A stretch of 64,000 nucleotides of DNA from Rhodothermales bacterium (GCA_040904565.1 JBBDTI010000054.1:32001-96000), one strand, 5' to 3'. Positions 1 through 64,000 are shown, numbered from the stretch's first letter. Numbers and translations: made by a program. The notes: generated from the letters alone by a model not told the origin.

Positions 1-598
1 CGTGTCCGAAGTCCATCTCTTCGGTGAGACGCGTGAGGTCGCCGTCCATGATCTGGGCATGGTAATAGTCCAGCTGCACCGACACGTTCGTGCGATCAAT
101 CCGACGGACGAGCTCGGCGGCTTCTCCTTGATGCGCGAAGAGATAGCCTGGGACGTCGCGATCGTTCAAGGCCTCGATCAAGATGGTGAGTCCGTGTGCC
201 GCCGCGGCGTCCGCGGCGAAACGGATGTTCTCGACGAACGTCTGCTTGCAGCGCGCTCTGTCGCTGTCCGGGACGATGCCGGCCATGGCGTGCAGGTTGG
301 TGCAGCGGAGCGCGCGGGCATATTCGATGGCTTTTCCGACACTGTCTCGAAATGCCTCGCGCCGGTTGGGGAGAGCGGCCGTGCCGCGATCCCCGGCGTC
401 CCAGTCGCCCGGCGGCAGGTTGAACAGTACCTGTTCGAGATCGAGGTCGTCAAGCAGCCCGCGCAGCTCCTTCGGGTCGTAGTCGTACGGAAAAAGGTAT
501 TCGACGGCCGTAAAGCCGGCGGCAGCGGCGCGCTCGAACCGCTGGAGGAACGGGACCTCCGTGAAGAGTGTGGAGAGGTTGGCGGCGAACCGTGGCAT
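1..598 (-). CDS. otnI: 2-oxo-tetronate isomerase / hydroxypyruvate isomerase family (3' end outside window)
   Basis: Not in the ORF track. Manual translation from ATG at 598 gives MPRFAANLSTLFTEVPFLQRFERAAAAGFTAVEYLFPY, the typical Hyi/OtnI N-terminus. Starts 3 bp after the otnC stop. Confidence 0.85.
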   Translation of the reverse strand, partial: MPRFAANLSTLFTEVPFLQRFERAAAAGFTAVEYLFPYDYDPKELRGLLDDLDLEQVLFNLPPGDWDAGDRGTAALPNRREAFRDSVGKAIEYARALRCTNLHAMAGIVPDSDRARCKQTFVENIRFAADAAAAHGLTILIEALNDRDVPGYLFAHQGEAAELVRRIDRTNVSVQLDYYHAQIMDGDLTRLTEEMDFGH

Positions 599-601
599 GA
601 A

Positions 602-1231
602 CTATCCTCGCAGCTCCGTAATTTCGTCGTCTGTCAGGTAGCGAACGTCCTCGTCCCGAAGGAGGAACCAGAGGCGGGCCGTTTCTTCCAGCTCTTCCGC
701 ATTGTCGACCGCCTCTTCGAAGTTGGACCCCAGCACGACCGGACCGTGAGAGGCGAGCAGGAAGGCTTCCGCGTCGCGCGTTCGGGCCAGCTCCGCAAGG
801 TCGCGGCCGATGCGCGGGTCGCCCGGCCGGTAGTACGGCACCACGGGCAGCTCTCCGATGCGCATGACGAAATAAGGCGTAAACGGGCGGATCGCATTGT
901 CGTAGTCGAGGTCGCGACGGCAGGACAGGGCGGTCAGGTACGTCGAGTGAAGGTGCACGACGGCCCCGGCGCCCGGCCGTGCACCGTAGAGATCGAGGTG
1001 GAAGGCGAATTCCTTCGTGGGCTTCGCTCCGCTCAGCAAGGTGCCGTCCGACGCGATTTTGGAGAGCGATCCGGCGTCGAGCCGGCCCATGCAGGATCCG
1101 GTGGGTGTGACGAGGTACGTGTCGCCGGGCAGGCGGAGCGACAGGTTGCCGGCACCGCCGACGGCGTAGCCCCGGTCGAATAACGTGCGTCCGAGGCGGC
1201 ACATCTGTTCGCGAAGCTCGGTTTCCGTCAT
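602..1231 (-). CDS. otnC: 3-oxo-tetronate 4-phosphate decarboxylase (class II aldolase family)
   Basis: C-terminal part of ORF 602..2323, starting MTETELREQMC. Motifs GGAGNLS, TPTG, PTKE, HLHS, SHG. ATG overlaps the otnK stop. Confidence 0.88.
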   Translation of the reverse strand: MTETELREQMCRLGRTLFDRGYAVGGAGNLSLRLPGDTYLVTPTGSCMGRLDAGSLSKIASDGTLLSGAKPTKEFAFHLDLYGARPGAGAVVHLHSTYLTALSCRRDLDYDNAIRPFTPYFVMRIGELPVVPYYRPGDPRIGRDLAELARTRDAEAFLLASHGPVVLGSNFEEAVDNAEELEETARLWFLLRDEDVRYLTDDEITELRG

Positions 1232-2493
1232 GGTACGTCTCTCTGGCAATCGAAAAAAAAGCGCTCCGAGCCGAAATTGCCGGATTTCAGCGCCATCGAA
1301 TAGCTCCCGTCGATGGACCGCACCCACGGAACGCCGGGAGCGATCTGGGGTCCGACGTGAAATCCGTCGACGCCGAGGGCGTCCACGACCGCGCCGGAGG
1401 TTTCCCCCCCGGCGACTATAAAACGCGTCGTCCCGGCGTCTGCCAACAACCGGGCGAGCGATGCAAAGGTTCGCTCGACAGCCTCGCCCGCGTCCGGACC
1501 CATCCGCCGCTGGATCTCCTGCAGCGTACCGGGATCGGTCGTGGCATATACGAGGGGAGCGTGGCGGGACGATTGGTGGTCCTGCACCCATCCGGCCAGC
1601 TCTCGCGCGTAGGCCGGCGCGTCCAGGCACCGGTCGACGTCCATCGCCACGGCCGGTGCTGCTTCGGCATAGTGGCGGACCTGGGCGCGCGTCATGTCCG
1701 AGCATGAACCGGAAAGGATGACCGCTGGGCCGGCGTCCGGGCGGCCTGCCGCGGCGGCCTCGACGGGATCGATACGGTCGTCGACACACGCTCGCGCGAG
1801 TGCGGCGGCCAGCCCGGAGCCTCCCGTCGTCAGCGGCAGATCGCGGACGGCCCGGGCGAGTGTATCGAGATGTTCGGAGCGAAGCGCGTCGAGGACGACA
1901 TAGCGGATGCCGGCCCCTGCGAGGGTGTCGATTTCTCGACGAACGGCCGTCGCCCCGGCATCGACGACATCCGCCGGCACGACGCCGGCTCGTCCACGAG
2001 ACTGTGCTTCCATGAGCCGGCCGAGGTGGCTGTCGGTCATGGGTGTAATGGGGTGGTGACGCATGCCCGTCTCTTCGAGGAGGACGCCGTTCACGAAGAG
2101 ATACCCGTGATAGATCGTGCGGCCGTTCACCGGCAGGGCCGGACAGACGACGGTTACGTCGGCCTCCAGCCGATCCATCAGCGCGTCGGCTACCGGACCG
2201 ATATTGCCGTCGGTCGTGCTGTCGAACGTAGAACAATATTTCTGGTAGATGCGGTGCGCACCGTGCCGTTGCAGCCAGGCGAGGGCGGCGCAGCTGTGGC
2301 GGACGGCTTGCTCGGGTGGACAAGAACGCGACTTCAGGCTGATGACGATGGCCTGTGACGCTCCCTCCGCCTCGAAGTGTCTGTCATCGGCAGGTACTCC
2401 CACGAGCTGGGTCGTACGTACACCGGCCGCAACGAGAAATCCTGCCACGTCCGTGGCCCCCGTAAAGTCGTCCGCGATGATGCCGAGCTGCAT
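1228..2493 (-). CDS. otnK: 3-oxo-tetronate kinase (DUF1537 four-carbon acid sugar kinase)
   Basis: Motifs IADDFTGATD, KYCSTFDST, GNIGP, AGGETSG, LKSGNFG; operon context. Confidence 0.92.
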   Translation of the reverse strand: MQLGIIADDFTGATDVAGFLVAAGVRTTQLVGVPADDRHFEAEGASQAIVISLKSRSCPPEQAVRHSCAALAWLQRHGAHRIYQKYCSTFDSTTDGNIGPVADALMDRLEADVTVVCPALPVNGRTIYHGYLFVNGVLLEETGMRHHPITPMTDSHLGRLMEAQSRGRAGVVPADVVDAGATAVRREIDTLAGAGIRYVVLDALRSEHLDTLARAVRDLPLTTGGSGLAAALARACVDDRIDPVEAAAAGRPDAGPAVILSGSCSDMTRAQVRHYAEAAPAVAMDVDRCLDAPAYARELAGWVQDHQSSRHAPLVYATTDPGTLQEIQRRMGPDAGEAVERTFASLARLLADAGTTRFIVAGGETSGAVVDALGVDGFHVGPQIAPGVPWVRSIDGSYSMALKSGNFGSERFFFDCQRDVP

Positions 2494-2499
2494 GGCGAC

Positions 2500-3891
2500 C
2501 TAACCGAAGAGTCCGTAAAGGATGAGCAGCATCACGAGGGAGCTGAGCCAGCCCAGCGTCGTGGGTACGGACCAGGTCAGCATCTGCTGCTTCGCGTCCG
2601 TTACACCCAGCATCCGGTTGACGACCCAGAAATAGCTGTCGTTGAAGTAGCTGAAGACCATCGAGCCGATGGCGGCGGCCTGGGCGGCGAAGACCATGTT
2701 GACGTCGGGCATCGCCATGAGAATGGGTGCGGAGATGGACGCGCCCGTAATCATCGCCACCGTGCCGCTGCCCTGTACGAGGCGCATGATGCTCGCGATG
2801 GCAAACGGAATCAGTATGGCAGGAATGGCCAGTGTGGCGATGGACTCGCCGATGACGTCGCCGGCCCCGCTGTCGCGCAGTACGGCACCGAGCGCGCCGC
2901 CCGCTCCGGTGACGAGCAGGATAATGCCGGCGCTTTCGACGCCTTTCTCCATGTCCCGGACGACCTGATCGCGCGAGCGCCCGGGAACGAGCGTATAGGC
3001 GGCGAGCACGACGCCGATGCCGACGGCGATCACCGGATTGCCGACGTAGGCGAAGAACCGTATCCACGCGGCGCCTGCCAGGTCGGGGTTCATGTCCGCG
3101 AGGAACGAGGTGCCCGTGTTTAGAAAGATCAGGAAGATGGGCACCACGATCGGGGCCATGGAGAGGGTCACCGACGGCAGGTCCCTGGACCGTTCCGCTA
3201 CGTTCGACTTAAACGTTTCAAAGGCCTCCTCCGCACTCGGCACGTCTTCTTCCAGCGTTGTTTCGATCCGCGGGCCCATGCGGCGGGCATACCACACGAT
3301 GACTCCGATGCCTGGCAGCGTGCAGAGCGTGCCCCACATGATCATCAGCCCGATGTCGACGTCGAAAATGCCGGCGATGCCGAGTGGACCGGGCGTGGGC
3401 GGTATGGCGTGATGCGTCAGCATGAGTCCACCCGCGAGACAGATGCCGAGCGTAATGACCGACTTCCCCGTCGTCTTGCTCAGCGCTTTAACGAGCGGGA
3501 CGAGAATGACGAATGCGGAGTCGCAAAAGATGGGCACCGAGACGACGTATCCCGTCACGGTAAGTGCCCATTCCTCGCGTTTCTCCCCGAGCCATTCGAT
3601 CAGGCTGTACGCCATACGTTCGGCTGCGCCGGAGACTTCCAGCAGGCGACCCATCATCACCCCGAACCCGATCACGAGACCGATCGTCGAGAGCGTATTG
3701 CCGAAGCCCCGCGTTATCGAAGCAACGACCTCGTCCGCCGGCATCCCGCCTACGAGTCCGGCTACCGACGCCGCGGCTACGAGGGCGAGTACGGCGTGGA
3801 TTTTCGTCCGCAGAACGAGCAGCAAGAGCAGCAGGACCGCCAGCAGGAGTCCGCCGATGAGCTGCAGTTCGGATGGGGCGGCAGGGTCCAT
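2500..3891 (-). CDS. GntP family acid-sugar permease
   Basis: Multi-pass hydrophobic protein with PIFCDS, PPTPGP, GSGTVA and NDSYFW motifs. Start reassigned to MDPAAPS, which abuts the denD stop. Confidence 0.9.
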   Translation of the reverse strand: MDPAAPSELQLIGGLLLAVLLLLLLVLRTKIHAVLALVAAASVAGLVGGMPADEVVASITRGFGNTLSTIGLVIGFGVMMGRLLEVSGAAERMAYSLIEWLGEKREEWALTVTGYVVSVPIFCDSAFVILVPLVKALSKTTGKSVITLGICLAGGLMLTHHAIPPTPGPLGIAGIFDVDIGLMIMWGTLCTLPGIGVIVWYARRMGPRIETTLEEDVPSAEEAFETFKSNVAERSRDLPSVTLSMAPIVVPIFLIFLNTGTSFLADMNPDLAGAAWIRFFAYVGNPVIAVGIGVVLAAYTLVPGRSRDQVVRDMEKGVESAGIILLVTGAGGALGAVLRDSGAGDVIGESIATLAIPAILIPFAIASIMRLVQGSGTVAMITGASISAPILMAMPDVNMVFAAQAAAIGSMVFSYFNDSYFWVVNRMLGVTDAKQQMLTWSVPTTLGWLSSLVMLLILYGLFG

Positions 3892-4853
3892 CACGCAGCC
3901 TCTCGTCCCAGTTCGTCTACGTACTGGCGCACGACATCGTCGAAGCCGGCATCGCGGCGGAAGCCGAGGGCGAGGGCCCGTTGGACGTCGAAGGCTCCGG
4001 GCCAGCTGCAGACGATGTTCTTGATGCGTTCGTCTTCCTGGTGTCGGACGAGCCGGCGGGCCTTTTCCCCGCCGATACGCTCGAGACTGTCCAGCATCTG
4101 CCTCGGCGTGACCGTCAGGCCGGGCAGGTTGAGCGAGCGGCGCAGTCCGATCGGCGTCGCGTCCATTCCTACGGCGTGCGCCAGATTTTCGATCGCGGTA
4201 CCCGGCGAGCTGATCCACAGCCGGGTGTCGAGCGGAACGGGGCAGACGCTCTCTTCACCGTTCATGGGCTCTCGAATGATGCCGCTTACGAAGGACGAGG
4301 CCGCGGCATTGGGCGTACCGGCGCGGACGGTGATCGTCGGCAGGCGGCAGACGATGCCGTCGATGAAGCCCCGCCGGGTGTATTCGTTGAGTAGCAGCTC
4401 CGCGACGGCCTTTCCCGTTCCATAGGACGACTCCGGCGTGAGCACCATGTCGGGCGGCACGATCTCCGGCAGGTCCCCGCCGAACACCGCCAGGGAGCTC
4501 GAAAAAATGAAGCGCGGGGTGCGGCGTTCGAGCGCACGACACACCTCGAGCAAGTCCCGCGTCGCGTCGACGTTAATCTTCAACCCGAGATCGAACTCGT
4601 TCTCGGACTGTCCGCTCAAGACCGCAGCCAGATGAACGACGGCGTCGACGTCGTCGTCCACGATCCCCCGCACGTAAGGAGGATCTGCGATGGATCCGGT
4701 CCGCACGTCGATACGGTCGTCGTCGATCGCGCATCTGTTGAGGTCCGCGGCTATAATGGTATCGACGTTCGGCACCTGATCCGTACCGGACAACAGCATC
4801 TTGATGAGGCGGCTGCCGAGAAAGCCGGCGGCACCGGTTACCAGGATCTTCAT
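3891..4853 (-). CDS. denD: D-erythronate dehydrogenase (extended SDR)
   Basis: MKILVTGAAGFLG Rossmann motif, YGTGK catalytic YxxxK, and DenD-like RLPTI..R.G.PNAAASSF.SGIIREP and IVCSWP. Confidence 0.88.
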   Translation of the reverse strand: MKILVTGAAGFLGSRLIKMLLSGTDQVPNVDTIIAADLNRCAIDDDRIDVRTGSIADPPYVRGIVDDDVDAVVHLAAVLSGQSENEFDLGLKINVDATRDLLEVCRALERRTPRFIFSSSLAVFGGDLPEIVPPDMVLTPESSYGTGKAVAELLLNEYTRRGFIDGIVCRLPTITVRAGTPNAAASSFVSGIIREPMNGEESVCPVPLDTRLWISSPGTAIENLAHAVGMDATPIGLRRSLNLPGLTVTPRQMLDSLERIGGEKARRLVRHQEDERIKNIVCSWPGAFDVQRALALGFRRDAGFDDVVRQYVDELGREAA

Positions 4854-5004
4854 GGATATGCTGGTGGTGAACTGCTGCACTCCGTACGGTAGGTCGAGGC
4901 TGCAAGAAAGGGTGAAGGGAGGATCCGCGCAAGCGCAACGTGCCGACGTCGACGACATTCGACATCGATCATGATGCTATTTGAACTACCTGTTTGGAAG
5001 CTAG

Positions 5005-5982
5005 ATGAGATACGTAATAATCGGTACGGGAAATATTGCTCGAACGTACGTCTCGGCGGTCGACAAGCTCGACGGCCAGGAGATCGTCGGCTTCGTCTCG
5101 CGGAGCCCGCGACGGCCGTCGTTCGTGGAAGGAAACGTGGACGTCGCCGAAACCCTGGACGAGATCTCGGCGCCGTTTGACGCCGTGATTCTGGCCACAC
5201 CTCCCGGCCTCCATCACAAGGGTGCTGCCGCCGCCGCGGCGCAGGGTAAGCACGTTCTCTCGGAGAAGCCGCTGGACGTTACGCGAGCGAACATGGACGC
5301 GATGATCGACGCGTGCCGGCAGGCCGGCGTGAAGCTCGCCGTCGCGTATCAGCGTCGGATGAGTCCGGATAACCAGGCGCTTAAGAAGGTCCTCGACGAC
5401 GAGGGACTCGGACGCCTGTACGCGGCCGATCTTAGCGTCAAGTTTTATCGCGACCAGTCCTATTACGACAGCGCGCCGTACCGTGGTACGCTGGTAGAGG
5501 ATGGCGGAGGTCCGTTCGTGCAGCAGGCCTCGCACAACATAGATCTGTACAGCTGGTTCTTCGGGACGCCGAAGCAGGTCGTGAGTATGATGGGCACGCT
5601 GGCGCACGACATCGAAGTCGAGGACCACGGCGCGGCGCTGCTCCGGCACGACGACGGGATGATCGGCACGATTGTCGCCTCGACGCTGGCCAAACCGGGC
5701 TTTGCGGCTCGACTGGAGGTGCACGGCGAACGCGGATCCGTCGTTGCCGAAAACGACCGCATCACGACCTGGGAGGTCGACGGGGTTGCGAATCCGTCTA
5801 CAGAACCCGCCGGCGCGATCCACAGTGGGGCGTCCGTCTCCGTCGAAGACACGTTCGGACACGAAGCCATCCTGAACGATTTCGTGGAGGCGGTACGGGA
5901 CGATCGCGATCCGATGGTAACCGGCGAGTCGGCCCGCGAGGCCTCTCGTCTCATCCTGTGTATCTATGAAGGCGCCGTCTGA
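5005..5982 (+). CDS. Gfo/Idh/MocA family oxidoreductase
   Basis: IIGTGNIA Rossmann fold, EKP motif, GGG..QQASH.ID. Confidence 0.9.
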   Translation: MRYVIIGTGNIARTYVSAVDKLDGQEIVGFVSRSPRRPSFVEGNVDVAETLDEISAPFDAVILATPPGLHHKGAAAAAAQGKHVLSEKPLDVTRANMDAMIDACRQAGVKLAVAYQRRMSPDNQALKKVLDDEGLGRLYAADLSVKFYRDQSYYDSAPYRGTLVEDGGGPFVQQASHNIDLYSWFFGTPKQVVSMMGTLAHDIEVEDHGAALLRHDDGMIGTIVASTLAKPGFAARLEVHGERGSVVAENDRITTWEVDGVANPSTEPAGAIHSGASVSVEDTFGHEAILNDFVEAVRDDRDPMVTGESAREASRLILCIYEGAV

Positions 5983-6064
5983 CGGGGAGGTAGCCGTATA
6001 ATGATGGAGTGTCGAGCGATGATCGCGTTCACATATCGGAGCAACGAGCCATTTCAGGGCAAAC

Positions 6065-7180
6065 ATGATGACGAACATGCCATCGATTCGGTACATAACG
6101 ACAATCCACAATATGGCCGTTATGGCTGCACGCGCGGGCCTTATCCTGGGCGTTGCCCTCGTGGCGGCCGTGACGCCGGCGTGGGCGCAGGACGCCGTGC
6201 TATCGCGGGGATTCATTTTCGAGGACGTCCCGTTCGAGAGCGCGCACGCGTCGACGATCGTGGAGACGGCGCCGGGAGAGCTCCTTGCGGCGTGGTTCGG
6301 AGGGTCGGATGAAGGGGAGCCCGACGTCGAGATTTGGGTCGCGCGGAAGTCCGGCAGCGAGCCCTGGACGATGCCGCGGGCGGTCACGTCCTATCCGGAG
6401 ATGCCTTGCTGGAATCCGGTGCTCTATCACGGCGGCGAGACCACGACGCTGTACTTCAAAGTGGGACCGAGTCCACGCGAATGGGTTGGAGCGTACCGTA
6501 CGTCGGAGGATGGCGGGCAGACGTGGAGCGACGTGACGTACCTGCCTGCCGGACTCACCGGACCCATTCGAGCGAAACCGATCCGGCTGGAGGATGGGAC
6601 GCTGCTCGCCGGGACGTCGTTCGAGGCCGGATATACCGGCGGCACGCCGTCCGACGCCCCCTATCGCACCTGGTCGGTCTGGGTGGAACGGAGTACGGAC
6701 GGCGGCCGGACGTGGACGAAGCACGGGCCCATCGGCGTGCCGGGCGAACTCTATGGCGTCATTCAGCCTACGCTCTGGGAATCGTCACCGGGAGTCGTAC
6801 GGATGCTCATGCGTGCGACGGGCCGCATCGGCTACGTCCCGGAGGCGGTTTCGACCGACGGTGGCCGGACGTGGAGCCAGGCGCGGCCGACCCGATTGCC
6901 CAATCCGAACGCCGGGATCGACGTGGTCAAACTTAGTGACGGTCGCCTCGTCCTCATCTACAATCACACGGAGCGCGGCCGCAGCCCCATTCACCTGGCC
7001 GTTTCATCCGACGACGGCGCCACCTGGAGCGAGCCGCTCGTCCTCGAGGAAGGGCAGGGCGAGTTCTCCTATCCGGCCGTCATTCAAGCAGAAGACGGAC
7101 GGCTCCACGTCACCTATACGTGGCGACGGGAGCGCGTCCGTCATCTTGTCGTCGATGCCGAAACGCTTCCGGGTGGGTGA
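6065..7180 (+). CDS. Secreted BNR/Asp-box beta-propeller (sialidase-like); true start probably somewhat downstream
   Basis: Signal peptide ending PAWA-Q, four Asp boxes (S/T-x-DG-G/A-x-TW), HASTI, LPNPN and SYP motifs. Confidence 0.85.
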   Translation: MMTNMPSIRYITTIHNMAVMAARAGLILGVALVAAVTPAWAQDAVLSRGFIFEDVPFESAHASTIVETAPGELLAAWFGGSDEGEPDVEIWVARKSGSEPWTMPRAVTSYPEMPCWNPVLYHGGETTTLYFKVGPSPREWVGAYRTSEDGGQTWSDVTYLPAGLTGPIRAKPIRLEDGTLLAGTSFEAGYTGGTPSDAPYRTWSVWVERSTDGGRTWTKHGPIGVPGELYGVIQPTLWESSPGVVRMLMRATGRIGYVPEAVSTDGGRTWSQARPTRLPNPNAGIDVVKLSDGRLVLIYNHTERGRSPIHLAVSSDDGATWSEPLVLEEGQGEFSYPAVIQAEDGRLHVTYTWRRERVRHLVVDAETLPGG

Positions 7181-7212
7181 GACCCCCGGGCGGCCTCCGG
7201 CGTCGATTCAGG

Positions 7213-8052
7213 TCAACCGAGAATGTCGCTCAGGTACATAAAGCTGTTCGCGATAGCCGCGACCGGATCGCGTCCCGGCCGATCGTGCTCGACGATGCCG
7301 TAGCGCAGGCCGGATTGATCGGCGTGGTCGAAGATGGTCGGGAAGTCGATGCGGCCGCTGCCGACGTTGGCGAGTTCGCCGTCAGTGGTGAGATCCTTGA
7401 CGTGCCAGAGGTGGAAGCGTCCCGGATTCCGATTGAAGTAGGCCAGGGGATCGTGCCCGGCGTTCACGATCCACGCCAGATCGAGCTCCATCGCGACGAG
7501 GTCGTCGTCCGTCTCGTCGAGCAGAACGTCGTACGGGATCTGTCCGTCGATCTCCTCGAATTCGAAGCTGTGATTGTGGTAGCCGAACTGTATGTCATAC
7601 TCTCGCGCTTTTTCACCGAGCTCGTTGAAGGTCTGGGCAACGGACTTGTACGCGTCGATGTCGGAGCGCATGCTTCCCGGAAGAGACGGTACGATGGCGT
7701 ATTCCATTCCGAGCGTGGCGGCGCCTTCGAGCACCGCGTCCGCATCCTCCTGAAAATCATTCAGCCCGAAGTGTCCGGAGCGGGCGTGCAGGCCGATGTC
7801 GTCGATGATCTGCTTCATCTCGAGCGGTGAATGGCCGTAATAGCCTGCAAATTCCAGATTGCGGTAGCCGATTCTGTAGATGTCCTCCAGCGTGCCGACG
7901 ACATCGTCGCCGATGATGCTGCGCAGCGTGTAGAGCTGCACGCCGATGTTGGACAGGTCGGCGCGGGCGACGCCGGCGTAGCCGATGCGGCTCCATGCCA
8001 TGCCGCCGGCCAGGACGGCACCGGTGCGCTGTAAGAATGAACGACGATCCAT
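7213..8052 (-). CDS. Tat-exported sugar phosphate isomerase/epimerase (xylose isomerase-like TIM barrel)
   Basis: Start MDRRSFLQ (Tat motif), GVQLYTLR, YHNH, ELD, HVKD, VEHD. Confidence 0.9.
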   Translation of the reverse strand: MDRRSFLQRTGAVLAGGMAWSRIGYAGVARADLSNIGVQLYTLRSIIGDDVVGTLEDIYRIGYRNLEFAGYYGHSPLEMKQIIDDIGLHARSGHFGLNDFQEDADAVLEGAATLGMEYAIVPSLPGSMRSDIDAYKSVAQTFNELGEKAREYDIQFGYHNHSFEFEEIDGQIPYDVLLDETDDDLVAMELDLAWIVNAGHDPLAYFNRNPGRFHLWHVKDLTTDGELANVGSGRIDFPTIFDHADQSGLRYGIVEHDRPGRDPVAAIANSFMYLSDILG

Positions 8053-8134
8053 AATGATACCTCGATGCGATGAGTAAGAAACCTGCGTATGGTTGATTCC
8101 GTGCGTCCGTGGGGCGCAGAGCCCCGGACTCATG

Positions 8135-8647
8135 TTATTCATCGGCGACCCAGCGGTAGCGGGTCACCTGGGCGTTTTCACCGGGATCCCGGAAGCCGTC
8201 GTATTCGGCGACGTAGATACTGCCGTCGGGCCCCAGCTCCATCGATATCGGCGTCGTCAGCGTAAGCTGGTCGAAAAGCCGAACGTCGGTCAGGCGCGTC
8301 GCCGAAATCTCGACGCGATAGGGCGGCGTCCTGACGTCGCTTTCCCGGTCGTTTACGAAGGTACCGTCGACCATGTCTCCGTATTTGATCCAGCGTCGGG
8401 ACCAGTCGTAAACGAACACCTTTCCCTGGAGAAAATCCGGAAAGGCACCTTCACGTTCAAATCGATACGGCGGTCCGACCGTCGCCGAGCTGTGATCCAG
8501 CGCAGACCGGGCGAGCTCGTGATTGGCTTCGAGGTACTCCGCAATCTCAGCCGTCGACCGAGCCCGAAGCGGCGACGCCGCCAGCGCGAGGGCGACGATA
8601 AAACAGAACAGGGTTGAATTCCGCAATGCGGGTTCGATATACTTCAT
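8135..8647 (-). pseudogene. Probable remnant of a glucose/sorbosone dehydrogenase-type beta-propeller: signal peptide joined to the last blades
   Basis: Signal peptide, then GPPY..FPDFLQGKVFVYDWSRRWIK and PISMELGPDGSIYVAEY, which normally lie at the C-terminal end of a propeller several hundred residues long. Confidence 0.55.
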
Positions 8648-8982
8648 TTTCGTTAGAGACGTCCTGGTGTAACTGCGTCAAGGCGGCGTATGGACTCTAC
8701 GCCGCACAGCCGTGCATTATAATCGCTACGTCGCGCGGAAGGTAGCGAAGTTGTCACGACTTGCACTATCCTGGGATGAAGTGAATGTGAGTCCATCGCG
8801 CGTACGTCCAAATGGATTCACGGATCCGATCGGGCGGCAGAACGCAAGCTGCCTGTGGCCCGGATGCGGTTCATTCCGGCCTGCACCGAGAAGGCTGTCT
8901 TCGACCTGCCGGCGAAAAGTGGTATCATCGGACGAGCACGGACCGCGAGAATCGTGTCACAGGAGGACGAGGTACGACGAGT

Positions 8983-10932
8983 ATGACGTGGTACTGCCGC
9001 ACAGGCTGGATGATCGCGCTGGCGCTCCTGCTTCCGTTCGTCGCATTTGGACAGGCGGAGGTGCAGGCCTGGGGCAACGTCACCGGGATTCGCATTGAAG
9101 GGCAGCTGATGGAGTTCGAGACGAGCCTCCGGGTCGTCGGCCCAAGGTGGAATGACATCAGCCGTACGGCGAAAGAGCGGCAGCGGCCATCCTACGCGCG
9201 ACGGAACGGACGACAGTTCGTTTCGACGAGCATCGACAGCATGTTTTTCTCGCAGGTGGTTGAGAACGTGGGTGTCGGCGAAGCCCATGTAGACGTGGAG
9301 TTCACGTCGCGGGCCGATTCCAGCCTGTCGGGGGTGTATTTCAGCATCGCACTCCCCGAAGATCGATATGGAAGCGGAACCGTGCATCTCATCGATCCGG
9401 CGGACGTCCGCCTCTCCGACGCGCAGGCAGGCGGGCCGAAAGAATATATTCGGGTGAATGCACGCGGGCTCCGCGTGTCAGGCCGCGAACAACGGATCGA
9501 GGTGACGACGGATGAGCCGACGGAGATCGTCGTGCGTCGAGGTGAGGACGGAAACGTGCAGGTCTACCTGGCGATCGCGAGCGGTCCGGTATCGACGGGA
9601 CAGGTCGAACGGAAATCGTTCTTGCTGCGCGCGAACGGCCACATCGACCGGCGCCCGGTCCACGTGCGCATCGATCCCTCGCAGCCGGGACGACGGTTCG
9701 TCGGGCTGGGCGGCAACTTCCGGCTTCAGAATCCCCGGACGGACCGGCAGGTGATCGAATACAGCCTGGAAAACCTCCGGGTCGCATGGGCGCGGGTGGA
9801 CATGCCGTGGATGCTGTGGCACGCGGAAGAAGAGGTGGATCCCATCGAGGCGGCGCGTGCCGGAGAGCTGCATCCCAGAGTGGCCACATCGATGGAGATG
9901 GCGCAGCGCGCCTACGAGATGGACATCCCCGTCATGCTCGCCGCATGGTTTGCACCGGAGTGGGCCATCGAGGGCGAACGCCGCAGAGGCAGGGGACCGG
10001 ACGGCCGCTTCGGCAACGCCCTCCGCCGCGACAAGATCGACCGGATTTACGCGTCGATAGCCGACTACGTCCTTTATCTGAAGGAGGAATATGGCGTAGA
10101 GGTCGAGATGTTTTCCTTCAATGAGTCCGATCTCGGGATCGCCGTGAGGCAGACGCCGGAAGAGCACGCCCATCTACTCCGGCACCTGGGAGTACTTTTC
10201 GAGGAACGGGGGCTGAAGACGAAGCTCCTCTTGGGTGATACGGCCGACATCACGGGATACGATTTCGTCGACGTAGCCGTGGAGGACCCCGCCACGCACC
10301 CCTATATTGGTGCCGTCTCGTTCCACTCGTGGCGCGGATGGTCGAGGGAGAATCTGAGGGAATGGGACGAGGTGGCGGAACGGATGGATCTTCCTCTCGT
10401 GGTCGGGGGAGGAAGTGTCGATGCCGGAGCGTGGCGGTATCCGGACATCTTTCTCGAGGAGACGTACGCGCGAGAGGAGATCAATCTCTACATGCGAATT
10501 ATGGCTTTGTGTCAGCCGCTCACGATTCTACAGTGGCAGTTGACGGCGGACTATTCGCCGCTGGCGGGCGGGGGCATCTTCGGGAATGACGAAGATCCGC
10601 TGCACCCGACGCAGCGGTTCTGGAACCTGAAGCAGCTGGCCTCGACGCCGGAAGACGTCCGGTACCTGCCCGTCGAGGTCGATCGCTCGGATGTAACGGT
10701 GGCTGCCGTCGGTGACGTTGACCGCAGCGTCTATGCCGTGCATCTCGTCAATAACGGTCCGACGCGCAAGGTTACGCTGTCCGGCCTTCCGGACGGCCTC
10801 GACGCACTTCGCTTCTTCGTTACGGATGAAGAGCGCGGTATGGAAGAGGCGGACGCCGTGCGGGTCGTCGGCGGGGAGGCGAGCTTCACTCTTCCCGAGA
10901 CCAGCTTTACGTCGTTGATGAAATCAGAATAG
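8983..10932 (+). CDS. Secreted clan GH-A (GH30-like) glycoside hydrolase with extra N-terminal domain
   Basis: Signal peptide from MTWYCR, GLGGNF, FNESD acid/base motif, FHSW, WQLT, and a C-terminal beta-sandwich (VHLVNNG). Confidence 0.65.
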   Translation: MTWYCRTGWMIALALLLPFVAFGQAEVQAWGNVTGIRIEGQLMEFETSLRVVGPRWNDISRTAKERQRPSYARRNGRQFVSTSIDSMFFSQVVENVGVGEAHVDVEFTSRADSSLSGVYFSIALPEDRYGSGTVHLIDPADVRLSDAQAGGPKEYIRVNARGLRVSGREQRIEVTTDEPTEIVVRRGEDGNVQVYLAIASGPVSTGQVERKSFLLRANGHIDRRPVHVRIDPSQPGRRFVGLGGNFRLQNPRTDRQVIEYSLENLRVAWARVDMPWMLWHAEEEVDPIEAARAGELHPRVATSMEMAQRAYEMDIPVMLAAWFAPEWAIEGERRRGRGPDGRFGNALRRDKIDRIYASIADYVLYLKEEYGVEVEMFSFNESDLGIAVRQTPEEHAHLLRHLGVLFEERGLKTKLLLGDTADITGYDFVDVAVEDPATHPYIGAVSFHSWRGWSRENLREWDEVAERMDLPLVVGGGSVDAGAWRYPDIFLEETYAREEINLYMRIMALCQPLTILQWQLTADYSPLAGGGIFGNDEDPLHPTQRFWNLKQLASTPEDVRYLPVEVDRSDVTVAAVGDVDRSVYAVHLVNNGPTRKVTLSGLPDGLDALRFFVTDEERGMEEADAVRVVGGEASFTLPETSFTSLMKSE

Positions 10933-10954
10933 GGGCTTTAAGCACTTCCATCAC

Positions 10955-11809
10955 ATGCGTGCACGTTACATGCTTTCTGGCAACGTACATCTATTTTCGT
11001 CGCATCGTGCCATTCGGGGCGGTTTCTGCCAGTCTGCCGTCGCTTCGCGCAGCGCCGATGCAATGCGGGCGATGTCGCCGGTCGTAGTGCTGCAGTGGAT
11101 CGCGGTTCTTCTGATCCTGCTGCTACCGCAGTTGGTGATGATTCAGGAGGTGATGGCTCAGGAGGTTATAACTCGGGAGCCCGTAACAAACCAGCGGCTG
11201 TTTGACACGGAGCCGTTCCTTCCGGAGCACTACGATAACCGCGTCGCATCCTTCGAGGCGCAGCCCGTGGAAATGGGGCGCACGGTCTTCCTCGGCGACA
11301 GCATCACCGAAGGCGGCGACTGGGTTTCGCTGACCGGCGACGAGACCGTCGTGAATCGGGGGATTGGAGGGGACATCACCTTCGGCGTGCTGGAGCGGCT
11401 CGACGACGTCACGCGGCGTCGCCCGTCGAAGCTCTTCCTCCTCATAGGGATCAACGACATCGGTAAGGATATCCCCGAAGAGGTCGTTGCCGACAACGTG
11501 CGACAGATCGTCGAGGAGGTACGGGCTGAGAGTCCGGCCACGACGGTATACGTTCAGAGCGTGCTCCCGGTAAACCCGTCGGTAGACCTATTCCCGCAGC
11601 ATTACGACAAGGAGAACCAGGTCGTCCGCCTCAACCGGCTGCTCCGTGGAACCGTGGCGCAGACCGATGCCCATTTCGTGAACATCTACCCGCTCTTCCT
11701 CGACCGGATGGGACGGCTGGACGAGCGCTTCACGAACGACGGCCTGCACCTCAACGCAGCCGGCTATGAGGTCTGGGTCCGCTTTCTCGAAGAGAACGGC
11801 TACCTCTAA
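10955..11809 (+). CDS. SGNH/GDSL esterase (true start likely downstream)
   Basis: Blocks FLGDSIT, NRGIGGD, IGIND, DGLHLN; hydrophobic leader. Confidence 0.9.
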   Translation: MRARYMLSGNVHLFSSHRAIRGGFCQSAVASRSADAMRAMSPVVVLQWIAVLLILLLPQLVMIQEVMAQEVITREPVTNQRLFDTEPFLPEHYDNRVASFEAQPVEMGRTVFLGDSITEGGDWVSLTGDETVVNRGIGGDITFGVLERLDDVTRRRPSKLFLLIGINDIGKDIPEEVVADNVRQIVEEVRAESPATTVYVQSVLPVNPSVDLFPQHYDKENQVVRLNRLLRGTVAQTDAHFVNIYPLFLDRMGRLDERFTNDGLHLNAAGYEVWVRFLEENGYL

Positions 11810-11858
11810 TTCCGGCATGCGGCCGGGCTGTGTGACCGGGTGTGATCGGGCTGTCGGG

Positions 11859-11897
11859 CCGGGATGCGGGGCTGGGGTGCGGGGCCGGGATGTGGGG
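11859..11897. repeat. Three copies of a G-rich 13-mer between convergent genes
   Basis: ccgggatgcgggg / ctggggtgcgggg / ccgggatgtgggg read directly from the sequence. Confidence 0.8.
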
Positions 11898-11948
11898 CCG
11901 CGCAGTGTGAACGCCGCCACAGCCCCACGCGCACGTTTCTTCCTGGTG

Positions 11949-13325
11949 CTACGAGCCGACGTTCGGCAGGGCGGCGAGGCTCTCGTCTACGGCGTCCTGC
12001 GAATATTCGTAGTCGGGAAGCTCGCCCGCGCGGTAGGCCTCGTAAGCGGAGAGGTCGAAGTGGCCGTGCCCGGACAACGCAAAGACGATGGTTTCGGCGG
12101 AGCCTTCCTCCTTGCAGCGGAGCGCTTCTTCCATGGCACCCCACACGGCGTGGCCAGCTTCGGGGGCTGGGAGGATGCCTTCGCTGTGAGCGAAGCTCGT
12201 GCAGGAGGCAAACATCGGGTTTTGCAGGACGCTCCGGGCCTCGATGCGCCCGGCCTCGAGCAGCGCGCTCACCTGCGGACTCATGCCGTGATATCGGAGC
12301 CCTCCCGCGTGGATGGGCGCCGGGACAAAATCGTGTCCGAGCGTATGCATCTTCATCAGCGGCGTCATCCGACCCGTATCGCCGAAGTCGTAGGCGAAGC
12401 GTCCTTTCGTAAGGCTGGGTGAGGCGGCGGGTTCGACGGCGATGATGCGCGTGGTGCGGCCGTTCGAGGCCGTTTCTCCCAGGAACGGAAAGGCGAATCC
12501 ACCGAAGTTGCTGCCCCCGCCCGTGCAGCCGACGATCACGTCCGGCCATCCCGCACCGGCCAGTTCGAGCTGTGCCAGTACTTCCTGTCCGATGACGGTC
12601 TGGTGTAGGAGCACGTGGTTGAGCACGCTGCCGAGCGAGTATTTCGTGTCGTCGCGCGTCGCCGCCTCTTCCACGGCCTCACTGATCGCGATGCCGAGGC
12701 TGCCCGTGCTGTCGGGGTTTTTTGCCAGGATGTCGCGTCCCGCCTGGGTTTTATTACTGGGGCTGGGCGTAACCGAGGCGTCGAAGGTTTCCATGAGCAC
12801 GCGCCGGTAAGGCTTCTGCTCGTAGCTCACCTTCACCATGTAGACGTGGCATTCGATGCCGAACACCTTGCAGGCAAAACTGAGGGCGCTTCCCCATTGT
12901 CCGGCCCCCGTCTCGGTCGCGATGCGCCTGGTGCCCTCCTTCGCGTTGTAGTAAGCCTGAGCGACGGAGGTGTTGGGCTTGTGACTGCCCGAGGGGCTGA
13001 CGCCTTCGTACTTGTAATAGATCTTGGCGGGCGTGCCGAGTGCTTCCTCCCACCGGCGGGCGCGCACGAGCGGCGTGGGCCGCCACAGCCGATAGATCTC
13101 CCGGATCTCTTCGGGAATCTCTATCCATCGCTCGGTGCTGACCTCCTGCTGAATGAGGGCCATGGGAAAGAGCGGCGCGAGATCGTCCGGTCCGACCGGC
13201 TCTCCCGTGCCGGGGTGAAGTACGGGTGACATTTCGGCATCCAGGCCGGCCATGTCGGCCGCGATATTGTACCAGTGCGTCGGTGCCTTGTCTTCCGGTA
13301 AAAAAATTCTCGTCGGGACGGGCAT
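11949..13325 (-). CDS. trpB2: Tryptophan synthase beta chain 2 (TrpB2)
   Basis: PLP lysine motif [35 protein letters not shown]; long N-terminus of TrpB2 type; no trpA nearby. Confidence 0.92.
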
Positions 13326-13426
13326 GGGTTTATCTGGTGGGTGAACGGTGGTCCGAATTCAGCTGTCCGCGCTGGTAGTGGGGCTGGACGAAGATAGGGC
13401 CAATGCTCCTTTGGGTGCAAAGCCGC

Positions 13427-15646
13427 TTAGAACCGATGCGTGTACGTCAGCTTCGTCGCCGCTTGCTGCCCGAGGGGTCGTATTTCCATCACGTCGTTGA
13501 TCCAGTTGTGCGTGTAGACGACGTAGAGATCGCTTCCCGGCTGGATGGTCCAGCGGAACCGCCCGTACAGGCCGATCAGCTCGGAGAGGTTGTCATACTG
13601 GACGTTCGACGTCAGGGAGATGCGGGGCGTCAGGTCGAGACTTCCTGATGCACGGAGCAGCCGGGCGGAAAAGTTGCCCTCCGGCAAGCGCACGTCGTCG
13701 AATCTCCAGAAGGCCGACAGATTGAGCCCGGGGAACGGTCGGACGGTGGCGACGGCCGAGTATCCCGTCTGCGTTCCCGTCCAGAAGCTGCCGTGGCTGA
13801 CGGATCCCGAAAGCCTGACGCGGCGGTGAGCGGCGGTACTCGCCTCGGCCTCGCCCGTCCACGTCAGGTACCCGCCCGAAGGGACGATGATGCCGCCGTC
13901 TCGCCGAATGTCGAACGGTCCGAAGAGGCGTTCGAAATTGCGCGAGACGCTGACGCCGATTTCGTCGCCGGTCTCGAAGCGGATGCCGGGCGTAAAACGC
14001 GTTTCTACCGTAGCGGGCTCGAAGTCGAGGTTCGTCAGATACTCGAAACGCCATTCGAAGAGGAGCTCGCGCACGAGGTCGCTGTTTTCCATGAGGGGCA
14101 GGTATTCGAGGGTCGGCTGAAATCGGCGAAAGCCGCGCCGCTGTACGAAGCCCACGGCGGGGTCGAAGGCTTCGCCGAACTCACGGTACGACGTAGCGAA
14201 GGCCCAGGGGTCGTTGGGATAGTCGATTCGAATTCCACGCGACGATCGATCCCACAGGTTCGTACGGGCATCCGGCGCCGGATCGTTGTGCCCCACGAAG
14301 AAGGCCTGGAACTGGAGGATCTTGTCGCCGCGAAACCGCGACGTCGCGAGCTCCAGATCGGCACCGAACGTGTGGTGGTCGCCGGGGGTGCCTGATCCAT
14401 GTGCGGCTCTGCGCGTGTAGATGAGACCGGCCATGCTCTCAGTGAAGATATTGCGCACGAGCCGGGCCGCGGTGAAATCCTCCGTCGGGAAGTCGCCGGA
14501 TTCCTGCGTGCGCACCTGTATGAGTCCGATGTCGTAGTCGCCCACCTGGCCTGCCAGCCGCCCCCCGAAGAGAAGGGGGATGACCTGCCCTTGCTCGAGT
14601 CCGATGCGACGGCTGAAATACGGGTTGACGTTGCTCGACGGAGCGAACTCGAATACGCTGGATCCCTCCAGGAAGAAATCGCGTTGTTCGGGAAATTGCA
14701 GGGGAAAGCGCGTCAGATTGACCTGTCGCTCGTCGACCTCCGTCTCCGCGAAATCGGTGTTGATCGTGGCCGAGGCGCGGAGATTGGGCGTCATGCTGTA
14801 GGTCACGTCGAAGCCGGCGTCGGACCTCGTGCCGGTGTCCGTATCCTCGTCCACCCACGTACGCGTTGCCGATCCGAGGGCATAGGGCGCGACTTCAAGA
14901 CCGAGTCCTTGCGACATCCCCTCAAGTCCGACGAGGTCGCCGGCGTTCTGCGGACGCCAGAGTCCCTGGTTGCGACGGTGTCCCGTCCACAGCAGCTCTT
15001 CATTTTTCCGCCGGATCGTTCGTTGAAAGTTGATGCCCCAGGTGTCCTGGTCCGGGTTGAAATTGAGCGTACGAAAAGGGATGAGAATCTCGGCGCTCCA
15101 TCCGTTGGGCCCGCGACGGACGCGCACGTCCCACAAGCCGTCCCACGACTTATTGATGGTGGTCCCCTGTCCCGTTCGCACGAGCCCGTCGCCTAGGAGT
15201 CCAGCCGGATTAATCTCGAAGAAGTATGCCGAACGCCCGTCGTTGAAGGTGTCGATGATCCACATGAAGCGATCGTCCGTCGCGAGACTCATGTCGCGTC
15301 GCTTCTGAAAGGCGAGAATACCGTCGGGCTCGCTGTCGTAGAGCATCGCGCCGATGTACAGGTAGTTCTGGTCGTACATGATGCGGACTTCCGTTCGCTC
15401 GGTGGGCTCGCCGCCCTCCCGGGGTTCCTGCATCAGGAAACGCGTGATGGGCTCGGCATCCTCCCAGAACGGTTCGTCGAGCCGTCCGTCAAAGTGGAGC
15501 GTGGCGCCGGAGGGCAGGGGCTCGGCACGAACGGACGGAGGAGCATCGTCGGCGGTGATTTGCCTTCCGTAGACGGACACGGTGCCGGTCGGTCCGATGA
15601 GCAGGCAGCTTGCGATCAGAACGAACAGTCTCTGCGTCGGGTGCAT
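13427..15646 (-). CDS. DUF5916 outer-membrane protein with N-terminal CBM9-like domain
   Basis: Signal peptide, DGRLDEPFW, WSAEILIPF, INTDFAETEVD..NLTRF..FPEQRDFFLEG; ends in Phe. Confidence 0.85.
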   Translation of the reverse strand: MHPTQRLFVLIASCLLIGPTGTVSVYGRQITADDAPPSVRAEPLPSGATLHFDGRLDEPFWEDAEPITRFLMQEPREGGEPTERTEVRIMYDQNYLYIGAMLYDSEPDGILAFQKRRDMSLATDDRFMWIIDTFNDGRSAYFFEINPAGLLGDGLVRTGQGTTINKSWDGLWDVRVRRGPNGWSAEILIPFRTLNFNPDQDTWGINFQRTIRRKNEELLWTGHRRNQGLWRPQNAGDLVGLEGMSQGLGLEVAPYALGSATRTWVDEDTDTGTRSDAGFDVTYSMTPNLRASATINTDFAETEVDERQVNLTRFPLQFPEQRDFFLEGSSVFEFAPSSNVNPYFSRRIGLEQGQVIPLLFGGRLAGQVGDYDIGLIQVRTQESGDFPTEDFTAARLVRNIFTESMAGLIYTRRAAHGSGTPGDHHTFGADLELATSRFRGDKILQFQAFFVGHNDPAPDARTNLWDRSSRGIRIDYPNDPWAFATSYREFGEAFDPAVGFVQRRGFRRFQPTLEYLPLMENSDLVRELLFEWRFEYLTNLDFEPATVETRFTPGIRFETGDEIGVSVSRNFERLFGPFDIRRDGGIIVPSGGYLTWTGEAEASTAAHRRVRLSGSVSHGSFWTGTQTGYSAVATVRPFPGLNLSAFWRFDDVRLPEGNFSARLLRASGSLDLTPRISLTSNVQYDNLSELIGLYGRFRWTIQPGSDLYVVYTHNWINDVMEIRPLGQQAATKLTYTHRF

Positions 15647-15825
15647 CTATGCTTCTATACTGGCGGGTGATAAAGCGCGTACGGACGGAAAGGCCGCTGT
15701 CGCGACGCTTCCAGATTGTGTATAGTAGTATAAGGTCATTTGGTGGCCGCACGTCCACATGCCGGCAATGACCATAGACGGGCATTCACGGATGGCTGGG
15801 GTCTCCAATAGACAGGTAAAGGCAT

Positions 15826-16659
15826 ATGATCAAACGCATCGCACGGTTCTGTCTCACCATCGTTTTCTTACCGGCGGTCGTCCTAGCGCAACCCGAGACG
15901 CCTGTAGAGCAGTGGTCGGGGAAGACGATCCTCTTTGTGGGCGCCCATCCGGATGACGATTCGCGATCTCACGGAACGCTGTCTATGCTCCAGGATCGCG
16001 GCAACGACGTTCACGTGTTGCTCATGACGCTCGGCAACGTCGGGACCAAGGATCCGGATCTGTCCATGATCGAGCTTGCCGAGATCCGTCGTGGAGAAGA
16101 GGTCGCCGCGCTGGCCGCACTGGGGATTCCGGAAGAAAATTACATCAACCTGGGTTACGATGACGGTCGGCTCGAATACGCCGATCGTGAGGAAGCCATC
16201 GAGCGCATCGTATATCAGATCCGTCGCCTGCAGCCGAACGTGATGATGGCGTTCGATCCGGGGCAGCAGGAGCTTCGCTGGCACAAGTCAGATCACCGTT
16301 CGGCCTCGTATCTGGCCGCCGACGCGGCGAGGGCGGCCGAGTGGCCGCTGCTCTATACGGGTCACCTCGTCAATCACGGCCTCGAAGCGCACCAGATCGA
16401 AGAATACCTTTTCTACGACACCAACGACGGAAACACGGGGGTAGACATCACGGGCTACGTCGACCGGAAGGTAGCGGCCGGTACCGAATACGTGAGCCAA
16501 TGGGGACCGGAAGGCCAGTATAAGTACTACCCCGAGCTGACCGACGAGCAGCTGGAGAACGCTCGCGAGCGGATCCGCAATAGGGTGATCCATCGAGACG
16601 GACAACCGGTAGAGGTATTTCGACACCATGCCGGCGTGCCTGATGCCATCGGCCGGTAA
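15826..16659 (+). CDS. Exported PIG-L family deacetylase
   Basis: Signal peptide, AHPDD, R..E...A, HxxDH. Confidence 0.88.
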   Translation: MIKRIARFCLTIVFLPAVVLAQPETPVEQWSGKTILFVGAHPDDDSRSHGTLSMLQDRGNDVHVLLMTLGNVGTKDPDLSMIELAEIRRGEEVAALAALGIPEENYINLGYDDGRLEYADREEAIERIVYQIRRLQPNVMMAFDPGQQELRWHKSDHRSASYLAADAARAAEWPLLYTGHLVNHGLEAHQIEEYLFYDTNDGNTGVDITGYVDRKVAAGTEYVSQWGPEGQYKYYPELTDEQLENARERIRNRVIHRDGQPVEVFRHHAGVPDAIGR

Positions 16660-16670
16660 TCATACGAATG

Positions 16671-17561
16671 CTACTCCATGCCCGCAATCACGCCGCGCAT
16701 GTAGGCGAACGACCGCTGCATGCCTGGGAGAGGGTCGTCGGGATGTATCTCGTATTCGAGGTTGACGCTGCCGGCGTATTGCATATCGACCAGCTGGTGG
16801 AAAATGGCCGGCACGGGCAGCTTTCCTTCTCCGACGATGCACTGGCTGTCGCGATCGGTCAGATCCTGCAGGTCTTTCATGTGCATGTCGAGCACGCGGT
16901 CGCCGGCATCGGCGATCTCCTGTACGACGTCGTTGCCCGTTCGCGCCGTATGGCCGACGTCCACGCACAGTCCGATGCGCGGGTCCATATCGCCGATGAG
17001 CCGGAGCGCGTCGCTCGGGGCGGGATAGTGCGGGTCCTCCGGTCCGTGATTGTGGATGGCCACGCTGATGTCGTACTCCTTGACGAATTGCTCGATACGA
17101 GGCAAGGTGTCCGGATGCGGCGCGATGACGAGCATGGGAATGCCCGATGCACGGGCGTATTCGAAGAACATCCGGACGTGTTCGTCCGTGTCTTCGCTGA
17201 TGGTGTTGTTGCCGCTGCTCTCGATGGTCAGGCCGGCGTCGTGAAACTCGGAGACGGCCGATCTGATCTCCGCGTCCGAGAGCTCGTACGGCAGGTGGAA
17301 CGATTTCACGCTGACGGTCGTCGCGCCGAGGGCGTTCACCATCGCGATGGCCTCTTCACGGGAGAACTCCCGGAGCGAGTACGTCGCGACGCCGAGCCGC
17401 ACGCGGTCGTCCAGGGACTCTAAGCCATGCTTGCTCGAGGGCGACGTCGTGCGGTCGGTCCAGCCAGGCAGGGCCGACAGAGAGAGTCCGAGCGTTCCAG
17501 CGGCTGCGTGTTTGAGAAAACGGCGACGTGGTGCGGCGTGGCGTCCGGTTTCGGTCTTCAT
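16671..17561 (-). CDS. Tat-exported sugar phosphate isomerase/epimerase (TIM barrel)
   Basis: RRRFLK Tat motif, IHNHGPED, DVGH, HMKD, EYE. Confidence 0.9.
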   Translation of the reverse strand: MKTETGRHAAPRRRFLKHAAAGTLGLSLSALPGWTDRTTSPSSKHGLESLDDRVRLGVATYSLREFSREEAIAMVNALGATTVSVKSFHLPYELSDAEIRSAVSEFHDAGLTIESSGNNTISEDTDEHVRMFFEYARASGIPMLVIAPHPDTLPRIEQFVKEYDISVAIHNHGPEDPHYPAPSDALRLIGDMDPRIGLCVDVGHTARTGNDVVQEIADAGDRVLDMHMKDLQDLTDRDSQCIVGEGKLPVPAIFHQLVDMQYAGSVNLEYEIHPDDPLPGMQRSFAYMRGVIAGME

Positions 17562-17729
17562 CGTATCGTGTCGTTCGTGAGGACGCAGATCATCATTCAG
17601 TATACCAAGTCATTCCGTGGAAGTATACGAAGGACTGGCGTTCGTCGCTGAAATGAACGGCTCCATCATTGGTGCGTATTTTAGGACTCCTTTACGTCCG
17701 TCAATGCTCAAAAACCCCGTCTTGAACGC

Positions 17730-20258
17730 ATGAGAAGGTTGTGGAGGGCGCTGCCCTTTGTCCTCATCCTCTTCGTTTTGGCACCGCCCCTCGTCCGCGC
17801 ACAGTCCGATCAGGTCCCGTCTCGCGAGAGCCGGTCGTCGGTCATGACGGCGGGAGTACTGGAGGGAGACGTACAGATCGACGGACGGCTCGACGAACCG
17901 AGCTGGTCGGCTGCGGAGCGCATGGACGAATTCGTTCAGTTTGAGCCGAGGGAAGGAGACCCGCCCACGCAGCCCTCGGAGGTGCGCGTGCTGTACGGTC
18001 CGAGCAGTCTCGTCGTCGGGGCGACGCTGTTCGATGAAGATTCCGAACGCATTCAGCGTACGCTGGGGCGGCGCGACGAGTATATGCAGGCCGACTGGTT
18101 CGCGGTGTCTATCGACGCCCATCTGGATCGCCGTACGGCATTCCTTTTTGCCGTCAATGCCGCCGGCGTCGAGTATGACGCGCAGCAAACGGAGGGAGCC
18201 CGTCCGGCTCCCGGACCGGGAGACGGCGGCGATACGTCGTGGGATGCCATCTGGGATTCTGCGGTTCGCGTAACGGCCGATGGATGGGTCGTCGAGATGG
18301 AGATCCCGTACAGCATGCTCCGCTTCTCGAGGTCGGACGTGCAGACCTGGGGCATCCGTTTCTCACGCGAGATCCCGCGCCTCGGCGAGGTCTCCGAGTG
18401 GCCCCTCGTGCCGCGTACGGAACGGGCCAACCTGATCGCCCAATACGGTACGCTGCAGGGCATCCGCGGCATCGAGCCGCGGCGCAACGTGCAGATTACG
18501 CCGTACACGCTTTCGCGGCTCGACCGGGTGGAGGATCCGACGGAGTCGGGCACGGCGCTGCACGAGACGGGGGTGGACGTGGGAGGGGACCTGCGCGTGG
18601 GGCTCGGGTCGAACGTGACGCTGAACGCGACGGTAAATCCGGACTTCGGCCAGGTGGAGTCCGACCCCGCCGAGCTAAATCTCACGGCGTTCGAAACGTT
18701 TTTCGAGGAGCGACGGCCTTTTTTCGTCGAAGGGTCCCAGATCTATCAGTTTCCCCTCGTAAGTCGCGGCAATTTGCTATACACGCGGCGCATCGGGGCA
18801 CAGAATCCGATTCTCGGCGCCGCCAAGGTTTCCGGCCGCACGGGCGACGGACTTTCGTTCGGCGTACTGGGCGCGGCGACAGGTCACGAACTGATCGGCG
18901 AATCGAACCGTCACTACGGCGCGGCGAGGCTCAGCCAGCAAATCGGACGCTATTCTACCGCAGGGGGAATGGTTACCGGCTTCAACGGACTTGACGGGCG
19001 GGTGGTCGCGGGCGGGGCGGACTGGGATCTGCGCTTCGCGGATAACACCTATGGGCTGCGGGGTTTCACGGCCTTTACGAGGGGAACGGATCTTGAAACG
19101 GGCTTCACGGGACAGGTCGCCGCCGGGCGGCGCCAGGGTACGTGGACGTACGAGTTCGGCGCCGATTTTATCGACGACCGGTTCGAGCCTAACGACCTCG
19201 GCAGGCAGCGCTACAATAACACCTGGGGCGTGGTCGGACGGTTCGGGCACGACCTGAATGCCGGGCGCGACTTCGGTCCGTTTCAGCGGGCCGAGGCACG
19301 TGCGTACACGTTCAACCAGTGGTCCTACGACGAGGGCGTCAACCTGGGCGGCCGGTTCGCCGTCAATTCGGAGTGGACGCTGCGCAGCTTCGAGACCGTC
19401 TCGGTGGATGCCTCCCTCGACAATCATTTCGGCGGATACGACCAATTCGAAACGCGCGGCCTGGGATACAACGCGATCCCGATGGCCTTCGAACTCGGGG
19501 GAGCGTTTGCGACGGACTCGCGCCGCGAGTGGCGGCTCGAACCCGAGGCCGGCGTACAGTTCGAGGACGACGGCGGCATGACGTATGCCGGCGGCGTAGA
19601 TGCCGAGTGGAACGTGCGGTCGCGGCTTGGGCTCGGCGCCGAGGTTAACGTCGAGTGGGGCGACGGGACGCGAGAGTGGGCCGCCAACGAGGAATTCCGG
19701 CGCCAGGATGGCGGCTGGGCCATCCGCGAGTCGGGTGGCGTCGATCCGAGGTTCGTTCCGTTCGACGACGGCGGCCGGCTCGATGAGATTCTTGCAGGCG
19801 TGCTGACGACGGACGGCACCGACCGGTACCGCGTCCCTGTCTTCGGCGCTCGCGACACCCGTACGTTCGACCTCACGCTCCGCACGAACTACACGTTCAC
19901 GCCGGACCTGGCCCTCCAGTTCTACAGCCAGTTTTTCGTCGCGCGGGCGCGGTATGACGATTTCCGTATTCTTACCGACCCGGATACCTATGCTCGGTTC
20001 GACGCCTTCCCCAAACGTTACGAGCTCGCGCGAAGCAGCTTTCAGTTCAATGCCGTGCTCCGATGGGAGTACCGGCCGGGATCGGAGCTGTTCGCCGTGT
20101 GGACGCAGAGCCGCCGTGCCGACGACGCCCTGAACCCGCTCGGCCCGTGGGATGCTTCGCCTTACGATCGCCCCTATTCCGAGCAGATCTCCGATACGTT
20201 CGGCATCTTTCCGGGTAACGTGTTCATGCTCAAGATCAATTACGCGTTCCTGTATTGA
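17730..20258 (+). CDS. DUF5916 outer-membrane protein with N-terminal CBM9-like domain
   Basis: Signal peptide, IDGRLDEPSW, VNPDFGQVESD..NLTAFETFFEERRPFFVEG, YTRRIG; ends in an aromatic residue. Confidence 0.87.
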   Translation: MRRLWRALPFVLILFVLAPPLVRAQSDQVPSRESRSSVMTAGVLEGDVQIDGRLDEPSWSAAERMDEFVQFEPREGDPPTQPSEVRVLYGPSSLVVGATLFDEDSERIQRTLGRRDEYMQADWFAVSIDAHLDRRTAFLFAVNAAGVEYDAQQTEGARPAPGPGDGGDTSWDAIWDSAVRVTADGWVVEMEIPYSMLRFSRSDVQTWGIRFSREIPRLGEVSEWPLVPRTERANLIAQYGTLQGIRGIEPRRNVQITPYTLSRLDRVEDPTESGTALHETGVDVGGDLRVGLGSNVTLNATVNPDFGQVESDPAELNLTAFETFFEERRPFFVEGSQIYQFPLVSRGNLLYTRRIGAQNPILGAAKVSGRTGDGLSFGVLGAATGHELIGESNRHYGAARLSQQIGRYSTAGGMVTGFNGLDGRVVAGGADWDLRFADNTYGLRGFTAFTRGTDLETGFTGQVAAGRRQGTWTYEFGADFIDDRFEPNDLGRQRYNNTWGVVGRFGHDLNAGRDFGPFQRAEARAYTFNQWSYDEGVNLGGRFAVNSEWTLRSFETVSVDASLDNHFGGYDQFETRGLGYNAIPMAFELGGAFATDSRREWRLEPEAGVQFEDDGGMTYAGGVDAEWNVRSRLGLGAEVNVEWGDGTREWAANEEFRRQDGGWAIRESGGVDPRFVPFDDGGRLDEILAGVLTTDGTDRYRVPVFGARDTRTFDLTLRTNYTFTPDLALQFYSQFFVARARYDDFRILTDPDTYARFDAFPKRYELARSSFQFNAVLRWEYRPGSELFAVWTQSRRADDALNPLGPWDASPYDRPYSEQISDTFGIFPGNVFMLKINYAFLY

Positions 20259-20294
20259 GGTGAACTACAAGGTTCCAATCTCATTCCAACGACC

Positions 20295-20825
20295 ATGCAG
20301 ATAAGACAGCTACTCGCAGCCATGATGATTCCCGTATTCATGATGACATCCAACGCAGCCGGACAGGACGTCGAGGCACGGCTCGCCGAGCTCGGGATCG
20401 AACTCACCGCGCCCACGGCGCCCGTCGCCAACTACGTAAACGCCGTCCGTACCGGCAATCTGCTGTTCCTTTCCGGCAAGGGACCTACCCATCCCGACGG
20501 CAGTCAGATTCAGGGCAAGCTCGGCAGCGACCTGACCGTCGAAGAAGGCTATGAGGCCGCGCGCCTTACCGGCATCAATCTACTGGCGGTGCTCAAAGAC
20601 GAGCTCGGTGACCTGAATCGCGTCAACCGGATCGTCAAGGTGATGGGTATGGTCAATTCGGCGCCCGATTTCACGCAGCAGCCGGCCGTCGTCAACGGCT
20701 GCTCCGATCTGATGGTGGAGGTCTTCGGCGAGAAGGGACGCCACGCAAGGGCCGCCGTCGGGATGGGGGCGCTTCCGGGAAATATCGCCGTGGAGGTGGA
20801 CCTGGTCGTGGAGGTGGCGGACTAG
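20295..20825 (+). CDS. Rid (YjgF/RidA) family protein with apparent signal peptide
   Basis: VEARLAELGIEL, P.ANYV, SGKGP, NGCSDL, HARAAVG, LP.NIAVE. Confidence 0.9.
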   Translation: MQIRQLLAAMMIPVFMMTSNAAGQDVEARLAELGIELTAPTAPVANYVNAVRTGNLLFLSGKGPTHPDGSQIQGKLGSDLTVEEGYEAARLTGINLLAVLKDELGDLNRVNRIVKVMGMVNSAPDFTQQPAVVNGCSDLMVEVFGEKGRHARAAVGMGALPGNIAVEVDLVVEVAD

Positions 20826-20924
20826 AGGCATCGATGCCCCGGCCGGCCACGCGAACGGCGAACTGATACCAGGCTCCCCGGTGATTCTCCCGAATTAGCG
20901 CGTCCGGCAGATACTAGGTTGTGA

Positions 20925-20964
20925 CCTGAACGAATAACTCAGTCGACTGAGTTATTCGTTCAGG
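20925..20964. repeat. Perfect 40-bp palindrome with no spacer, between convergent genes
   Basis: cctgaacgaataactcagtc is immediately followed by its exact reverse complement gactgagttattcgttcagg. Confidence 0.95.
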
Positions 20965-21069
20965 AACTCGTACAGGAACGTGTAGAGTGCCGTCAAGCCG
21001 ACGTTGGTGCCCCGGATCTGTTGACGTTCAGCCAAAGCCAGTAATTCACGTCAGCTGCGGCCCGGACGA

Positions 21070-22287
21070 CTACGCCGACGTGGCCGCGGCGTCCACATCC
21101 TCCCGAAAAAAGAAACCGAAGAGCGCCGTCACGAACGCGGCAAAGCCGAGCGGCATCAGCCAGAAGAGCTGCCATTCCTGGAGCGCCTCGCCGGTTACGA
21201 CGCGGTTGAAGACGCCCCCGGCGATGAGTGTACCCATGCCCTGTCCGATTCCGTACGTGACCAGCACGAACAGGCCCTGCGCCTGGGCGCGAATGGTTGG
21301 ATCCGCCTTCTTGTCGATATAGATCTGTCCGGCGATGTAGACGAAGCCGTAGCAGATGCCGTGCAGCGCGATCCCGATGAGGATGAACAGGGTCGGTGCT
21401 CCCATCGCGCCGGTCAGGAACAGACCGTACCGCACGACCCAGGCCGTCATGCCGATGAGGAGGACGCGCTTGACGCCGAACTTCGTGAAGAACCACGGCA
21501 TCAGGAGCAGGAAGACGATCTCGGACATCTGTCCGAACGTCATCTTGAAGGCGGGATCCGCGATGTCCGCAGCGTTCAAGAACACGGGCACGTAGGCGTA
21601 GTATGTGGCCAGGGGAATGCTCGTCAGCACCAGGCTGACGATGAAGATCGCGAACGATTTCGACCCGAGCTGCTTCAGCGCATCGATGCCGATGATTTCC
21701 CGAAACGTCGTGCGCCGGCTTGCCGCGGGTGGCGGGACGTTGGGCAGCGTGAAGCAGTAGCCGGCCATGAGGATGCCGCCCACACCGGCGATCTGCATGG
21801 GGAGGGCGGTCTCGTCGGCGTGCAGGACGTAACTCACGAGCACGCCCGCGCCGATCCACCCGATACTCCCGAACGCGCGGATCAGCGGAAACTGCTGTTC
21901 GCGATCCTCCAGGTTATGAAACGCCGTGGCCATGGCGAGTCCGACCGTGGGCATGTAGCACACCATATGCAGCAGCAGCAGTACCAGGAAAAGCGGTGTG
22001 GAGACGAAGTCGCCCTCCGCGACGAACGGGGCGGAGAAGACGAACGTACCGCTCAACAGGTGCATCACGCCCATCACCTTCTGGACCGGGAAATAGCGAT
22101 CGGCGATCATGCCCAGAAAGAAGGGGGAGACGAGCGATCCGATCGGGCTGGCCATATACGCCCAGTAAATGGCGTCGGTCATGCCCACGGCGGACATATA
22201 GTTGCCGGCCGTGGCATACCAGGCGCCCCAGACGAAGAACTGGAGGAACATCATGAGGCGCAGGCGCGCCGTCAGCCATCCGCTCAT
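21070..22287 (-). CDS. MFS nucleoside:H+ symporter family (NupG-like)
   Basis: LMMFLQFFVWGAW, FP.IR.FG.IGWI, GQMSE, HGICY, AQAQGL. Confidence 0.9.
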   Translation of the reverse strand: MSGWLTARLRLMMFLQFFVWGAWYATAGNYMSAVGMTDAIYWAYMASPIGSLVSPFFLGMIADRYFPVQKVMGVMHLLSGTFVFSAPFVAEGDFVSTPLFLVLLLLHMVCYMPTVGLAMATAFHNLEDREQQFPLIRAFGSIGWIGAGVLVSYVLHADETALPMQIAGVGGILMAGYCFTLPNVPPPAASRRTTFREIIGIDALKQLGSKSFAIFIVSLVLTSIPLATYYAYVPVFLNAADIADPAFKMTFGQMSEIVFLLLMPWFFTKFGVKRVLLIGMTAWVVRYGLFLTGAMGAPTLFILIGIALHGICYGFVYIAGQIYIDKKADPTIRAQAQGLFVLVTYGIGQGMGTLIAGGVFNRVVTGEALQEWQLFWLMPLGFAAFVTALFGFFFREDVDAAATSA

Positions 22288-22336
22288 ACTTCGCGTGCCC
22301 TGAACCGAACTGTAAAACGGGGGAGGTCGGTCGCGA

Positions 22337-23290
22337 TCATGCGTGCACGTCCGCCGTACGCTGCACCGTCTCTTTGATGTACGCGAGCGAAAGACGCGTC
22401 GCCTCTTCGATGCCGTCCATGCCTGCGAGCTGATGACTGCGAAGGCAGGGAAGGCAGTATTCGGCGACGAGATAGCCGTCGTAGCCGAACTCCCAGAGCG
22501 CTTCGATGAAGGCTTCGTAGTTCACGCGCACCGCGATGTTCGGGGCGACATCCTGCACGGGCTCCCCGTCCTCGTCCGCGCTGAAATTCCACGAGCCGAA
22601 ATGGGTCAGGAGGATGTCGTCGCCGCACGCTTCGACGGCCTCTCGCATGTAGTCGTTGGACTGCCGCCCGTCGAACAGGGGGGCGTCGATGCAGAGGCGG
22701 ACGTTGTCCCGGTCGATCTCGTTCATCATCGCCAGGGCGTCCTCGTAGCCTGGACGCAGGACGGGCGCATGGTTCTGCAGGGCGAGCGTGATGCCCAGAT
22801 CCTCCGCCCACTCCGACACCTCGCGGATGCCCTCGATGGCCCGGTGCCAGCGCCGAAGATCCGGCCCGTACTGCTGTTTGTAGTAGTCGCCGCGTTCGTA
22901 CGGCGCGTAGAAGGACGTGTCTTCCTCGTCGTTCACGATGCCCGGCCAGGCGGCAAAAATCTTTACGAGATCCACGTCGAGGTCGTGGGCGAGGTCGAGC
23001 ACCTCGCCCATCATGGCCAGATTGTTTTCGCGGTCTTCCATCGTGCGCCCCGCGAAGTTGGACATGCTCTCGATGGCACACAGCTCGATGCCTTCGCCGT
23101 CGGCGGCGGCCCTGATGTTGTCCCGGTCCGATGCCGAAAGATCGATCGGCGAGGCGACGGGCCGCTTGGTTTCGATCGCGAGTCCGTCGAAGCCCAGCTC
23201 GCGGGCTTTTCGGATCTGTCGTTCGAGAGAGAGCGGCTCACCGTCGTACCAGAGTCCCGAGTACGATACCGAGAGGAGGCCGAATTTCAT
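22337..23290 (-). CDS. Sugar phosphate isomerase/epimerase (TIM barrel), cytoplasmic
   Basis: Start MKFGLLSVSYSG; ALQNH, CIDAP, TH, AEYC motifs. Confidence 0.85.
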   Translation of the reverse strand: MKFGLLSVSYSGLWYDGEPLSLERQIRKARELGFDGLAIETKRPVASPIDLSASDRDNIRAAADGEGIELCAIESMSNFAGRTMEDRENNLAMMGEVLDLAHDLDVDLVKIFAAWPGIVNDEEDTSFYAPYERGDYYKQQYGPDLRRWHRAIEGIREVSEWAEDLGITLALQNHAPVLRPGYEDALAMMNEIDRDNVRLCIDAPLFDGRQSNDYMREAVEACGDDILLTHFGSWNFSADEDGEPVQDVAPNIAVRVNYEAFIEALWEFGYDGYLVAEYCLPCLRSHQLAGMDGIEEATRLSLAYIKETVQRTADVHA

Positions 23291-23434
23291 GTCCTGTACC
23301 TGGAGTTCCAGAAGTCGGTTCAAACGAGGGTGGCCGCATGCCCCATCAGTATCCAGAATGCGGGCGTAAATCACAACCTGAGGGCGCGCCCCTCTGACGG
23401 CGGCCGGCAAGAAGGATGGGCGCGCGCGCCTGGT

Positions 23435-24119
23435 TCAGCGAATGTCCGTCCGCTCGCCCATCTCGACGACGTGATATCGATTCTGCAGCGCCTGCGACAG
23501 CATCGTCTTCACCTCAAATGGGTATCCCTTCGCCCAGAAGCGGTTGGCCTCGTCGTACGCCATCGTGCCGCGATGTGCCGTCGAGCGTGATGAGATAGCC
23601 GCAGTCCAGGAGATTCGCTTCGATGTAAACGGCAGACAGTTGATCGCCGTGGATGGCGCGTATCGCGTCGACCTGAACCCGACGCACGCTGAACGACGTA
23701 CGCGGCTCGGCGATCACGAGGCGTTCCGTCGGGATGCCGAGCTCTTCGGCGATGTCAACCGTGCTGGCCGGGATGACGAAGATGCAGTCGGAATGCTCGA
23801 GCAGAATGCGCACCGTCCGCCTCCCGAAATGGTCGCCGTGTCCGTGTGTGATAAAGGCGACGTCCAGCTCGGGCGCCAGCTCCATCGCTGAAATCGGTGA
23901 AGGCTCCAGCCTACCCGGATATTCGAGAACGAGGTCGGTGCCTACGAGCAGATCTCCCGACTTGATCAACCAGCCGTTGTGTCCGGTCCACCACACGGCG
24001 GCATCACCCTCGTGGGTGCGGATCTCGTCAATGAGGCGCGGCGCATCCTGGGCGCGGAGCGATGCCGGAATCAGGAGCGCGACGGCCAGCAGTCCGACCG
24101 TTGCGAGCCGCCGCGTCAT
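23435..24119 (-). pseudogene. Exported MBL-fold metallo-hydrolase with internal deletion and frameshift near 23575
   Basis: Signal peptide, THGHGDHF, AIH and GYLITLDG, after which the frame degenerates. A shifted frame reads HRGTMAYDEANRFWAKGYPFEVK...RYHVVEMGERTDIR to a stop at 23435-23437. The expected GD metal-ligand segment is absent. Confidence 0.75.
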
Positions 24120-25108
24120 TCGCTCCACGATTTCACCCCCAGCAGGCGCTCGCCCAGCTCGTTCAGCTGCGCGCGGTCGTACCGGTTTTTCTCAAGATTG
24201 CGGGGGTCGCCCGGGAAGGCGACGCCCTTCGGATGCTCGCGATCGCGCCACAACCGGATGCGCTTCTGCCGCTGCTCTTCGTTGCCCTCGTCGGCCGGAT
24301 ACATGGACACGTACTGGGCGATGCGAGCGCGATCCTGGGAGCGATTCGGTTTTACGCCGTGCGCAAGTAAGGAATTCCAGATGATGAGGTCACCCGCCTC
24401 GAGCGGGATGAACTCTACGTCGAAATCGGATACGTCCGGATAGTAGGGATCGCGATCTTCCGGCTGCTGCGCCAGCCAGTCGTCGAACGTTCGAAAGAGC
24501 TCCGGCACGCACTGGAATCCGCCGACCTCGGGATCCGTATCCACCAGAGAAAGGACCCCCTGCACGTTGATCGGCAGCGGGTCTTTAGACGTATCCACGT
24601 CCCAGTGAATAAAGCCCTCAAACTGGCGCTCGCCGCGATTGGGCGTGTTGAGATTGGCCCGGTCGATGGTTACCCACAGGTCCTCGCGGTCCCAGATGTC
24701 GACGTAGGCGTCGTAGATACGCTTCGTCTGCCGGGTATCCCACAGCAGCTGGTGGTTGTAGACCTCCACCATGCCGGCGTTATTTAGTTCTTCCATGCCG
24801 TGACGGCGCCGGTCTCCGATCCACGTCGACGGATCGTCCGGGTCCATCTCCTGGAACTCCCACAGGAAAGCGATGAGCCGGTCCCTGTGATCTTTCGGAA
24901 TGGCATCTGGCACGACGACGTATCCCAACGTCTGCCAGTGCTCCCAATCGGCCTCGGAGAGCACGCGCAGCGGAAGCGACTTGTCGATCTCCCGAAGCGG
25001 CACGTCGAGCGTCAGTGATGCATTGCCTTCGTGACTTGGACCCTTCTCCACTTCCGCCATGGCTCGTTCCGAATGATTGTCCGACAGGTACTCATCAAAC
25101 CTTTTCAC
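24116..25108 (-). CDS. Phytanoyl-CoA dioxygenase family Fe(II)/2OG oxygenase
   Basis: GYVVVPDAI, HWD (HxD), GDLIIWNSLLAHG, distal Arg. Stop overlaps the next gene's start (ATGA). Confidence 0.88.
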   Translation of the reverse strand: MKRFDEYLSDNHSERAMAEVEKGPSHEGNASLTLDVPLREIDKSLPLRVLSEADWEHWQTLGYVVVPDAIPKDHRDRLIAFLWEFQEMDPDDPSTWIGDRRRHGMEELNNAGMVEVYNHQLLWDTRQTKRIYDAYVDIWDREDLWVTIDRANLNTPNRGERQFEGFIHWDVDTSKDPLPINVQGVLSLVDTDPEVGGFQCVPELFRTFDDWLAQQPEDRDPYYPDVSDFDVEFIPLEAGDLIIWNSLLAHGVKPNRSQDRARIAQYVSMYPADEGNEEQRQKRIRLWRDREHPKGVAFPGDPRNLEKNRYDRAQLNELGERLLGVKSWSE

Positions 25109-25216
25109 TGCGTAATATAGAACATCCGAGCGAGATGTTCGGCTCGCCCTCCCGCGAGTCCGTCGATCCGTATTTCGACTCGAACCTATACGCTGTTTTC
25201 ATTTTTCAGGCATGAC

Positions 25217-26062
25217 ATGTTCTTAAAGCGCAGGAACCTCAATCGGCGTGTTTTTTTAGGCGGCGTGTTAGGTTGCGTAACCGCCTGGCTCTTTTTCGCA
25301 GGCGACGTCCGCGCGCAGGCTGACGGCGCATTCGAATGGCCGGCGGACAACGTGATGGCTCTCAGCCTGAGTTTTGACGATGCGCGTACGAGCCAGGTGG
25401 ATGTCGGGCTCGATCTGTTCGATCGGACGGGTGGTCTGGTCACTTTCTTCGTGGTTCCGGGGGCCGTCGAGCAGCGCCTGGACGGCTGGCGGCGCATGCG
25501 AGCGGCGGGCCACGAGATCGGGAATCACACGCTCACTCATCCGTGTACGGGCAATTTTTCGTGGGCGCGCGACAAGGCGCTGGAATCGTACACGCGCCAG
25601 GCGATGCGTCATGAGCTCACGGCCGCTAACCGCCGTATAGAAGAATTGCTGGGCGTGACGCCGGCGGTGTTTGCCTATCCGTGCGGCCAAACGTTCGTCG
25701 GGCGCGGGGTCGAAACGCTGAGTTACGTGCCGCTCGTCGCAGAGCTATTCCTGGCCGGACGTGGGTGGTTGGACGAAGCGCCGAACGATCCTACCTTCGT
25801 CGATCTCGCCCAGGTGCTCGCCATCGAGATGGACGGGAAGACCTTCGAGGAGCTGCTGCCCGTTCTCGAACAGGCTGCGGCCGACGGGAAATGGGTGGTC
25901 CTGGCGGGCCATGAGATTGGAGACGGCGGAGCACAGACCACACGTGTTGACACGCTCGAACGGCTCATCCGCTATGTGAATGAGCCGTCCAATCACGTCT
26001 GGCTGGCCCCCGTCGGTACCGTGAGCCGGTATGTCGTCGAACAGCGAAGCTCCGGCCGCTAG
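25217..26062 (+). CDS. Exported polysaccharide deacetylase (CE4/NodB)
   Basis: RRVFL leader, LSFDDA, HEIGNHTLTHP, FAYPCG. Confidence 0.88.
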   Translation: MFLKRRNLNRRVFLGGVLGCVTAWLFFAGDVRAQADGAFEWPADNVMALSLSFDDARTSQVDVGLDLFDRTGGLVTFFVVPGAVEQRLDGWRRMRAAGHEIGNHTLTHPCTGNFSWARDKALESYTRQAMRHELTAANRRIEELLGVTPAVFAYPCGQTFVGRGVETLSYVPLVAELFLAGRGWLDEAPNDPTFVDLAQVLAIEMDGKTFEELLPVLEQAAADGKWVVLAGHEIGDGGAQTTRVDTLERLIRYVNEPSNHVWLAPVGTVSRYVVEQRSSGR

Positions 26063-26068
26063 GATGCG

Positions 26069-28642
26069 CTACTCACCGCCCTCTTCACCTTCTTCCGCCT
26101 CGACGGCCTGATTGATGCCCTCGAGAATGACGGCCTGCTTTTCGGCGTTCTCCACGCTGCCGAGGTAGGTGGACAGCGTGGCGAGCGCGTCTTCCGTTCC
26201 GATCGCAGCGATGCGGCTGACGGTGAAGGAGAGGATGCGTGGGAGCTGGGCGGCGAGAGCCACGTCCATCGCCCTGTTCAGGTCGGTCGGGACGACCGGT
26301 TCCATGGCATACCAGGTCATGAGGGGAAGATTGCGATCGCCCGCATCTTCCGCCCGCCGGGTAAGCCCCTCGAGCACGTCCCATCTATTTTCCGGTTCCG
26401 TTCGCTGCAGTGCGCTGGCGAGGTAGAGACGCACGAGCGACGAGGGATCGTCCACCGCCATCTGCTCGAAGCGGGCCAGGGCGGACTGCGGCACGTCCCG
26501 GTCTTCGGCGAGCAGCTGAATGGCCCAGCTGCGGAGATGCTCGCTCTCGTGATCGAGCAGTTCGACGAGATCCTGATCCTCGAGTCCGTCCGTCACGTGC
26601 AGCGTCCAGAGCGCGCGCAGCTTGCGCGTGACGTCCGGGTTGTCGTTCAGCATGGCCCACAGCGCATCGTGCACCCCGGCGTCCGCTCCGCGCTCCTGCA
26701 GGAGGAGCCGCGAGCGCCGTACGTACCATTCGTTCTGATGCAGCTGCAGCTCGGCGAGCTCCGCCGACGAGCGTTCCGCCAGATTCACGTCCACCCATTC
26801 GTCATTTTCATGCGTGATTTTAAAGATCCTCCCCGTCGAGTGGTCGTGGCTCTCCGGGTTGCCGTGGTGGCACTGGTTGACGTCGTACCAGTCGATCGTG
26901 TAGACCGAGCCATCCGGACCGTACTGCAGGTCGAGCATCTGCGAGTAGCTGTCGTTGGCCAGCAGGAAGTCGGGGCCGTGGCGGCCGACGTATCCCGATC
27001 CGTCGCGCTCCAGGATGTCCGTGTTGGCCCGGAAGCCGTGCACGTTGTTCATGAAAAGCCGGCCGTGAAATTCGTCGGGCCAGGAGTCACCGAAATAGAA
27101 CATCGCTCCGGCATGGGCGTGTCCGCCGCCGGCCGCGCCGGAGCGGCGATTGCCCGCGTGCGGTCCGCGGTTTCCCACCCAGTGGACGTGGTCGCCGGTG
27201 TGATCGAGGTCGTCGTATACGTAGGGATTAAAGTGTTCCCCGGCCTGACGCATGATACGCGCTCCCTGGATCGCATGATGTAGATGAGGGATGACGCAGG
27301 CGGTCATGAAGCCGTGCCCGTATTCGTTCCAGTCGATGCCCCAGGGGTTGCTCGTACCGTAGGTGAACACCTCGAACTCGTGGCTGGTGGGGTGGAAGCG
27401 CCAGGTTCCGGCATTGAGCTTTACGCGCTCCTCTTCCGGCGTGCCCGGGGCGCCCACATTGGAATGGGTAAAGACGCCGTGCGTGCCGTAGAGCCATCCG
27501 TCCGGTCCCCATGAGAAGGAATTCAACGTTTCGTGCGTGTCGTGATACCCCCATCCGTCGAGGAGGATTTCCGGCTCACCCGCCGGCCGGTCGCCCGATG
27601 CGTCGATCGGAATGTACATGAGGTAGGGGGCGGCACCGACCCAGACGCCTCCCAGGCCAACCTCGAGGCCGCTTATGAGGTTAAGCCCTTCCGTGAACAC
27701 CTTTCGGCTGTCCAGCGAACCGTCGCCGTCGGTATCTTCGAAGATGAGGATGCGGTCGCGGCCTTCGCCTTCTTCCGCGCGCACGGGGTAGGTATGGGCT
27801 TCGGCGATCCAGACGCGGCCTCGCTCATCCAGCGCCATCGCGATGGGATTGATCACGTCCGGCTCGGCGGCCGCGAGCTGGGCGCTAAATCCGTCGGGAA
27901 GATCCATGGCCGCGGCGGCCTGTTCGCCGGTTAGTCCGGCGTGGACGACCTCATCCCACGCCGGGAGTGCAGAGACCTCCGAAGACTGAATTTCGTTCGG
28001 GAAGGACGGCCGTTCCGCGTGGAAGCGGAAGTGATCGAAGCTGATGTGGGCGAATGGGTTTTCTCGGATGTACATGGCCGTGGAAGCACCCGCATCCGCG
28101 TCGACGAGGCGGATGAAGATCCGGTCGCCGACGTGATCGCTCAGATCGGCCACGACGGGGCGAAGTTCAAACGAGTTCGTGCCGCTCATCGAAAAAACGA
28201 CTTCAGCGCCGTCCGTCAGAACGAGTTCCGCCCGGGTACTTTCGAATGCCCCGCCGGCGAGCAGGAAGCTCGCATACGGTTCCGTGACCTCGAACGCTAC
28301 CGACGTAAGCTCGCCCTGTCCGCTCGGGCCGTGCGCGAGGACGGAACTCACCCAGTAGTCGCCCTCGTGACCGCTCCGTGCGTCCTCTTCGCGCTCCGCG
28401 ACGATCTCGGCCTCACGCGAGGCGTACACGTCGCCCTGAACGGGCTGGCCTTCGAAGGCATCGCCGTCGGCCGTCCAGTCGGCCAGCGTGCCGGCCTCGA
28501 AATCGAGGTTGAGTGTGCGTCCGGCGTCATCCGTAGGGGCTACACCTGCATCCTGGGCCGCGGCGGGGGCGGCCGCGAGCAGGATGCAGGTCAGAACGAA
28601 AAGAAATACCTGCGGGAGAGACGTGTGCGTTGACATGATCAT
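26069..28642 (-). CDS. PVC-type membrane-bound dehydrogenase domain protein with HEAT repeats and no cytochrome c domain
   Basis: Signal peptide, DFEAGTLADW domain, LPDGF..QLAAAEP, DTHETLNSF.WGPDGWLYG, GTSNPWG, GGGHAH, DWYD.NQCH, RALWTL. No CxxCH. Confidence 0.85.
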   Translation of the reverse strand: MIMSTHTSLPQVFLFVLTCILLAAAPAAAQDAGVAPTDDAGRTLNLDFEAGTLADWTADGDAFEGQPVQGDVYASREAEIVAEREEDARSGHEGDYWVSSVLAHGPSGQGELTSVAFEVTEPYASFLLAGGAFESTRAELVLTDGAEVVFSMSGTNSFELRPVVADLSDHVGDRIFIRLVDADAGASTAMYIRENPFAHISFDHFRFHAERPSFPNEIQSSEVSALPAWDEVVHAGLTGEQAAAAMDLPDGFSAQLAAAEPDVINPIAMALDERGRVWIAEAHTYPVRAEEGEGRDRILIFEDTDGDGSLDSRKVFTEGLNLISGLEVGLGGVWVGAAPYLMYIPIDASGDRPAGEPEILLDGWGYHDTHETLNSFSWGPDGWLYGTHGVFTHSNVGAPGTPEEERVKLNAGTWRFHPTSHEFEVFTYGTSNPWGIDWNEYGHGFMTACVIPHLHHAIQGARIMRQAGEHFNPYVYDDLDHTGDHVHWVGNRGPHAGNRRSGAAGGGHAHAGAMFYFGDSWPDEFHGRLFMNNVHGFRANTDILERDGSGYVGRHGPDFLLANDSYSQMLDLQYGPDGSVYTIDWYDVNQCHHGNPESHDHSTGRIFKITHENDEWVDVNLAERSSAELAELQLHQNEWYVRRSRLLLQERGADAGVHDALWAMLNDNPDVTRKLRALWTLHVTDGLEDQDLVELLDHESEHLRSWAIQLLAEDRDVPQSALARFEQMAVDDPSSLVRLYLASALQRTEPENRWDVLEGLTRRAEDAGDRNLPLMTWYAMEPVVPTDLNRAMDVALAAQLPRILSFTVSRIAAIGTEDALATLSTYLGSVENAEKQAVILEGINQAVEAEEGEEGGE

Positions 28643-28648
28643 TGCGAT

Positions 28649-29896
28649 TTAGTTTGCGTCTGAGAGCAATTGGGGTTGGGCATCCTCCCATTCCGAAGCG
28701 CTTACCATGCGCGTCTGGTGGTGGAAAACGAACGCCCCCTTCTTATTGACGACCAGGATGTCGGGCAGCCCGTCGTCATTGAAATGGCCGATCGTTACGT
28801 CGACGCCGACGCCGGAGTCGTCGTCGATCAGGTAGGGGATGAAGGACACGTCGCCGTCTTCAGAGCGGTCCAGCTTGAACCAGTAGAGGACGGCCGGCGC
28901 CTGTGATTCGGGGTCGCCGTGATCGCCGTGCGCGTACCAGCGCTTTCCGGTCACGATATCCAGGAGTCCGTCTCCGTCGATGTCGGCGACTTTCAGGGCG
29001 TGCGGCTGCGTGAATCGCACGCCATATGGACTGTCCTCGATCTCTTCACCCATGATGAGGTGTCGTTCGAACGTACCGTCCGGCAGCTGTTCGAACCAGG
29101 CCAGGCCGTATCCATGGGCCTCCAGGCTCGTGATGACGTCGTTCCGTCCATCTCCGTTCACGTCGTAGGCGTGCATGTGGGCACCGCCGGGTCCGAAGTC
29201 GACCTCGTGGTAGGTCCATAGGTCGTCCGAATCGAAGCCGGGATTCTCCCACCAGCCTTCGGCCAGGATCAGATCCGGCAGTCCGTCCCCGTCGACGTCG
29301 CCCGTGCCGAGGCCGTGCGTATAGCGGCCCCACTCGTGCTGCTCCGTCACGGGATGGAACGTCCATTCGTCGGTTGGACGATCGGGGTCGAAGGTCGTGT
29401 ACCCCATGTATCCGTCGGCCAGGTGGACGATCTCGGGCCGCCCGTCACCCGTGAAATCCTCGATATGCACCGATTCGTCATCGATCGTAGGATAGGCCAG
29501 ATGCCGCTCCCAGTGCCCGCCGTCATCCTGCGGATTCTCGTACCAGTACGCTGCCTCTCCGGGAAATCCGATCACGAGGATGTCGTTACGTCCGTCGCCG
29601 TTGAAATCGTAGACGTGCGCGAAAAACTTGTCGGAGTACTCCAGCACATCGAAGACGGTCGGTTCGATGAATTCGTGCCGCTCCTGGAAGTCGGGCCCCG
29701 CGTACCAGAACGGGCCGACCACCACATCCGGCGTGCCGTCGCCGTCGACGTCGCCGATGGCCCCGCCTTCCGCATAGAAGACGTCGGAGAGCTGGGTGCG
29801 CTCGAATTCGTGCACGGTCCGGTCTTCCGGACCGAACAGCAGATACCCCGAGGCGACGAGGATGATGGCTGCGGCGGCTACGTAGATCTTTTTCAT
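28649..29896 (-). CDS. FG-GAP/VCBS repeat beta-propeller, exported
   Basis: Repeated D(V/F/I)(D/N)GDGxxD motifs, TGKRW.AH, N-terminal hydrophobic leader. Confidence 0.88.
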   Translation of the reverse strand: MKKIYVAAAAIILVASGYLLFGPEDRTVHEFERTQLSDVFYAEGGAIGDVDGDGTPDVVVGPFWYAGPDFQERHEFIEPTVFDVLEYSDKFFAHVYDFNGDGRNDILVIGFPGEAAYWYENPQDDGGHWERHLAYPTIDDESVHIEDFTGDGRPEIVHLADGYMGYTTFDPDRPTDEWTFHPVTEQHEWGRYTHGLGTGDVDGDGLPDLILAEGWWENPGFDSDDLWTYHEVDFGPGGAHMHAYDVNGDGRNDVITSLEAHGYGLAWFEQLPDGTFERHLIMGEEIEDSPYGVRFTQPHALKVADIDGDGLLDIVTGKRWYAHGDHGDPESQAPAVLYWFKLDRSEDGDVSFIPYLIDDDSGVGVDVTIGHFNDDGLPDILVVNKKGAFVFHHQTRMVSASEWEDAQPQLLSDAN

Positions 29897-29900
29897 GGCT

Positions 29901-32741
29901 TCAGTCTCGGTTGACGAGCTCGTTGATTCCGTTCAATATGGCACGCCGCTGCTCCTGCGTATCGGCCTGCGACAGACGGCCCGACAGGGTCTGCAGGGCC
30001 TGCTGCGATCCGATTGCCGCGATGCGGCGGATCGTAAATTCAAGAATGTTCGGCAGCTCCGAGGCGAGGGCCACGTCGAGCGCCCGGCCCATATCGAGGG
30101 GCACGGTGGGCTCCGTGGCATACCAGACCATCAGAGGTTGGTTGTGGTCATCGGCGTCCTCGGAACGGAGGTGCAGTTCTTCAAGAACGGTCCACCGGCG
30201 ATCCGGTTCGATGCGCTGCAGTGCGGCGGCGACGTGGAGCCGTACCATGGCCGACTCGTCGTGGGCGGCCAGGCGAGTGAGAGCAGACATCGCGGCGTCC
30301 GAAATCTCACGGTCTTCAGCCAGCAGCTGAACGGCCCAGCTCCGGACGTATTCGTTTTCATGTGAGAGATACTCCACCAGCGCCGCGTCGGTGAGTCCGC
30401 CCGTGACGTGGAGAGCCCAGAGCCCGCGCAGCTGGTGTGCGGGCTCTGCTTCGTTGTCGATCAGGTCGTTCAGGGCGTCGTGGACGATTTCGTCGGCTCC
30501 CCGCTCTTGAAGAATACGCTGCGCGTGTCGGACGTACCACTCGTTATCGTGCGTCAGCAGGTCCACGAGCTCGGCGGAGGTCCGCTCCTGCACATTCACC
30601 CGCACGAACCGGTCGTTTTCGTGGCTGATCTTGAAGATGCGGCCCAGCGACTTTTCGTGGACGTCGGGATTCGGGCTGTGGCACTGGTTCTTGTCGTACC
30701 AGTCTATCGCGTGGACCGACCCGCCGGGTCCGTAGCGCAGGTTCAGCATCTGCGACCAGGCATCGTTAGCCATTAGAAAATCGTCTCCGTGGGTTGCGCG
30801 GTAGCCTGATCCGTCTCTCTCGAGAACGTCCGCGTTCACGCGGTACCCGTGGATGTTATTCATCAGGATCCGCGACCGGTACGTATCCGGCCAGCTTCCG
30901 CCCTGGTAGATCATGGCCCCTGCGTGCGCGTGCCCACCGCCTCCGCCGCGTCGGCTTCCGGCGGCCCAGCCCTTATCACCCACCCAGTGCACGTGGTCGG
31001 CGATCGTCTCGATGTCGTCGTACGTATATGGATTAAAGTGTTCGCCGGCCTGTCTGAAATAGCGGGCGCCCTGAACGACGTGGTATAGATGGGGGATGAC
31101 GCAGGCCGTGATAAACGGCTGTCCGTACTCGTTCCAATCGAGGCCCCACGGGTTGCTCGTTCCGTGCGCGTAGACCTCGAATTCGTGACGCGTGGGATGA
31201 TAGCGCCAGACCCCGGCGTTGAGGGGTGTGCGAAGCGAGTCGGGCGTTCCCGGTTCACCTACGTTCGAGTGCGTGAAGACGCCTTGCGTGCCGTAGAGCC
31301 ATCCATCCGGACTCCAGCGAAACGAATTAAGGGTCTCGTGCGTGTCGTGATATCCCCATCCATCAAGCAGGATCTCCGGCTCGCCGGCGGGCCGATCGCC
31401 GGAGGCATCGATCGGGATATACATCAAGTAGGGTGCTGCGCCGACCCACACGCCGTCGAACCCCACTTCGATGCCGCTGACGAGGTTGAGTCCCTCGACG
31501 AACACCTTCCGGCTATTTAGTGTGCCGTCGCCGTTCGTATCCTCGAAGATGAGGATGCGATCCTGCCCTTCACCGTCCGGCGCCCTGCGGGGATACGTAC
31601 GTCCTTCCGCGACCCAGAGGCGGCCGCGGTCGTCGTACGTGAAGGCGATCGGGCGAACGACGTCGGGTTCTGAAGCGGCGACCTGTACGGAAAACCCCTC
31701 CGGAAGGTCCATGGCCTCGACGGCCTCCTCGGCGGAGAGTCCGGCGTGCTCGGGAAGCTGCAGGGCGGGAAGCGGCTCGGTCTCCTCGCGGGTCAGCTCG
31801 TTGGGAAAAGATGGCCTCGTTTCGTAGAAGCGGAACCGGTCGAAGCGGATATGAGCCCACTGGTGCGGATCGTGGAAGGGGTTGGACCGTTCCCCGGTCT
31901 CTTCGTCGACGATCTCGATGAAGATATCTTCTCCCATGTATTCGCTTACATCGACGACGACGGGGCGCAGGGACGCGCCGTCATGGCCCGATATGGAATA
32001 GAAGATCGTACCGTCGTCGGCGCGGCGAAGCTCTACGTGCGTGCCTTCGAACGCGCCTCCGGCGATGAGAAAGGCCGCGTACGGATGCGTGACTTCGAAG
32101 GGGGCGGACTGAAGGCGTCCGGTAGGCGCGCTCCCGGCCAGGGCGCCCGTATCGATCCAGTAGTCGCCGTCGTAATTGGAGGCCGGTTCGTGTTCATCGC
32201 TCGCCTCGATATCGACGGACGACACGGGCTGATCGTCGAAGGCCGTTCCGACCGCCGTCCAGTCCGCCAGCGTCCCGTCCTCAAAGTCGACGTTGATCGG
32301 AGGGGCCTGGCCCGGATCCTGCGCCACGTCGCCCGAGACGATCTCGAAGCGTCCTTCCATTCCGGCGGCCCGGTGGCCGGGAATCGTGCAGAAGTAAATG
32401 TCGTCGGCGACGGCCGTGAACGTGACGCTGGCGCGTTCGCCGACCTCGAGGACCTCGTCCGTCTTGACCCCCAGTTCTTCCATCTTCAGGTCGTGAACCA
32501 GCGTCTCGCCGTTCACGATCGTGATCCGGACGACCTCGCCTTCTTCAGCGGTAAGGACCGGATTGCGTACGCCGTCGATCTCACCACCGATGCCCGTGTA
32601 GCCGAGCATGGTGGATTCCAGTACGTATTCCCGGTCGATCTCGGATGCGTCGTCGAGATCCTGCGCGCTCACGATGGAGGTCGTCGGCAGCCACGAGAGC
32701 AGCACGGAAAGGAGAAGGCGCTGAAGACAACGAGCGTACAT
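29901..32741 (-). CDS. PVC-type dehydrogenase domain protein with N-terminal cupredoxin domain and HEAT repeats
   Basis: Start MYARCLQ with signal peptide; VHD...YFCTIPGHRAAGM type-1 copper ligands; then the same domains as 26069..28642. Confidence 0.87.
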   Translation of the reverse strand: MYARCLQRLLLSVLLSWLPTTSIVSAQDLDDASEIDREYVLESTMLGYTGIGGEIDGVRNPVLTAEEGEVVRITIVNGETLVHDLKMEELGVKTDEVLEVGERASVTFTAVADDIYFCTIPGHRAAGMEGRFEIVSGDVAQDPGQAPPINVDFEDGTLADWTAVGTAFDDQPVSSVDIEASDEHEPASNYDGDYWIDTGALAGSAPTGRLQSAPFEVTHPYAAFLIAGGAFEGTHVELRRADDGTIFYSISGHDGASLRPVVVDVSEYMGEDIFIEIVDEETGERSNPFHDPHQWAHIRFDRFRFYETRPSFPNELTREETEPLPALQLPEHAGLSAEEAVEAMDLPEGFSVQVAASEPDVVRPIAFTYDDRGRLWVAEGRTYPRRAPDGEGQDRILIFEDTNGDGTLNSRKVFVEGLNLVSGIEVGFDGVWVGAAPYLMYIPIDASGDRPAGEPEILLDGWGYHDTHETLNSFRWSPDGWLYGTQGVFTHSNVGEPGTPDSLRTPLNAGVWRYHPTRHEFEVYAHGTSNPWGLDWNEYGQPFITACVIPHLYHVVQGARYFRQAGEHFNPYTYDDIETIADHVHWVGDKGWAAGSRRGGGGGHAHAGAMIYQGGSWPDTYRSRILMNNIHGYRVNADVLERDGSGYRATHGDDFLMANDAWSQMLNLRYGPGGSVHAIDWYDKNQCHSPNPDVHEKSLGRIFKISHENDRFVRVNVQERTSAELVDLLTHDNEWYVRHAQRILQERGADEIVHDALNDLIDNEAEPAHQLRGLWALHVTGGLTDAALVEYLSHENEYVRSWAVQLLAEDREISDAAMSALTRLAAHDESAMVRLHVAAALQRIEPDRRWTVLEELHLRSEDADDHNQPLMVWYATEPTVPLDMGRALDVALASELPNILEFTIRRIAAIGSQQALQTLSGRLSQADTQEQRRAILNGINELVNRD

Positions 32742-33120
32742 CGGCGGGCAGTAGAGAAGGATATATAACTTGGAAAGCGAACAGGACCTGGAAGCCGGGT
32801 GGACGAGGAACACCGTCCCGCATCTAGGCCGCAGCAGCCGACCCACAATATACACGCGATGTGTCGACTTATGAAGGGTGGAGTCAAATGGAGCGCTCGT
32901 GCTCGAGCCAGGGCCTGTCTCGGCGCGGATGCGGAGCGGCTCTTGCCGTCCGGCTGGTGCCGCGCCGCATCCGTACCAACCGTTCTGCTGGTGCCGCATC
33001 GCATTGGCACGAACCGTTTGGTTATCTTATCGCGGCCGGCACGTCCAAAGAAAAGGCTGTGGACAGGGGCGGGGTAGTTCCGGCAAATGAAAGATTGCCC
33101 GAACAACTAGTCCGAGGTGC

Positions 33121-34656
33121 GTGATGTACAGCTTTCTCAGATCGGCCCTGCACGCAGCGCTCACCGCACTGTTACTCTTGACGGCCGGATGTGCCGGCGA
33201 GACGGACGACCCGGTCCGCATGCTGACCGGTGGCATCCGTCACGAGTCGAATACGTTCATCCCCATTCATACGACGGAAGCGGACTTTACGATACGTCGC
33301 GGCGTCGATGCGCTCGAGGACCAGCCGTGGGCCGTCTACCTCCAGGAGGAGGACGTCGACGTCGTTCCCACCGTTCACGCGTACGCATCGCCGTTCGGCG
33401 TCGTGGCGGCGGAGACCTACGAGCGGTTCAAACAAGAAATTCTGGACGGTCTTCGCGAGGCCGGGACGGTGGACGCCGTGTACCTCGACATGCACGGCGC
33501 GCTCCACGTGGAGGGGTACGACGATGCACAGCTCGACCTGGTGCGGTCCGTTCGCGAGCTCGCCGGGCCGGCTGCGCTGATTGGCGCGAGCTTCGATCTA
33601 CACGGTAACCTGTCCGCCTCGTTCGTCGACGAACTCGATATGATGACCGCCTACCGCACGGCGCCGCACGTCGATGGGGACGAAACGCGTGTCCGCGCCG
33701 TAAGGCGGCTGCTCGAGGCGGTCCGCGAGGGTCTGCGTCCCGTCATCGCGCACGTCAACGTGCCGATTCTTATCCCCGGTGAGAAGGGTATCACGTCGGT
33801 CGAGCCGCTCAAGTCGCTCTACGAGCAGCTGCCCGAGATAGAAGGCAGGGAAGGACTTGTGGATGCCTCGATCTTCGTCGGCATGCCGTGGACCGACGTG
33901 CACCGTGCGGGGATGAGCGTCCAGGTCGTCGCGGAAGGCGAGCGGTACCGGGGCGCGGCCGAAGAAGAGGCGCGTCGTCTGGCCGAGGCCTTATGGGATC
34001 GCCGGCACGAGCTCAAATTTGACGTGCCGACGGCCGGCATCGATGAAGCGATCCGGATTGCCCTGAATGCACCCGAATCCACCGTGTTCATTACGGACTC
34101 GGGCGATAACACTACGGCCGGTGCCGCCGGCGACAACCCGCTCGTGGTCGAGCGGCTCCTCGCCCACGGAGTCGACGATGCGGTCGTTGCCGGTGTCGTG
34201 GATCCGCAGGCCGTCCAACAGTGCGAAGAAGCCGGCGTAGGCGCGAGCGTGAACCTGGTCGTCGGAGGCCGTCTTGATACGGTATTCGGTGAGCCGTTGG
34301 AGGTCACCGGTACCGTGAGATACGTGACGCCGCCCGATGCGCGCAGCGGCGAGCCTGGACCGCTTGAAGTGCGCCCCGCCGTGGTCGACCTCGGCGGCGT
34401 ACTGCTCGTGCTGCTGAATCGCCGGCGCTCGTTTACGAGTCCGGCGGACTTCGAGGCGGTGAACATCAATCCCCTCGATCACAAGATCGTCGTCGTCAAG
34501 CTGGGATATCTGTTTCAGGGGCTGCGCGACATCGCCCCCCGGACGATCATGGCGTTGACGCCGGGTTTTGCCTACCAGGTGGTCGAGAACCTACCGTACG
34601 AGCAGGTACGTAGGCCGATCTATCCGCTCGATCCGGACATGACGTGGGCCCCTTAG
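33121..34656 (+). CDS. M81 family metallopeptidase (MlrC-like) lipoprotein
   Basis: Lipobox TAGC, HESNTF, DMHGA, DLHGN, YRTAPHVD, DSGDN, VVKLGY. Confidence 0.9.
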   Translation: MMYSFLRSALHAALTALLLLTAGCAGETDDPVRMLTGGIRHESNTFIPIHTTEADFTIRRGVDALEDQPWAVYLQEEDVDVVPTVHAYASPFGVVAAETYERFKQEILDGLREAGTVDAVYLDMHGALHVEGYDDAQLDLVRSVRELAGPAALIGASFDLHGNLSASFVDELDMMTAYRTAPHVDGDETRVRAVRRLLEAVREGLRPVIAHVNVPILIPGEKGITSVEPLKSLYEQLPEIEGREGLVDASIFVGMPWTDVHRAGMSVQVVAEGERYRGAAEEEARRLAEALWDRRHELKFDVPTAGIDEAIRIALNAPESTVFITDSGDNTTAGAAGDNPLVVERLLAHGVDDAVVAGVVDPQAVQQCEEAGVGASVNLVVGGRLDTVFGEPLEVTGTVRYVTPPDARSGEPGPLEVRPAVVDLGGVLLVLLNRRRSFTSPADFEAVNINPLDHKIVVVKLGYLFQGLRDIAPRTIMALTPGFAYQVVENLPYEQVRRPIYPLDPDMTWAP

Positions 34657-34670
34657 CGGGGCACGCGCCG

Positions 34671-36206
34671 CTATGCGGCCCGGTCCCTCCGGGCCGAATA
34701 AACCGCCCACACCCACAATGCGATGCAAAGCACGCCCAGCGCGGCCGCGACGGGGCGTCCGAAGAAGGCGAGCGGGTCGCCGCCGGCGGAGGTCAGGATC
34801 TGAATGAACCGTTCTTCGAGCGGCGCGCCGAGAATGATGCCCAGGACGACGGGTCCGAGCGGAACGTCCATCCGCTCGAGCCCGAATCCGAGGAGCCCCA
34901 TGCCCAGCATGACGGCGACGTCGAAATTGCTGCTGTTGATGGCGTAAGCTCCGACGATGCAGAGCAGGAGGATGATCGGCATGAGGAGTTTCTGCGGTAC
35001 GCGCACGACGCGCGATCCCATCTTCACGGCGAGGAGTCCGACCGGCAGGAGCACCAGGTTCGCGACGATAAAGATCAGGTAGATGCTGTAGACGAGTCCG
35101 GCCTGCTCGAGGAAGATGTCCGGGCCCGGATTGACGTTCTTCATCAGAAGGACGCCGATCACGATGGCCGTGATCGAGTCGCCCGGAATGCCGAAAACGA
35201 GCGCGGGTATCCAGGTACCGGCCAGGGCGGAGGAATTTGCCGCCGTGGCATCCGAGATACCGTCGATGGAACCCTTACCGTAGGCCTCCGGCGTGTCGCT
35301 GGCTCGCTTGGATGCGGCGAGGGAGACCCACGACGCGATGTCGGCCCCGGCACCGGGCAGCATGCCCACGAACGAGCCGATGACGCCGGATCGGAAGGTA
35401 TGGCGAAGCCGTCTGCGAACGACCGAGAAGCCCGGCTTGATGACGTCCACGATAGGGCCGATCAGATAGCGTCGTACGTGGGAGCGTCCCCGCCGTGCCG
35501 TCGACGGCGGCGTCATGCCGCCCAGGCCGGTGCCCCCGACGAGATTGTTGAGCACCTCGGAGAGTCCGAACAGTCCGATCATGGCGGGAATGAAATTGAT
35601 GCCCTGATACAGCTCGGGCCGGCCGAACGTGAACCGGGCCTCCGTGTGTACGGCGCTGAGGCCGACGGTCGACAACAAGAGACCGATCAGCATGGCCAGC
35701 GAAGCCTTGCTGAGCGCGCCTCGGGAGACGACCACGGCGGAGCTCAGACCGAGCACGTAGAGCCAGAAATATTCGGCGATGCTGAAAAAGGTCGCGACGC
35801 GGGCGAGTTGATGACCGAGCGTCATGAGCACGACGGCTCCGAAGAGTCCGCCTGCGACACTCGAAACGAGCATCGTCCCGAGCGCGAGGTCCGACCGCCC
35901 TTCCCTGGTAAGCGCGTAGGCGTCGTCGACGTACGCCGCCGACGCCGGTGTACCGGGAATGCGCAGCAGCGTCGTGGGGAGGTCGCCGGCGAAGATGGCG
36001 CAGGCGACCATGGTAACGATGCCCGCGAGGGCGGGAATCGGATCCAGCCAGTACGTCAGCGGGATGAACAGCGCGACCGACATCGTGGCCGTCAGTCCGG
36101 GCATGGAACCCATGAAGACGCCGTAGAGCGCCGAGAAGAAGACGATCGCCAGGACCTCCGGACTGAGAACGACCTGCTGCAGGGCCTGAAGGAGGGCTTC
36201 ACTCAT
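34671..36206 (-). CDS. tctA: Tripartite tricarboxylate transporter large permease
   Basis: PGLTATM, IPGTPAS, LPGAGA, GIPGD signature motifs. Confidence 0.92.
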   Translation of the reverse strand: MSEALLQALQQVVLSPEVLAIVFFSALYGVFMGSMPGLTATMSVALFIPLTYWLDPIPALAGIVTMVACAIFAGDLPTTLLRIPGTPASAAYVDDAYALTREGRSDLALGTMLVSSVAGGLFGAVVLMTLGHQLARVATFFSIAEYFWLYVLGLSSAVVVSRGALSKASLAMLIGLLLSTVGLSAVHTEARFTFGRPELYQGINFIPAMIGLFGLSEVLNNLVGGTGLGGMTPPSTARRGRSHVRRYLIGPIVDVIKPGFSVVRRRLRHTFRSGVIGSFVGMLPGAGADIASWVSLAASKRASDTPEAYGKGSIDGISDATAANSSALAGTWIPALVFGIPGDSITAIVIGVLLMKNVNPGPDIFLEQAGLVYSIYLIFIVANLVLLPVGLLAVKMGSRVVRVPQKLLMPIILLLCIVGAYAINSSNFDVAVMLGMGLLGFGLERMDVPLGPVVLGIILGAPLEERFIQILTSAGGDPLAFFGRPVAAALGVLCIALWVWAVYSARRDRAA

Positions 36207-36212
36207 GCTCGT

Positions 36213-37547
36213 TCACCATCCTAAAACCCCCCACGGAAGCGGCACGCGCAGCAGTACGGCGAAGAGGTGGTACGTAACGACGGCCGACGCGACGGACGCC
36301 GCGAGGGCCACGGGAAGACGGACCCGCAGCAGGAGGAAGAAGCCGAGCAGGATACACGCAGCCGTGACGACGTACCCCAGCGATTCCACGACGAGCACGT
36401 ACAGGAGGACGGCACCTATCGCTCCGGCGGCGAAGAGGATCCCACGCCGGGTTACGTCATCCCGTTCTCGATCCTCCGACGTGTCGCGCCGGACGTGGGC
36501 CAGCACGGAGAGCACGAGCGAGACGCTCATCAGCACGCCGATCGCGGCGGGGAACAGCCAGGGCCCGTAGGTCTGCCGTCGCACGGACTCGAAGGCGGCG
36601 CTCTGAAAAATCTCCCCGAAGGCCCGGTTTTCTTCTTCCAGCGCCTCCGCGAACGCTTCGGGTCCGTCGGCCGCCGCACCGAAGCCCGCCCGCTCGGAGA
36701 ACGCGAGATATTCGTCGCTCGTCACGACGTTGCGGACGGCCGATTCGAGTACCTCGACGCGGTCTTCCGGCACGCCGAGAGGAAGGGCGAGCCCGCGCCA
36801 CGTAAAGCTCGTCCAGTCGACGCCCGTCTCCTCCAGCGTCGGCACGTCCGGTACGGATGGCAGCCGCTCTTCGGCCATGACGGTAAGGCAGCGAATTTCT
36901 CCGGCGTCGACGAGACTTTGCGCCTCCGGCACGCTGCAGCTGACGACGTCGACGCCGCCCGCCATCATTTCCTGCAGCGATGGGGCGGATCCGTTCAGGG
37001 AGAGCCAGACGATGTCGCCAGCGCTCAGGTCGTTGCGAATCAGCCAGCCGGCGAGTGCCACGTGCCAGATCCCGCCGAAGGCCGTTCCGGATGCGCGCAA
37101 CTCGCCCGGCCGATCGCGCACCTCCGCCTCCAGCTCGTCGATGGTTTCCCACGGCGAATCGGCCCGAACGAACAGGGCGGCATAGTCGCGATTGACCCGC
37201 ATCAACGGCCGGAAGTCGCGGTGGGTAATGTTCGTGAGGCCGCGCCAGTGGAGCATGTTCAGCTCGGCCGTGATCATCGTCATCGTATATCCGTTCGGCT
37301 CGGCGAGCGCGCCGCGGGTATGGCCTGTAACGCCGGCGCCACCGCTGGCGTTGACCACGTTGACGGGCACGCCGAGCTCCTGCTCGAGCTGGGCGGCGAT
37401 CTGCCGGGCGACCCGGTCGGTACCGCCGCCGACCGACCACGGCACGATCATCGTGATAGGTCGGTTCGGAAAGGCGTCATCCGTCTGACATCCACCCGAG
37501 AAAAACCCCAGGAGGAGGACGAGCAGCAATGTGGAGAGCGAGCGCAT
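36213..37547 (-). CDS. TctC substrate-binding lipoprotein fused to a TctB-like membrane domain
   Basis: Lipobox SGGC, FPNRPITMIVPWSVGGGTD, PDVPTL.E, then in the same frame GPWLFP, 4-5 TM segments and F..LLRVPLP.G. Confidence 0.88.
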   Translation of the reverse strand: MRSLSTLLLVLLLGFFSGGCQTDDAFPNRPITMIVPWSVGGGTDRVARQIAAQLEQELGVPVNVVNASGGAGVTGHTRGALAEPNGYTMTMITAELNMLHWRGLTNITHRDFRPLMRVNRDYAALFVRADSPWETIDELEAEVRDRPGELRASGTAFGGIWHVALAGWLIRNDLSAGDIVWLSLNGSAPSLQEMMAGGVDVVSCSVPEAQSLVDAGEIRCLTVMAEERLPSVPDVPTLEETGVDWTSFTWRGLALPLGVPEDRVEVLESAVRNVVTSDEYLAFSERAGFGAAADGPEAFAEALEEENRAFGEIFQSAAFESVRRQTYGPWLFPAAIGVLMSVSLVLSVLAHVRRDTSEDRERDDVTRRGILFAAGAIGAVLLYVLVVESLGYVVTAACILLGFFLLLRVRLPVALAASVASAVVTYHLFAVLLRVPLPWGVLGW

Positions 37548-37560
37548 GCGTGCGGGCAAT

Positions 37561-38838
37561 CTACCAGTTCTGGATGGAACCGTCGGGGCGCCGAAACTGG
37601 GGGATCGGATCGTCGTGGTCGGTGATTTCCGCAACGAGCTCGGCCTCTGCCGGGTCGAACGTGACGCCGAGTCCGGGCCGGTCGTTCGGGCGGATCTTGC
37701 CGTCGATAAACTCGAACGTTTCCGGCAGATGAGCCTCCGGGGAGGGACCGCTTCCCCGCATCTCGATGACGACGGGGTTGGGGGAGGAGCCGCAAGCGTG
37801 CACGAGCGCGGCCGTGGAGATTGTCCCGGTGAAATGCGGCACCAGGCCCACGTAATGGGTTTCACACAGTGCGGCGAGCTTCTTGAATTCCGTGATGCCG
37901 CCGGCATTTGGGAGCGTCACGCGTGAATAGTCGATCAGCCGGTCTTCGACGAGCTCGTTGACGGTCCACCGATCGCCGTAGTGCTCGCCGACGGCGATCG
38001 GAACGTTGACCTTCTGGCGGACGGTCTGGTATACCTCCTTGTTCTCCGAGCGAACCAGGTCTTCGACGAAAAACGGTTCGTAGGCTTCGATGAGGGCGCT
38101 CAGCCGTACGGCCTGGGTGAGATCGAGTCGCGTGTGGAAGTCGATGCACCAGTGGCCCGCCGATCCGACCCCGCGGTGGACGGCTTCGCAGCGGGCGCGG
38201 TTGTGTTCGAAGATGTCGTTCGGATCGAACGTGTCGTCGCCGCGCGGATTGTCGGCCGAAATCCGATAGGCGTAAAAGCCGGCCTCTACGCAGGCACGGG
38301 CGGTAGACTCGAGGTCGCCCTGCCACGGGTAGCCGGTGGAGTAGCACTCGATATGGTCTCGCGTCAGCCCGCCCAGCATCTCGTATACGGGAACGTCGAG
38401 CGCGCGGCCCTTGATATCCCACAGCGCCATGTCGAGCGCACCGAGGCCGTGCAGCTTCTCGAGGCCTGGGGGATAAAACCAGCCGCGGTACATGAGCTGC
38501 CACAGATGTTCGATCTGGAATGGATCTTGGCCGACGATCTGGGCAGCCATCTGCTCGATCATGTCGGGCGTGCCGCCTTCGCCCACCCCCGTGATGCCGC
38601 CGTCCGTTTCGACGGTGACGACCCGGTTGCTCTGATTGAAGGTGCGATTGAGGTTGGATGGCTCGTAGACGCGAATCCGCGTGATGCGCAGGTCGGAGCG
38701 TCCGGGGATGGCACCGAGGCTTGCGGTGTGAGCGCCCGGCTTCGCATCAGCAGTTGCAGCGGCACGTTCCGGCAGGCCCGAAACAAGTCCGACACACGCC
38801 CCCAGCGCGGCCGTACCCAGGAAAGCTCGTCGATTCAT
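37561..38838 (-). CDS. Enolase superfamily acid-sugar dehydratase (mandelate racemase/mannonate dehydratase-like) with Tat signal
   Basis: MNRRAFL, DMALWDIKG, metal ligands DFH/ED/GE, GGITE, VPH, PGLG. Confidence 0.88.
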   Translation of the reverse strand: MNRRAFLGTAALGACVGLVSGLPERAAATADAKPGAHTASLGAIPGRSDLRITRIRVYEPSNLNRTFNQSNRVVTVETDGGITGVGEGGTPDMIEQMAAQIVGQDPFQIEHLWQLMYRGWFYPPGLEKLHGLGALDMALWDIKGRALDVPVYEMLGGLTRDHIECYSTGYPWQGDLESTARACVEAGFYAYRISADNPRGDDTFDPNDIFEHNRARCEAVHRGVGSAGHWCIDFHTRLDLTQAVRLSALIEAYEPFFVEDLVRSENKEVYQTVRQKVNVPIAVGEHYGDRWTVNELVEDRLIDYSRVTLPNAGGITEFKKLAALCETHYVGLVPHFTGTISTAALVHACGSSPNPVVIEMRGSGPSPEAHLPETFEFIDGKIRPNDRPGLGVTFDPAEAELVAEITDHDDPIPQFRRPDGSIQNW

Positions 38839-39267
38839 GTCCGCGTCCCCTATGTTGGCATCACGTTCGAGATGGATTCAGAAGATATTGAGGTCCGGTC
38901 CCCCTATCAACTCACGTGGCAATTGCCGTGTGGATGCAGGCGGCCCCGGCGGAACCCGCCACCAGGTGGCGACGGGAACGATCCACGTCTAGAGGGAATT
39001 GAGCCCGCGTCGAGCCGGGAACGAGCTCGCGTCGGACCGAAAATCAACGTTCGACGAAGACGAAATCGGCCGGTGTCAAGAATGGACTGCGAAGTCTCCA
39101 TGAACGTGTTATATTGGCACGCGTGGTAGCGTCCGCCTCACCCGACTTTGGGACGCCGCCGATGCCCCGGATCTCCCAGCGAGGGTGCTATAACGAGCGC
39201 TTTCTCGTGAGCCGGTGCGTTCCGGCATCAGGCCACCTCCGTGCGAACGCCGGTGGTCGATCCGGGC

Positions 39268-39323
39268 TGAAACCGTTTTTGCAAACGTCATTCTGGTACG
39301 TCATTTTCGGACAACCGTTACAT
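39268..39323. promoter_or_regulatory. Candidate operator cluster (LacI-like half-sites and an 8-bp direct repeat)
   Basis: tgaaaccgttttt, gcaaacg and acaaccgttaca; ACGTCATT at 39285 and 39298; AAGGAGG follows at 39324. Confidence 0.35.
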
Positions 39324-39343
39324 AAGGAGGGTTGAGAGTATCT

Positions 39344-40453
39344 ATGTCGAACAAGACCCGCGTCGCCATCGTCGGACTCGGCTTCGGGGCCGAGTTTATT
39401 CCTATCTATCAGCGCCATCCCGACGCCGAGCTCTGGGCGATTTGCCAGCGATCTGAGGAAAGCCTGAACGAAATCGGAGATCAGTTCGGCGTCGATCGTC
39501 GATTTACGAGCTTCGAAGACCTGCTCAAGGAGCCGGACCTGGACGCCGTGCACATCAACACCCCGATCGCCGCGCACGCTCCGATGTCTTTGGCCGGACT
39601 GAACGCAGGGAAGCACGTTGCGTGCACCGTGCCGATGGCTACGACGGTCGAGGAGTGCCTCGAGATCGTGGAGTCGCGGAAGAAGAGTGGCAGGGTCTAC
39701 ATGATGATGGAGACGGCCATCTATGCGCGCGAATTTCTTTATGCAAAGGAGCTGTACGATTCCGGGAAGCTGGGGACGATCCAGTTTCTCCGGGGGTCGC
39801 ATCAACAGAACATGGGGTTGCCTGGGTGGCCGAGCTACTGGTACGGCTTTCCGCCGATGCATTATGCGACCCATGCCGTGAGCCCGCTGCTGCTCATGGC
39901 CGATGCCCGGGCGGATTCGGTCGTGTGCTTCGGCTCGGGGCGCATCAAGGAGGAATACATCCAGCATTACAACTCGCCCTTTGCCGTCGAGTCCGCGCTC
40001 ATCGACCTGGCCGACTCCAACCTGGCCTGCGAGGTGACCCGCTCGCTCTTCGACACGATTCGCCAGTACCGCGAGAGCTTCGACGTATACGGGACGAAAC
40101 GCTCTTTCGAATGGGAGCAGGTCGTCGACGAGGGGCCCGTCATCTATTCCGGGTACGAGGATGCCGAACGCGTCGAGGTGCCGGACTACGCGCATCTGCT
40201 GCCGGAGGAGATCGCCCCGTTTACAACGGGCGGCGTGTATGACGAGGAGCACGAACATACGTCGTTCATCCAGGGCGGCGGCCACGGAGGCTCCCACCCA
40301 CACATGGTGCATGAGTTCGTCCGCGCCATCCAGGAAGAGCGTGAAGCGATATCCGATGCCGCGGCGGCAGCTAACTGGACGATGGCCGGGATCTGTGCCC
40401 ACACCTCGGCTATGAATGGAGGAGAGCGCGTCCAGGTACCCCAAACATCCTAG
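39344..40453 (+). CDS. Gfo/Idh/MocA family oxidoreductase
   Basis: VGLGFGAEF Rossmann motif, KHVACTVP (variant of EKP), PPMHYATH; AAGGAGG upstream. Confidence 0.9.
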   Translation: MSNKTRVAIVGLGFGAEFIPIYQRHPDAELWAICQRSEESLNEIGDQFGVDRRFTSFEDLLKEPDLDAVHINTPIAAHAPMSLAGLNAGKHVACTVPMATTVEECLEIVESRKKSGRVYMMMETAIYAREFLYAKELYDSGKLGTIQFLRGSHQQNMGLPGWPSYWYGFPPMHYATHAVSPLLLMADARADSVVCFGSGRIKEEYIQHYNSPFAVESALIDLADSNLACEVTRSLFDTIRQYRESFDVYGTKRSFEWEQVVDEGPVIYSGYEDAERVEVPDYAHLLPEEIAPFTTGGVYDEEHEHTSFIQGGGHGGSHPHMVHEFVRAIQEEREAISDAAAAANWTMAGICAHTSAMNGGERVQVPQTS

Positions 40454-40500
40454 GGTCGGTTGAGAGCGCACGCCGCGCAAGGTGGCCTGTCGGCCGAAAT

Positions 40501-40558
40501 ACCGTCAACCGTCAACCGTCAACCGTCAACCGTCTAACCGTCAACCGTCTAACCGTCA
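40501..40558. repeat. Heptamer tandem repeat: eight ACCGTC(T)A units
   Basis: accgtca x4, accgtcta, accgtca, accgtcta, accgtca, ending 12 bp before the next ATG. Confidence 0.95.
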
Positions 40559-40570
40559 TTCTTTGGAATC

Positions 40571-41965
40571 ATGATCAATCGTAAACGACTATTCGTCGGC
40601 AGCTGGATCGCGCTCGTCGTGACCTCTTTCGGGTTTATCATCCGCGCCCTGGTGCTGGCCGAATGGGGCCGTGAGTTCACGCTGAGTCAGGAGGACCTCG
40701 GCTGGATCGCCGGTGCCGGACTCTTTCCGTTCGCCATCACGATCGTTCTTTTCAGCCTGGTGATCGATAAGATCGGCTACCACACGTCGATCCGGATCGC
40801 CTTCGTGGGGCACGTCGTTTCGGCGATCGTCACGATCTGTGCCGGACTCATTGGAGATCCGTTCTGGGTGCTTTTCATCGGTACGGTGATTCTGGCGCTG
40901 TCTAACGGTATCGTGGAGGCCGTCATCAATCCGGTTACCTCGACGCTGTATCCGAAGTCGAAGACCCACCACCTCAATATCCTGCACGCGGGATGGCCCG
41001 GCGGACTCGTGCTGGCCGGCATCATCGTGATCTCGCTCGGTGATGCGGACTGGCGCTGGAAGGTGGGCCTCGTGCTCCTGCCGACGTTCGTCTACGGCGC
41101 GATGCTGCTCAATCAGAAATTCCCGCTCAACGAGCGTGTCGCGGCCGGCGTACCGTATCGCGACATGATTCGAGAGATCAAGCGGCCGTTGTTCCTCCTC
41201 CTGCTGGCCATCATGGTCCCGCTTGCGGTGACCGAACTGGGTACGGACAGCTGGATCACGGCCCTGATGGAAAACGTGCTGACTTCAGGCATACATCCTG
41301 GATGGGTGCTCGTCTATACGTCGGCGATCATGCTGGTGCTTCGCTTTTTCGCCGGACCGATCGTGCACCGGATCAACCCGCTCGGACTCCTTGCCTGCAG
41401 CGCATTCATCGCGTGCCTCGGCCTCATCTGGCTCTCCAACGCGGGAGCAGCACTCGGCGCCGTTTTCGCCGCGGCGACGTTCTACGCGCTCGGAAAGACG
41501 TTTTTCTGGCCGACGACGCTCGGGGTGGTGGCGGAGCAGTTCCCGAAGGGCGGCGCCCTGCTCCTCAACACCATGGGCGGCATGGGCATGCTCGCGGCCG
41601 GACTCCTCGGCGCGCCTATCCTGGGTTCCATTCAGGACAAGGTGATCGACCAGGAGCTGCAGCAGCGGGCGCCTGAGGTGCACCAGCAGGTCACCGACGC
41701 CGAACGTCTGGGACTCCTCGGTGCGTACAATCCGCTGGACAACCAGGCCGTGCAGGAGCTGCCGATGGAGCAGGCAGAGGTCGTACGAGAGGTGCGGTCG
41801 GACTCGAGTCAGATCGCGCTCCGCTACGTCGCGTTCCTGCCGGCGTTAATGCTGCTGTGCTACATCGGACTGATCCTTTACTTCCGATCTCAGGGTGGAT
41901 ACAAGCCAGTCGAACTCGAAGGCGAACAGGCCACGGGGGGCGTGGAAGGCCCGGTAGAGGCCTGA
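40571..41965 (+). CDS. MFS sugar transporter
   Basis: About 12 TM segments, NGIVEAVINP, LHAGWPGG, TELGT, FWPT.LG. Confidence 0.88.
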   Translation: MINRKRLFVGSWIALVVTSFGFIIRALVLAEWGREFTLSQEDLGWIAGAGLFPFAITIVLFSLVIDKIGYHTSIRIAFVGHVVSAIVTICAGLIGDPFWVLFIGTVILALSNGIVEAVINPVTSTLYPKSKTHHLNILHAGWPGGLVLAGIIVISLGDADWRWKVGLVLLPTFVYGAMLLNQKFPLNERVAAGVPYRDMIREIKRPLFLLLLAIMVPLAVTELGTDSWITALMENVLTSGIHPGWVLVYTSAIMLVLRFFAGPIVHRINPLGLLACSAFIACLGLIWLSNAGAALGAVFAAATFYALGKTFFWPTTLGVVAEQFPKGGALLLNTMGGMGMLAAGLLGAPILGSIQDKVIDQELQQRAPEVHQQVTDAERLGLLGAYNPLDNQAVQELPMEQAEVVREVRSDSSQIALRYVAFLPALMLLCYIGLILYFRSQGGYKPVELEGEQATGGVEGPVEA

Positions 41966-42043
41966 CTGTTCGTCCGCGCGTTCGTGCCTGTCAGCACACT
42001 GCGTTCACAGCAGGTGCGAGGCCGTTATCACCATGGTTCGAAG

Positions 42044-42073
42044 AAGGGGGGAGGCCGAAGGGCTTCCCCCCTT
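42044..42073. terminator. Stem-loop downstream of the MFS gene, probable terminator
   Basis: aaggggggaggcc-gaag-ggcttcccccctt: 13-bp stem with one G-U pair; only a short U tract. Confidence 0.55.
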
Positions 42074-42160
42074 TCGGATCCGCGCGGCCGTTCCGCACGT
42101 GTGAGAAGCAGTAAGAGACTGTGCGAAGCCAGACACGCTGCCAGTAGGATAGTCCACCAC

Positions 42161-43360
42161 ATGCCCGTCTCCACATCCGATTCTTCGTATGCGCCGTTGC
42201 AAGCGGCCGCACGTATACGCTCCGTGCGTACGCCGATCATCCCGGTGGTCGCGGAGCTGATACGAGACCATCCGGGGACGATCTCGCTGGGTCAGGGTGT
42301 CGTTCACTACCCGCCCCCACCGGAAGCCGTGAGCCGTCTCATAGAGGCGGCCGGACGCGCCGAGGCACACGGTTACGATCACGTGGCCGGACGGACGGAG
42401 CTGCTCGATCGGCTGTCCGACAAGCTGGCGACGGAGAACGGGATAGATGTCGCGGACGGAGTCTCCGTGGTGGTCACGGCAGGCGCGAACATGGCGTTCA
42501 TGAATGCCGTGCTGGCCGTGGCGGACCCGGGCGATGAGGTCATCCTCCAGACGCCGTTCTATTTCAACCATGAGATGGCCGTCCGCATCGCCGGCTGTCG
42601 CCCCGTCCCCGTGCCGACCGATGCCTCGTATCAGCTCCAGATCGACGCCATCGAACGGGTCGTCTCCGACCGCACGCGTGCTATCGTTACGATATCACCG
42701 AATAACCCGACCGGCGCCGTCTACGACCGCGCCTCGCTGACGGCCGTCAACAGGCTGTGCATCGACCGCGGCATCTACCATATCAGCGACGAAGCGTACG
42801 AGTACTTCACCTACGACGGCGTGGGGCATTTTTCGCCCGGATCCATTGCGGGCGCGGCACGTCACACGATCTCTCTCTTCTCCTTCAGCAAGGCCTATGG
42901 CATGCCGGGCCTGCGGATGGGGTACATGGCCTTCCCGGAGCACCTGCTCGGTCCGATCAAGAAAATCCAGGACACGCTGCTTATCTGTCCGCCGCTGCCC
43001 AGCCAGTTCGCGGCGCTCGGCGCGCTGGAGGCCGGGAGATCGTACTGCCGCTCCTTTATCGAAGGGCTCGGTGCAGTGCGCGAGCTCGTGCGGCGTCGTA
43101 TCCGTGACCTCGGAGATCGTGTTCGGATGCCGGGCGTGGAGGGCGCCTTTTACGGATTCGTTCGCGTCGATACAGACCTCGACGATATGACGCTCGTGAG
43201 GCGGCTTATCGAGGATCACGGCGTGGCCGTTATTCCCGGCAATACGTTCGGTATGGACGAGGGGTGCTACGTTCGGATCGCCTTCGGCGCCCTGAACGAA
43301 GAAACGGTGGCGGCCGCGATGGACCGGTTCGTGAGCGGACTCAACGAAATACTGGGCTGA
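42161..43360 (+). CDS. PLP-dependent class I/II aminotransferase
   Basis: SLGQG, SPNNPTG, SDEAY, SFSK...PGLRMG, GAFY. Confidence 0.92.
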   Translation: MPVSTSDSSYAPLQAAARIRSVRTPIIPVVAELIRDHPGTISLGQGVVHYPPPPEAVSRLIEAAGRAEAHGYDHVAGRTELLDRLSDKLATENGIDVADGVSVVVTAGANMAFMNAVLAVADPGDEVILQTPFYFNHEMAVRIAGCRPVPVPTDASYQLQIDAIERVVSDRTRAIVTISPNNPTGAVYDRASLTAVNRLCIDRGIYHISDEAYEYFTYDGVGHFSPGSIAGAARHTISLFSFSKAYGMPGLRMGYMAFPEHLLGPIKKIQDTLLICPPLPSQFAALGALEAGRSYCRSFIEGLGAVRELVRRRIRDLGDRVRMPGVEGAFYGFVRVDTDLDDMTLVRRLIEDHGVAVIPGNTFGMDEGCYVRIAFGALNEETVAAAMDRFVSGLNEILG

Positions 43361-43363
43361 TTC

Positions 43364-44152
43364 ATGCAGGTCGTTCTCGTACAACTCGACGTGGCGTGGG
43401 AGCGCCCGGAAGCCAATTTCCGGGCCGTCGAACGGCTGCTCGGCCGGGTGACGGTCTCCCCCGGTTCTTTGATCGTCCTGCCGGAGATGTTTTCTGTCGG
43501 ATTCACGATGAACGTAGCTGCCGCCGCGGAGGAGGAAGGCGGGCCGACGGAGCGCTTCCTGGAAGATATGGCCGCTCGCCATGAGGCCTACGTGGTGGGC
43601 GGCGTTTGCCGGATGGGAAGCGACGGCAGGGGCCGCAACGATGCGCTCGTCGTGGCGCCGGACGGCCGACGGGTGGACCGGTATACGAAGCTGCACCCGT
43701 TCTCGTACGCGGGTGAAACGGATCATTATGCGCCCGGTGACGACATCATTGTGTTCGATTGGGATGGACTCAAGACGGCGCCCTTCATCTGCTATGACCT
43801 CCGTTTCCCCGAGGCGTACCGGCACGCCGCCATGCGGGGCGCCGGCCTGCTGGTTACGATCGCCAATTTCCCTTCGGCGCGCGTACGCCATTGGACCGAT
43901 CTTTTGATCGCGCGCGCCATCGAGAATCAGGCCTATTGCGTCGGCGTGAACCGCTGCGGCTCCGACCCGAATGTGGCGTATCCGGGCAGGAGCGTCGCAG
44001 TGGACCCGCTTGGACATATCGTGGCCGAGGCGGCGGCCGAAGAAACCGTCGTCGTCGTCCATATCGATGGGAAAGAGCCGTCGCGGGTGCGAAGCGCGTT
44101 TCCCGCCTTGAGAGACGCCCGGGCGGACCTGCTCGGCGGATCGTCGCGGTAG
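43364..44152 (+). CDS. Carbon-nitrogen hydrolase (omega-amidase-like)
   Basis: E-K-C triad in LPEMF, YTKLHPF and ICYDLRFPE; ARAIENQ; 3 bp after the aminotransferase stop. Confidence 0.9.
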   Translation: MQVVLVQLDVAWERPEANFRAVERLLGRVTVSPGSLIVLPEMFSVGFTMNVAAAAEEEGGPTERFLEDMAARHEAYVVGGVCRMGSDGRGRNDALVVAPDGRRVDRYTKLHPFSYAGETDHYAPGDDIIVFDWDGLKTAPFICYDLRFPEAYRHAAMRGAGLLVTIANFPSARVRHWTDLLIARAIENQAYCVGVNRCGSDPNVAYPGRSVAVDPLGHIVAEAAAEETVVVVHIDGKEPSRVRSAFPALRDARADLLGGSSR

Positions 44153-44189
44153 CAGTGATTGCTATCAGATACACATATCGGGTTAATCT

Positions 44190-45254
44190 ATGTTGAGCCG
44201 CGTTTTCGCTTTCGTACTCATGATGTCGGCGGCCGCACCGGGTGTCGCTCAGGACGTGGATCCAGTTCCCGTTACGCTGCCGGGAAGCGATTTCGTACCC
44301 AGCATCGCGCAGGATCAAGCCGGCGTAATGTGGATCGCGACGCAGGGCGGCCTGCTGCGCTACGACGGGGAGGACGCACGGTTGTACACGCACGACTCAC
44401 TCGACGCCGCCTCCATCTCCCACAACTACATCGAGGAGGTGTACGTCGACCGATCCGGCACATTGTGGGTGGGAACGTACGGCGGGGGACTGAATCGATA
44501 CATCCCCGACACGGACTCGTTCGAACGATTCCGGCACGACCCGGATGATCCCCGGAGCCTCAATCACGATAACGTGGCCGCGATTCTGGAGGATCGAAAC
44601 GGCGTGCTCTGGGTCGGCACGCGAGGTGGACTGAACCGGCTCGACCGGAGCAGGGGCGGTTTCGAACGGTTCGAGCACGATCCGCAAGATCCCACGACCA
44701 TCTCTAACAACTGGGCGCGAGCGCTGCATGAGGATAGCCGGGGGAGATTCTGGGTCGGGACGCATGGTGGACTCAACCTGTTCGACCGCAACGACGGTAC
44801 GTTTACGCGCTTTACACATGATCCGGACGACCCGACGAGCCTCATCGAAGGCCGGGTGTCGGCCATCCACGAGGATGACGACGGGCGTCTGTGGGTCGGC
44901 ACAGGTCGTACGACGGGCGGGCTGAACGTGCTCGATGTGGAAGAGGGGACCGTCAGACGGTATCGCTTCGATGCGTCGGCGTCGGACTGGCCCGCCGATC
45001 CGCGTCCGTCCGGGCCCTGGACCGGCGGAGGCGTGACGGCCATCGAGCAGGATGTCGACGGGACGCTGTGGTTTGCAAACTGGGAAGGATGGGTCACGGG
45101 ATTCGATCCATCGACGAACCGGGCCGTAAATTACAACGTGCGCGAGCTTACAGAGGCCCCGGAGGCCCATCCGTTTACGATCTTCCAGTCGGACGACGGG
45201 ACGCTCTGGTTCGGATCCGTATATGGGCCGCTGCTTCGGTCCGCTTCGCCATGA
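44190..45254 (+). CDS. Stand-alone seven-blade two-component-regulator-type beta-propeller, exported
   Basis: Signal peptide plus seven repeats of the (I)xEDxxGxLWVGTxGGL type; no TM segment or kinase domain. Confidence 0.82.
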   Translation: MLSRVFAFVLMMSAAAPGVAQDVDPVPVTLPGSDFVPSIAQDQAGVMWIATQGGLLRYDGEDARLYTHDSLDAASISHNYIEEVYVDRSGTLWVGTYGGGLNRYIPDTDSFERFRHDPDDPRSLNHDNVAAILEDRNGVLWVGTRGGLNRLDRSRGGFERFEHDPQDPTTISNNWARALHEDSRGRFWVGTHGGLNLFDRNDGTFTRFTHDPDDPTSLIEGRVSAIHEDDDGRLWVGTGRTTGGLNVLDVEEGTVRRYRFDASASDWPADPRPSGPWTGGGVTAIEQDVDGTLWFANWEGWVTGFDPSTNRAVNYNVRELTEAPEAHPFTIFQSDDGTLWFGSVYGPLLRSASP

Positions 45255-45465
45255 ATCGGCAGTTTGGCAGCTTGTCGGCCCTTCGAAAGTCCGGCACGGG
45301 TGAGATTCCATCCATACTTCAACGGCACGACCTGTGAGAGCCCGTTGCCTGTGGGCGGTCTATTCCGTACCCTGAATGCTGACTGAACCGGGTATTTCGT
45401 CTATGCCGACGGGCGTCTTTATAGATTCCCATCACTCACCTCATCGTACTTGAAATCTTACTGCT

Positions 45466-46218
45466 ATGAAATCAATCTATACTGCATGGCTACTTGCAGC
45501 CGCGCTGCTTCTTGGAACCGCCGTCGAGACCGCATCGGCGCAGGCCCCGGAGGGCTTCGAGTCCATTTTCAACGGGAGAAATTTCGACGGATGGCAGGTG
45601 CCTGAGGGCGACAACGGGCACTGGCGCGTCGTGAATGGCGCGATCGACTATGACGCTGAGAGTGAGGCCGAAGGAGATAAGAGCCTCTACACGGAAGACG
45701 AGTACGGGGATTACGTGCTGCTGATCGACTGGCGGATTAAGACCGTTGCGCCCTATACGAATCCGCGCGTCCCCATCATTCTGGGTGACGGGACGCACAA
45801 GAAGGATCAGGATGGAAACGATATGGTGATCTCCGTCCCGGACTCCGACTCCGGCATCATTCCGCGTGGGCACGGAAAGGCCCAGCACAATATCTGGAAC
45901 TGGCCGTACGGGTCGGGTGAGGTATATGGTTATCGGATGGATGACAACCAGCCGCCGGCGGTGCGCAGCGCGGCCGTGCCGCTCACCAACGCCGACAACG
46001 ACATCCGGGAATGGAATACGTCCGAGATCACCGTCCAGGGTCAATTCATGACGATCAGGATCAACGGTGAGCTGGTGATCGATCGCATTCACCTCAACGA
46101 GATTCCGGAAAGCGGACCCATCGGTTTGCAGCATCACGGTTCGAAGCGGGACGGTGAATGGGTCAGTCCGCCCTCCCTCGTTCAGTTCCGCAACATCTAC
46201 GTCAAGGATCTCGAATAG
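45466..46218 (+). CDS. DUF1080 (3-keto-disaccharide hydrolase family) exported protein
   Basis: Signal peptide, IFNGRNFDGW, DSGI, EWN, GPIGLQHHG, FRNIYVK. Confidence 0.9.
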   Translation: MKSIYTAWLLAAALLLGTAVETASAQAPEGFESIFNGRNFDGWQVPEGDNGHWRVVNGAIDYDAESEAEGDKSLYTEDEYGDYVLLIDWRIKTVAPYTNPRVPIILGDGTHKKDQDGNDMVISVPDSDSGIIPRGHGKAQHNIWNWPYGSGEVYGYRMDDNQPPAVRSAAVPLTNADNDIREWNTSEITVQGQFMTIRINGELVIDRIHLNEIPESGPIGLQHHGSKRDGEWVSPPSLVQFRNIYVKDLE

Positions 46219-46319
46219 CGCGGTGCGCAGGCGGGCGGTTCCGGCAGACCACCGGCACTGCCCGCAACGCGCATGCGCCTAGACGTTCCGGACTAATCGT
46301 GACCGGTTCACGTCCGTCT

Positions 46320-46889
46320 ATGATATCGTCATCGCCGTTCCAGGCGCTTATTTTCGATTGTGACGGGACGCTGGCCGACACGGCTCCGCTTCACTACGAT
46401 GCTCTCCTCGCGGCCTTCGCCGACGCCGGCGTCGAGTTTCCTCGATCGTGGTACCTCGAGCGCGTCGGGCTTTCCCGTCCCGCCTTCTTTAAGGAAGTCA
46501 GGGAGGTATTCGACGCCGAGATCGACGAGGAAGCGATCATGTCGAGGCACGAGCGGCATTTTCTCGGCACGGTGGCGGGCGTGGAGCCGATCGACCACAT
46601 CGTTTCCGTGGCGCGTACGTTTTCCGCATCCGTGCCGATGGCCGTCGCGTCCGGCGGGCAGCGACGGCACGTCCTCGCGACGCTTGAAGCACTCGATTTG
46701 ACGCACCTCTTCAGCACGATCGTGACGCTCGAGGACGTCGTGCGCGGGAAGCCTGCACCGGATCTGTTTCTTGAGGCGGCGCGCCGGCTCGACGTCGAGC
46801 CGGACGGATGCGTCGTCTATGAGGACAGTGAAGAAGGATTGTTGGCCGCCACCAGGGCAGGCATGCGCGCCGTGGACGTCCGCAGCTGA
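46320..46889 (+). CDS. HAD family phosphatase (beta-PGM/YqaB-like)
   Basis: FDCDGTL, VASGG, GKPAPD, YEDS..G. Confidence 0.9.
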   Translation: MISSSPFQALIFDCDGTLADTAPLHYDALLAAFADAGVEFPRSWYLERVGLSRPAFFKEVREVFDAEIDEEAIMSRHERHFLGTVAGVEPIDHIVSVARTFSASVPMAVASGGQRRHVLATLEALDLTHLFSTIVTLEDVVRGKPAPDLFLEAARRLDVEPDGCVVYEDSEEGLLAATRAGMRAVDVRS

Positions 46890-46959
46890 CGCCCCTCGCG
46901 CATTCCACGTGCCCCCTTCCGCAGCCGTCGACGCAAGGAACCTGCACCTTTTTGGATAT

Positions 46960-46972
46960 TAACAGTATGTTA
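46960..46972. promoter_or_regulatory. AT-rich inverted repeat upstream of the HlyD-VTC operon
   Basis: TAACA-gta-TGTTA within an AT-rich patch in a GC-rich background. Confidence 0.3.
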
Positions 46973-47184
46973 TCATTGCCGTATCAGCGGCTGTGTCAGA
47001 TAGGAAACGCCGGACGGTTCTTTTCGAGAGGAGGGACCGCTCGTCGATTTCATCGTGCAGGTTTATCGGCAGGCCCGGTTTAACCGGCCTTTTCCCCTAG
47101 TCGTGTACACGTCGTCGTATACAATCGTCGGGCCGTTGGGCGATCTTCGAAACGCTATCTCTAGCTTCTGCCTCTCCGTCGTAC

Positions 47185-48231
47185 ATGATCCGATTTGTGT
47201 TGAGCGTCGGGCTCGTCGCCGCGATCTGTGCGGGCATCCTTTTTCTGCCCGTGGATGTGCCGTATACGGTTTCGGGTAATGGCATCGTTATGCCGGCACA
47301 AGAATGGCTGATCGTGCGAGACGCGGGCGGGTCGATCGGAACGATGCTTCGAGACCACCTCGATGGAACCGTGCGCAGCGCCGATCTGCATCGTTTCGAA
47401 AGAGGGGATGTGGTACGGTATCGTCTCCATCCATCCATCGGAGCGCGAACGCCGATCTCGGAAGGTGATACGATCCTGACCATTCGGTCAAACGAGACGG
47501 AGCGCCGGATAGCGGCCCTGAGCGGTGATGTCGCGTCCGCCGAGTCGACCGTCTCCCTGCAGACCTCCGGGGAAAAGGAGCCCGTTGTCGTGCGTGCCGA
47601 ACGTAATCTGGCTCGTGTGATGGAGGAACTGGCGCAGGCACGCCGAGAGGTAAACCGTCTTGCGCCCCTTGCCGAACGGCGTGTCGTTGCGCAGCAGGAG
47701 CTGGATCTTGCCCAGAGCCGTGTGCAGGTGCTCGAGGCCGAGGTCGAGATGGCCAGAGCGGAGCTGGAGATGGTACGGACGGGCGCCAGAGACGAACAGG
47801 TGGACGTGGCGCGAAGCATCGCCGCCGCGCGCCGGCAGGAACTGGAAGCCCTCTCCGAACGCCGTGATATGCTGACGGTCCGCACACCGATCGGGGGCGT
47901 GGTCGTGCGTTCGTACGGTGCCGACACGCTGCTGACCGTACGCGACACGTCGTCCGCCGTCGCCGTCGTGCCGATTCCGGTGACGGACGCACGGTACGTA
48001 CGGGTGGGGCAGCCGGTCACGCTGGATATGCAGGACATGTCCGTTCGACTCGAGGGGCGTCTCGTGCGCATCGACGAGACGGTTCGTCGCCTCCAGGGAT
48101 CACAGGTTGTGATGGCCGTCGTGCGGGTAGACAGTCCAGTACGAGACACCATCGTCGGTGGTATCGTTCGCTGCACCATCTCGGCAGATTCCGTACGTCT
48201 GCTGGAGTACGCTCGCAGGAAAGTACAGTAG
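47185..48231 (+). CDS. HlyD-like periplasmic adaptor (membrane fusion protein)
   Basis: N-terminal TM segment, I.EGDTIL lipoyl half, long coiled-coil hairpin, VRTPIGGVV, VRVGQPV. Confidence 0.78.
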   Translation: MIRFVLSVGLVAAICAGILFLPVDVPYTVSGNGIVMPAQEWLIVRDAGGSIGTMLRDHLDGTVRSADLHRFERGDVVRYRLHPSIGARTPISEGDTILTIRSNETERRIAALSGDVASAESTVSLQTSGEKEPVVVRAERNLARVMEELAQARREVNRLAPLAERRVVAQQELDLAQSRVQVLEAEVEMARAELEMVRTGARDEQVDVARSIAAARRQELEALSERRDMLTVRTPIGGVVVRSYGADTLLTVRDTSSAVAVVPIPVTDARYVRVGQPVTLDMQDMSVRLEGRLVRIDETVRRLQGSQVVMAVVRVDSPVRDTIVGGIVRCTISADSVRLLEYARRKVQ

Positions 48232-48240
48232 TATCCTAGT

Positions 48241-49029
48241 ATGCGCGACGAATTCAAATATGTGCTGCCCGTGGACGCGCTGCCCGACGTACGTCGGGCC
48301 ATCGAGCCCTTTGTACGTCTGGACGAGCACGGCGTGGGCTTCGAGGAGGTGGGGTACGCCGTGCGCAGCATTTATCTCGACTCCGCCAGGCTGCGATTCT
48401 ACCACGAGAAGAGGGGGCATCTTCAGCACCGCAAGAAGATTCGAATCCGGGGATACAACGAGCCCGGGGTGGATCCTTCCGTCTTTCTGGAAATCAAGCG
48501 AAAATCGAATGCCGCCATCGCGAAAGAGCGGACGATGATGCCGTACGACGACCTGCTCGGGCTCATACAGACGGGACGGGTTGCGGCGCACATGGCTTCG
48601 TTATCGGTGGAAGACAGTGCCGTGGTTCGACGCGCCTTCTACCACATGTTCAAACACGACCTCCGGCCGACCTGTCTGGTCGTTTACGAGCGGGAGGCGT
48701 TCGAAGGGCGGTTCGACCGTACGTTTCGCATCACGCTGGACAGAAATCTGCGCGGCGTGATGTACCCGGATTGGCACGGGCTGTACGAGGAGGACGGCCT
48801 CGTCGATGCCTTGCCCGGATATTTTGTCATGGAGGTCAAGTTCGATATCCGCATGCCTGCCTGGATGCGTCAGGTCATCTCCGAGTTTGGGATCATGCAG
48901 CGGGCGCTGTCCAAATACTGTGTCTGCATCGACGCGTTCGAGCGACGAATCGATACGAAATCGGCCGTCCTGGCGTGTGCGCCGCCGATACGGACTGCCA
49001 CTCAGGTATCCGTCCACGTCACGGGTTGA
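48241..49029 (+). CDS. VTC-domain polyphosphate polymerase (CYTH/TTM fold)
   Basis: RDEFKY, VRSIYLDS, EK..RKKIRIRGY, FLEIKRK, KER, YEREAF, RITLDRNL, MEVKF, SKY. Confidence 0.92.
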   Translation: MRDEFKYVLPVDALPDVRRAIEPFVRLDEHGVGFEEVGYAVRSIYLDSARLRFYHEKRGHLQHRKKIRIRGYNEPGVDPSVFLEIKRKSNAAIAKERTMMPYDDLLGLIQTGRVAAHMASLSVEDSAVVRRAFYHMFKHDLRPTCLVVYEREAFEGRFDRTFRITLDRNLRGVMYPDWHGLYEEDGLVDALPGYFVMEVKFDIRMPAWMRQVISEFGIMQRALSKYCVCIDAFERRIDTKSAVLACAPPIRTATQVSVHVTG

Positions 49030-49039
49030 TAACGGAAGC

Positions 49040-49717
49040 ATGCTTCAAGACTTTCAGAATATATCGCTTCAGGCCGTGGATCTCGGCTTCATCCTGAGTG
49101 CCCTCGGGGTGTCGTTCGTATGTGGACTCGCGATCGCCGTGCTGTACCAGGTCACGTACAAAGGTTCGAGCTATTCACCGACCTTCGTGCGAGCGCTCAT
49201 CTTCATGGCCATGATTACGGCCATCGTCATGCTGGCCATCGGCAACAACTTGGCCAGGGCGTTCGGACTCGTCGGTGCCATGTCGATTATCCGTTTCCGA
49301 ACCGCCGTCAAGGACCCGCAGGATATCGTGTTCGTGTTTTTCGCCCTGGCGACGGGCCTGGCTGCAGGCGTGGGCATGTTCATGGTCGCCATCGTCGGTA
49401 CGACGGTAATCGGAACCGTCGTGGCCCTGGCGTCCGGGACCGATTTCGGCGTGAAGAACCGCCAGTCCTTTCTCATGCAGCTGACGTACGATGCGCCGAA
49501 GCACAACGGGGAGGCATCGTACCTGCCAATCCTCGAGAGGTATTGCAAAAAGCACGACCTCGTGAACGCCAAGAGCGCTCAGGGTGGGGACGTGCTCGAC
49601 CTTACATTTTTCGTGAAGCTGCGCCGCGACGATCAGCTTGAGGCGTTCACGCGCGATCTAGGGGGCGCGGAGCACGTCCGTCACGTCAATGTCTTCTATG
49701 ACGAACAGGAGGCGTAA
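49040..49717 (+). CDS. DUF4956 membrane protein
   Basis: IGNNLARAFGLVGAMSIIRFRTAVKDP.DI.F.F signature, several TM segments, small C-terminal soluble domain. Confidence 0.92.
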   Translation: MLQDFQNISLQAVDLGFILSALGVSFVCGLAIAVLYQVTYKGSSYSPTFVRALIFMAMITAIVMLAIGNNLARAFGLVGAMSIIRFRTAVKDPQDIVFVFFALATGLAAGVGMFMVAIVGTTVIGTVVALASGTDFGVKNRQSFLMQLTYDAPKHNGEASYLPILERYCKKHDLVNAKSAQGGDVLDLTFFVKLRRDDQLEAFTRDLGGAEHVRHVNVFYDEQEA

Positions 49718-49721
49718 CACC

Positions 49722-52700
49722 CTATCGTACGAAGGTCACCGTGCGCGTCACGCTGAACGATCGACCCGTCGCCCGCAGCAGGTAGATGCCGCTCGCGAGG
49801 CCCGCACCGTCGACCGTGATGGTGTGGAGGGCCCCTTCCGAAACAGAGCCGTCGTAGAGTACGCGCAGCCGGCGGCCCAGCATGTCGTACAGTTCTACGC
49901 GCACGGGCTGCGTCTCACTCACCGTCAGCACGCTTTCGGCGCGGGTCTGGGCCGGGTTCGGATATACGGATGTAAGTGCGTTGTCCCCACTCGGTACGGG
50001 CTCGGGCTCCGGTTCCGCGGGAGCCGCGTAGAGCACGAACGGCCGCGGCATGGCGCGCCACGCCGCCGGGTCGTCGCTGTAGGATGAGACCTCGAGGCGA
50101 AAGAGCGAGGATCCGCCGCCGTCGGCCGGCTCCGGCCAGGGCGAGGCATCGCCGAACGTGACGCGTTCTTCAAGCGTTTCCGGAATGAAGTCGGGATCGT
50201 CCGCGGGGGGCTCGTCCGGCCGGTTTAACTCCAGCATTTCTCCGTCATTGGCCAGACGGCCCTCCCATCCACCCACCAGGAGCGCGTCCCGGGTCCATCC
50301 ATAAGCCGCCCGGAACGTCTCCGCTTTCTCCGGGGCGTTCTGAGGGTCGAAGGCGACGACGAAGAGGCTGTCGCCGGCACCCAGGATCAGTCCGTCAGGG
50401 AACGTGAAGTCGACGGCTTCTCGGACGGTCCACGCCGTCAAGTCTTCGGGCTCCGCGCCGGCGTTGTAGATCCCCACGTATTCCAGGTTTTCGTTATTAC
50501 CGGGCGGATGGTACATGATTTCGCGCACGACGACGGAACCGACGCGCGGCGCGGCATTGGCTCGCCCCAGCGTGATTTCCGACAGCGGAGCCAGACGGCC
50601 GCTCCCGTCCAAACGTCTTCCCAGGGATTCTCCGTTGCGGGCCGGTCCGAAAACGACGTGATCCGCGAAACGCACGGGGCGGCCGTCGGCATCGGTTTCC
50701 ACCAGCCAGACTTCTTCACCGCGTGCGCCGTCGAGGGCGAAGTCGTTCTCCGAGCCGGACGCATTGAAGTCGGACTCATTGAAGACGATGAAGTCGCCCG
50801 GCTCGATCGTCGTGCCGTCCGGTATGTGGTACTTGTCGAACGGCAGGCCGTCGCTGAGGAACCAGCCGCTTATATCGACGGGTTCCGTCGAAGTGTTGTA
50901 GAGCTCCACGGCATCCGTCTCGGGAGGGTCCGTGTGCGACAGGATCTCGTTTACTACGACATCTACCGCGACATCCTTCCCGGTGAATGGCCCGGCGATT
51001 CCGGGCGAACCATGGTATTCGGCGCTCGCCAGCCACATCTCCGCCCGATCCGCTTCCCGAGCATGCAGGACCGGTTCTTCCGTAAGAACGAGCGAGCTGC
51101 CGGCGCCGTCCGCGCGCGACGGCCACGCTCCTCCGTCGCCATAGTCGACCGTAAAGACGATCTCACCGCTGCGGTCTGCCAGCGTAACCCGCTCCCCGCC
51201 GTTGCTCAGACGTCCGTCCTCGAAGACGCCCCCGATCTGGATGTCTGTACCGAACCGGGCTCGAAAGGCGGTGGAGTCAGACACGAGAACGGTGCGGGCG
51301 TCCGAGGCCAGGGACGTCGACCCGAACGAGAAATCGATACCGTTCGTGAAGGAGAGTCCGGCCAAAGCCACGGCACGGTCGGAACGGTTATGCAGCTCGA
51401 TGAACTCGAAATCATCGCCGTCCACCATGCCCGCGGCCTGTTCGCCGGGTGTTGGATCGGGCGGATGGTAGTAGATCTCCGAGATTACCAGGGCGCCGGG
51501 CGTGGGAGCGGCGGTGTCGACGAAATATTCGGCGTCGCTGCGGGCGGACCATTCCCCCTCGTCGGACAGAAAGCGTGCGCTGACGGTCTGCCGTCCGGCG
51601 AGCGGCAGTGCTTCACCGTCGTATTCGACGGCTGCACCTGAGACCGCACCGCCCAGCAGGCGTGGGTCGCTGCCGTCCAGCGTATAGTAGACGGATCCAC
51701 CTGACGGTGCGTCGAGCGTAACCTGGTCGCTGCCGGAAATCTCGCCGCCGTCGTGGCTGAACGCGGGTGCGTCGACGGACGGATACAGGGGGGCGGGCGT
51801 GGTGCCCGCGCCCGACTCACCGCGCACGAATCGTTGGGCCGTCTGGAGCTGTTCGAGCAATACGTCACGTCGGGCGGGGAGAATGCCGTTTCGAAGCCGG
51901 GCCACCTCCGTTTTCCAGTCCGCCAGCCCTCTCGGCGGTTCACGTTTCGCGTCGCCCCAGCGCGCCGATTCACTGATCAGCACGTCTTCGATCTCCGCCT
52001 TTCGCGTATCCATGCGGGCGACGCTCGGTGACGTCGTCATAGCACCGCCGTCGAACAGATGCCGATGCGCGAAGTCGGCGAAGCGGAACCGGTATTCCGG
52101 CGAGCCCATTAATTGCTGGTGGATCCACTGCGGGTTGCTGAACCGAAACTGATCTCCGGCGGGGAACGGTCCGGTCCGGTCGATCGACGGATCCAACAAC
52201 GCGTGCTCGCTGTCGTGCGCGAACCACTTGAAACCATGATCGCCGGTCCGATCGCGGTATCCGAAGAAATTGTTCGTACCCATGAACGGCGTGATCGGAG
52301 CGTCCGGATTGCCCGTCCAGAAAATGACGAGCATGTACTGGATCAGATTATCGGCGTCCAGCAAGACGGGATAGGAAGGATTGCCCGTTCCGTCGGGGTC
52401 GAGACCCTGGAGCCGCATATACCATGCATCGCGCTCTTCTTCGGACTCCGCGGCCGCGAGCGTGTTGACGCCGTTGTACAGATCACGCCAGGCGTCAACC
52501 TTGCCGGACGTCATTTCCATCTCGTACCCGTTGTCGAGTCCGGCCGACTTGACGACGTCGAAATCGTCGGCATTCCCCCCTATGTACGTGGCGCCATGAT
52601 GGTGGTCGGCACGTTCCTGCGTCTGAAAGAGCCCCCAGTACTGCCCGTTGATGTAGAGATGGTAGTACCGGCTGCGCGTATACGGAACGTCGATGTCTCG

Positions 52701-54665
52701 CTGCAGGTCTCGCGCAAATACGTCGCGCAGCATCGTGTTGCGCGCGTCGCCGGTAAACGCCCATGAGTAGTTCTGGCTGGTACGAAGATCGAATTTGTCG
52801 AACTCGTTCGCCCCTTCGTCGCCGAAGAGGGGATACGAGAGGAGCGGCTCCCCATACTCGCCCCGAAAGAAGATTCGAAACGCATGTTTCGGATTGGGAT
52901 CGTTGCGGCTCCAGCCGCCGCGAATTCTAATTCCGGCATTGGCCTGAAATCCGCTTCGGGGTCCGTGGTAGCTTTCGCCTCCCGTCGAGGCAGGAAAATC
53001 GCCCGGGTAAAACAGCTCGACCGAACCGGGCCGTTCCCAGTCGCGGCCGTAGCTGAGCGCGTTCGAATAGATGCCCCGCGTCGGTGAGAAGAGGGAATCG
53101 ACGTCCATCACGAGAGAGAAAGAGGGGATGCGGCCGAGCGCTTCAATAATATCGGCCTCGTTCCCGTCTACGACGTTCGGGTCCATGCCGTAATCGACGT
53201 GATTGCTGCCCCAGAAACCGGGCCATCCCTCTGGCGGCTGCCCCTCGGGCGACTGCGTCAGGACGTCGGCCGGAAAAAGATAGGTCTGGGTCACGACGCC
53301 GGATCGCTGCGCGCCTTCCTTGAAAGCGGCGGCGCGCACGACCGTCGTCTTTTCAATCCGAATGGGGTTCGTATAGGCTCGTCCGGTAGAATCCGTCGGC
53401 TCGCTCCCGTCCAGCGTGTAGCGAATGGTACTGCCGGACGTCTCGGGGAAAAGGAAGAGCGAGAAGGGCTCCTCGTAGAGGCCGTGGACGGCACTGTACG
53501 TAGGCTCATCCACAATCCCGCCGGCACCGGGAGCGTTGGGCTGCCCCGGCGTGGGCGTGGTGAAATACGTGACACCGTCGCCCGCGTGCCCGTACGAGAC
53601 GTCACCACGCTGCTCCGGATACGGCGCGAACTCGCTGACCACCACGCCGTCCGGGTCGACGAGCCCGAGGTACTCTCCGTCCTGGCTCAGGCTGAAATTT
53701 GTGTGGTACTCGCTATTTTCCAGAAATGACAGCTCCGGCGCGAGGCCGCGTCCGTCTGCCGCCGGAGCGTCTGTTTCGAACGTCAGAAAAGGGATGAGCG
53801 TCAGGTCGGACGATCCCTGATTCGCGTTGTGTACCTCGATTGCCAGAACGTTCGGCCCGGTCTGGAAGACGGACCCGGGGATGGAAATGTCGAACCGTTC
53901 CGGCGTTCCTCCCTGGTAGAGCACGGCTTCATGCAGGCCGTCCGCCGGCGTCTGATGGGTCGGATCGGTCGCTGACATGTTGCCTCGGGCGACTTCCAGT
54001 CCGTTGACATATGCGATGAACCCATCGTCATAATCGACGTGCAACAGGGCCTGTCGTATCGCGCTCGGGTCGTCTACCGTAAACGTCGTGCGCGCATAGA
54101 GCGCCATAATGCCGTCCTGCACGGACGTCTGGATGTCGGCTCCCCCCGAGCTGTTCTCATAGCCCAGGCTGCTCGGTCCCTCGTCCCACGACGAATCGTC
54201 GAAGTCCGCCGCGTACCAGTCCCCCGCAACGGATGCCGTTCCCGGATAGTATCGAAAGAGGTCTCCGCGCTGGACGATGCTGTTCCAGTTCGATGCGCCC
54301 GGCTGGCGATCCTTGCCGGAGGCGAAAACGACGAGATACTCGCCGGCCTGGAGTGTGGCGTCGGCGAAGGTCCATTGCGTTGGGTCCGACGCGTCGTCGG
54401 TCAGCGACCAGCCCGCAAGGTCGACGGCTTCGTCGGTCGGATTGTGCAGCTCGATCCAGTCGGAAAAGTCACCGTCCTCGTCCGCCAGTGTCGTGCCGTT
54501 CGAGGCCATGAACTCAGAGATGAACGGCAGGTCGCCGACTATCGCCGTGCCGTCGGTAACCACACCGTCGATCGACACGCCGTCCACCACCACGCGGTCG
54601 ATGACCGCGCCGCTGAGCGCCAGGAAGCCAAGAATAACTAGAAACAGGCGTGCGATTCGGAGCAT
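49722..54665 (-). CDS. CotH kinase family protein with lamin-tail domains, CHB_HEX/Fn3-associated domains and T9SS C-terminal domain
   Basis: Lamin-tail motifs ISEFMASN..DWIELHN, ISEIYYHP, VNEIL, VREIMYHP; two YTLDGS.P; CotH core RIRGG.SR, HLYINGQYWGL...ER, NN, HDSEH; CTD VYPNP..YDMLGR..LASGIYL. Confidence 0.88.
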   Translation of the reverse strand: MLRIARLFLVILGFLALSGAVIDRVVVDGVSIDGVVTDGTAIVGDLPFISEFMASNGTTLADEDGDFSDWIELHNPTDEAVDLAGWSLTDDASDPTQWTFADATLQAGEYLVVFASGKDRQPGASNWNSIVQRGDLFRYYPGTASVAGDWYAADFDDSSWDEGPSSLGYENSSGGADIQTSVQDGIMALYARTTFTVDDPSAIRQALLHVDYDDGFIAYVNGLEVARGNMSATDPTHQTPADGLHEAVLYQGGTPERFDISIPGSVFQTGPNVLAIEVHNANQGSSDLTLIPFLTFETDAPAADGRGLAPELSFLENSEYHTNFSLSQDGEYLGLVDPDGVVVSEFAPYPEQRGDVSYGHAGDGVTYFTTPTPGQPNAPGAGGIVDEPTYSAVHGLYEEPFSLFLFPETSGSTIRYTLDGSEPTDSTGRAYTNPIRIEKTTVVRAAAFKEGAQRSGVVTQTYLFPADVLTQSPEGQPPEGWPGFWGSNHVDYGMDPNVVDGNEADIIEALGRIPSFSLVMDVDSLFSPTRGIYSNALSYGRDWERPGSVELFYPGDFPASTGGESYHGPRSGFQANAGIRIRGGWSRNDPNPKHAFRIFFRGEYGEPLLSYPLFGDEGANEFDKFDLRTSQNYSWAFTGDARNTMLRDVFARDLQRDIDVPYTRSRYYHLYINGQYWGLFQTQERADHHHGATYIGGNADDFDVVKSAGLDNGYEMEMTSGKVDAWRDLYNGVNTLAAAESEEERDAWYMRLQGLDPDGTGNPSYPVLLDADNLIQYMLVIFWTGNPDAPITPFMGTNNFFGYRDRTGDHGFKWFAHDSEHALLDPSIDRTGPFPAGDQFRFSNPQWIHQQLMGSPEYRFRFADFAHRHLFDGGAMTTSPSVARMDTRKAEIEDVLISESARWGDAKREPPRGLADWKTEVARLRNGILPARRDVLLEQLQTAQRFVRGESGAGTTPAPLYPSVDAPAFSHDGGEISGSDQVTLDAPSGGSVYYTLDGSDPRLLGGAVSGAAVEYDGEALPLAGRQTVSARFLSDEGEWSARSDAEYFVDTAAPTPGALVISEIYYHPPDPTPGEQAAGMVDGDDFEFIELHNRSDRAVALAGLSFTNGIDFSFGSTSLASDARTVLVSDSTAFRARFGTDIQIGGVFEDGRLSNGGERVTLADRSGEIVFTVDYGDGGAWPSRADGAGSSLVLTEEPVLHAREADRAEMWLASAEYHGSPGIAGPFTGKDVAVDVVVNEILSHTDPPETDAVELYNTSTEPVDISGWFLSDGLPFDKYHIPDGTTIEPGDFIVFNESDFNASGSENDFALDGARGEEVWLVETDADGRPVRFADHVVFGPARNGESLGRRLDGSGRLAPLSEITLGRANAAPRVGSVVVREIMYHPPGNNENLEYVGIYNAGAEPEDLTAWTVREAVDFTFPDGLILGAGDSLFVVAFDPQNAPEKAETFRAAYGWTRDALLVGGWEGRLANDGEMLELNRPDEPPADDPDFIPETLEERVTFGDASPWPEPADGGGSSLFRLEVSSYSDDPAAWRAMPRPFVLYAAPAEPEPEPVPSGDNALTSVYPNPAQTRAESVLTVSETQPVRVELYDMLGRRLRVLYDGSVSEGALHTITVDGAGLASGIYLLRATGRSFSVTRTVTFVR

Positions 54666-54727
54666 GCGGATGGCTGACGGTTTAGAAAATCAGTCGGAAA
54701 GGCGGCGGTACATGCTCGCGCCGGACG

Positions 54728-55780
54728 CTAGTCCGGAGTGACGCGGCGGCCGAGCCGCGCGGCGTCATAGGCGGCAAGGGCGGCGCCGAAGGCGCGTCGT
54801 GCGTCGTGGACCAACGCAATGGGGGTGTCTCCCGTTTCGAGGCATTCGATGAGATGAGCGAGTGGTGTAGGCGATGCAGGTCCGAACGGCACGCCGGCCT
54901 TCCGCTCGTACACCCACTGATCCGCCCCGGATGCGAGCACGGCGAGGCCGGGATCCCTGAACCACTGATCGATAATCTCGCCCTCCGTACCGATGAGCTC
55001 GGTTCGAACGACGCTGTTCTGCTTCGGAGAGGGCCCCGTTTTCGCGGGGGCGTTGATCGTCCACGCTCCTTCGAGCGTCGCGGTCACGCCGTTGTCGAAT
55101 CTAAACGTGGCCATTCCCCAGTCCTCGACCGACAGGTCGGCGTGGACGAGGTTATCGATGCGCGCATCCACCTCGACGATCTTCGACCCCGTGATCCAGT
55201 GAAACAGGTCGATGGCATAGATGCCCTCGTCGATCAACGCTCCGCCCGGAACGTGCGCCGGATCGGCAAACCATCCCGGCCGACCGGACCGATACCAGTC
55301 TTCCGCGATAGACCATCGTGCGGTCTGGTGGATCACCTTCAGATCACCGATCGTGCCGGCGTCGATCCGGTCTCGCAGGGCAGATGCTTGCAGTCGCATG
55401 ATCGCTTCGAATGGAATGCACGTCACGCCGGAGGCCTCGACGGCGTCGACGATGCGATCCGCCTCGTCGAGGGTCATCGCCATGGGCTTACCGAGAATGA
55501 TGTGTTTGCCTGCTCGTGCAGCCGCAATCGCGCATTCCGCCATCTGTGAGACCGGCGGGGCGAGGTGGACGATGTCGATGTCGTTGCGCGCCAGGAGCGC
55601 GTCGTACTCCGTATGGGCATCCAGATGAAACGCGTCACAGAACTCGTTCAGCTGGTCCTGCCTGGACCACGCGGCCGCTACGAGGTCGGCTTTTCGATAC
55701 TCGGGCAGCGCTCGAGCCAGCATATAGGCCGAATACCAGTGACCCAGACCGAGAATGCCGATGCGCCAGGATTTATCCAT
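54728..55780 (-). CDS. Gfo/Idh/MocA family oxidoreductase
   Basis: Start MDKSWRIGILGLGH; GKP (variant of EKP), GGALIDEGIY, VED. Confidence 0.88.
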   Translation of the reverse strand: MDKSWRIGILGLGHWYSAYMLARALPEYRKADLVAAAWSRQDQLNEFCDAFHLDAHTEYDALLARNDIDIVHLAPPVSQMAECAIAAARAGKHIILGKPMAMTLDEADRIVDAVEASGVTCIPFEAIMRLQASALRDRIDAGTIGDLKVIHQTARWSIAEDWYRSGRPGWFADPAHVPGGALIDEGIYAIDLFHWITGSKIVEVDARIDNLVHADLSVEDWGMATFRFDNGVTATLEGAWTINAPAKTGPSPKQNSVVRTELIGTEGEIIDQWFRDPGLAVLASGADQWVYERKAGVPFGPASPTPLAHLIECLETGDTPIALVHDARRAFGAALAAYDAARLGRRVTPD

Positions 55781-55973
55781 TAAATCAGGAAACGTGGGTT
55801 GCGAATAAGTACGGCGGAGTGGATGGGATGCGAATATACGGCGTCGCCGACACGATCGACAGCCTCCGCAACGGAGGAGGCGTTCGTAGCGATCGCCGAA
55901 CTCGAGCCCTCCGCACGTGTGGCGTTCGTACCAGGTAAACCTGGCCGGCGTGGCATAGCTCTTCGGCACGATC

Positions 55974-56354
55974 TTACTGCTCATCACGTCGGCGCCGCTC
56001 GGCAACAAGATTCACGTAGACCGAGGCGGCGAACGCGGCGAGGCCGAGCGCCAGCACGCCGGCGTTTACGAAGGCCGCGTCCCAGCTTATCCCCGTCGCC
56101 AGATCCAGATAATACTTGACGTACGACGCCGGAAGATCCGTCTCCCCCAGGCGTCTTTTTACCTCCCAGTGCCAGTCCGTGCACGGACAATAGCCCCATC
56201 CGTAAAAGACGCCGAGTCCGAACCAGGACAGCAGCGTCAATCCCATCATCGCGAGATGCACGCGGCGGGTTTTCTCCCACATCCATCCCGTCAGGTTGAA
56301 TACCGTCAGTGCCGTGTGCACGACGAGGAAGGCGATGTCGAGAAAGGCATCCAT
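55974..56354 (-). CDS. DUF2784 small membrane protein
   Basis: H...FNL.GW, SWFGLG.FYGWGYCPCTDWHW. Confidence 0.8.
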   Translation of the reverse strand: MDAFLDIAFLVVHTALTVFNLTGWMWEKTRRVHLAMMGLTLLSWFGLGVFYGWGYCPCTDWHWEVKRRLGETDLPASYVKYYLDLATGISWDAAFVNAGVLALGLAAFAASVYVNLVAERRRRDEQ

Positions 56355-56540
56355 GGAGGCTCGTGGAAGGAGGTCAATCGGTGCAGCTACCCGTATGATA
56401 CGTGCGTGGTTATAGTTCGGTCGTGAGGTGTTATGTAGATAAGCGCCTGATGCGTCGCAACGGCGGTCGGAAAGAACCGTCGCACCGCGCCGATCGGTGC
56501 GCTTATCTTCGACGTACCCTCATCCAGACGGCCTTACCCT

Positions 56541-57530
56541 ATGCGCCTCAGATACGACGTCCTCACGTTCATCTGCCTGCTGTCCTGGATCGCCGCCGGC
56601 GGTGCGGGAGCACAGAGTCAGGTGACCCTCAATCCGTCGATGGACAACACCCTCTATCAGGAGTCCGGCAGTAAGAGTAACGGCGCGGGCTCGTATCTGT
56701 TTGTCGGCCGCACGAGGGGAACGGCCGGCACGGAAAGTCGCCGGGCATTGATCGCCTTCGATGTCGCGAGCTCGATTCCGGCCGGTTCGACGGTCGACAA
56801 TGTGGAGCTGGATCTGAAGGTCTCGAAATCCCCCGGTGGATCCACCGTGTTTTCCATTCACCGCCTTACCCGGTCCTGGGGTGAAGGCTCGTCGGACGCC
56901 GGGGCTCCGGGCGGTCAGGGCACACAGGCTGAAAGCGGCGACGCGACGTGGACGCACGCCTTCTTCGATACGGAAAACTGGGCTACGGCGGGTGGCGACT
57001 ACGCCGACGACGCCAGTGCGACGGTTTCGGTCGGCGGGGATGAATGGTACGCGGCCTCGTCGGACGGACTGGTCGCCGACGTGCAGGCCTGGGTGGATGA
57101 TCCCGAGGCTAATTTTGGATGGATTTTCGTCGGGGACGAGCTCACATCGGGGTCCGCGCGGCGGGTAGACAGCGGAGATAATCCGGACGAATCCGTTCGC
57201 CCGCAGCTGACGGTCTCGTACTCGACCCCTACGGCCGCCGAACAATCCGAACAGCCGGAGCACCCCGGCACGTTCGTGCTCGAGGGCAACTATCCGAATC
57301 CGTTTACGAGCTCGACCGCGATCCGCTACGAACTCGGTACCGCCCAGGAGGTGGGTCTCGAGGTCTACGACGTTACCGGCCGGCCGGTGAAAACGGTACG
57401 TCGAGGGGTCCAGGTGCCTGGACGGCACGAGATGGAGCTTCCGTCGGTCGACCTTGCTGCCGGACTCTACATCTACTGCTTGCGTACGTCGTCGCATCGC
57501 GAGTGCCGGACGTTTACCGTGCTTCGGTGA
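56541..57530 (+). CDS. DNRLRE-domain secreted protein with T9SS C-terminal domain
   Basis: Signal peptide, DNTLY, RRALIAFD, SWGEG, VQAWV..P..NFGW, RPQLTVSY; CTD NYPNPF..VYDVTGR..GLYIY. Confidence 0.8.
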   Translation: MRLRYDVLTFICLLSWIAAGGAGAQSQVTLNPSMDNTLYQESGSKSNGAGSYLFVGRTRGTAGTESRRALIAFDVASSIPAGSTVDNVELDLKVSKSPGGSTVFSIHRLTRSWGEGSSDAGAPGGQGTQAESGDATWTHAFFDTENWATAGGDYADDASATVSVGGDEWYAASSDGLVADVQAWVDDPEANFGWIFVGDELTSGSARRVDSGDNPDESVRPQLTVSYSTPTAAEQSEQPEHPGTFVLEGNYPNPFTSSTAIRYELGTAQEVGLEVYDVTGRPVKTVRRGVQVPGRHEMELPSVDLAAGLYIYCLRTSSHRECRTFTVLR

Positions 57531-57566
57531 CGCTCTGACGGGAGACGATCAGCGGGCAGGGGATCG

Positions 57567-58256
57567 TTATCCGCCGGCCCGCTGAAACAGCGCGACGTCC
57601 GGCGCCGGTAGATGCAGCGTCCAGTCGAATTGCTCCTCGATCCAGTACATTGTCTCCGTACGGTAGAAACAGACGTGCGTCGCGTCGCGGACGTACCACC
57701 ACGTCTCGAAGTCGCGATCCGTCACGAACCGCGTCATCACGCCCAGCCATCCCCCGGGACGCAGCAGGCCGTACAGGCGCTCGAACTCTTCGCGCGGGCG
57801 GAAGAAATGCTCTACGGTTTCGCTGCACGTGATGAAGTCATACGATCGGTCGAAGACCCGCTCGTCCGGAGCGAAGAACGGATCGTAGATCGCCATGGGA
57901 TGGCCGCGCTCTTCCAGCATGACGGAGAGCGTGGGGCCGGGACCCGAGCCGTAGTCGAGTCCGGCTGCACCGGCCGGGAGCAGCTCTAGCAGCGGATCCG
58001 CCAGCCTGGAAAGGAAGGCGCGGTATCCCGCGTCGGCCGGGTCGTTTTCGTGGGTTTCGTAGCGGGCCTTTTCGTCGGACGGCGAGGGTCGGGCCTCCCG
58101 TGCCATGAAGATGAGCCCGCATACACTGCAGGCGTAATACGCGCGACCGTGCGCTCGGGCATGCAGGTGCGTATCCGTCGTGCGGCAGAGCGGGCAGGGG
58201 CGCGGCGCTTCCAGTGAATCTGATTGGAGCATTGGCCGTAAGGCAGGTAGGAGCAT
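57567..58256 (-). CDS. Class I SAM-dependent methyltransferase with N-terminal Zn ribbon (start may be slightly downstream)
   Basis: CPLC...CSVC, LDYGSGPG, YDPFF, ETVEHF, LRPGG, THVCFY. Confidence 0.88.
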   Translation of the reverse strand: MLLPALRPMLQSDSLEAPRPCPLCRTTDTHLHARAHGRAYYACSVCGLIFMAREARPSPSDEKARYETHENDPADAGYRAFLSRLADPLLELLPAGAAGLDYGSGPGPTLSVMLEERGHPMAIYDPFFAPDERVFDRSYDFITCSETVEHFFRPREEFERLYGLLRPGGWLGVMTRFVTDRDFETWWYVRDATHVCFYRTETMYWIEEQFDWTLHLPAPDVALFQRAGG

Positions 58257-58258
58257 GT

Positions 58259-58288
58259 ATTACGCAGTGTAAGATTACGTAGTGTAAG
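58259..58288. promoter_or_regulatory. Tandem 15-bp repeat, each copy containing TTAC-N5-GTAA, between divergent genes
   Basis: attacgcagtgtaag followed by attacgtagtgtaag. Confidence 0.55.
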
Positions 58289-58304
58289 ATGAGGCGTACC
58301 TGCC

Positions 58305-59042
58305 ATGCGACGTTTTTCGATGATCGTTCTCCTGTGGCTTGCGTTCCTTTTGAGTACCGTGACGATCGGGTGCGACGACGACGCCCTGGGAGGTGAGGAA
58401 TCGATCGAACGGACGTTTACGTTCGATGAATCGGCCGAAGGTTGGACCGGGGATATCGTCGACTATCCCACGTACCGAACGCCGGAGGAGCTGGAATTCG
58501 TCTTCGAGCGACGCAGTCTACCGCCCGAACTGGATGCCGAAGGCATGGGCCTGTATTTTGCTGGACGGAACACGCCGGACGACCTTTTCATGTACGCGAA
58601 GCGAAAACTGTCCGGATTGCAACCCCGCGCGACCTACCGGATAGATTTTCGCCTCGACATAGCATCCAACTCGCCGAGCGGCTGTGTGGGCATAGGCGGC
58701 CCTCCGGGTGAGGCCGTTCGGGTGCTCGTGGGCGCCGCGGACGTCGAGCCGACGGCCGTAGTCGAGGACGACTGGTACCGCCTGAACGTGAACAAGGACC
58801 CGAACGAGCGAGTGCCGGGCAAGCGCGGTGCGGTGGCCGAGGTCGGCAACGTTGCCAATGGGGTCGAACAGTGCACCGGGGACGTGCCGTATCGCACGAT
58901 CACGCGCACCAACACGGGAGCACCCGTCGAGGTGACGGCCGACGAAAACGGCTTCGCCTGGGTTTTCGTCGGCACGGATTCCGGATTCGAAGGGAAGACC
59001 ACGCTATTTTACGACACGATCCAGCTCACCATTACCGGATGA
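58305..59042 (+). CDS. Hypothetical lipoprotein
   Basis: Lipobox TIGC followed by DDD; beta-rich body with C.GIGG.PGE and GTDSGFEG. Confidence 0.75.
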   Translation: MRRFSMIVLLWLAFLLSTVTIGCDDDALGGEESIERTFTFDESAEGWTGDIVDYPTYRTPEELEFVFERRSLPPELDAEGMGLYFAGRNTPDDLFMYAKRKLSGLQPRATYRIDFRLDIASNSPSGCVGIGGPPGEAVRVLVGAADVEPTAVVEDDWYRLNVNKDPNERVPGKRGAVAEVGNVANGVEQCTGDVPYRTITRTNTGAPVEVTADENGFAWVFVGTDSGFEGKTTLFYDTIQLTITG

Positions 59043-59068
59043 GCCACCCATCCACAGTCAGATCAACC

Positions 59069-60484
59069 ATGCGTTCTTTTTGCCGCCTGACCTCATCGCT
59101 CGCCGCCTGTGTCATCGCAGCTTTCCTCGCCGTCGGATCGTCCGCCGCCCAGCCGGCGGATGCCCCCAACATCCTGGTCCTGATAGCCGACGACGCGGGG
59201 TGGAACGATTTCGGCGCGTACGGCCATCCGTCCATCCGTACGCCCAACATCGACCGGCTCGCCGCCTCCGGACTCAAAGTGGAGCATGCGTTCCTGACCG
59301 TGGCCCAATGCAGTCCGTCGCGCATCTCCATCCTTACAGGCCGGTATCCGCACCAGACGGGCGCCGAAGACCTGCACATGCCGCTGCCGGACAGCCTCCG
59401 GATCGTGCCGGGTTACCTTGACGAAACCGGGTACTTTACGGGGCACTTGCGCAAGACGCACTACGGTCCGAACGGCAACGCGCAGTTCGACTGGTATTCG
59501 GAGGCGGCGGACGACGACTTTACGGACTTCGAGGGATTTCTGGATGAAGCCGGCGGCGCGCCCTTTTTCATGTGGGTCGGCTTCACGGATCCCCATCGTG
59601 GGTACGGCGACGCGCCGCCGGTGCATCAACCGTCGGACGTGCGCGTGCCGCCGTACCTGGTCGACGACGTACCGACGCGGCGTGATCTGGCTCGATACTA
59701 CGACGAGATCGGGCGCATGGATGGGCAGATCGGTTATTTTCTGGATGTCCTCGAAGCGCGCGGATTGCGCGAGAATACGCTCGTGGTATTTCTGTCCGAT
59801 AACGGGCGCCCCTTTCCGCGCGATAAAGGCACGGTCTATGACGGGGGCATCCGGACGCCGCTGATCTTTTCCTGGCCGGATGTAATTCCTGCGGGATCGT
59901 CCTACGACGCCGGTATGGTGAGCGTCATCGACCTGGCTCCGACGTGGCTCGACGTGGCCGGAATCGACACGCCCGGCCAGATGCTGGGCGAGAGCCTGCG
60001 ACCGATGTTTGCCGACCAGAGTGTGCCTGGACGAGCCCACGTCTTCGCGGAGCGCAACTGGCACGATACGGACGAGCATATCCGTGCGGTGCGGACCGAT
60101 CGCTACAAGCTCGTGCGGAATGCGTACGTACAGCTGCCTCATGGTACGCCTGCCGACCTGGGAGGCAGCCCCTCCTTCCGCAGTCTCATCCGCAAGAAGA
60201 ATCGGGGCGAGCTCACGCCGGCCCAGGCCCGCCTGTTCGAGGCGCCGCGTCCGCGGATCGAGTTCTACGATCTGGAGAAGGATCCCTTCGAACTAGACAA
60301 CGTCGCGGCGCACGCCGACTACTGGCAGACGGCCCGCGAACTGGCGGCCGTTCTCGACGAATGGATCGACGAGACGAACGACTTTCCTCCGCACGTTCGC
60401 GTGCGCGACGACCACACGGACCGCATGACGGGCGTGTGGTTCACCCCGGAGATTCCGCCGCTGCGGAACGCGGAGTGGCCGTAA
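59069..60484 (+). CDS. Cys-type sulfatase (N-sulfoglucosamine sulfohydrolase-like), exported
   Basis: Signal peptide, PNILVLIADD, CSPSR..LTGRY, DPHR, SDNG.PFPR.K. Confidence 0.92.
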   Translation: MRSFCRLTSSLAACVIAAFLAVGSSAAQPADAPNILVLIADDAGWNDFGAYGHPSIRTPNIDRLAASGLKVEHAFLTVAQCSPSRISILTGRYPHQTGAEDLHMPLPDSLRIVPGYLDETGYFTGHLRKTHYGPNGNAQFDWYSEAADDDFTDFEGFLDEAGGAPFFMWVGFTDPHRGYGDAPPVHQPSDVRVPPYLVDDVPTRRDLARYYDEIGRMDGQIGYFLDVLEARGLRENTLVVFLSDNGRPFPRDKGTVYDGGIRTPLIFSWPDVIPAGSSYDAGMVSVIDLAPTWLDVAGIDTPGQMLGESLRPMFADQSVPGRAHVFAERNWHDTDEHIRAVRTDRYKLVRNAYVQLPHGTPADLGGSPSFRSLIRKKNRGELTPAQARLFEAPRPRIEFYDLEKDPFELDNVAAHADYWQTARELAAVLDEWIDETNDFPPHVRVRDDHTDRMTGVWFTPEIPPLRNAEWP

Positions 60485-60553
60485 ACGGTTGTCCGCACTA
60501 CCGGCACGCTCCGCATGTGAGCAACCCTCTCTGAACAAGATGACCACCTCTTG

Positions 60554-63310
60554 ATGCCCAGACCCGTTCGCCTCATCCTCTACATCGTCGTACCGCTCAT
60601 CTTGCTGAGCGCGTCCACGAGTTCGATCATGGAGTGGCTCTGGATGAGCCAGCTGGGGTACGAGGGCGTTTTTTGGACCCTTAAGGTGGCCAAGTTCGCA
60701 CTCAGCCTCGTCGCTTTCGTCGTTGGAAGCATCTTCCTCGTGTGGAATGCGCGCTTGCTGGCCGACCAGTTGCGGTGGGCCAATTTTGCGGGAACGCCGC
60801 TTCAGCAGGCAAATATCGACCTGGGCAATCCCGTGCAGCACCGCCGTGCGAAGCAGATCTTGACGGGTGCCGCACTGCTCGTCGCGCTGTTGTTCGCACT
60901 AGGATTTTATTTGAGCTGGGATGCCTCCCTTCGCTTTCTCTGGAACGAACCCTTCGGACAGGTCGATCCGATTTTCGGCAAGGATATCGGCTACTATATG
61001 TTCAGGCTTCCGTTCTGGGAGCTCGTCCAGACGTCATTTACGGTCCTCGTTTTCCTTGCCATCGTATTTCTCGGAGGCGTTTATGCGGTAACGCGGCTCA
61101 TAGAGTATCGTCCGGGTGAGGGCATCCGCGCACGACCGGCCGTCATCAACCAGCTCAAGATGAATGCGGCGCTGTGGCTCGTGCTGCTCGCGGGTGGACT
61201 TTTCCTCGATCGATACCAGATCCTGTTTTCTCCGCAAGGTATCATCTTCGGTGCGGGCTACGCCGACGTACACGTGGTGCTGCCGGCATTGTACATCATG
61301 CTGGCACTTGTCGTCGTGCTGGCCGGGCTCCTCTTCGTCAGCCGCTGGAAGCGCGTCGGGAAGCTGATTCCGATTACGGCCGTGCTGCTTGGGTTGGCCT
61401 GGGTTCTCGGCCGCGTGCTGCTTCCCGGAGCCGTTCAGCAGTTTCGCGTCGCACCGAACGAACTCGAGCTGGAAAGACCCTATCTCGAGCATAACATCAG
61501 CATGACCCGCCTCGCGTACGACCTGCACAACGTCAGGGAGGTCGATTACGAGGCAGACGACACGCTTACGGTCGACGACATCCAGAATAACCGCGACGCC
61601 ATCGACAACATTCGTCTTTGGGATCCGCGGCTGCTCATCCAGACCTACAAGCAGCTGCAGGAGATTCGCAGCTACTACGAATTTTACAACGTCGACAACG
61701 ATCGTTACGTCTACGACGGGAGCGTCAATCAGGTCATGCTGTCGGCCCGCGAGATCTCTACCGACCTCCCCGGCGACGTCAGCAACTGGGTGAACAGCAA
61801 GCTGCAGTTCACGCACGGTTACGGGATGACCATGAGCCCGGTTACCGAGACCAACCAGCAGGGTGAGCCGTCCCTCATCATCCGAGATCTCCCTCCTACC
61901 TACGACTATCCGGAGCTGGAGGTCGACAATCCGGCCATCTATTACGGCGAGCAGAGCGGAGACTATTACATCGTCAACACGGGGATCTCGGAGCTGGACT
62001 TCCCCAGCGGCGATGAAAACGCATACACGCGGTACGCCGGGCAGGGAGGGATTCCCTTTTCGACCTGGTTTCACAAGCTCCTCTTCGCATGGGAGCTCGG
62101 CGACATCAACATCCTGCTCTCCGATTACATCCAGCCGGAAAGCCGCCTGCAGATCTGGCGCGGAGTGCAGGACCGCATCCGCCGCATCACGCCGTTTTTG
62201 CGCCTCGACAGCGATCCGTACCTCGTTCTGAGCAGCGGGCGCCTGTACTGGATTCAGGACGCCTATACGACCTCGAACAAGTTTCCTTATTCGCAGCCGT
62301 TTCAGGGTTTCAATTACATCCGAAACTCCGTCAAGATCGTCGTCGACGCCTATGAAGGGTCGGTCGATTATTACGTTATCGACGAGGAAGACCCCGTCCT
62401 GCAGGTCTACGAGTCCATCTTCCCGAACCTGTTCAAGTCGCGCAGCGAGCTGCCGGACCAGCTCGAGCGCCAGTTCCGCTATCCGCAGGACCTGTTCGAA
62501 GTACAGCTGCAGCGGTTCAACCGCTACCACATGACGAGCCCGCAGGTCTTCTACAACAACGAGGACCTCTGGACGCGCCCGATGGAGAAGTACGGCGGCC
62601 AGCAGATCCTCATGGAGCCGTACTACGTCCTCGCACGCCTACCCGTTGACGAGCCTAGCGAGCCTACGGTCGTTCCCGCGTCGGTCAACGGTGACCGCGC
62701 GAACCTCGAATTCATGCTTATCAGTCCGCTTACCCCAGAGAATCGCGACAACATGATCGCCTGGATGGCGGCTAAATCGGATCCGGAGGTGTACGGTGAT
62801 CTCGTCGTGTACAAGCTGCCCAAGCAGCGCCTCATTTACGGCCCCGCGCAGATCGAGGCCCGTATCGATCAGGATCCTGAGATCTCCCAGCAGCTGGCGC
62901 TGTGGGACCAGCGGGGGTCGCGCGTGATTCGCGGTAATCTGATGATCATTCCGGTCGAGAGCTCTTTCCTCTATGTGGAGCCCGTCTTTCTGCTCGCCGA
63001 AGGCGTGGATATCCCCCAGCTCCAGCGCGTCATCGTGGCCATCGGAGACGACATCGCGATGGAGCCGACGCTCGACGAGGCGCTGTTTGAACTCTTCGGG
63101 GACGTCGCCGCGCCGCTTGCGCCGGAGCGGGCGCTGCAGCAGGGAATGCCCGTGGCCCCGCCCGATTCGGTCGTTCAGGTGGTCTCTAACGAAGAGCTCG
63201 AGCGCGTCCGAGAACTCTGGAGCGAGCTGCGCCAGGCGTTCGAATCGGGAGACTGGACCCGGTACGGCGAAGTGATGGGTGAGATCGACGGCGAAATCGG
63301 GGAAAATTAG
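60554..63310 (+). CDS. UPF0182 family membrane protein
   Basis: DPIFGKDIGYY.F.LP, NIRLWD, THGYG, NYIRNSVK..VDAY.G, VIRGNL, LYVEP. Confidence 0.93.
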   Translation: MPRPVRLILYIVVPLILLSASTSSIMEWLWMSQLGYEGVFWTLKVAKFALSLVAFVVGSIFLVWNARLLADQLRWANFAGTPLQQANIDLGNPVQHRRAKQILTGAALLVALLFALGFYLSWDASLRFLWNEPFGQVDPIFGKDIGYYMFRLPFWELVQTSFTVLVFLAIVFLGGVYAVTRLIEYRPGEGIRARPAVINQLKMNAALWLVLLAGGLFLDRYQILFSPQGIIFGAGYADVHVVLPALYIMLALVVVLAGLLFVSRWKRVGKLIPITAVLLGLAWVLGRVLLPGAVQQFRVAPNELELERPYLEHNISMTRLAYDLHNVREVDYEADDTLTVDDIQNNRDAIDNIRLWDPRLLIQTYKQLQEIRSYYEFYNVDNDRYVYDGSVNQVMLSAREISTDLPGDVSNWVNSKLQFTHGYGMTMSPVTETNQQGEPSLIIRDLPPTYDYPELEVDNPAIYYGEQSGDYYIVNTGISELDFPSGDENAYTRYAGQGGIPFSTWFHKLLFAWELGDINILLSDYIQPESRLQIWRGVQDRIRRITPFLRLDSDPYLVLSSGRLYWIQDAYTTSNKFPYSQPFQGFNYIRNSVKIVVDAYEGSVDYYVIDEEDPVLQVYESIFPNLFKSRSELPDQLERQFRYPQDLFEVQLQRFNRYHMTSPQVFYNNEDLWTRPMEKYGGQQILMEPYYVLARLPVDEPSEPTVVPASVNGDRANLEFMLISPLTPENRDNMIAWMAAKSDPEVYGDLVVYKLPKQRLIYGPAQIEARIDQDPEISQQLALWDQRGSRVIRGNLMIIPVESSFLYVEPVFLLAEGVDIPQLQRVIVAIGDDIAMEPTLDEALFELFGDVAAPLAPERALQQGMPVAPPDSVVQVVSNEELERVRELWSELRQAFESGDWTRYGEVMGEIDGEIGEN

Positions 63311-63363
63311 GGCCCCGTTTCCGTATTGCCGCCCTTTCTACGCATGAAGCCCACCGTTCGCAC

Positions 63364-64000
63364 GTGTACAAGTACCAGGAATTCGGACGCTATTTCGCGC
63401 AGATAGCGGGAGGGACCGAGGAGTTAGGGGCCGAAGAGCTCGAGGCGCTGGGGGCGATCAACACGGCTACGGCCTACCGCGGGCTCTATTTCGACGCCGA
63501 TCCCGAGGTGCTCTATCGCATCAATTATTGCTCGCGCCTCGTTACGCGCGTCCTGGCGCCGCTCACGTCGTTCGGGTGCCACGACGAGGATTATCTCTAC
63601 CGCACGGCGATGGAGGTAGACTGGAGTGATTTTCTGAACGTGGATCAGACGTTCGCCGTGTTTGCGAACGTGACCCACAGCAAGATCAGCCACTCGAAGT
63701 ACGCCGCCCTGCGCCTGAAGGATGCGATCGTGGATCAGTTCCGGGAACGTACCGGCAAGCGGCCGAGCGTCGACACGCGCGACCCGCACGTGTGGTTCAA
63801 TCTCTACATCGAGAACGACCACGCCACGATCAGTGCGGGTACGTCCGGCGGATCGCTGCATCGCAGGGGATATCGGGAGCGATCCGTCGAGGCGCCGATG
63901 CAGGAGACGGTGGCGGCGGCCATTATCCGCCTGTCGGGATGGGAGGGGGAGCGCCCGCTCCACGATCCGATGTGCGGCTCGGGCACGCTGCTCGCCGAAG
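63364..64000 (+). CDS. THUMP-domain RNA methyltransferase (RlmL-like; 3' end outside window)
   Basis: Not in the ORF track. Manual translation from GTG gives MYKYQEFGRYFAQIAGGTEELGAEEL...KDAIVDQFR...SLHRRGYR..APMQET..DPMCGSGTLLAE. Confidence 0.88.
   Translation, partial: MYKYQEFGRYFAQIAGGTEELGAEELEALGAINTATAYRGLYFDADPEVLYRINYCSRLVTRVLAPLTSFGCHDEDYLYRTAMEVDWSDFLNVDQTFAVFANVTHSKISHSKYAALRLKDAIVDQFRERTGKRPSVDTRDPHVWFNLYIENDHATISAGTSGGSLHRRGYRERSVEAPMQETVAAAIIRLSGWEGERPLHDPMCGSGTLLAE

What the first reader, a model, noticed from the sequence alone, without database searches (positions are those of the whole stretch)
47185..54665. Candidate polyphosphate export and extracellular phosphorylation system: HlyD + VTC + DUF4956 + T9SS-secreted CotH kinase
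Seen: a tight operon (gaps of 9 and 10 bp) of adaptor, VTC-domain enzyme with its basic tunnel motifs intact, and DUF4956, ending 4 bp from the stop of a convergent 1647-aa CotH protein with a T9SS signal. Known: the yeast VTC complex couples polyP synthesis to membrane translocation; CotH proteins are atypical kinases acting outside the cytoplasm; from recollection, VTC, DUF4956 and CotH genes often co-occur in bacteria without an established function. Inference: VTC makes polyP, DUF4956 is the channel, the adaptor bridges the periplasm, and surface CotH uses polyP as phosphoryl donor where ATP is scarce, to modify surface proteins or glycans or to nucleate mineral. No ABC/RND pump or TolC is adjacent, so the adaptor has no conventional partner here.
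Basis: partly seen in the sequence, partly recalled or inferred. Interest (0 to 1): 0.85.

Follow-up and report, generated by a model that had tools for sequence, protein, structure and literature searches.

The report
Candidate bacterial polyphosphate export cassette
A sediment bacterium carries a conserved three-gene unit (periplasmic adaptor, polyphosphate-polymerase-like enzyme, small membrane protein) next to a secreted CotH kinase; comparative genomics suggests a machine that makes a phosphate polymer and sends it out of the cell, but nothing has been tested at the bench.

Summary
All four genes, the 9, 10 and 4 bp gaps and the domains are as described.

**The cassette.** Adaptor-VTC-DUF4956 is a conserved, translationally tight unit.
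- The adaptor lies directly upstream of VTC in 70 of 80 related loci.
- All 18 strong adaptor matches in 201 genomes of the phylum sit beside a VTC gene.
- It is missing from all five testable Chloroflexota loci.

**The parts.**
- The VTC protein keeps the Vtc4 residues needed for polyphosphate synthesis.
- The adaptor folds like EmrA and MacA. It carries the TolC-binding RxxxLxxxxxxS motif at its hairpin tip, with Ala for Ser in the window.
- DUF4956 is MgtC-like: five helices plus an ACT-like domain.

**The CotH link.**
- CotH is found in 34 of 34 VTC-bearing genomes, against 48 of 167 without VTC.
- A CotH gene directly flanks the cassette in 26 of 80 loci.
- Long orthologues of this window's CotH also occur in eight genomes without VTC.

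**Reading.** The best reading is polymerisation-coupled export of polyphosphate serving secreted CotH kinases. Polyphosphate as the kinase's phosphoryl donor remains speculation. The cotH/VTC/DUF4956 gene set is already in print, without a function. The adaptor and the export logic were not found in print.

The parts
47185..48231 (+). HlyD/EmrA/MacA-type periplasmic adaptor (348 aa): N-terminal membrane helix (residues 2-20), lipoyl and beta-barrel strands, long alpha-hairpin (residues 103-228)
   Evidence: Pfam HlyD_3 8.1e-07. AF2 model, pLDDT 91. Foldseek top hits EmrA 8zar 2.6e-16 and MacA 3fpp/5nik. Orthologue directly upstream of VTC in 70 of 80 loci.
47656..47691 (+). Hairpin-tip motif R158-x3-L162-x6-A169, the counterpart of the TolC-binding RLS motif (RxxxLxxxxxxS)
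   Evidence: In alignment A5 (56 sequences): R 53 of 56; L 52 of 56; position 169 is S 34, A 14, T 5, P 3. The tip lies between helices 131-164 and 170-199 of the model. Motif definition and S-to-A tolerance come from passages of PMC3391258.
48241..49029 (+). VTC-domain triphosphate-tunnel enzyme (262 aa), soluble, with no SPX or membrane domain; candidate polyphosphate polymerase
   Evidence: Pfam VTC 3.7e-40. Profile hits Vtc4 catalytic domain 3g3q at 1.4e-17. K6, R68, R70, K86, Y149, R151 and E198 align to Vtc4 K200, R264, R266, K281, Y359, R361 and E426. They are invariant or nearly invariant in 64 sequences, as is K225.
49040..49717 (+). DUF4956 membrane protein (225 aa): five helices (15-133) plus a C-terminal ACT-like domain (143-221); MgtC/SapB-like
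   Evidence: Pfam DUF4956 2.2e-15. AF2 model, pLDDT 86. C-terminal domain matches ACT-type folds at VIA Z 8-10, including MgtC C-domains 7qa5 (Z 8.8) and 2lqj (Z 8.4). 67 of 67 family members give weak Pfam MgtC hits over the helical part. Directly downstream of VTC in 75 of 80 loci.
49722..54665 (-). 1647-aa secreted multidomain CotH-family kinase; the only CotH match in this genome
   Evidence: Pfam domains. Single CotH match in G000. A hydrophobic N-terminus was read from the translation.
51888..52931 (-). CotH kinase domain (residues 579-926), keeping D788, N799 and D818
   Evidence: Profile of 34 CotH domains hits B. cereus CotH 5jd9 at 1.5e-42. D818 is invariant 34 of 34; D788 is kept in 29 of 33 and N799 in 29 of 34. 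A usually conserved Asp (30 of 34) is Tyr633 here.
49746..49967 (-). T9SS type A C-terminal sorting domain (residues 1567-1640)
   Evidence: TIGR04183 at 8.6e-09, 35.3 bits against a cut-off of 23. An SprA translocon gene is present in the genome.
54279..54524 (-). First of four lamin-tail (LTD) domains (residues 48-129). Three more follow the kinase domain; their characteristic motifs start near residues 1061, 1238 and 1380.
   Evidence: Pfam LTD 3.3e-58, 4 stretches. Motif positions.

Best explanation
The three plus-strand genes form one envelope machine.
- The soluble VTC-like triphosphate-tunnel enzyme polymerises phosphate from a nucleoside triphosphate at the cytoplasmic face of the inner membrane.
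- The MgtC-like DUF4956 protein is its membrane partner and the route across the inner membrane.
- The membrane-anchored EmrA/MacA-like adaptor carries the product across the periplasm to a TolC-family channel encoded elsewhere.

Polymerisation would drive export, as in the eukaryotic VTC complex and in synthase-dependent polysaccharide secretion. The exported polymer would serve secreted CotH-family kinases. In this genome that is the adjacent T9SS-displayed 1647-aa protein, the only CotH match.

Shown here: the module, its conservation, the retained polymerase residues, the adaptor fold and tip motif, and the one-way genome dependence of VTC on CotH.

Inferred: polyP as the product, DUF4956 as the conduit, TolC docking, and any chemical use of polyP by CotH.
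For: 1. Module.
- Among 40 relatives, a strong adaptor orthologue (E <= 2.5e-38) occurs in 8 genomes.
- All 8 have VTC, in the order adaptor-VTC-DUF4956.
- In 80 loci from several phyla the adaptor is directly upstream of VTC in 70, and DUF4956 directly downstream in 75, mostly with gaps or overlaps of a few bases.

2. Specificity.
- In 201 genomes of the phylum there are 18 full-length adaptor matches (E <= 2e-41) in 17 genomes. Every one abuts a VTC match.
- All weaker matches (E >= 1.6e-32) cover only the generic adaptor core.

3. Envelope logic.
- The adaptor is absent from all 5 testable Chloroflexota-labelled loci.
- It is not mentioned in the passages I read on the Gram-positive loci.
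- Two other Bacteroidota loci carry a different HlyD-family adaptor after DUF4956.
- Two of five checked genomes carry a DUF2490 protein with a signal-peptide-like start right after DUF4956.

4. Enzyme.
- Seven Vtc4 residues shown by mutation to be needed for polyP synthesis are kept.
- S224-K225, presumed equal to S457-K458, are nearly invariant and invariant. K458 is the residue lost in the inactive Vtc2/Vtc3.

5. Adaptor.
- EmrA/MacA-like fold with a membrane anchor and a long hairpin.
- R and L of the TolC-binding motif sit at the tip.
- The genome has OEP-family genes, giving 21 repeat matches.

6. CotH link.
- CotH is present in 34 of 34 VTC-bearing genomes, against 48 of 167 without VTC.
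- By genus among the 40 relatives and G000: 9 of 9 against 3 of 21.
- The control genomes that ring for VTC and DUF4956 are the same 3 of 14, and all three ring for CotH.
- CotH is within 10 kb in 30 of 80 loci and directly flanking in 26, including four convergent cases like this window.

7. PPK1 is also present in the genome, so the VTC enzyme is an extra, specialised system rather than the cell's only polyP synthase.
Against: - No bacterial VTC-domain protein has been assayed in any paper I found. The fold family also includes hydrolases and cyclases.
- DUF4956 resembles MgtC, which to my knowledge (recalled) is a regulator of other membrane proteins and not a transporter.
- In the model DUF4956 exposes almost nothing to the periplasm, so adaptor contact would have to be helix to helix.
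- No outer-membrane factor is encoded in any of the loci. After the three cassette genes, CotH is the only frequent neighbour.
- 17 of 34 VTC-bearing genomes of the phylum lack this adaptor.
- The window's adaptor has Ala at the Ser position of the tip motif.
- Open frames of 1,656-1,718 aa matching this CotH type occur in 10 of 12 genomes of genus g8. Only 2 of those 12 have VTC, and there the gene lies more than 1 Mb from the cassette.
- The CotH active-site residues are those of the ATP-using enzyme.
- The authors of the S. intermedius preprint suggested the polyP may stay in the cytoplasm.
Confidence: 0.45

Rival explanations
1. Cytoplasmic homeostasis module. VTC makes or turns over polyP or triphosphate inside the cell. 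DUF4956, like MgtC, is a membrane-bound regulator or sensor (through its ACT-like domain) of phosphate and ATP balance. The adaptor tethers or regulates it. CotH co-occurs only because all belong to one biofilm or envelope regulon.
For: - DUF4956 is MgtC-like in its helical part (67 of 67 weak Pfam MgtC hits) and in its ACT-like C-domain.
- The S. intermedius preprint proposes cytoplasmic polyP (passages).
- No pore or channel evidence was obtained here.
Against: - It does not explain why a dedicated EmrA/MacA-like adaptor with a TolC-type tip motif is welded to the pair in 70 of 80 loci.
- It does not explain why other lineages add a different adaptor or a DUF2490 protein.
- It does not explain why the pair is never seen without a secreted CotH (34 of 34).
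- PPK1 already provides cytoplasmic polyP synthesis.
Confidence: 0.2
2. The VTC-like enzyme is not a polymerase here. It could be a triphosphatase or polyphosphatase, or it could make another phosphoanhydride product. In that case the cassette would export or import something other than polyP.
For: - The triphosphate-tunnel fold supports several chemistries (abstract of PMC4641920 in the listing).
- The match to Vtc4 is remote (profile E 1.4e-17).
- The SPX and membrane domains of Vtc4 are absent.
Against: - All directly alignable polymerase residues are kept.
- The Lys presumed to equal K458, which separates active Vtc4 from inactive Vtc2/3, is invariant in 64 of 64 sequences.
- Pfam places the protein in VTC over 231 of 235 model positions.
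Confidence: 0.15
3. In this window the convergent CotH is a chance neighbour. The cassette works without it, and this large LTD-CotH protein has its own role on the cell surface, for example carbohydrate-related.
For: - Long orthologues of this CotH occur in 8 g8 genomes without a VTC match, and far from the cassette in the two g8 genomes that have it.
- Its neighbours here are carbohydrate enzymes.
- It carries CHB_HEX_C/Fn3_assoc domains.
Against: - It is the only CotH match in this genome, while every one of 34 VTC-bearing genomes has a CotH.
- CotH proteins with the same domain set (LTD, CHB_HEX_C, T9SS tail) flank the cassette in 28 loci.
- A protein whose kinase domain is 55% identical lies 5.7 kb from the cassette in L043.
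- In genus g8, both cassette-bearing genomes also carry an extra 944-aa CotH 15-26 kb from the cassette. Only one of the ten others has a similar protein (947 aa, in G012).
Confidence: 0.12

Closest known systems
Eukaryotic VTC complex (Vtc4/Vtc3 or Vtc2/Vtc1), which couples polyP synthesis to membrane translocation
   Same: - The catalytic domain is homologous (Pfam VTC; PDB 3g3q and 8i6v).
- The residues that hold the triphosphate and Mn2+ are the same.
- It offers the same proposed logic of synthesis coupled to transit through a membrane partner.
   Different: - There is no SPX sensor domain and no fused three-helix membrane domain or Vtc1-type subunit (only the VTC domain is found).
- The membrane partner is an unrelated MgtC-like protein with an ACT-like domain.
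- A periplasmic adaptor is added.
- The target compartment is the cell exterior, not a vacuole.
Tripartite efflux and type I secretion systems (EmrAB-TolC, MacAB-TolC, HlyBD-TolC)
   Same: - The adaptor has the same fold, an N-terminal membrane anchor and a long hairpin.
- It carries the R and L of the RLS tip motif that binds TolC.
   Different: - There is no ABC, MFS or RND transporter. The only membrane protein in the operon is DUF4956, and the only enzyme is a polymerase-like protein.
- No outer-membrane factor is linked.
- Energy would come from polymerisation rather than from ATP hydrolysis by a pump or from proton flow.
The cotH / poly-phosphate polymerase / DUF4956 accessory gene set next to pel operons in Streptococci, Clostridia and Bifidobacteria (10.1101/768473; 10.1101/2024.04.20.589940)
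   Same: - The same three families are linked.
- CotH is predicted to be secreted.
- The VTC-like protein is noted to keep its catalytic residues.
- DUF4956 is described as four membrane segments plus an ACT domain (passages).
   Different: - Those loci sit beside an exopolysaccharide operon, and the passages I read mention no adaptor.
- Here the pair has a dedicated adaptor, the CotH is a T9SS cargo with LTD domains, and no pel genes are adjacent.
- The function is unknown in both.
MgtC/SapB family
   Same: It has a five-helix membrane part followed by a cytoplasmic ACT-like domain. There is weak but consistent sequence similarity.
   Different: The window protein scores 15.3 bits against the Pfam MgtC cut-off of 31.4. 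Its operon partners are entirely different. MgtC is known (recalled) as a regulator of other membrane proteins, not as part of a synthase.

Membership tests
Vtc4-type polyphosphate polymerase (VTC domain, triphosphate tunnel) | Match to the Pfam VTC domain above its curated cut-off, over the whole domain | tested here: met
   138.4 bits against a cut-off of 23; residues 2-232 against model positions 2-233 of 235
Vtc4-type polyphosphate polymerase (VTC domain, triphosphate tunnel) | Residues K200, R264, R266, K281, Y359, R361 and E426, which hold the triphosphate and Mn2+ and are needed for polyP synthesis | tested here: met
   HMMER alignment to Vtc4 chains gives window K6, R68, R70, K86, Y149, R151 and E198. 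The residue list comes from passages of 10.1101/2023.01.27.525886. These positions are invariant or nearly invariant in 64 sequences.
Vtc4-type polyphosphate polymerase (VTC domain, triphosphate tunnel) | S457 and K458 (K458 separates active Vtc4 from inactive Vtc2/Vtc3) | tested here: inconclusive
   The HMMER alignments stop about six residues before this site. Window S224-K225 lie at the expected distance (within one residue). K225 is invariant in 64 of 64 and S224 is nearly invariant. The equivalence is inferred.
Vtc4-type polyphosphate polymerase (VTC domain, triphosphate tunnel) | SPX domain, fused membrane domain, and Vtc1-type partner | tested here: not met
   Only the VTC domain is found in the 262-aa protein. 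The neighbour is DUF4956, not a Vtc1-type protein.
Vtc4-type polyphosphate polymerase (VTC domain, triphosphate tunnel) | Synthesis of polyP from ATP | not testable with these tools
   Needs an enzyme assay.
Periplasmic adaptor (membrane fusion protein) of tripartite exporters | Adaptor fold: lipoyl and barrel domains with an alpha-hairpin, and an N-terminal anchor | tested here: met
   AF2 model, pLDDT 91. Foldseek: EmrA 8zar 2.6e-16, MacA 3fpp 9.2e-16. Pfam HlyD_3 at 30.2 bits against a cut-off of 22.2.
Periplasmic adaptor (membrane fusion protein) of tripartite exporters | RLS motif (RxxxLxxxxxxS) at the hairpin tip, for TolC binding | tested here: inconclusive
   R158 and L162 are present with the right spacing at the modelled tip. 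The third position is Ala in the window (S in 34, A in 14, T in 5 of 56). An S-to-A change kept some activity in MacA (passages of PMC3391258).
Periplasmic adaptor (membrane fusion protein) of tripartite exporters | Cognate ABC, MFS or RND inner-membrane transporter encoded alongside | tested here: not met
   None within about 5 kb in the window. None is recurrent in the 80 loci.
MgtC/SapB family | Match to the Pfam MgtC domain above its cut-off | tested here: not met
   Window protein: 15.3 bits against a cut-off of 31.4 (E 0.027). All 67 family members hit weakly, best 2.1e-06. This is likeness without membership.
MgtC/SapB family | C-terminal ACT-like domain | tested here: met
   VIA-align: Z 8.8 to 7qa5 and Z 8.4 to 2lqj (MgtC C-domains), among many ACT-type folds at Z 8-10
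CotH kinase family | Pfam CotH domain above its cut-off, and likeness to the solved CotH structure | tested here: met
   72.7 bits against a cut-off of 23.8. A profile of 34 domains that includes the window's hits 5jd9 at 1.5e-42.
CotH kinase family | The two Asp residues whose change inactivates B. subtilis CotH (D228, D251) | tested here: met
   D788 and D818 fall in the columns that align to the D..HN loop and the WDxD motif of 5jd9. D228Q and D251A are inactive according to passages of PMC7821199. The mapping of B. subtilis numbers onto the B. cereus chain is my inference.
T9SS cargo | Type A C-terminal sorting domain, an N-terminal signal, and a T9SS in the genome | tested here: met
   TIGR04183 at 35.3 bits against a cut-off of 23. 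A hydrophobic N-terminus was read by eye. SprA_N matches at 6.7e-91 in a 2679-aa frame.

The most novel reading that the evidence does not exclude
This is a secretion system of a new type. A polymerase-driven tripartite machine (VTC-like synthase, MgtC-like inner-membrane conduit, TolC-docking adaptor) extrudes inorganic polyphosphate through both membranes. The polymer then serves as the extracellular phosphoryl currency for surface-displayed CotH kinases, which have no ATP outside the cell. The kinases would either use it as donor or attach it to surface proteins or glycans. If so, this would be the missing source of PPK-independent extracellular polyP in bacteria.
Probability: 0.2. Interest if true: 0.95.

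Novelty: new variant of a known kind. Interest (0 to 1): 0.72.

Why it matters
Two open questions become directly testable with a three-gene cassette.
- **How does polyP get outside bacteria?** A 2026 preprint reports extracellular polyP made without PPK1 or PPK2, and its source is unknown.
- **How do secreted CotH-family kinases find a phosphoryl donor where ATP is scarce?**

The cassette would also be the first bacterial counterpart of the eukaryotic coupling of polyP synthesis to membrane transit. It would be built from different membrane parts and would borrow the adaptor of drug-efflux pumps. It also gives a first functional context for DUF4956, and possibly a hint for the MgtC family.

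The strict rule that VTC never occurs without CotH (34 of 34 in the phylum sample; 3 of 3 control genomes from other phyla) is a strong lead. It costs little to test in Bacteroides or a flavobacterium.

Tried and rejected
- **Complex prediction of VTC with DUF4956.** No verdict (score 0.01). It says nothing either way.
- **RNA evidence.** No RNA holder was listed. There are four DNA runs of one sediment study, two of which may be the source.
- **Promoter and terminator scan of 46500-56300.** One promoter-like site against 2.4 expected, and 10 terminator-like sites against 6.0 expected. None lies between the convergent stops. Not informative for this phylum.
- **phmmer of the window CotH domain alone against PDB sequences.** No hit. 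A profile was needed.
- **Fold searches of the DUF4956 model.** Only the C-terminal domain matched. The helical part was barely tested and was not folded alone, so I make no claim about its fold.
- **Fused forms.** Only single sequences turned up.
  - One 481-aa VTC+DUF4956 protein, whose VTC match stops at model position 175 of 235. It may be a gene-calling artefact.
  - One GT2 glycosyltransferase+VTC protein (718 aa).
  - One DUF4956+phytase-like protein (590 aa).
  - These are too few to count as evidence of binding, and the tool warns that finding few is weak evidence.
- **DUF2490 in the window's own genome.** No match.
- **'Adaptor only in double-membrane bacteria' as a strict rule.** Rejected, because 17 of 34 VTC-bearing genomes of the phylum lack this adaptor.
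- **Literature.**
  - Searches for DUF4956, CotH+VTC+polyphosphate, VTC domain in bacteria and extracellular polyphosphate export found no paper that proposes an adaptor-coupled export system or polyP as a CotH donor.
  - A search for CotH+polyP matched mostly unrelated words.
  - A search for 'CotH kinase' or T9SS listed only T9SS papers.
  - PMC12419801 held nothing relevant.
Figures S4 and S5 of 10.1101/768473 were seen as legends only, so an adaptor drawn there would have escaped me.
- **Rows dropped.**
  - Alignments A3, A4 and A5 used length-filtered subsets: 66 of 75 DUF4956, 63 of 80 VTC and 55 of 72 adaptor ORFs, plus the window's own.
  - The 80 loci are the best 80 of 574 relatives, so they are biased towards VTC proteins like the window's.
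  - ORFs were called from the first start codon, so some are overlong.

Full report
**What is there**

- 47185-48231 (+), 348 aa.
- 48241-49029 (+), 262 aa.
- 49040-49717 (+), 225 aa.
- 49722-54665 (-), 1647 aa.

The gaps are 9 bp and 10 bp, and 4 bp separate the two convergent stop codons.

Pfam names the first three as HlyD_3 (8.1e-07), VTC (3.7e-40, nearly the whole domain) and DUF4956 (2.2e-15). The fourth is a multidomain protein with four LTD domains, CHB_HEX_C/Fn3_assoc, a CotH kinase domain (residues 579-926) and a T9SS sorting tail. The tail passes the NCBIfam cut-off.

The neighbours are an aminotransferase, a CN hydrolase, a beta-propeller protein, a 3-keto-disaccharide hydrolase and a HAD hydrolase on one side. 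On the other side lie a GFO/IDH/MocA oxidoreductase, a T9SS-tail protein, a methyltransferase and a sulfatase. There is no pump and no TolC.

In the 4.02-Mb genome (94.9% complete) each of VTC, DUF4956 and CotH has one match, all at this place.
- The genome also has PPK1, the T9SS translocon SprA and OEP/TolC-family genes on other contigs (21 repeat matches).
- The named loci with the closest VTC proteins are labelled Rhodothermales.
- The DNA is held by runs of a sediment metagenome study.

**The three plus-strand genes are one conserved module**

Among 40 relatives (18 of the same family, 22 of the same order):
- A strong orthologue of the adaptor (E <= 2.5e-38) occurs in 8 genomes. The next-best match is 2.2e-11.
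- VTC occurs in 9: those 8 plus one more.
- In all 8 the order is adaptor-VTC-DUF4956, contiguous on one strand.

A scan of one genome per species with a VTC profile gave 574 relatives among 600 stretches. The labels include Rhodothermales, Ignavibacteriales, Bacteroidales, Saprospiraceae, Latescibacterota, Calditrichia, Zixibacteria, Krumholzibacteriia, Gemmatimonadetes and six Chloroflexota.

I then searched these loci with HMMs built from the nine seed loci.
- DUF4956 lies directly downstream of VTC in 75 of 80. Two of the five misses have under 700 bp of downstream sequence.
- The adaptor lies directly upstream in 70 of 80, usually with a gap or overlap of a few bases.
- One more locus has the adaptor 7.3 kb away on the other strand.
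- Nine loci have no adaptor match. Two have too little upstream sequence to tell. Five are Chloroflexota-labelled with at least 1,991 bp upstream. Two are Bacteroidota-labelled and also lack DUF4956.

In an even sample of 201 genomes of the phylum:
- VTC is in 34.
- The adaptor profile gives 18 full-length matches at E <= 2e-41 in 17 genomes. Each one lies next to a VTC match.
- Every weaker match (E >= 1.6e-32) covers only the generic adaptor core.

So this adaptor subfamily exists only as part of the cassette. The converse does not hold: 17 of the 34 VTC-bearing genomes lack it.

I fetched 12 of those 17 loci.
- Two (L120, L128) have a different HlyD-family adaptor directly after DUF4956.
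- Nine belong to a more distant VTC-DUF4956 type.
- In two of five checked genomes of that type, DUF4956 is followed at once by a DUF2490 protein with a signal-peptide-like start.
- A table in PMC10434189 lists the same DUF4956-DUF2490 pair in B. thetaiotaomicron.

**What each part looks like**

*VTC enzyme.*
- Profiles of the VTC protein hit only Vtc4, Vtc2 and Vtc3 chains in the PDB (3g3q at 1.4e-17).
- The cryo-EM preprint on yeast VTC lists K200, R264, R266, K281, R361, K458, S457, Y359 and E426 as needed for polyP synthesis. It notes that K458 is Ile or Leu in the inactive Vtc2 and Vtc3 (passages).
- The alignments place window K6, R68, R70, K86, Y149, R151 and E198 on seven of these. All are invariant or nearly invariant in 64 sequences.
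- The alignment stops just short of S457-K458. Window S224-K225 lie at the right distance. K225 is invariant and S224 nearly so. I treat this equivalence as inferred.
- The protein has no SPX domain and no membrane domain.

*DUF4956.*
- The model (pLDDT 86) has five helices (residues 15-133) and a beta-alpha-beta-beta-alpha-beta domain (143-221).
- That C-terminal domain matches ACT-type folds at Z 8-10, among them the C-terminal domains of two MgtC proteins.
- All 67 family members give weak Pfam MgtC hits over the helical part. The best is 2.1e-06; the window's is 0.027, below the cut-off.
- DUF4956 is therefore MgtC-like, but it is not a member by Pfam's threshold.
- Its most conserved stretch runs from about residue 66 to 112 and includes invariant N70, R85 and R87 and nearly invariant R73. 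Whether these residues line a path for an anion is not known.

*Adaptor.*
- The model (pLDDT 91) has a membrane helix (2-20), barrel and lipoyl strands, and one long hairpin (103-228).
- Foldseek's best matches are EmrA and MacA within their TolC complexes.
- At the modelled tip the family keeps R158 (53 of 56) and L162 (52 of 56). Position 169 is S in 34, A in 14 and T in 5.
- This is the RxxxLxxxxxxS motif that binds TolC in MacA, AcrA and MexA, and as RLT in HlyD. The window has Ala at the third position, a change that kept some activity in MacA.

*CotH.*
- A profile of 34 domains that includes the window's hits B. cereus CotH at 1.5e-42.
- The window keeps D788, N799 and D818. These fall in the columns of the two Asp residues whose change inactivates the B. 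subtilis enzyme.
- One usually conserved Asp (30 of 34) is Tyr633 in the window and its closest relative.

**The link to CotH**

At genome level the link is strict and runs one way.
- In the phylum sample CotH is in 82 of 201 genomes. That is all 34 with VTC and 48 of the 167 without.
- Among the relatives, by genus, CotH is found in 9 of 9 VTC-bearing genera and in 3 of 21 others.
- The tool's 14 control genomes ring for VTC and DUF4956 in the same three: B. thetaiotaomicron, C. glutamicum and M. acetivorans. All three ring for CotH.
- Related genomes are not independent, so I give no P value.

At locus level:
- After the three cassette genes, the only frequent neighbour family in the 80 loci is a CotH protein with LTD, CHB_HEX_C and T9SS-tail domains (28 loci).
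- With a CotH HMM, a CotH ORF lies within 10 kb in 30 of 80 loci.
- It directly flanks the cassette in 26. Fourteen follow DUF4956 on the same strand, seven precede the adaptor on the same strand, one precedes VTC directly, and four are convergent as in the window.

Against a tie to this particular CotH:
- Open frames of 1,656-1,718 aa of the window's type occur in 10 of 12 genomes of genus g8.
- Only two of those 12 have VTC, and there the gene lies more than 1 Mb from the cassette.
- Those two do carry an extra 944-aa CotH 15-26 kb from the cassette. Only one of the ten others has a similar protein (947 aa, in G012).
- In the window's genome the adjacent gene is the only CotH match.

**How it most likely works**

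The combination points to transit of a product made in the cytoplasm to the place where CotH sits.
- The polymerase-like enzyme keeps its catalytic residues.
- It is always paired with one small membrane protein.
- It is joined in double-membrane lineages by a dedicated TolC-type adaptor, or elsewhere by another adaptor or a DUF2490 protein.
- It is never found without a secreted kinase.

I commit to polymerisation-coupled export of polyphosphate as the best explanation, at confidence 0.45.
- Shown: the module, the residues, the folds, the motif and the co-occurrence.
- Inferred: the product, the conduit, the docking to TolC, and what CotH does with the polymer.

But the active site looks like that of the ATP-using enzyme, and nothing here tests the chemistry. 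I put that idea at about 0.2.

The rivals are:
- A cytoplasmic, MgtC-like homeostasis role.
- A non-polymerase chemistry for the VTC enzyme.
- A chance neighbour in this one genome.

**What is known**

- The cotH / poly-phosphate polymerase / DUF4956 set was described as accessory genes beside pel operons of Streptococci, Clostridia and Bifidobacteria, with no function assigned (passages of 10.1101/768473).
- A later preprint noted the kept catalytic residues and the 4-TM plus ACT build of the membrane protein. It suggested the polyP may stay inside the cell (10.1101/2024.04.20.589940).
- A 2026 preprint reports PPK-independent extracellular polyP in the B. cereus group, of unknown origin. It says no VTC4 homologue is present there (PMC13484657).

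My searches found nothing on any of the following:
- the adaptor;
- its tip motif;
- the MgtC likeness as such;
- the rule that VTC never occurs without CotH;
- an export model.

Supplements could not be read.

**Verdict**

I rate it a new variant of known kinds: a VTC-type synthase joined to tripartite-exporter parts. The gene trio is already known but unexplained. Interest is 0.72.

Noticed in passing
P0005 (from; not in the window): A single 718-aa protein fuses a processive-type GT2 glycosyltransferase (residues 52-360) to a complete VTC domain (474-703). This echoes the published placement of the gene set beside exopolysaccharide operons.
   Followed up: partly
P0007 and L112:11408-12178 (+): A DUF4956 protein is fused to a phytase-like (PF13449) domain. 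A separate SdiA-regulated/phytase-like protein lies directly after DUF4956 in 6 of the 80 loci (cluster 10; Pfam).
   Followed up: partly
L125:10853-11575 (+); G124:C216:89593-90114: In a more distant VTC-DUF4956 type of other Bacteroidota, a DUF2490 protein with a signal-peptide-like start follows DUF4956 directly (2 of 5 genomes checked). A small lipoprotein-like ORF precedes VTC in L125, L126 and L129.
   Followed up: partly
L120:7119-16519 (-): Another gene order: two CotH genes (1095 and 1114 aa), then VTC, DUF4956, and a different HlyD-family adaptor (373 aa) downstream. L128 shares the downstream adaptor.
   Followed up: partly
G094: One genome has three VTC matches. Two of them have the adaptor directly upstream.
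   Followed up: no
window 56541-57530 (+): A 329-aa ORF whose only Pfam match is a T9SS sorting tail, just below the Pfam cut-off (25.6 bits against 27). It overlaps a 325-aa ORF on the other strand that has no match.
   Followed up: no
window 54728-56008 (-): A GFO/IDH/MocA oxidoreductase lies 62 bp upstream of the CotH start on the same strand and could be co-transcribed with it. It was not among the frequent neighbour clusters in the related loci.
   Followed up: partly
window 47097-48371 (-) and other long antisense ORFs: Long ORFs without any Pfam match overlap the real genes on the opposite strand, as expected at 62% G+C. They are not genes.
   Followed up: yes
L041:about 9000-10000 (+): The adaptor is split into two ORFs (187 and 177 aa) in one Rhodothermales-labelled locus. 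This may be a frameshift or an assembly error.
   Followed up: no
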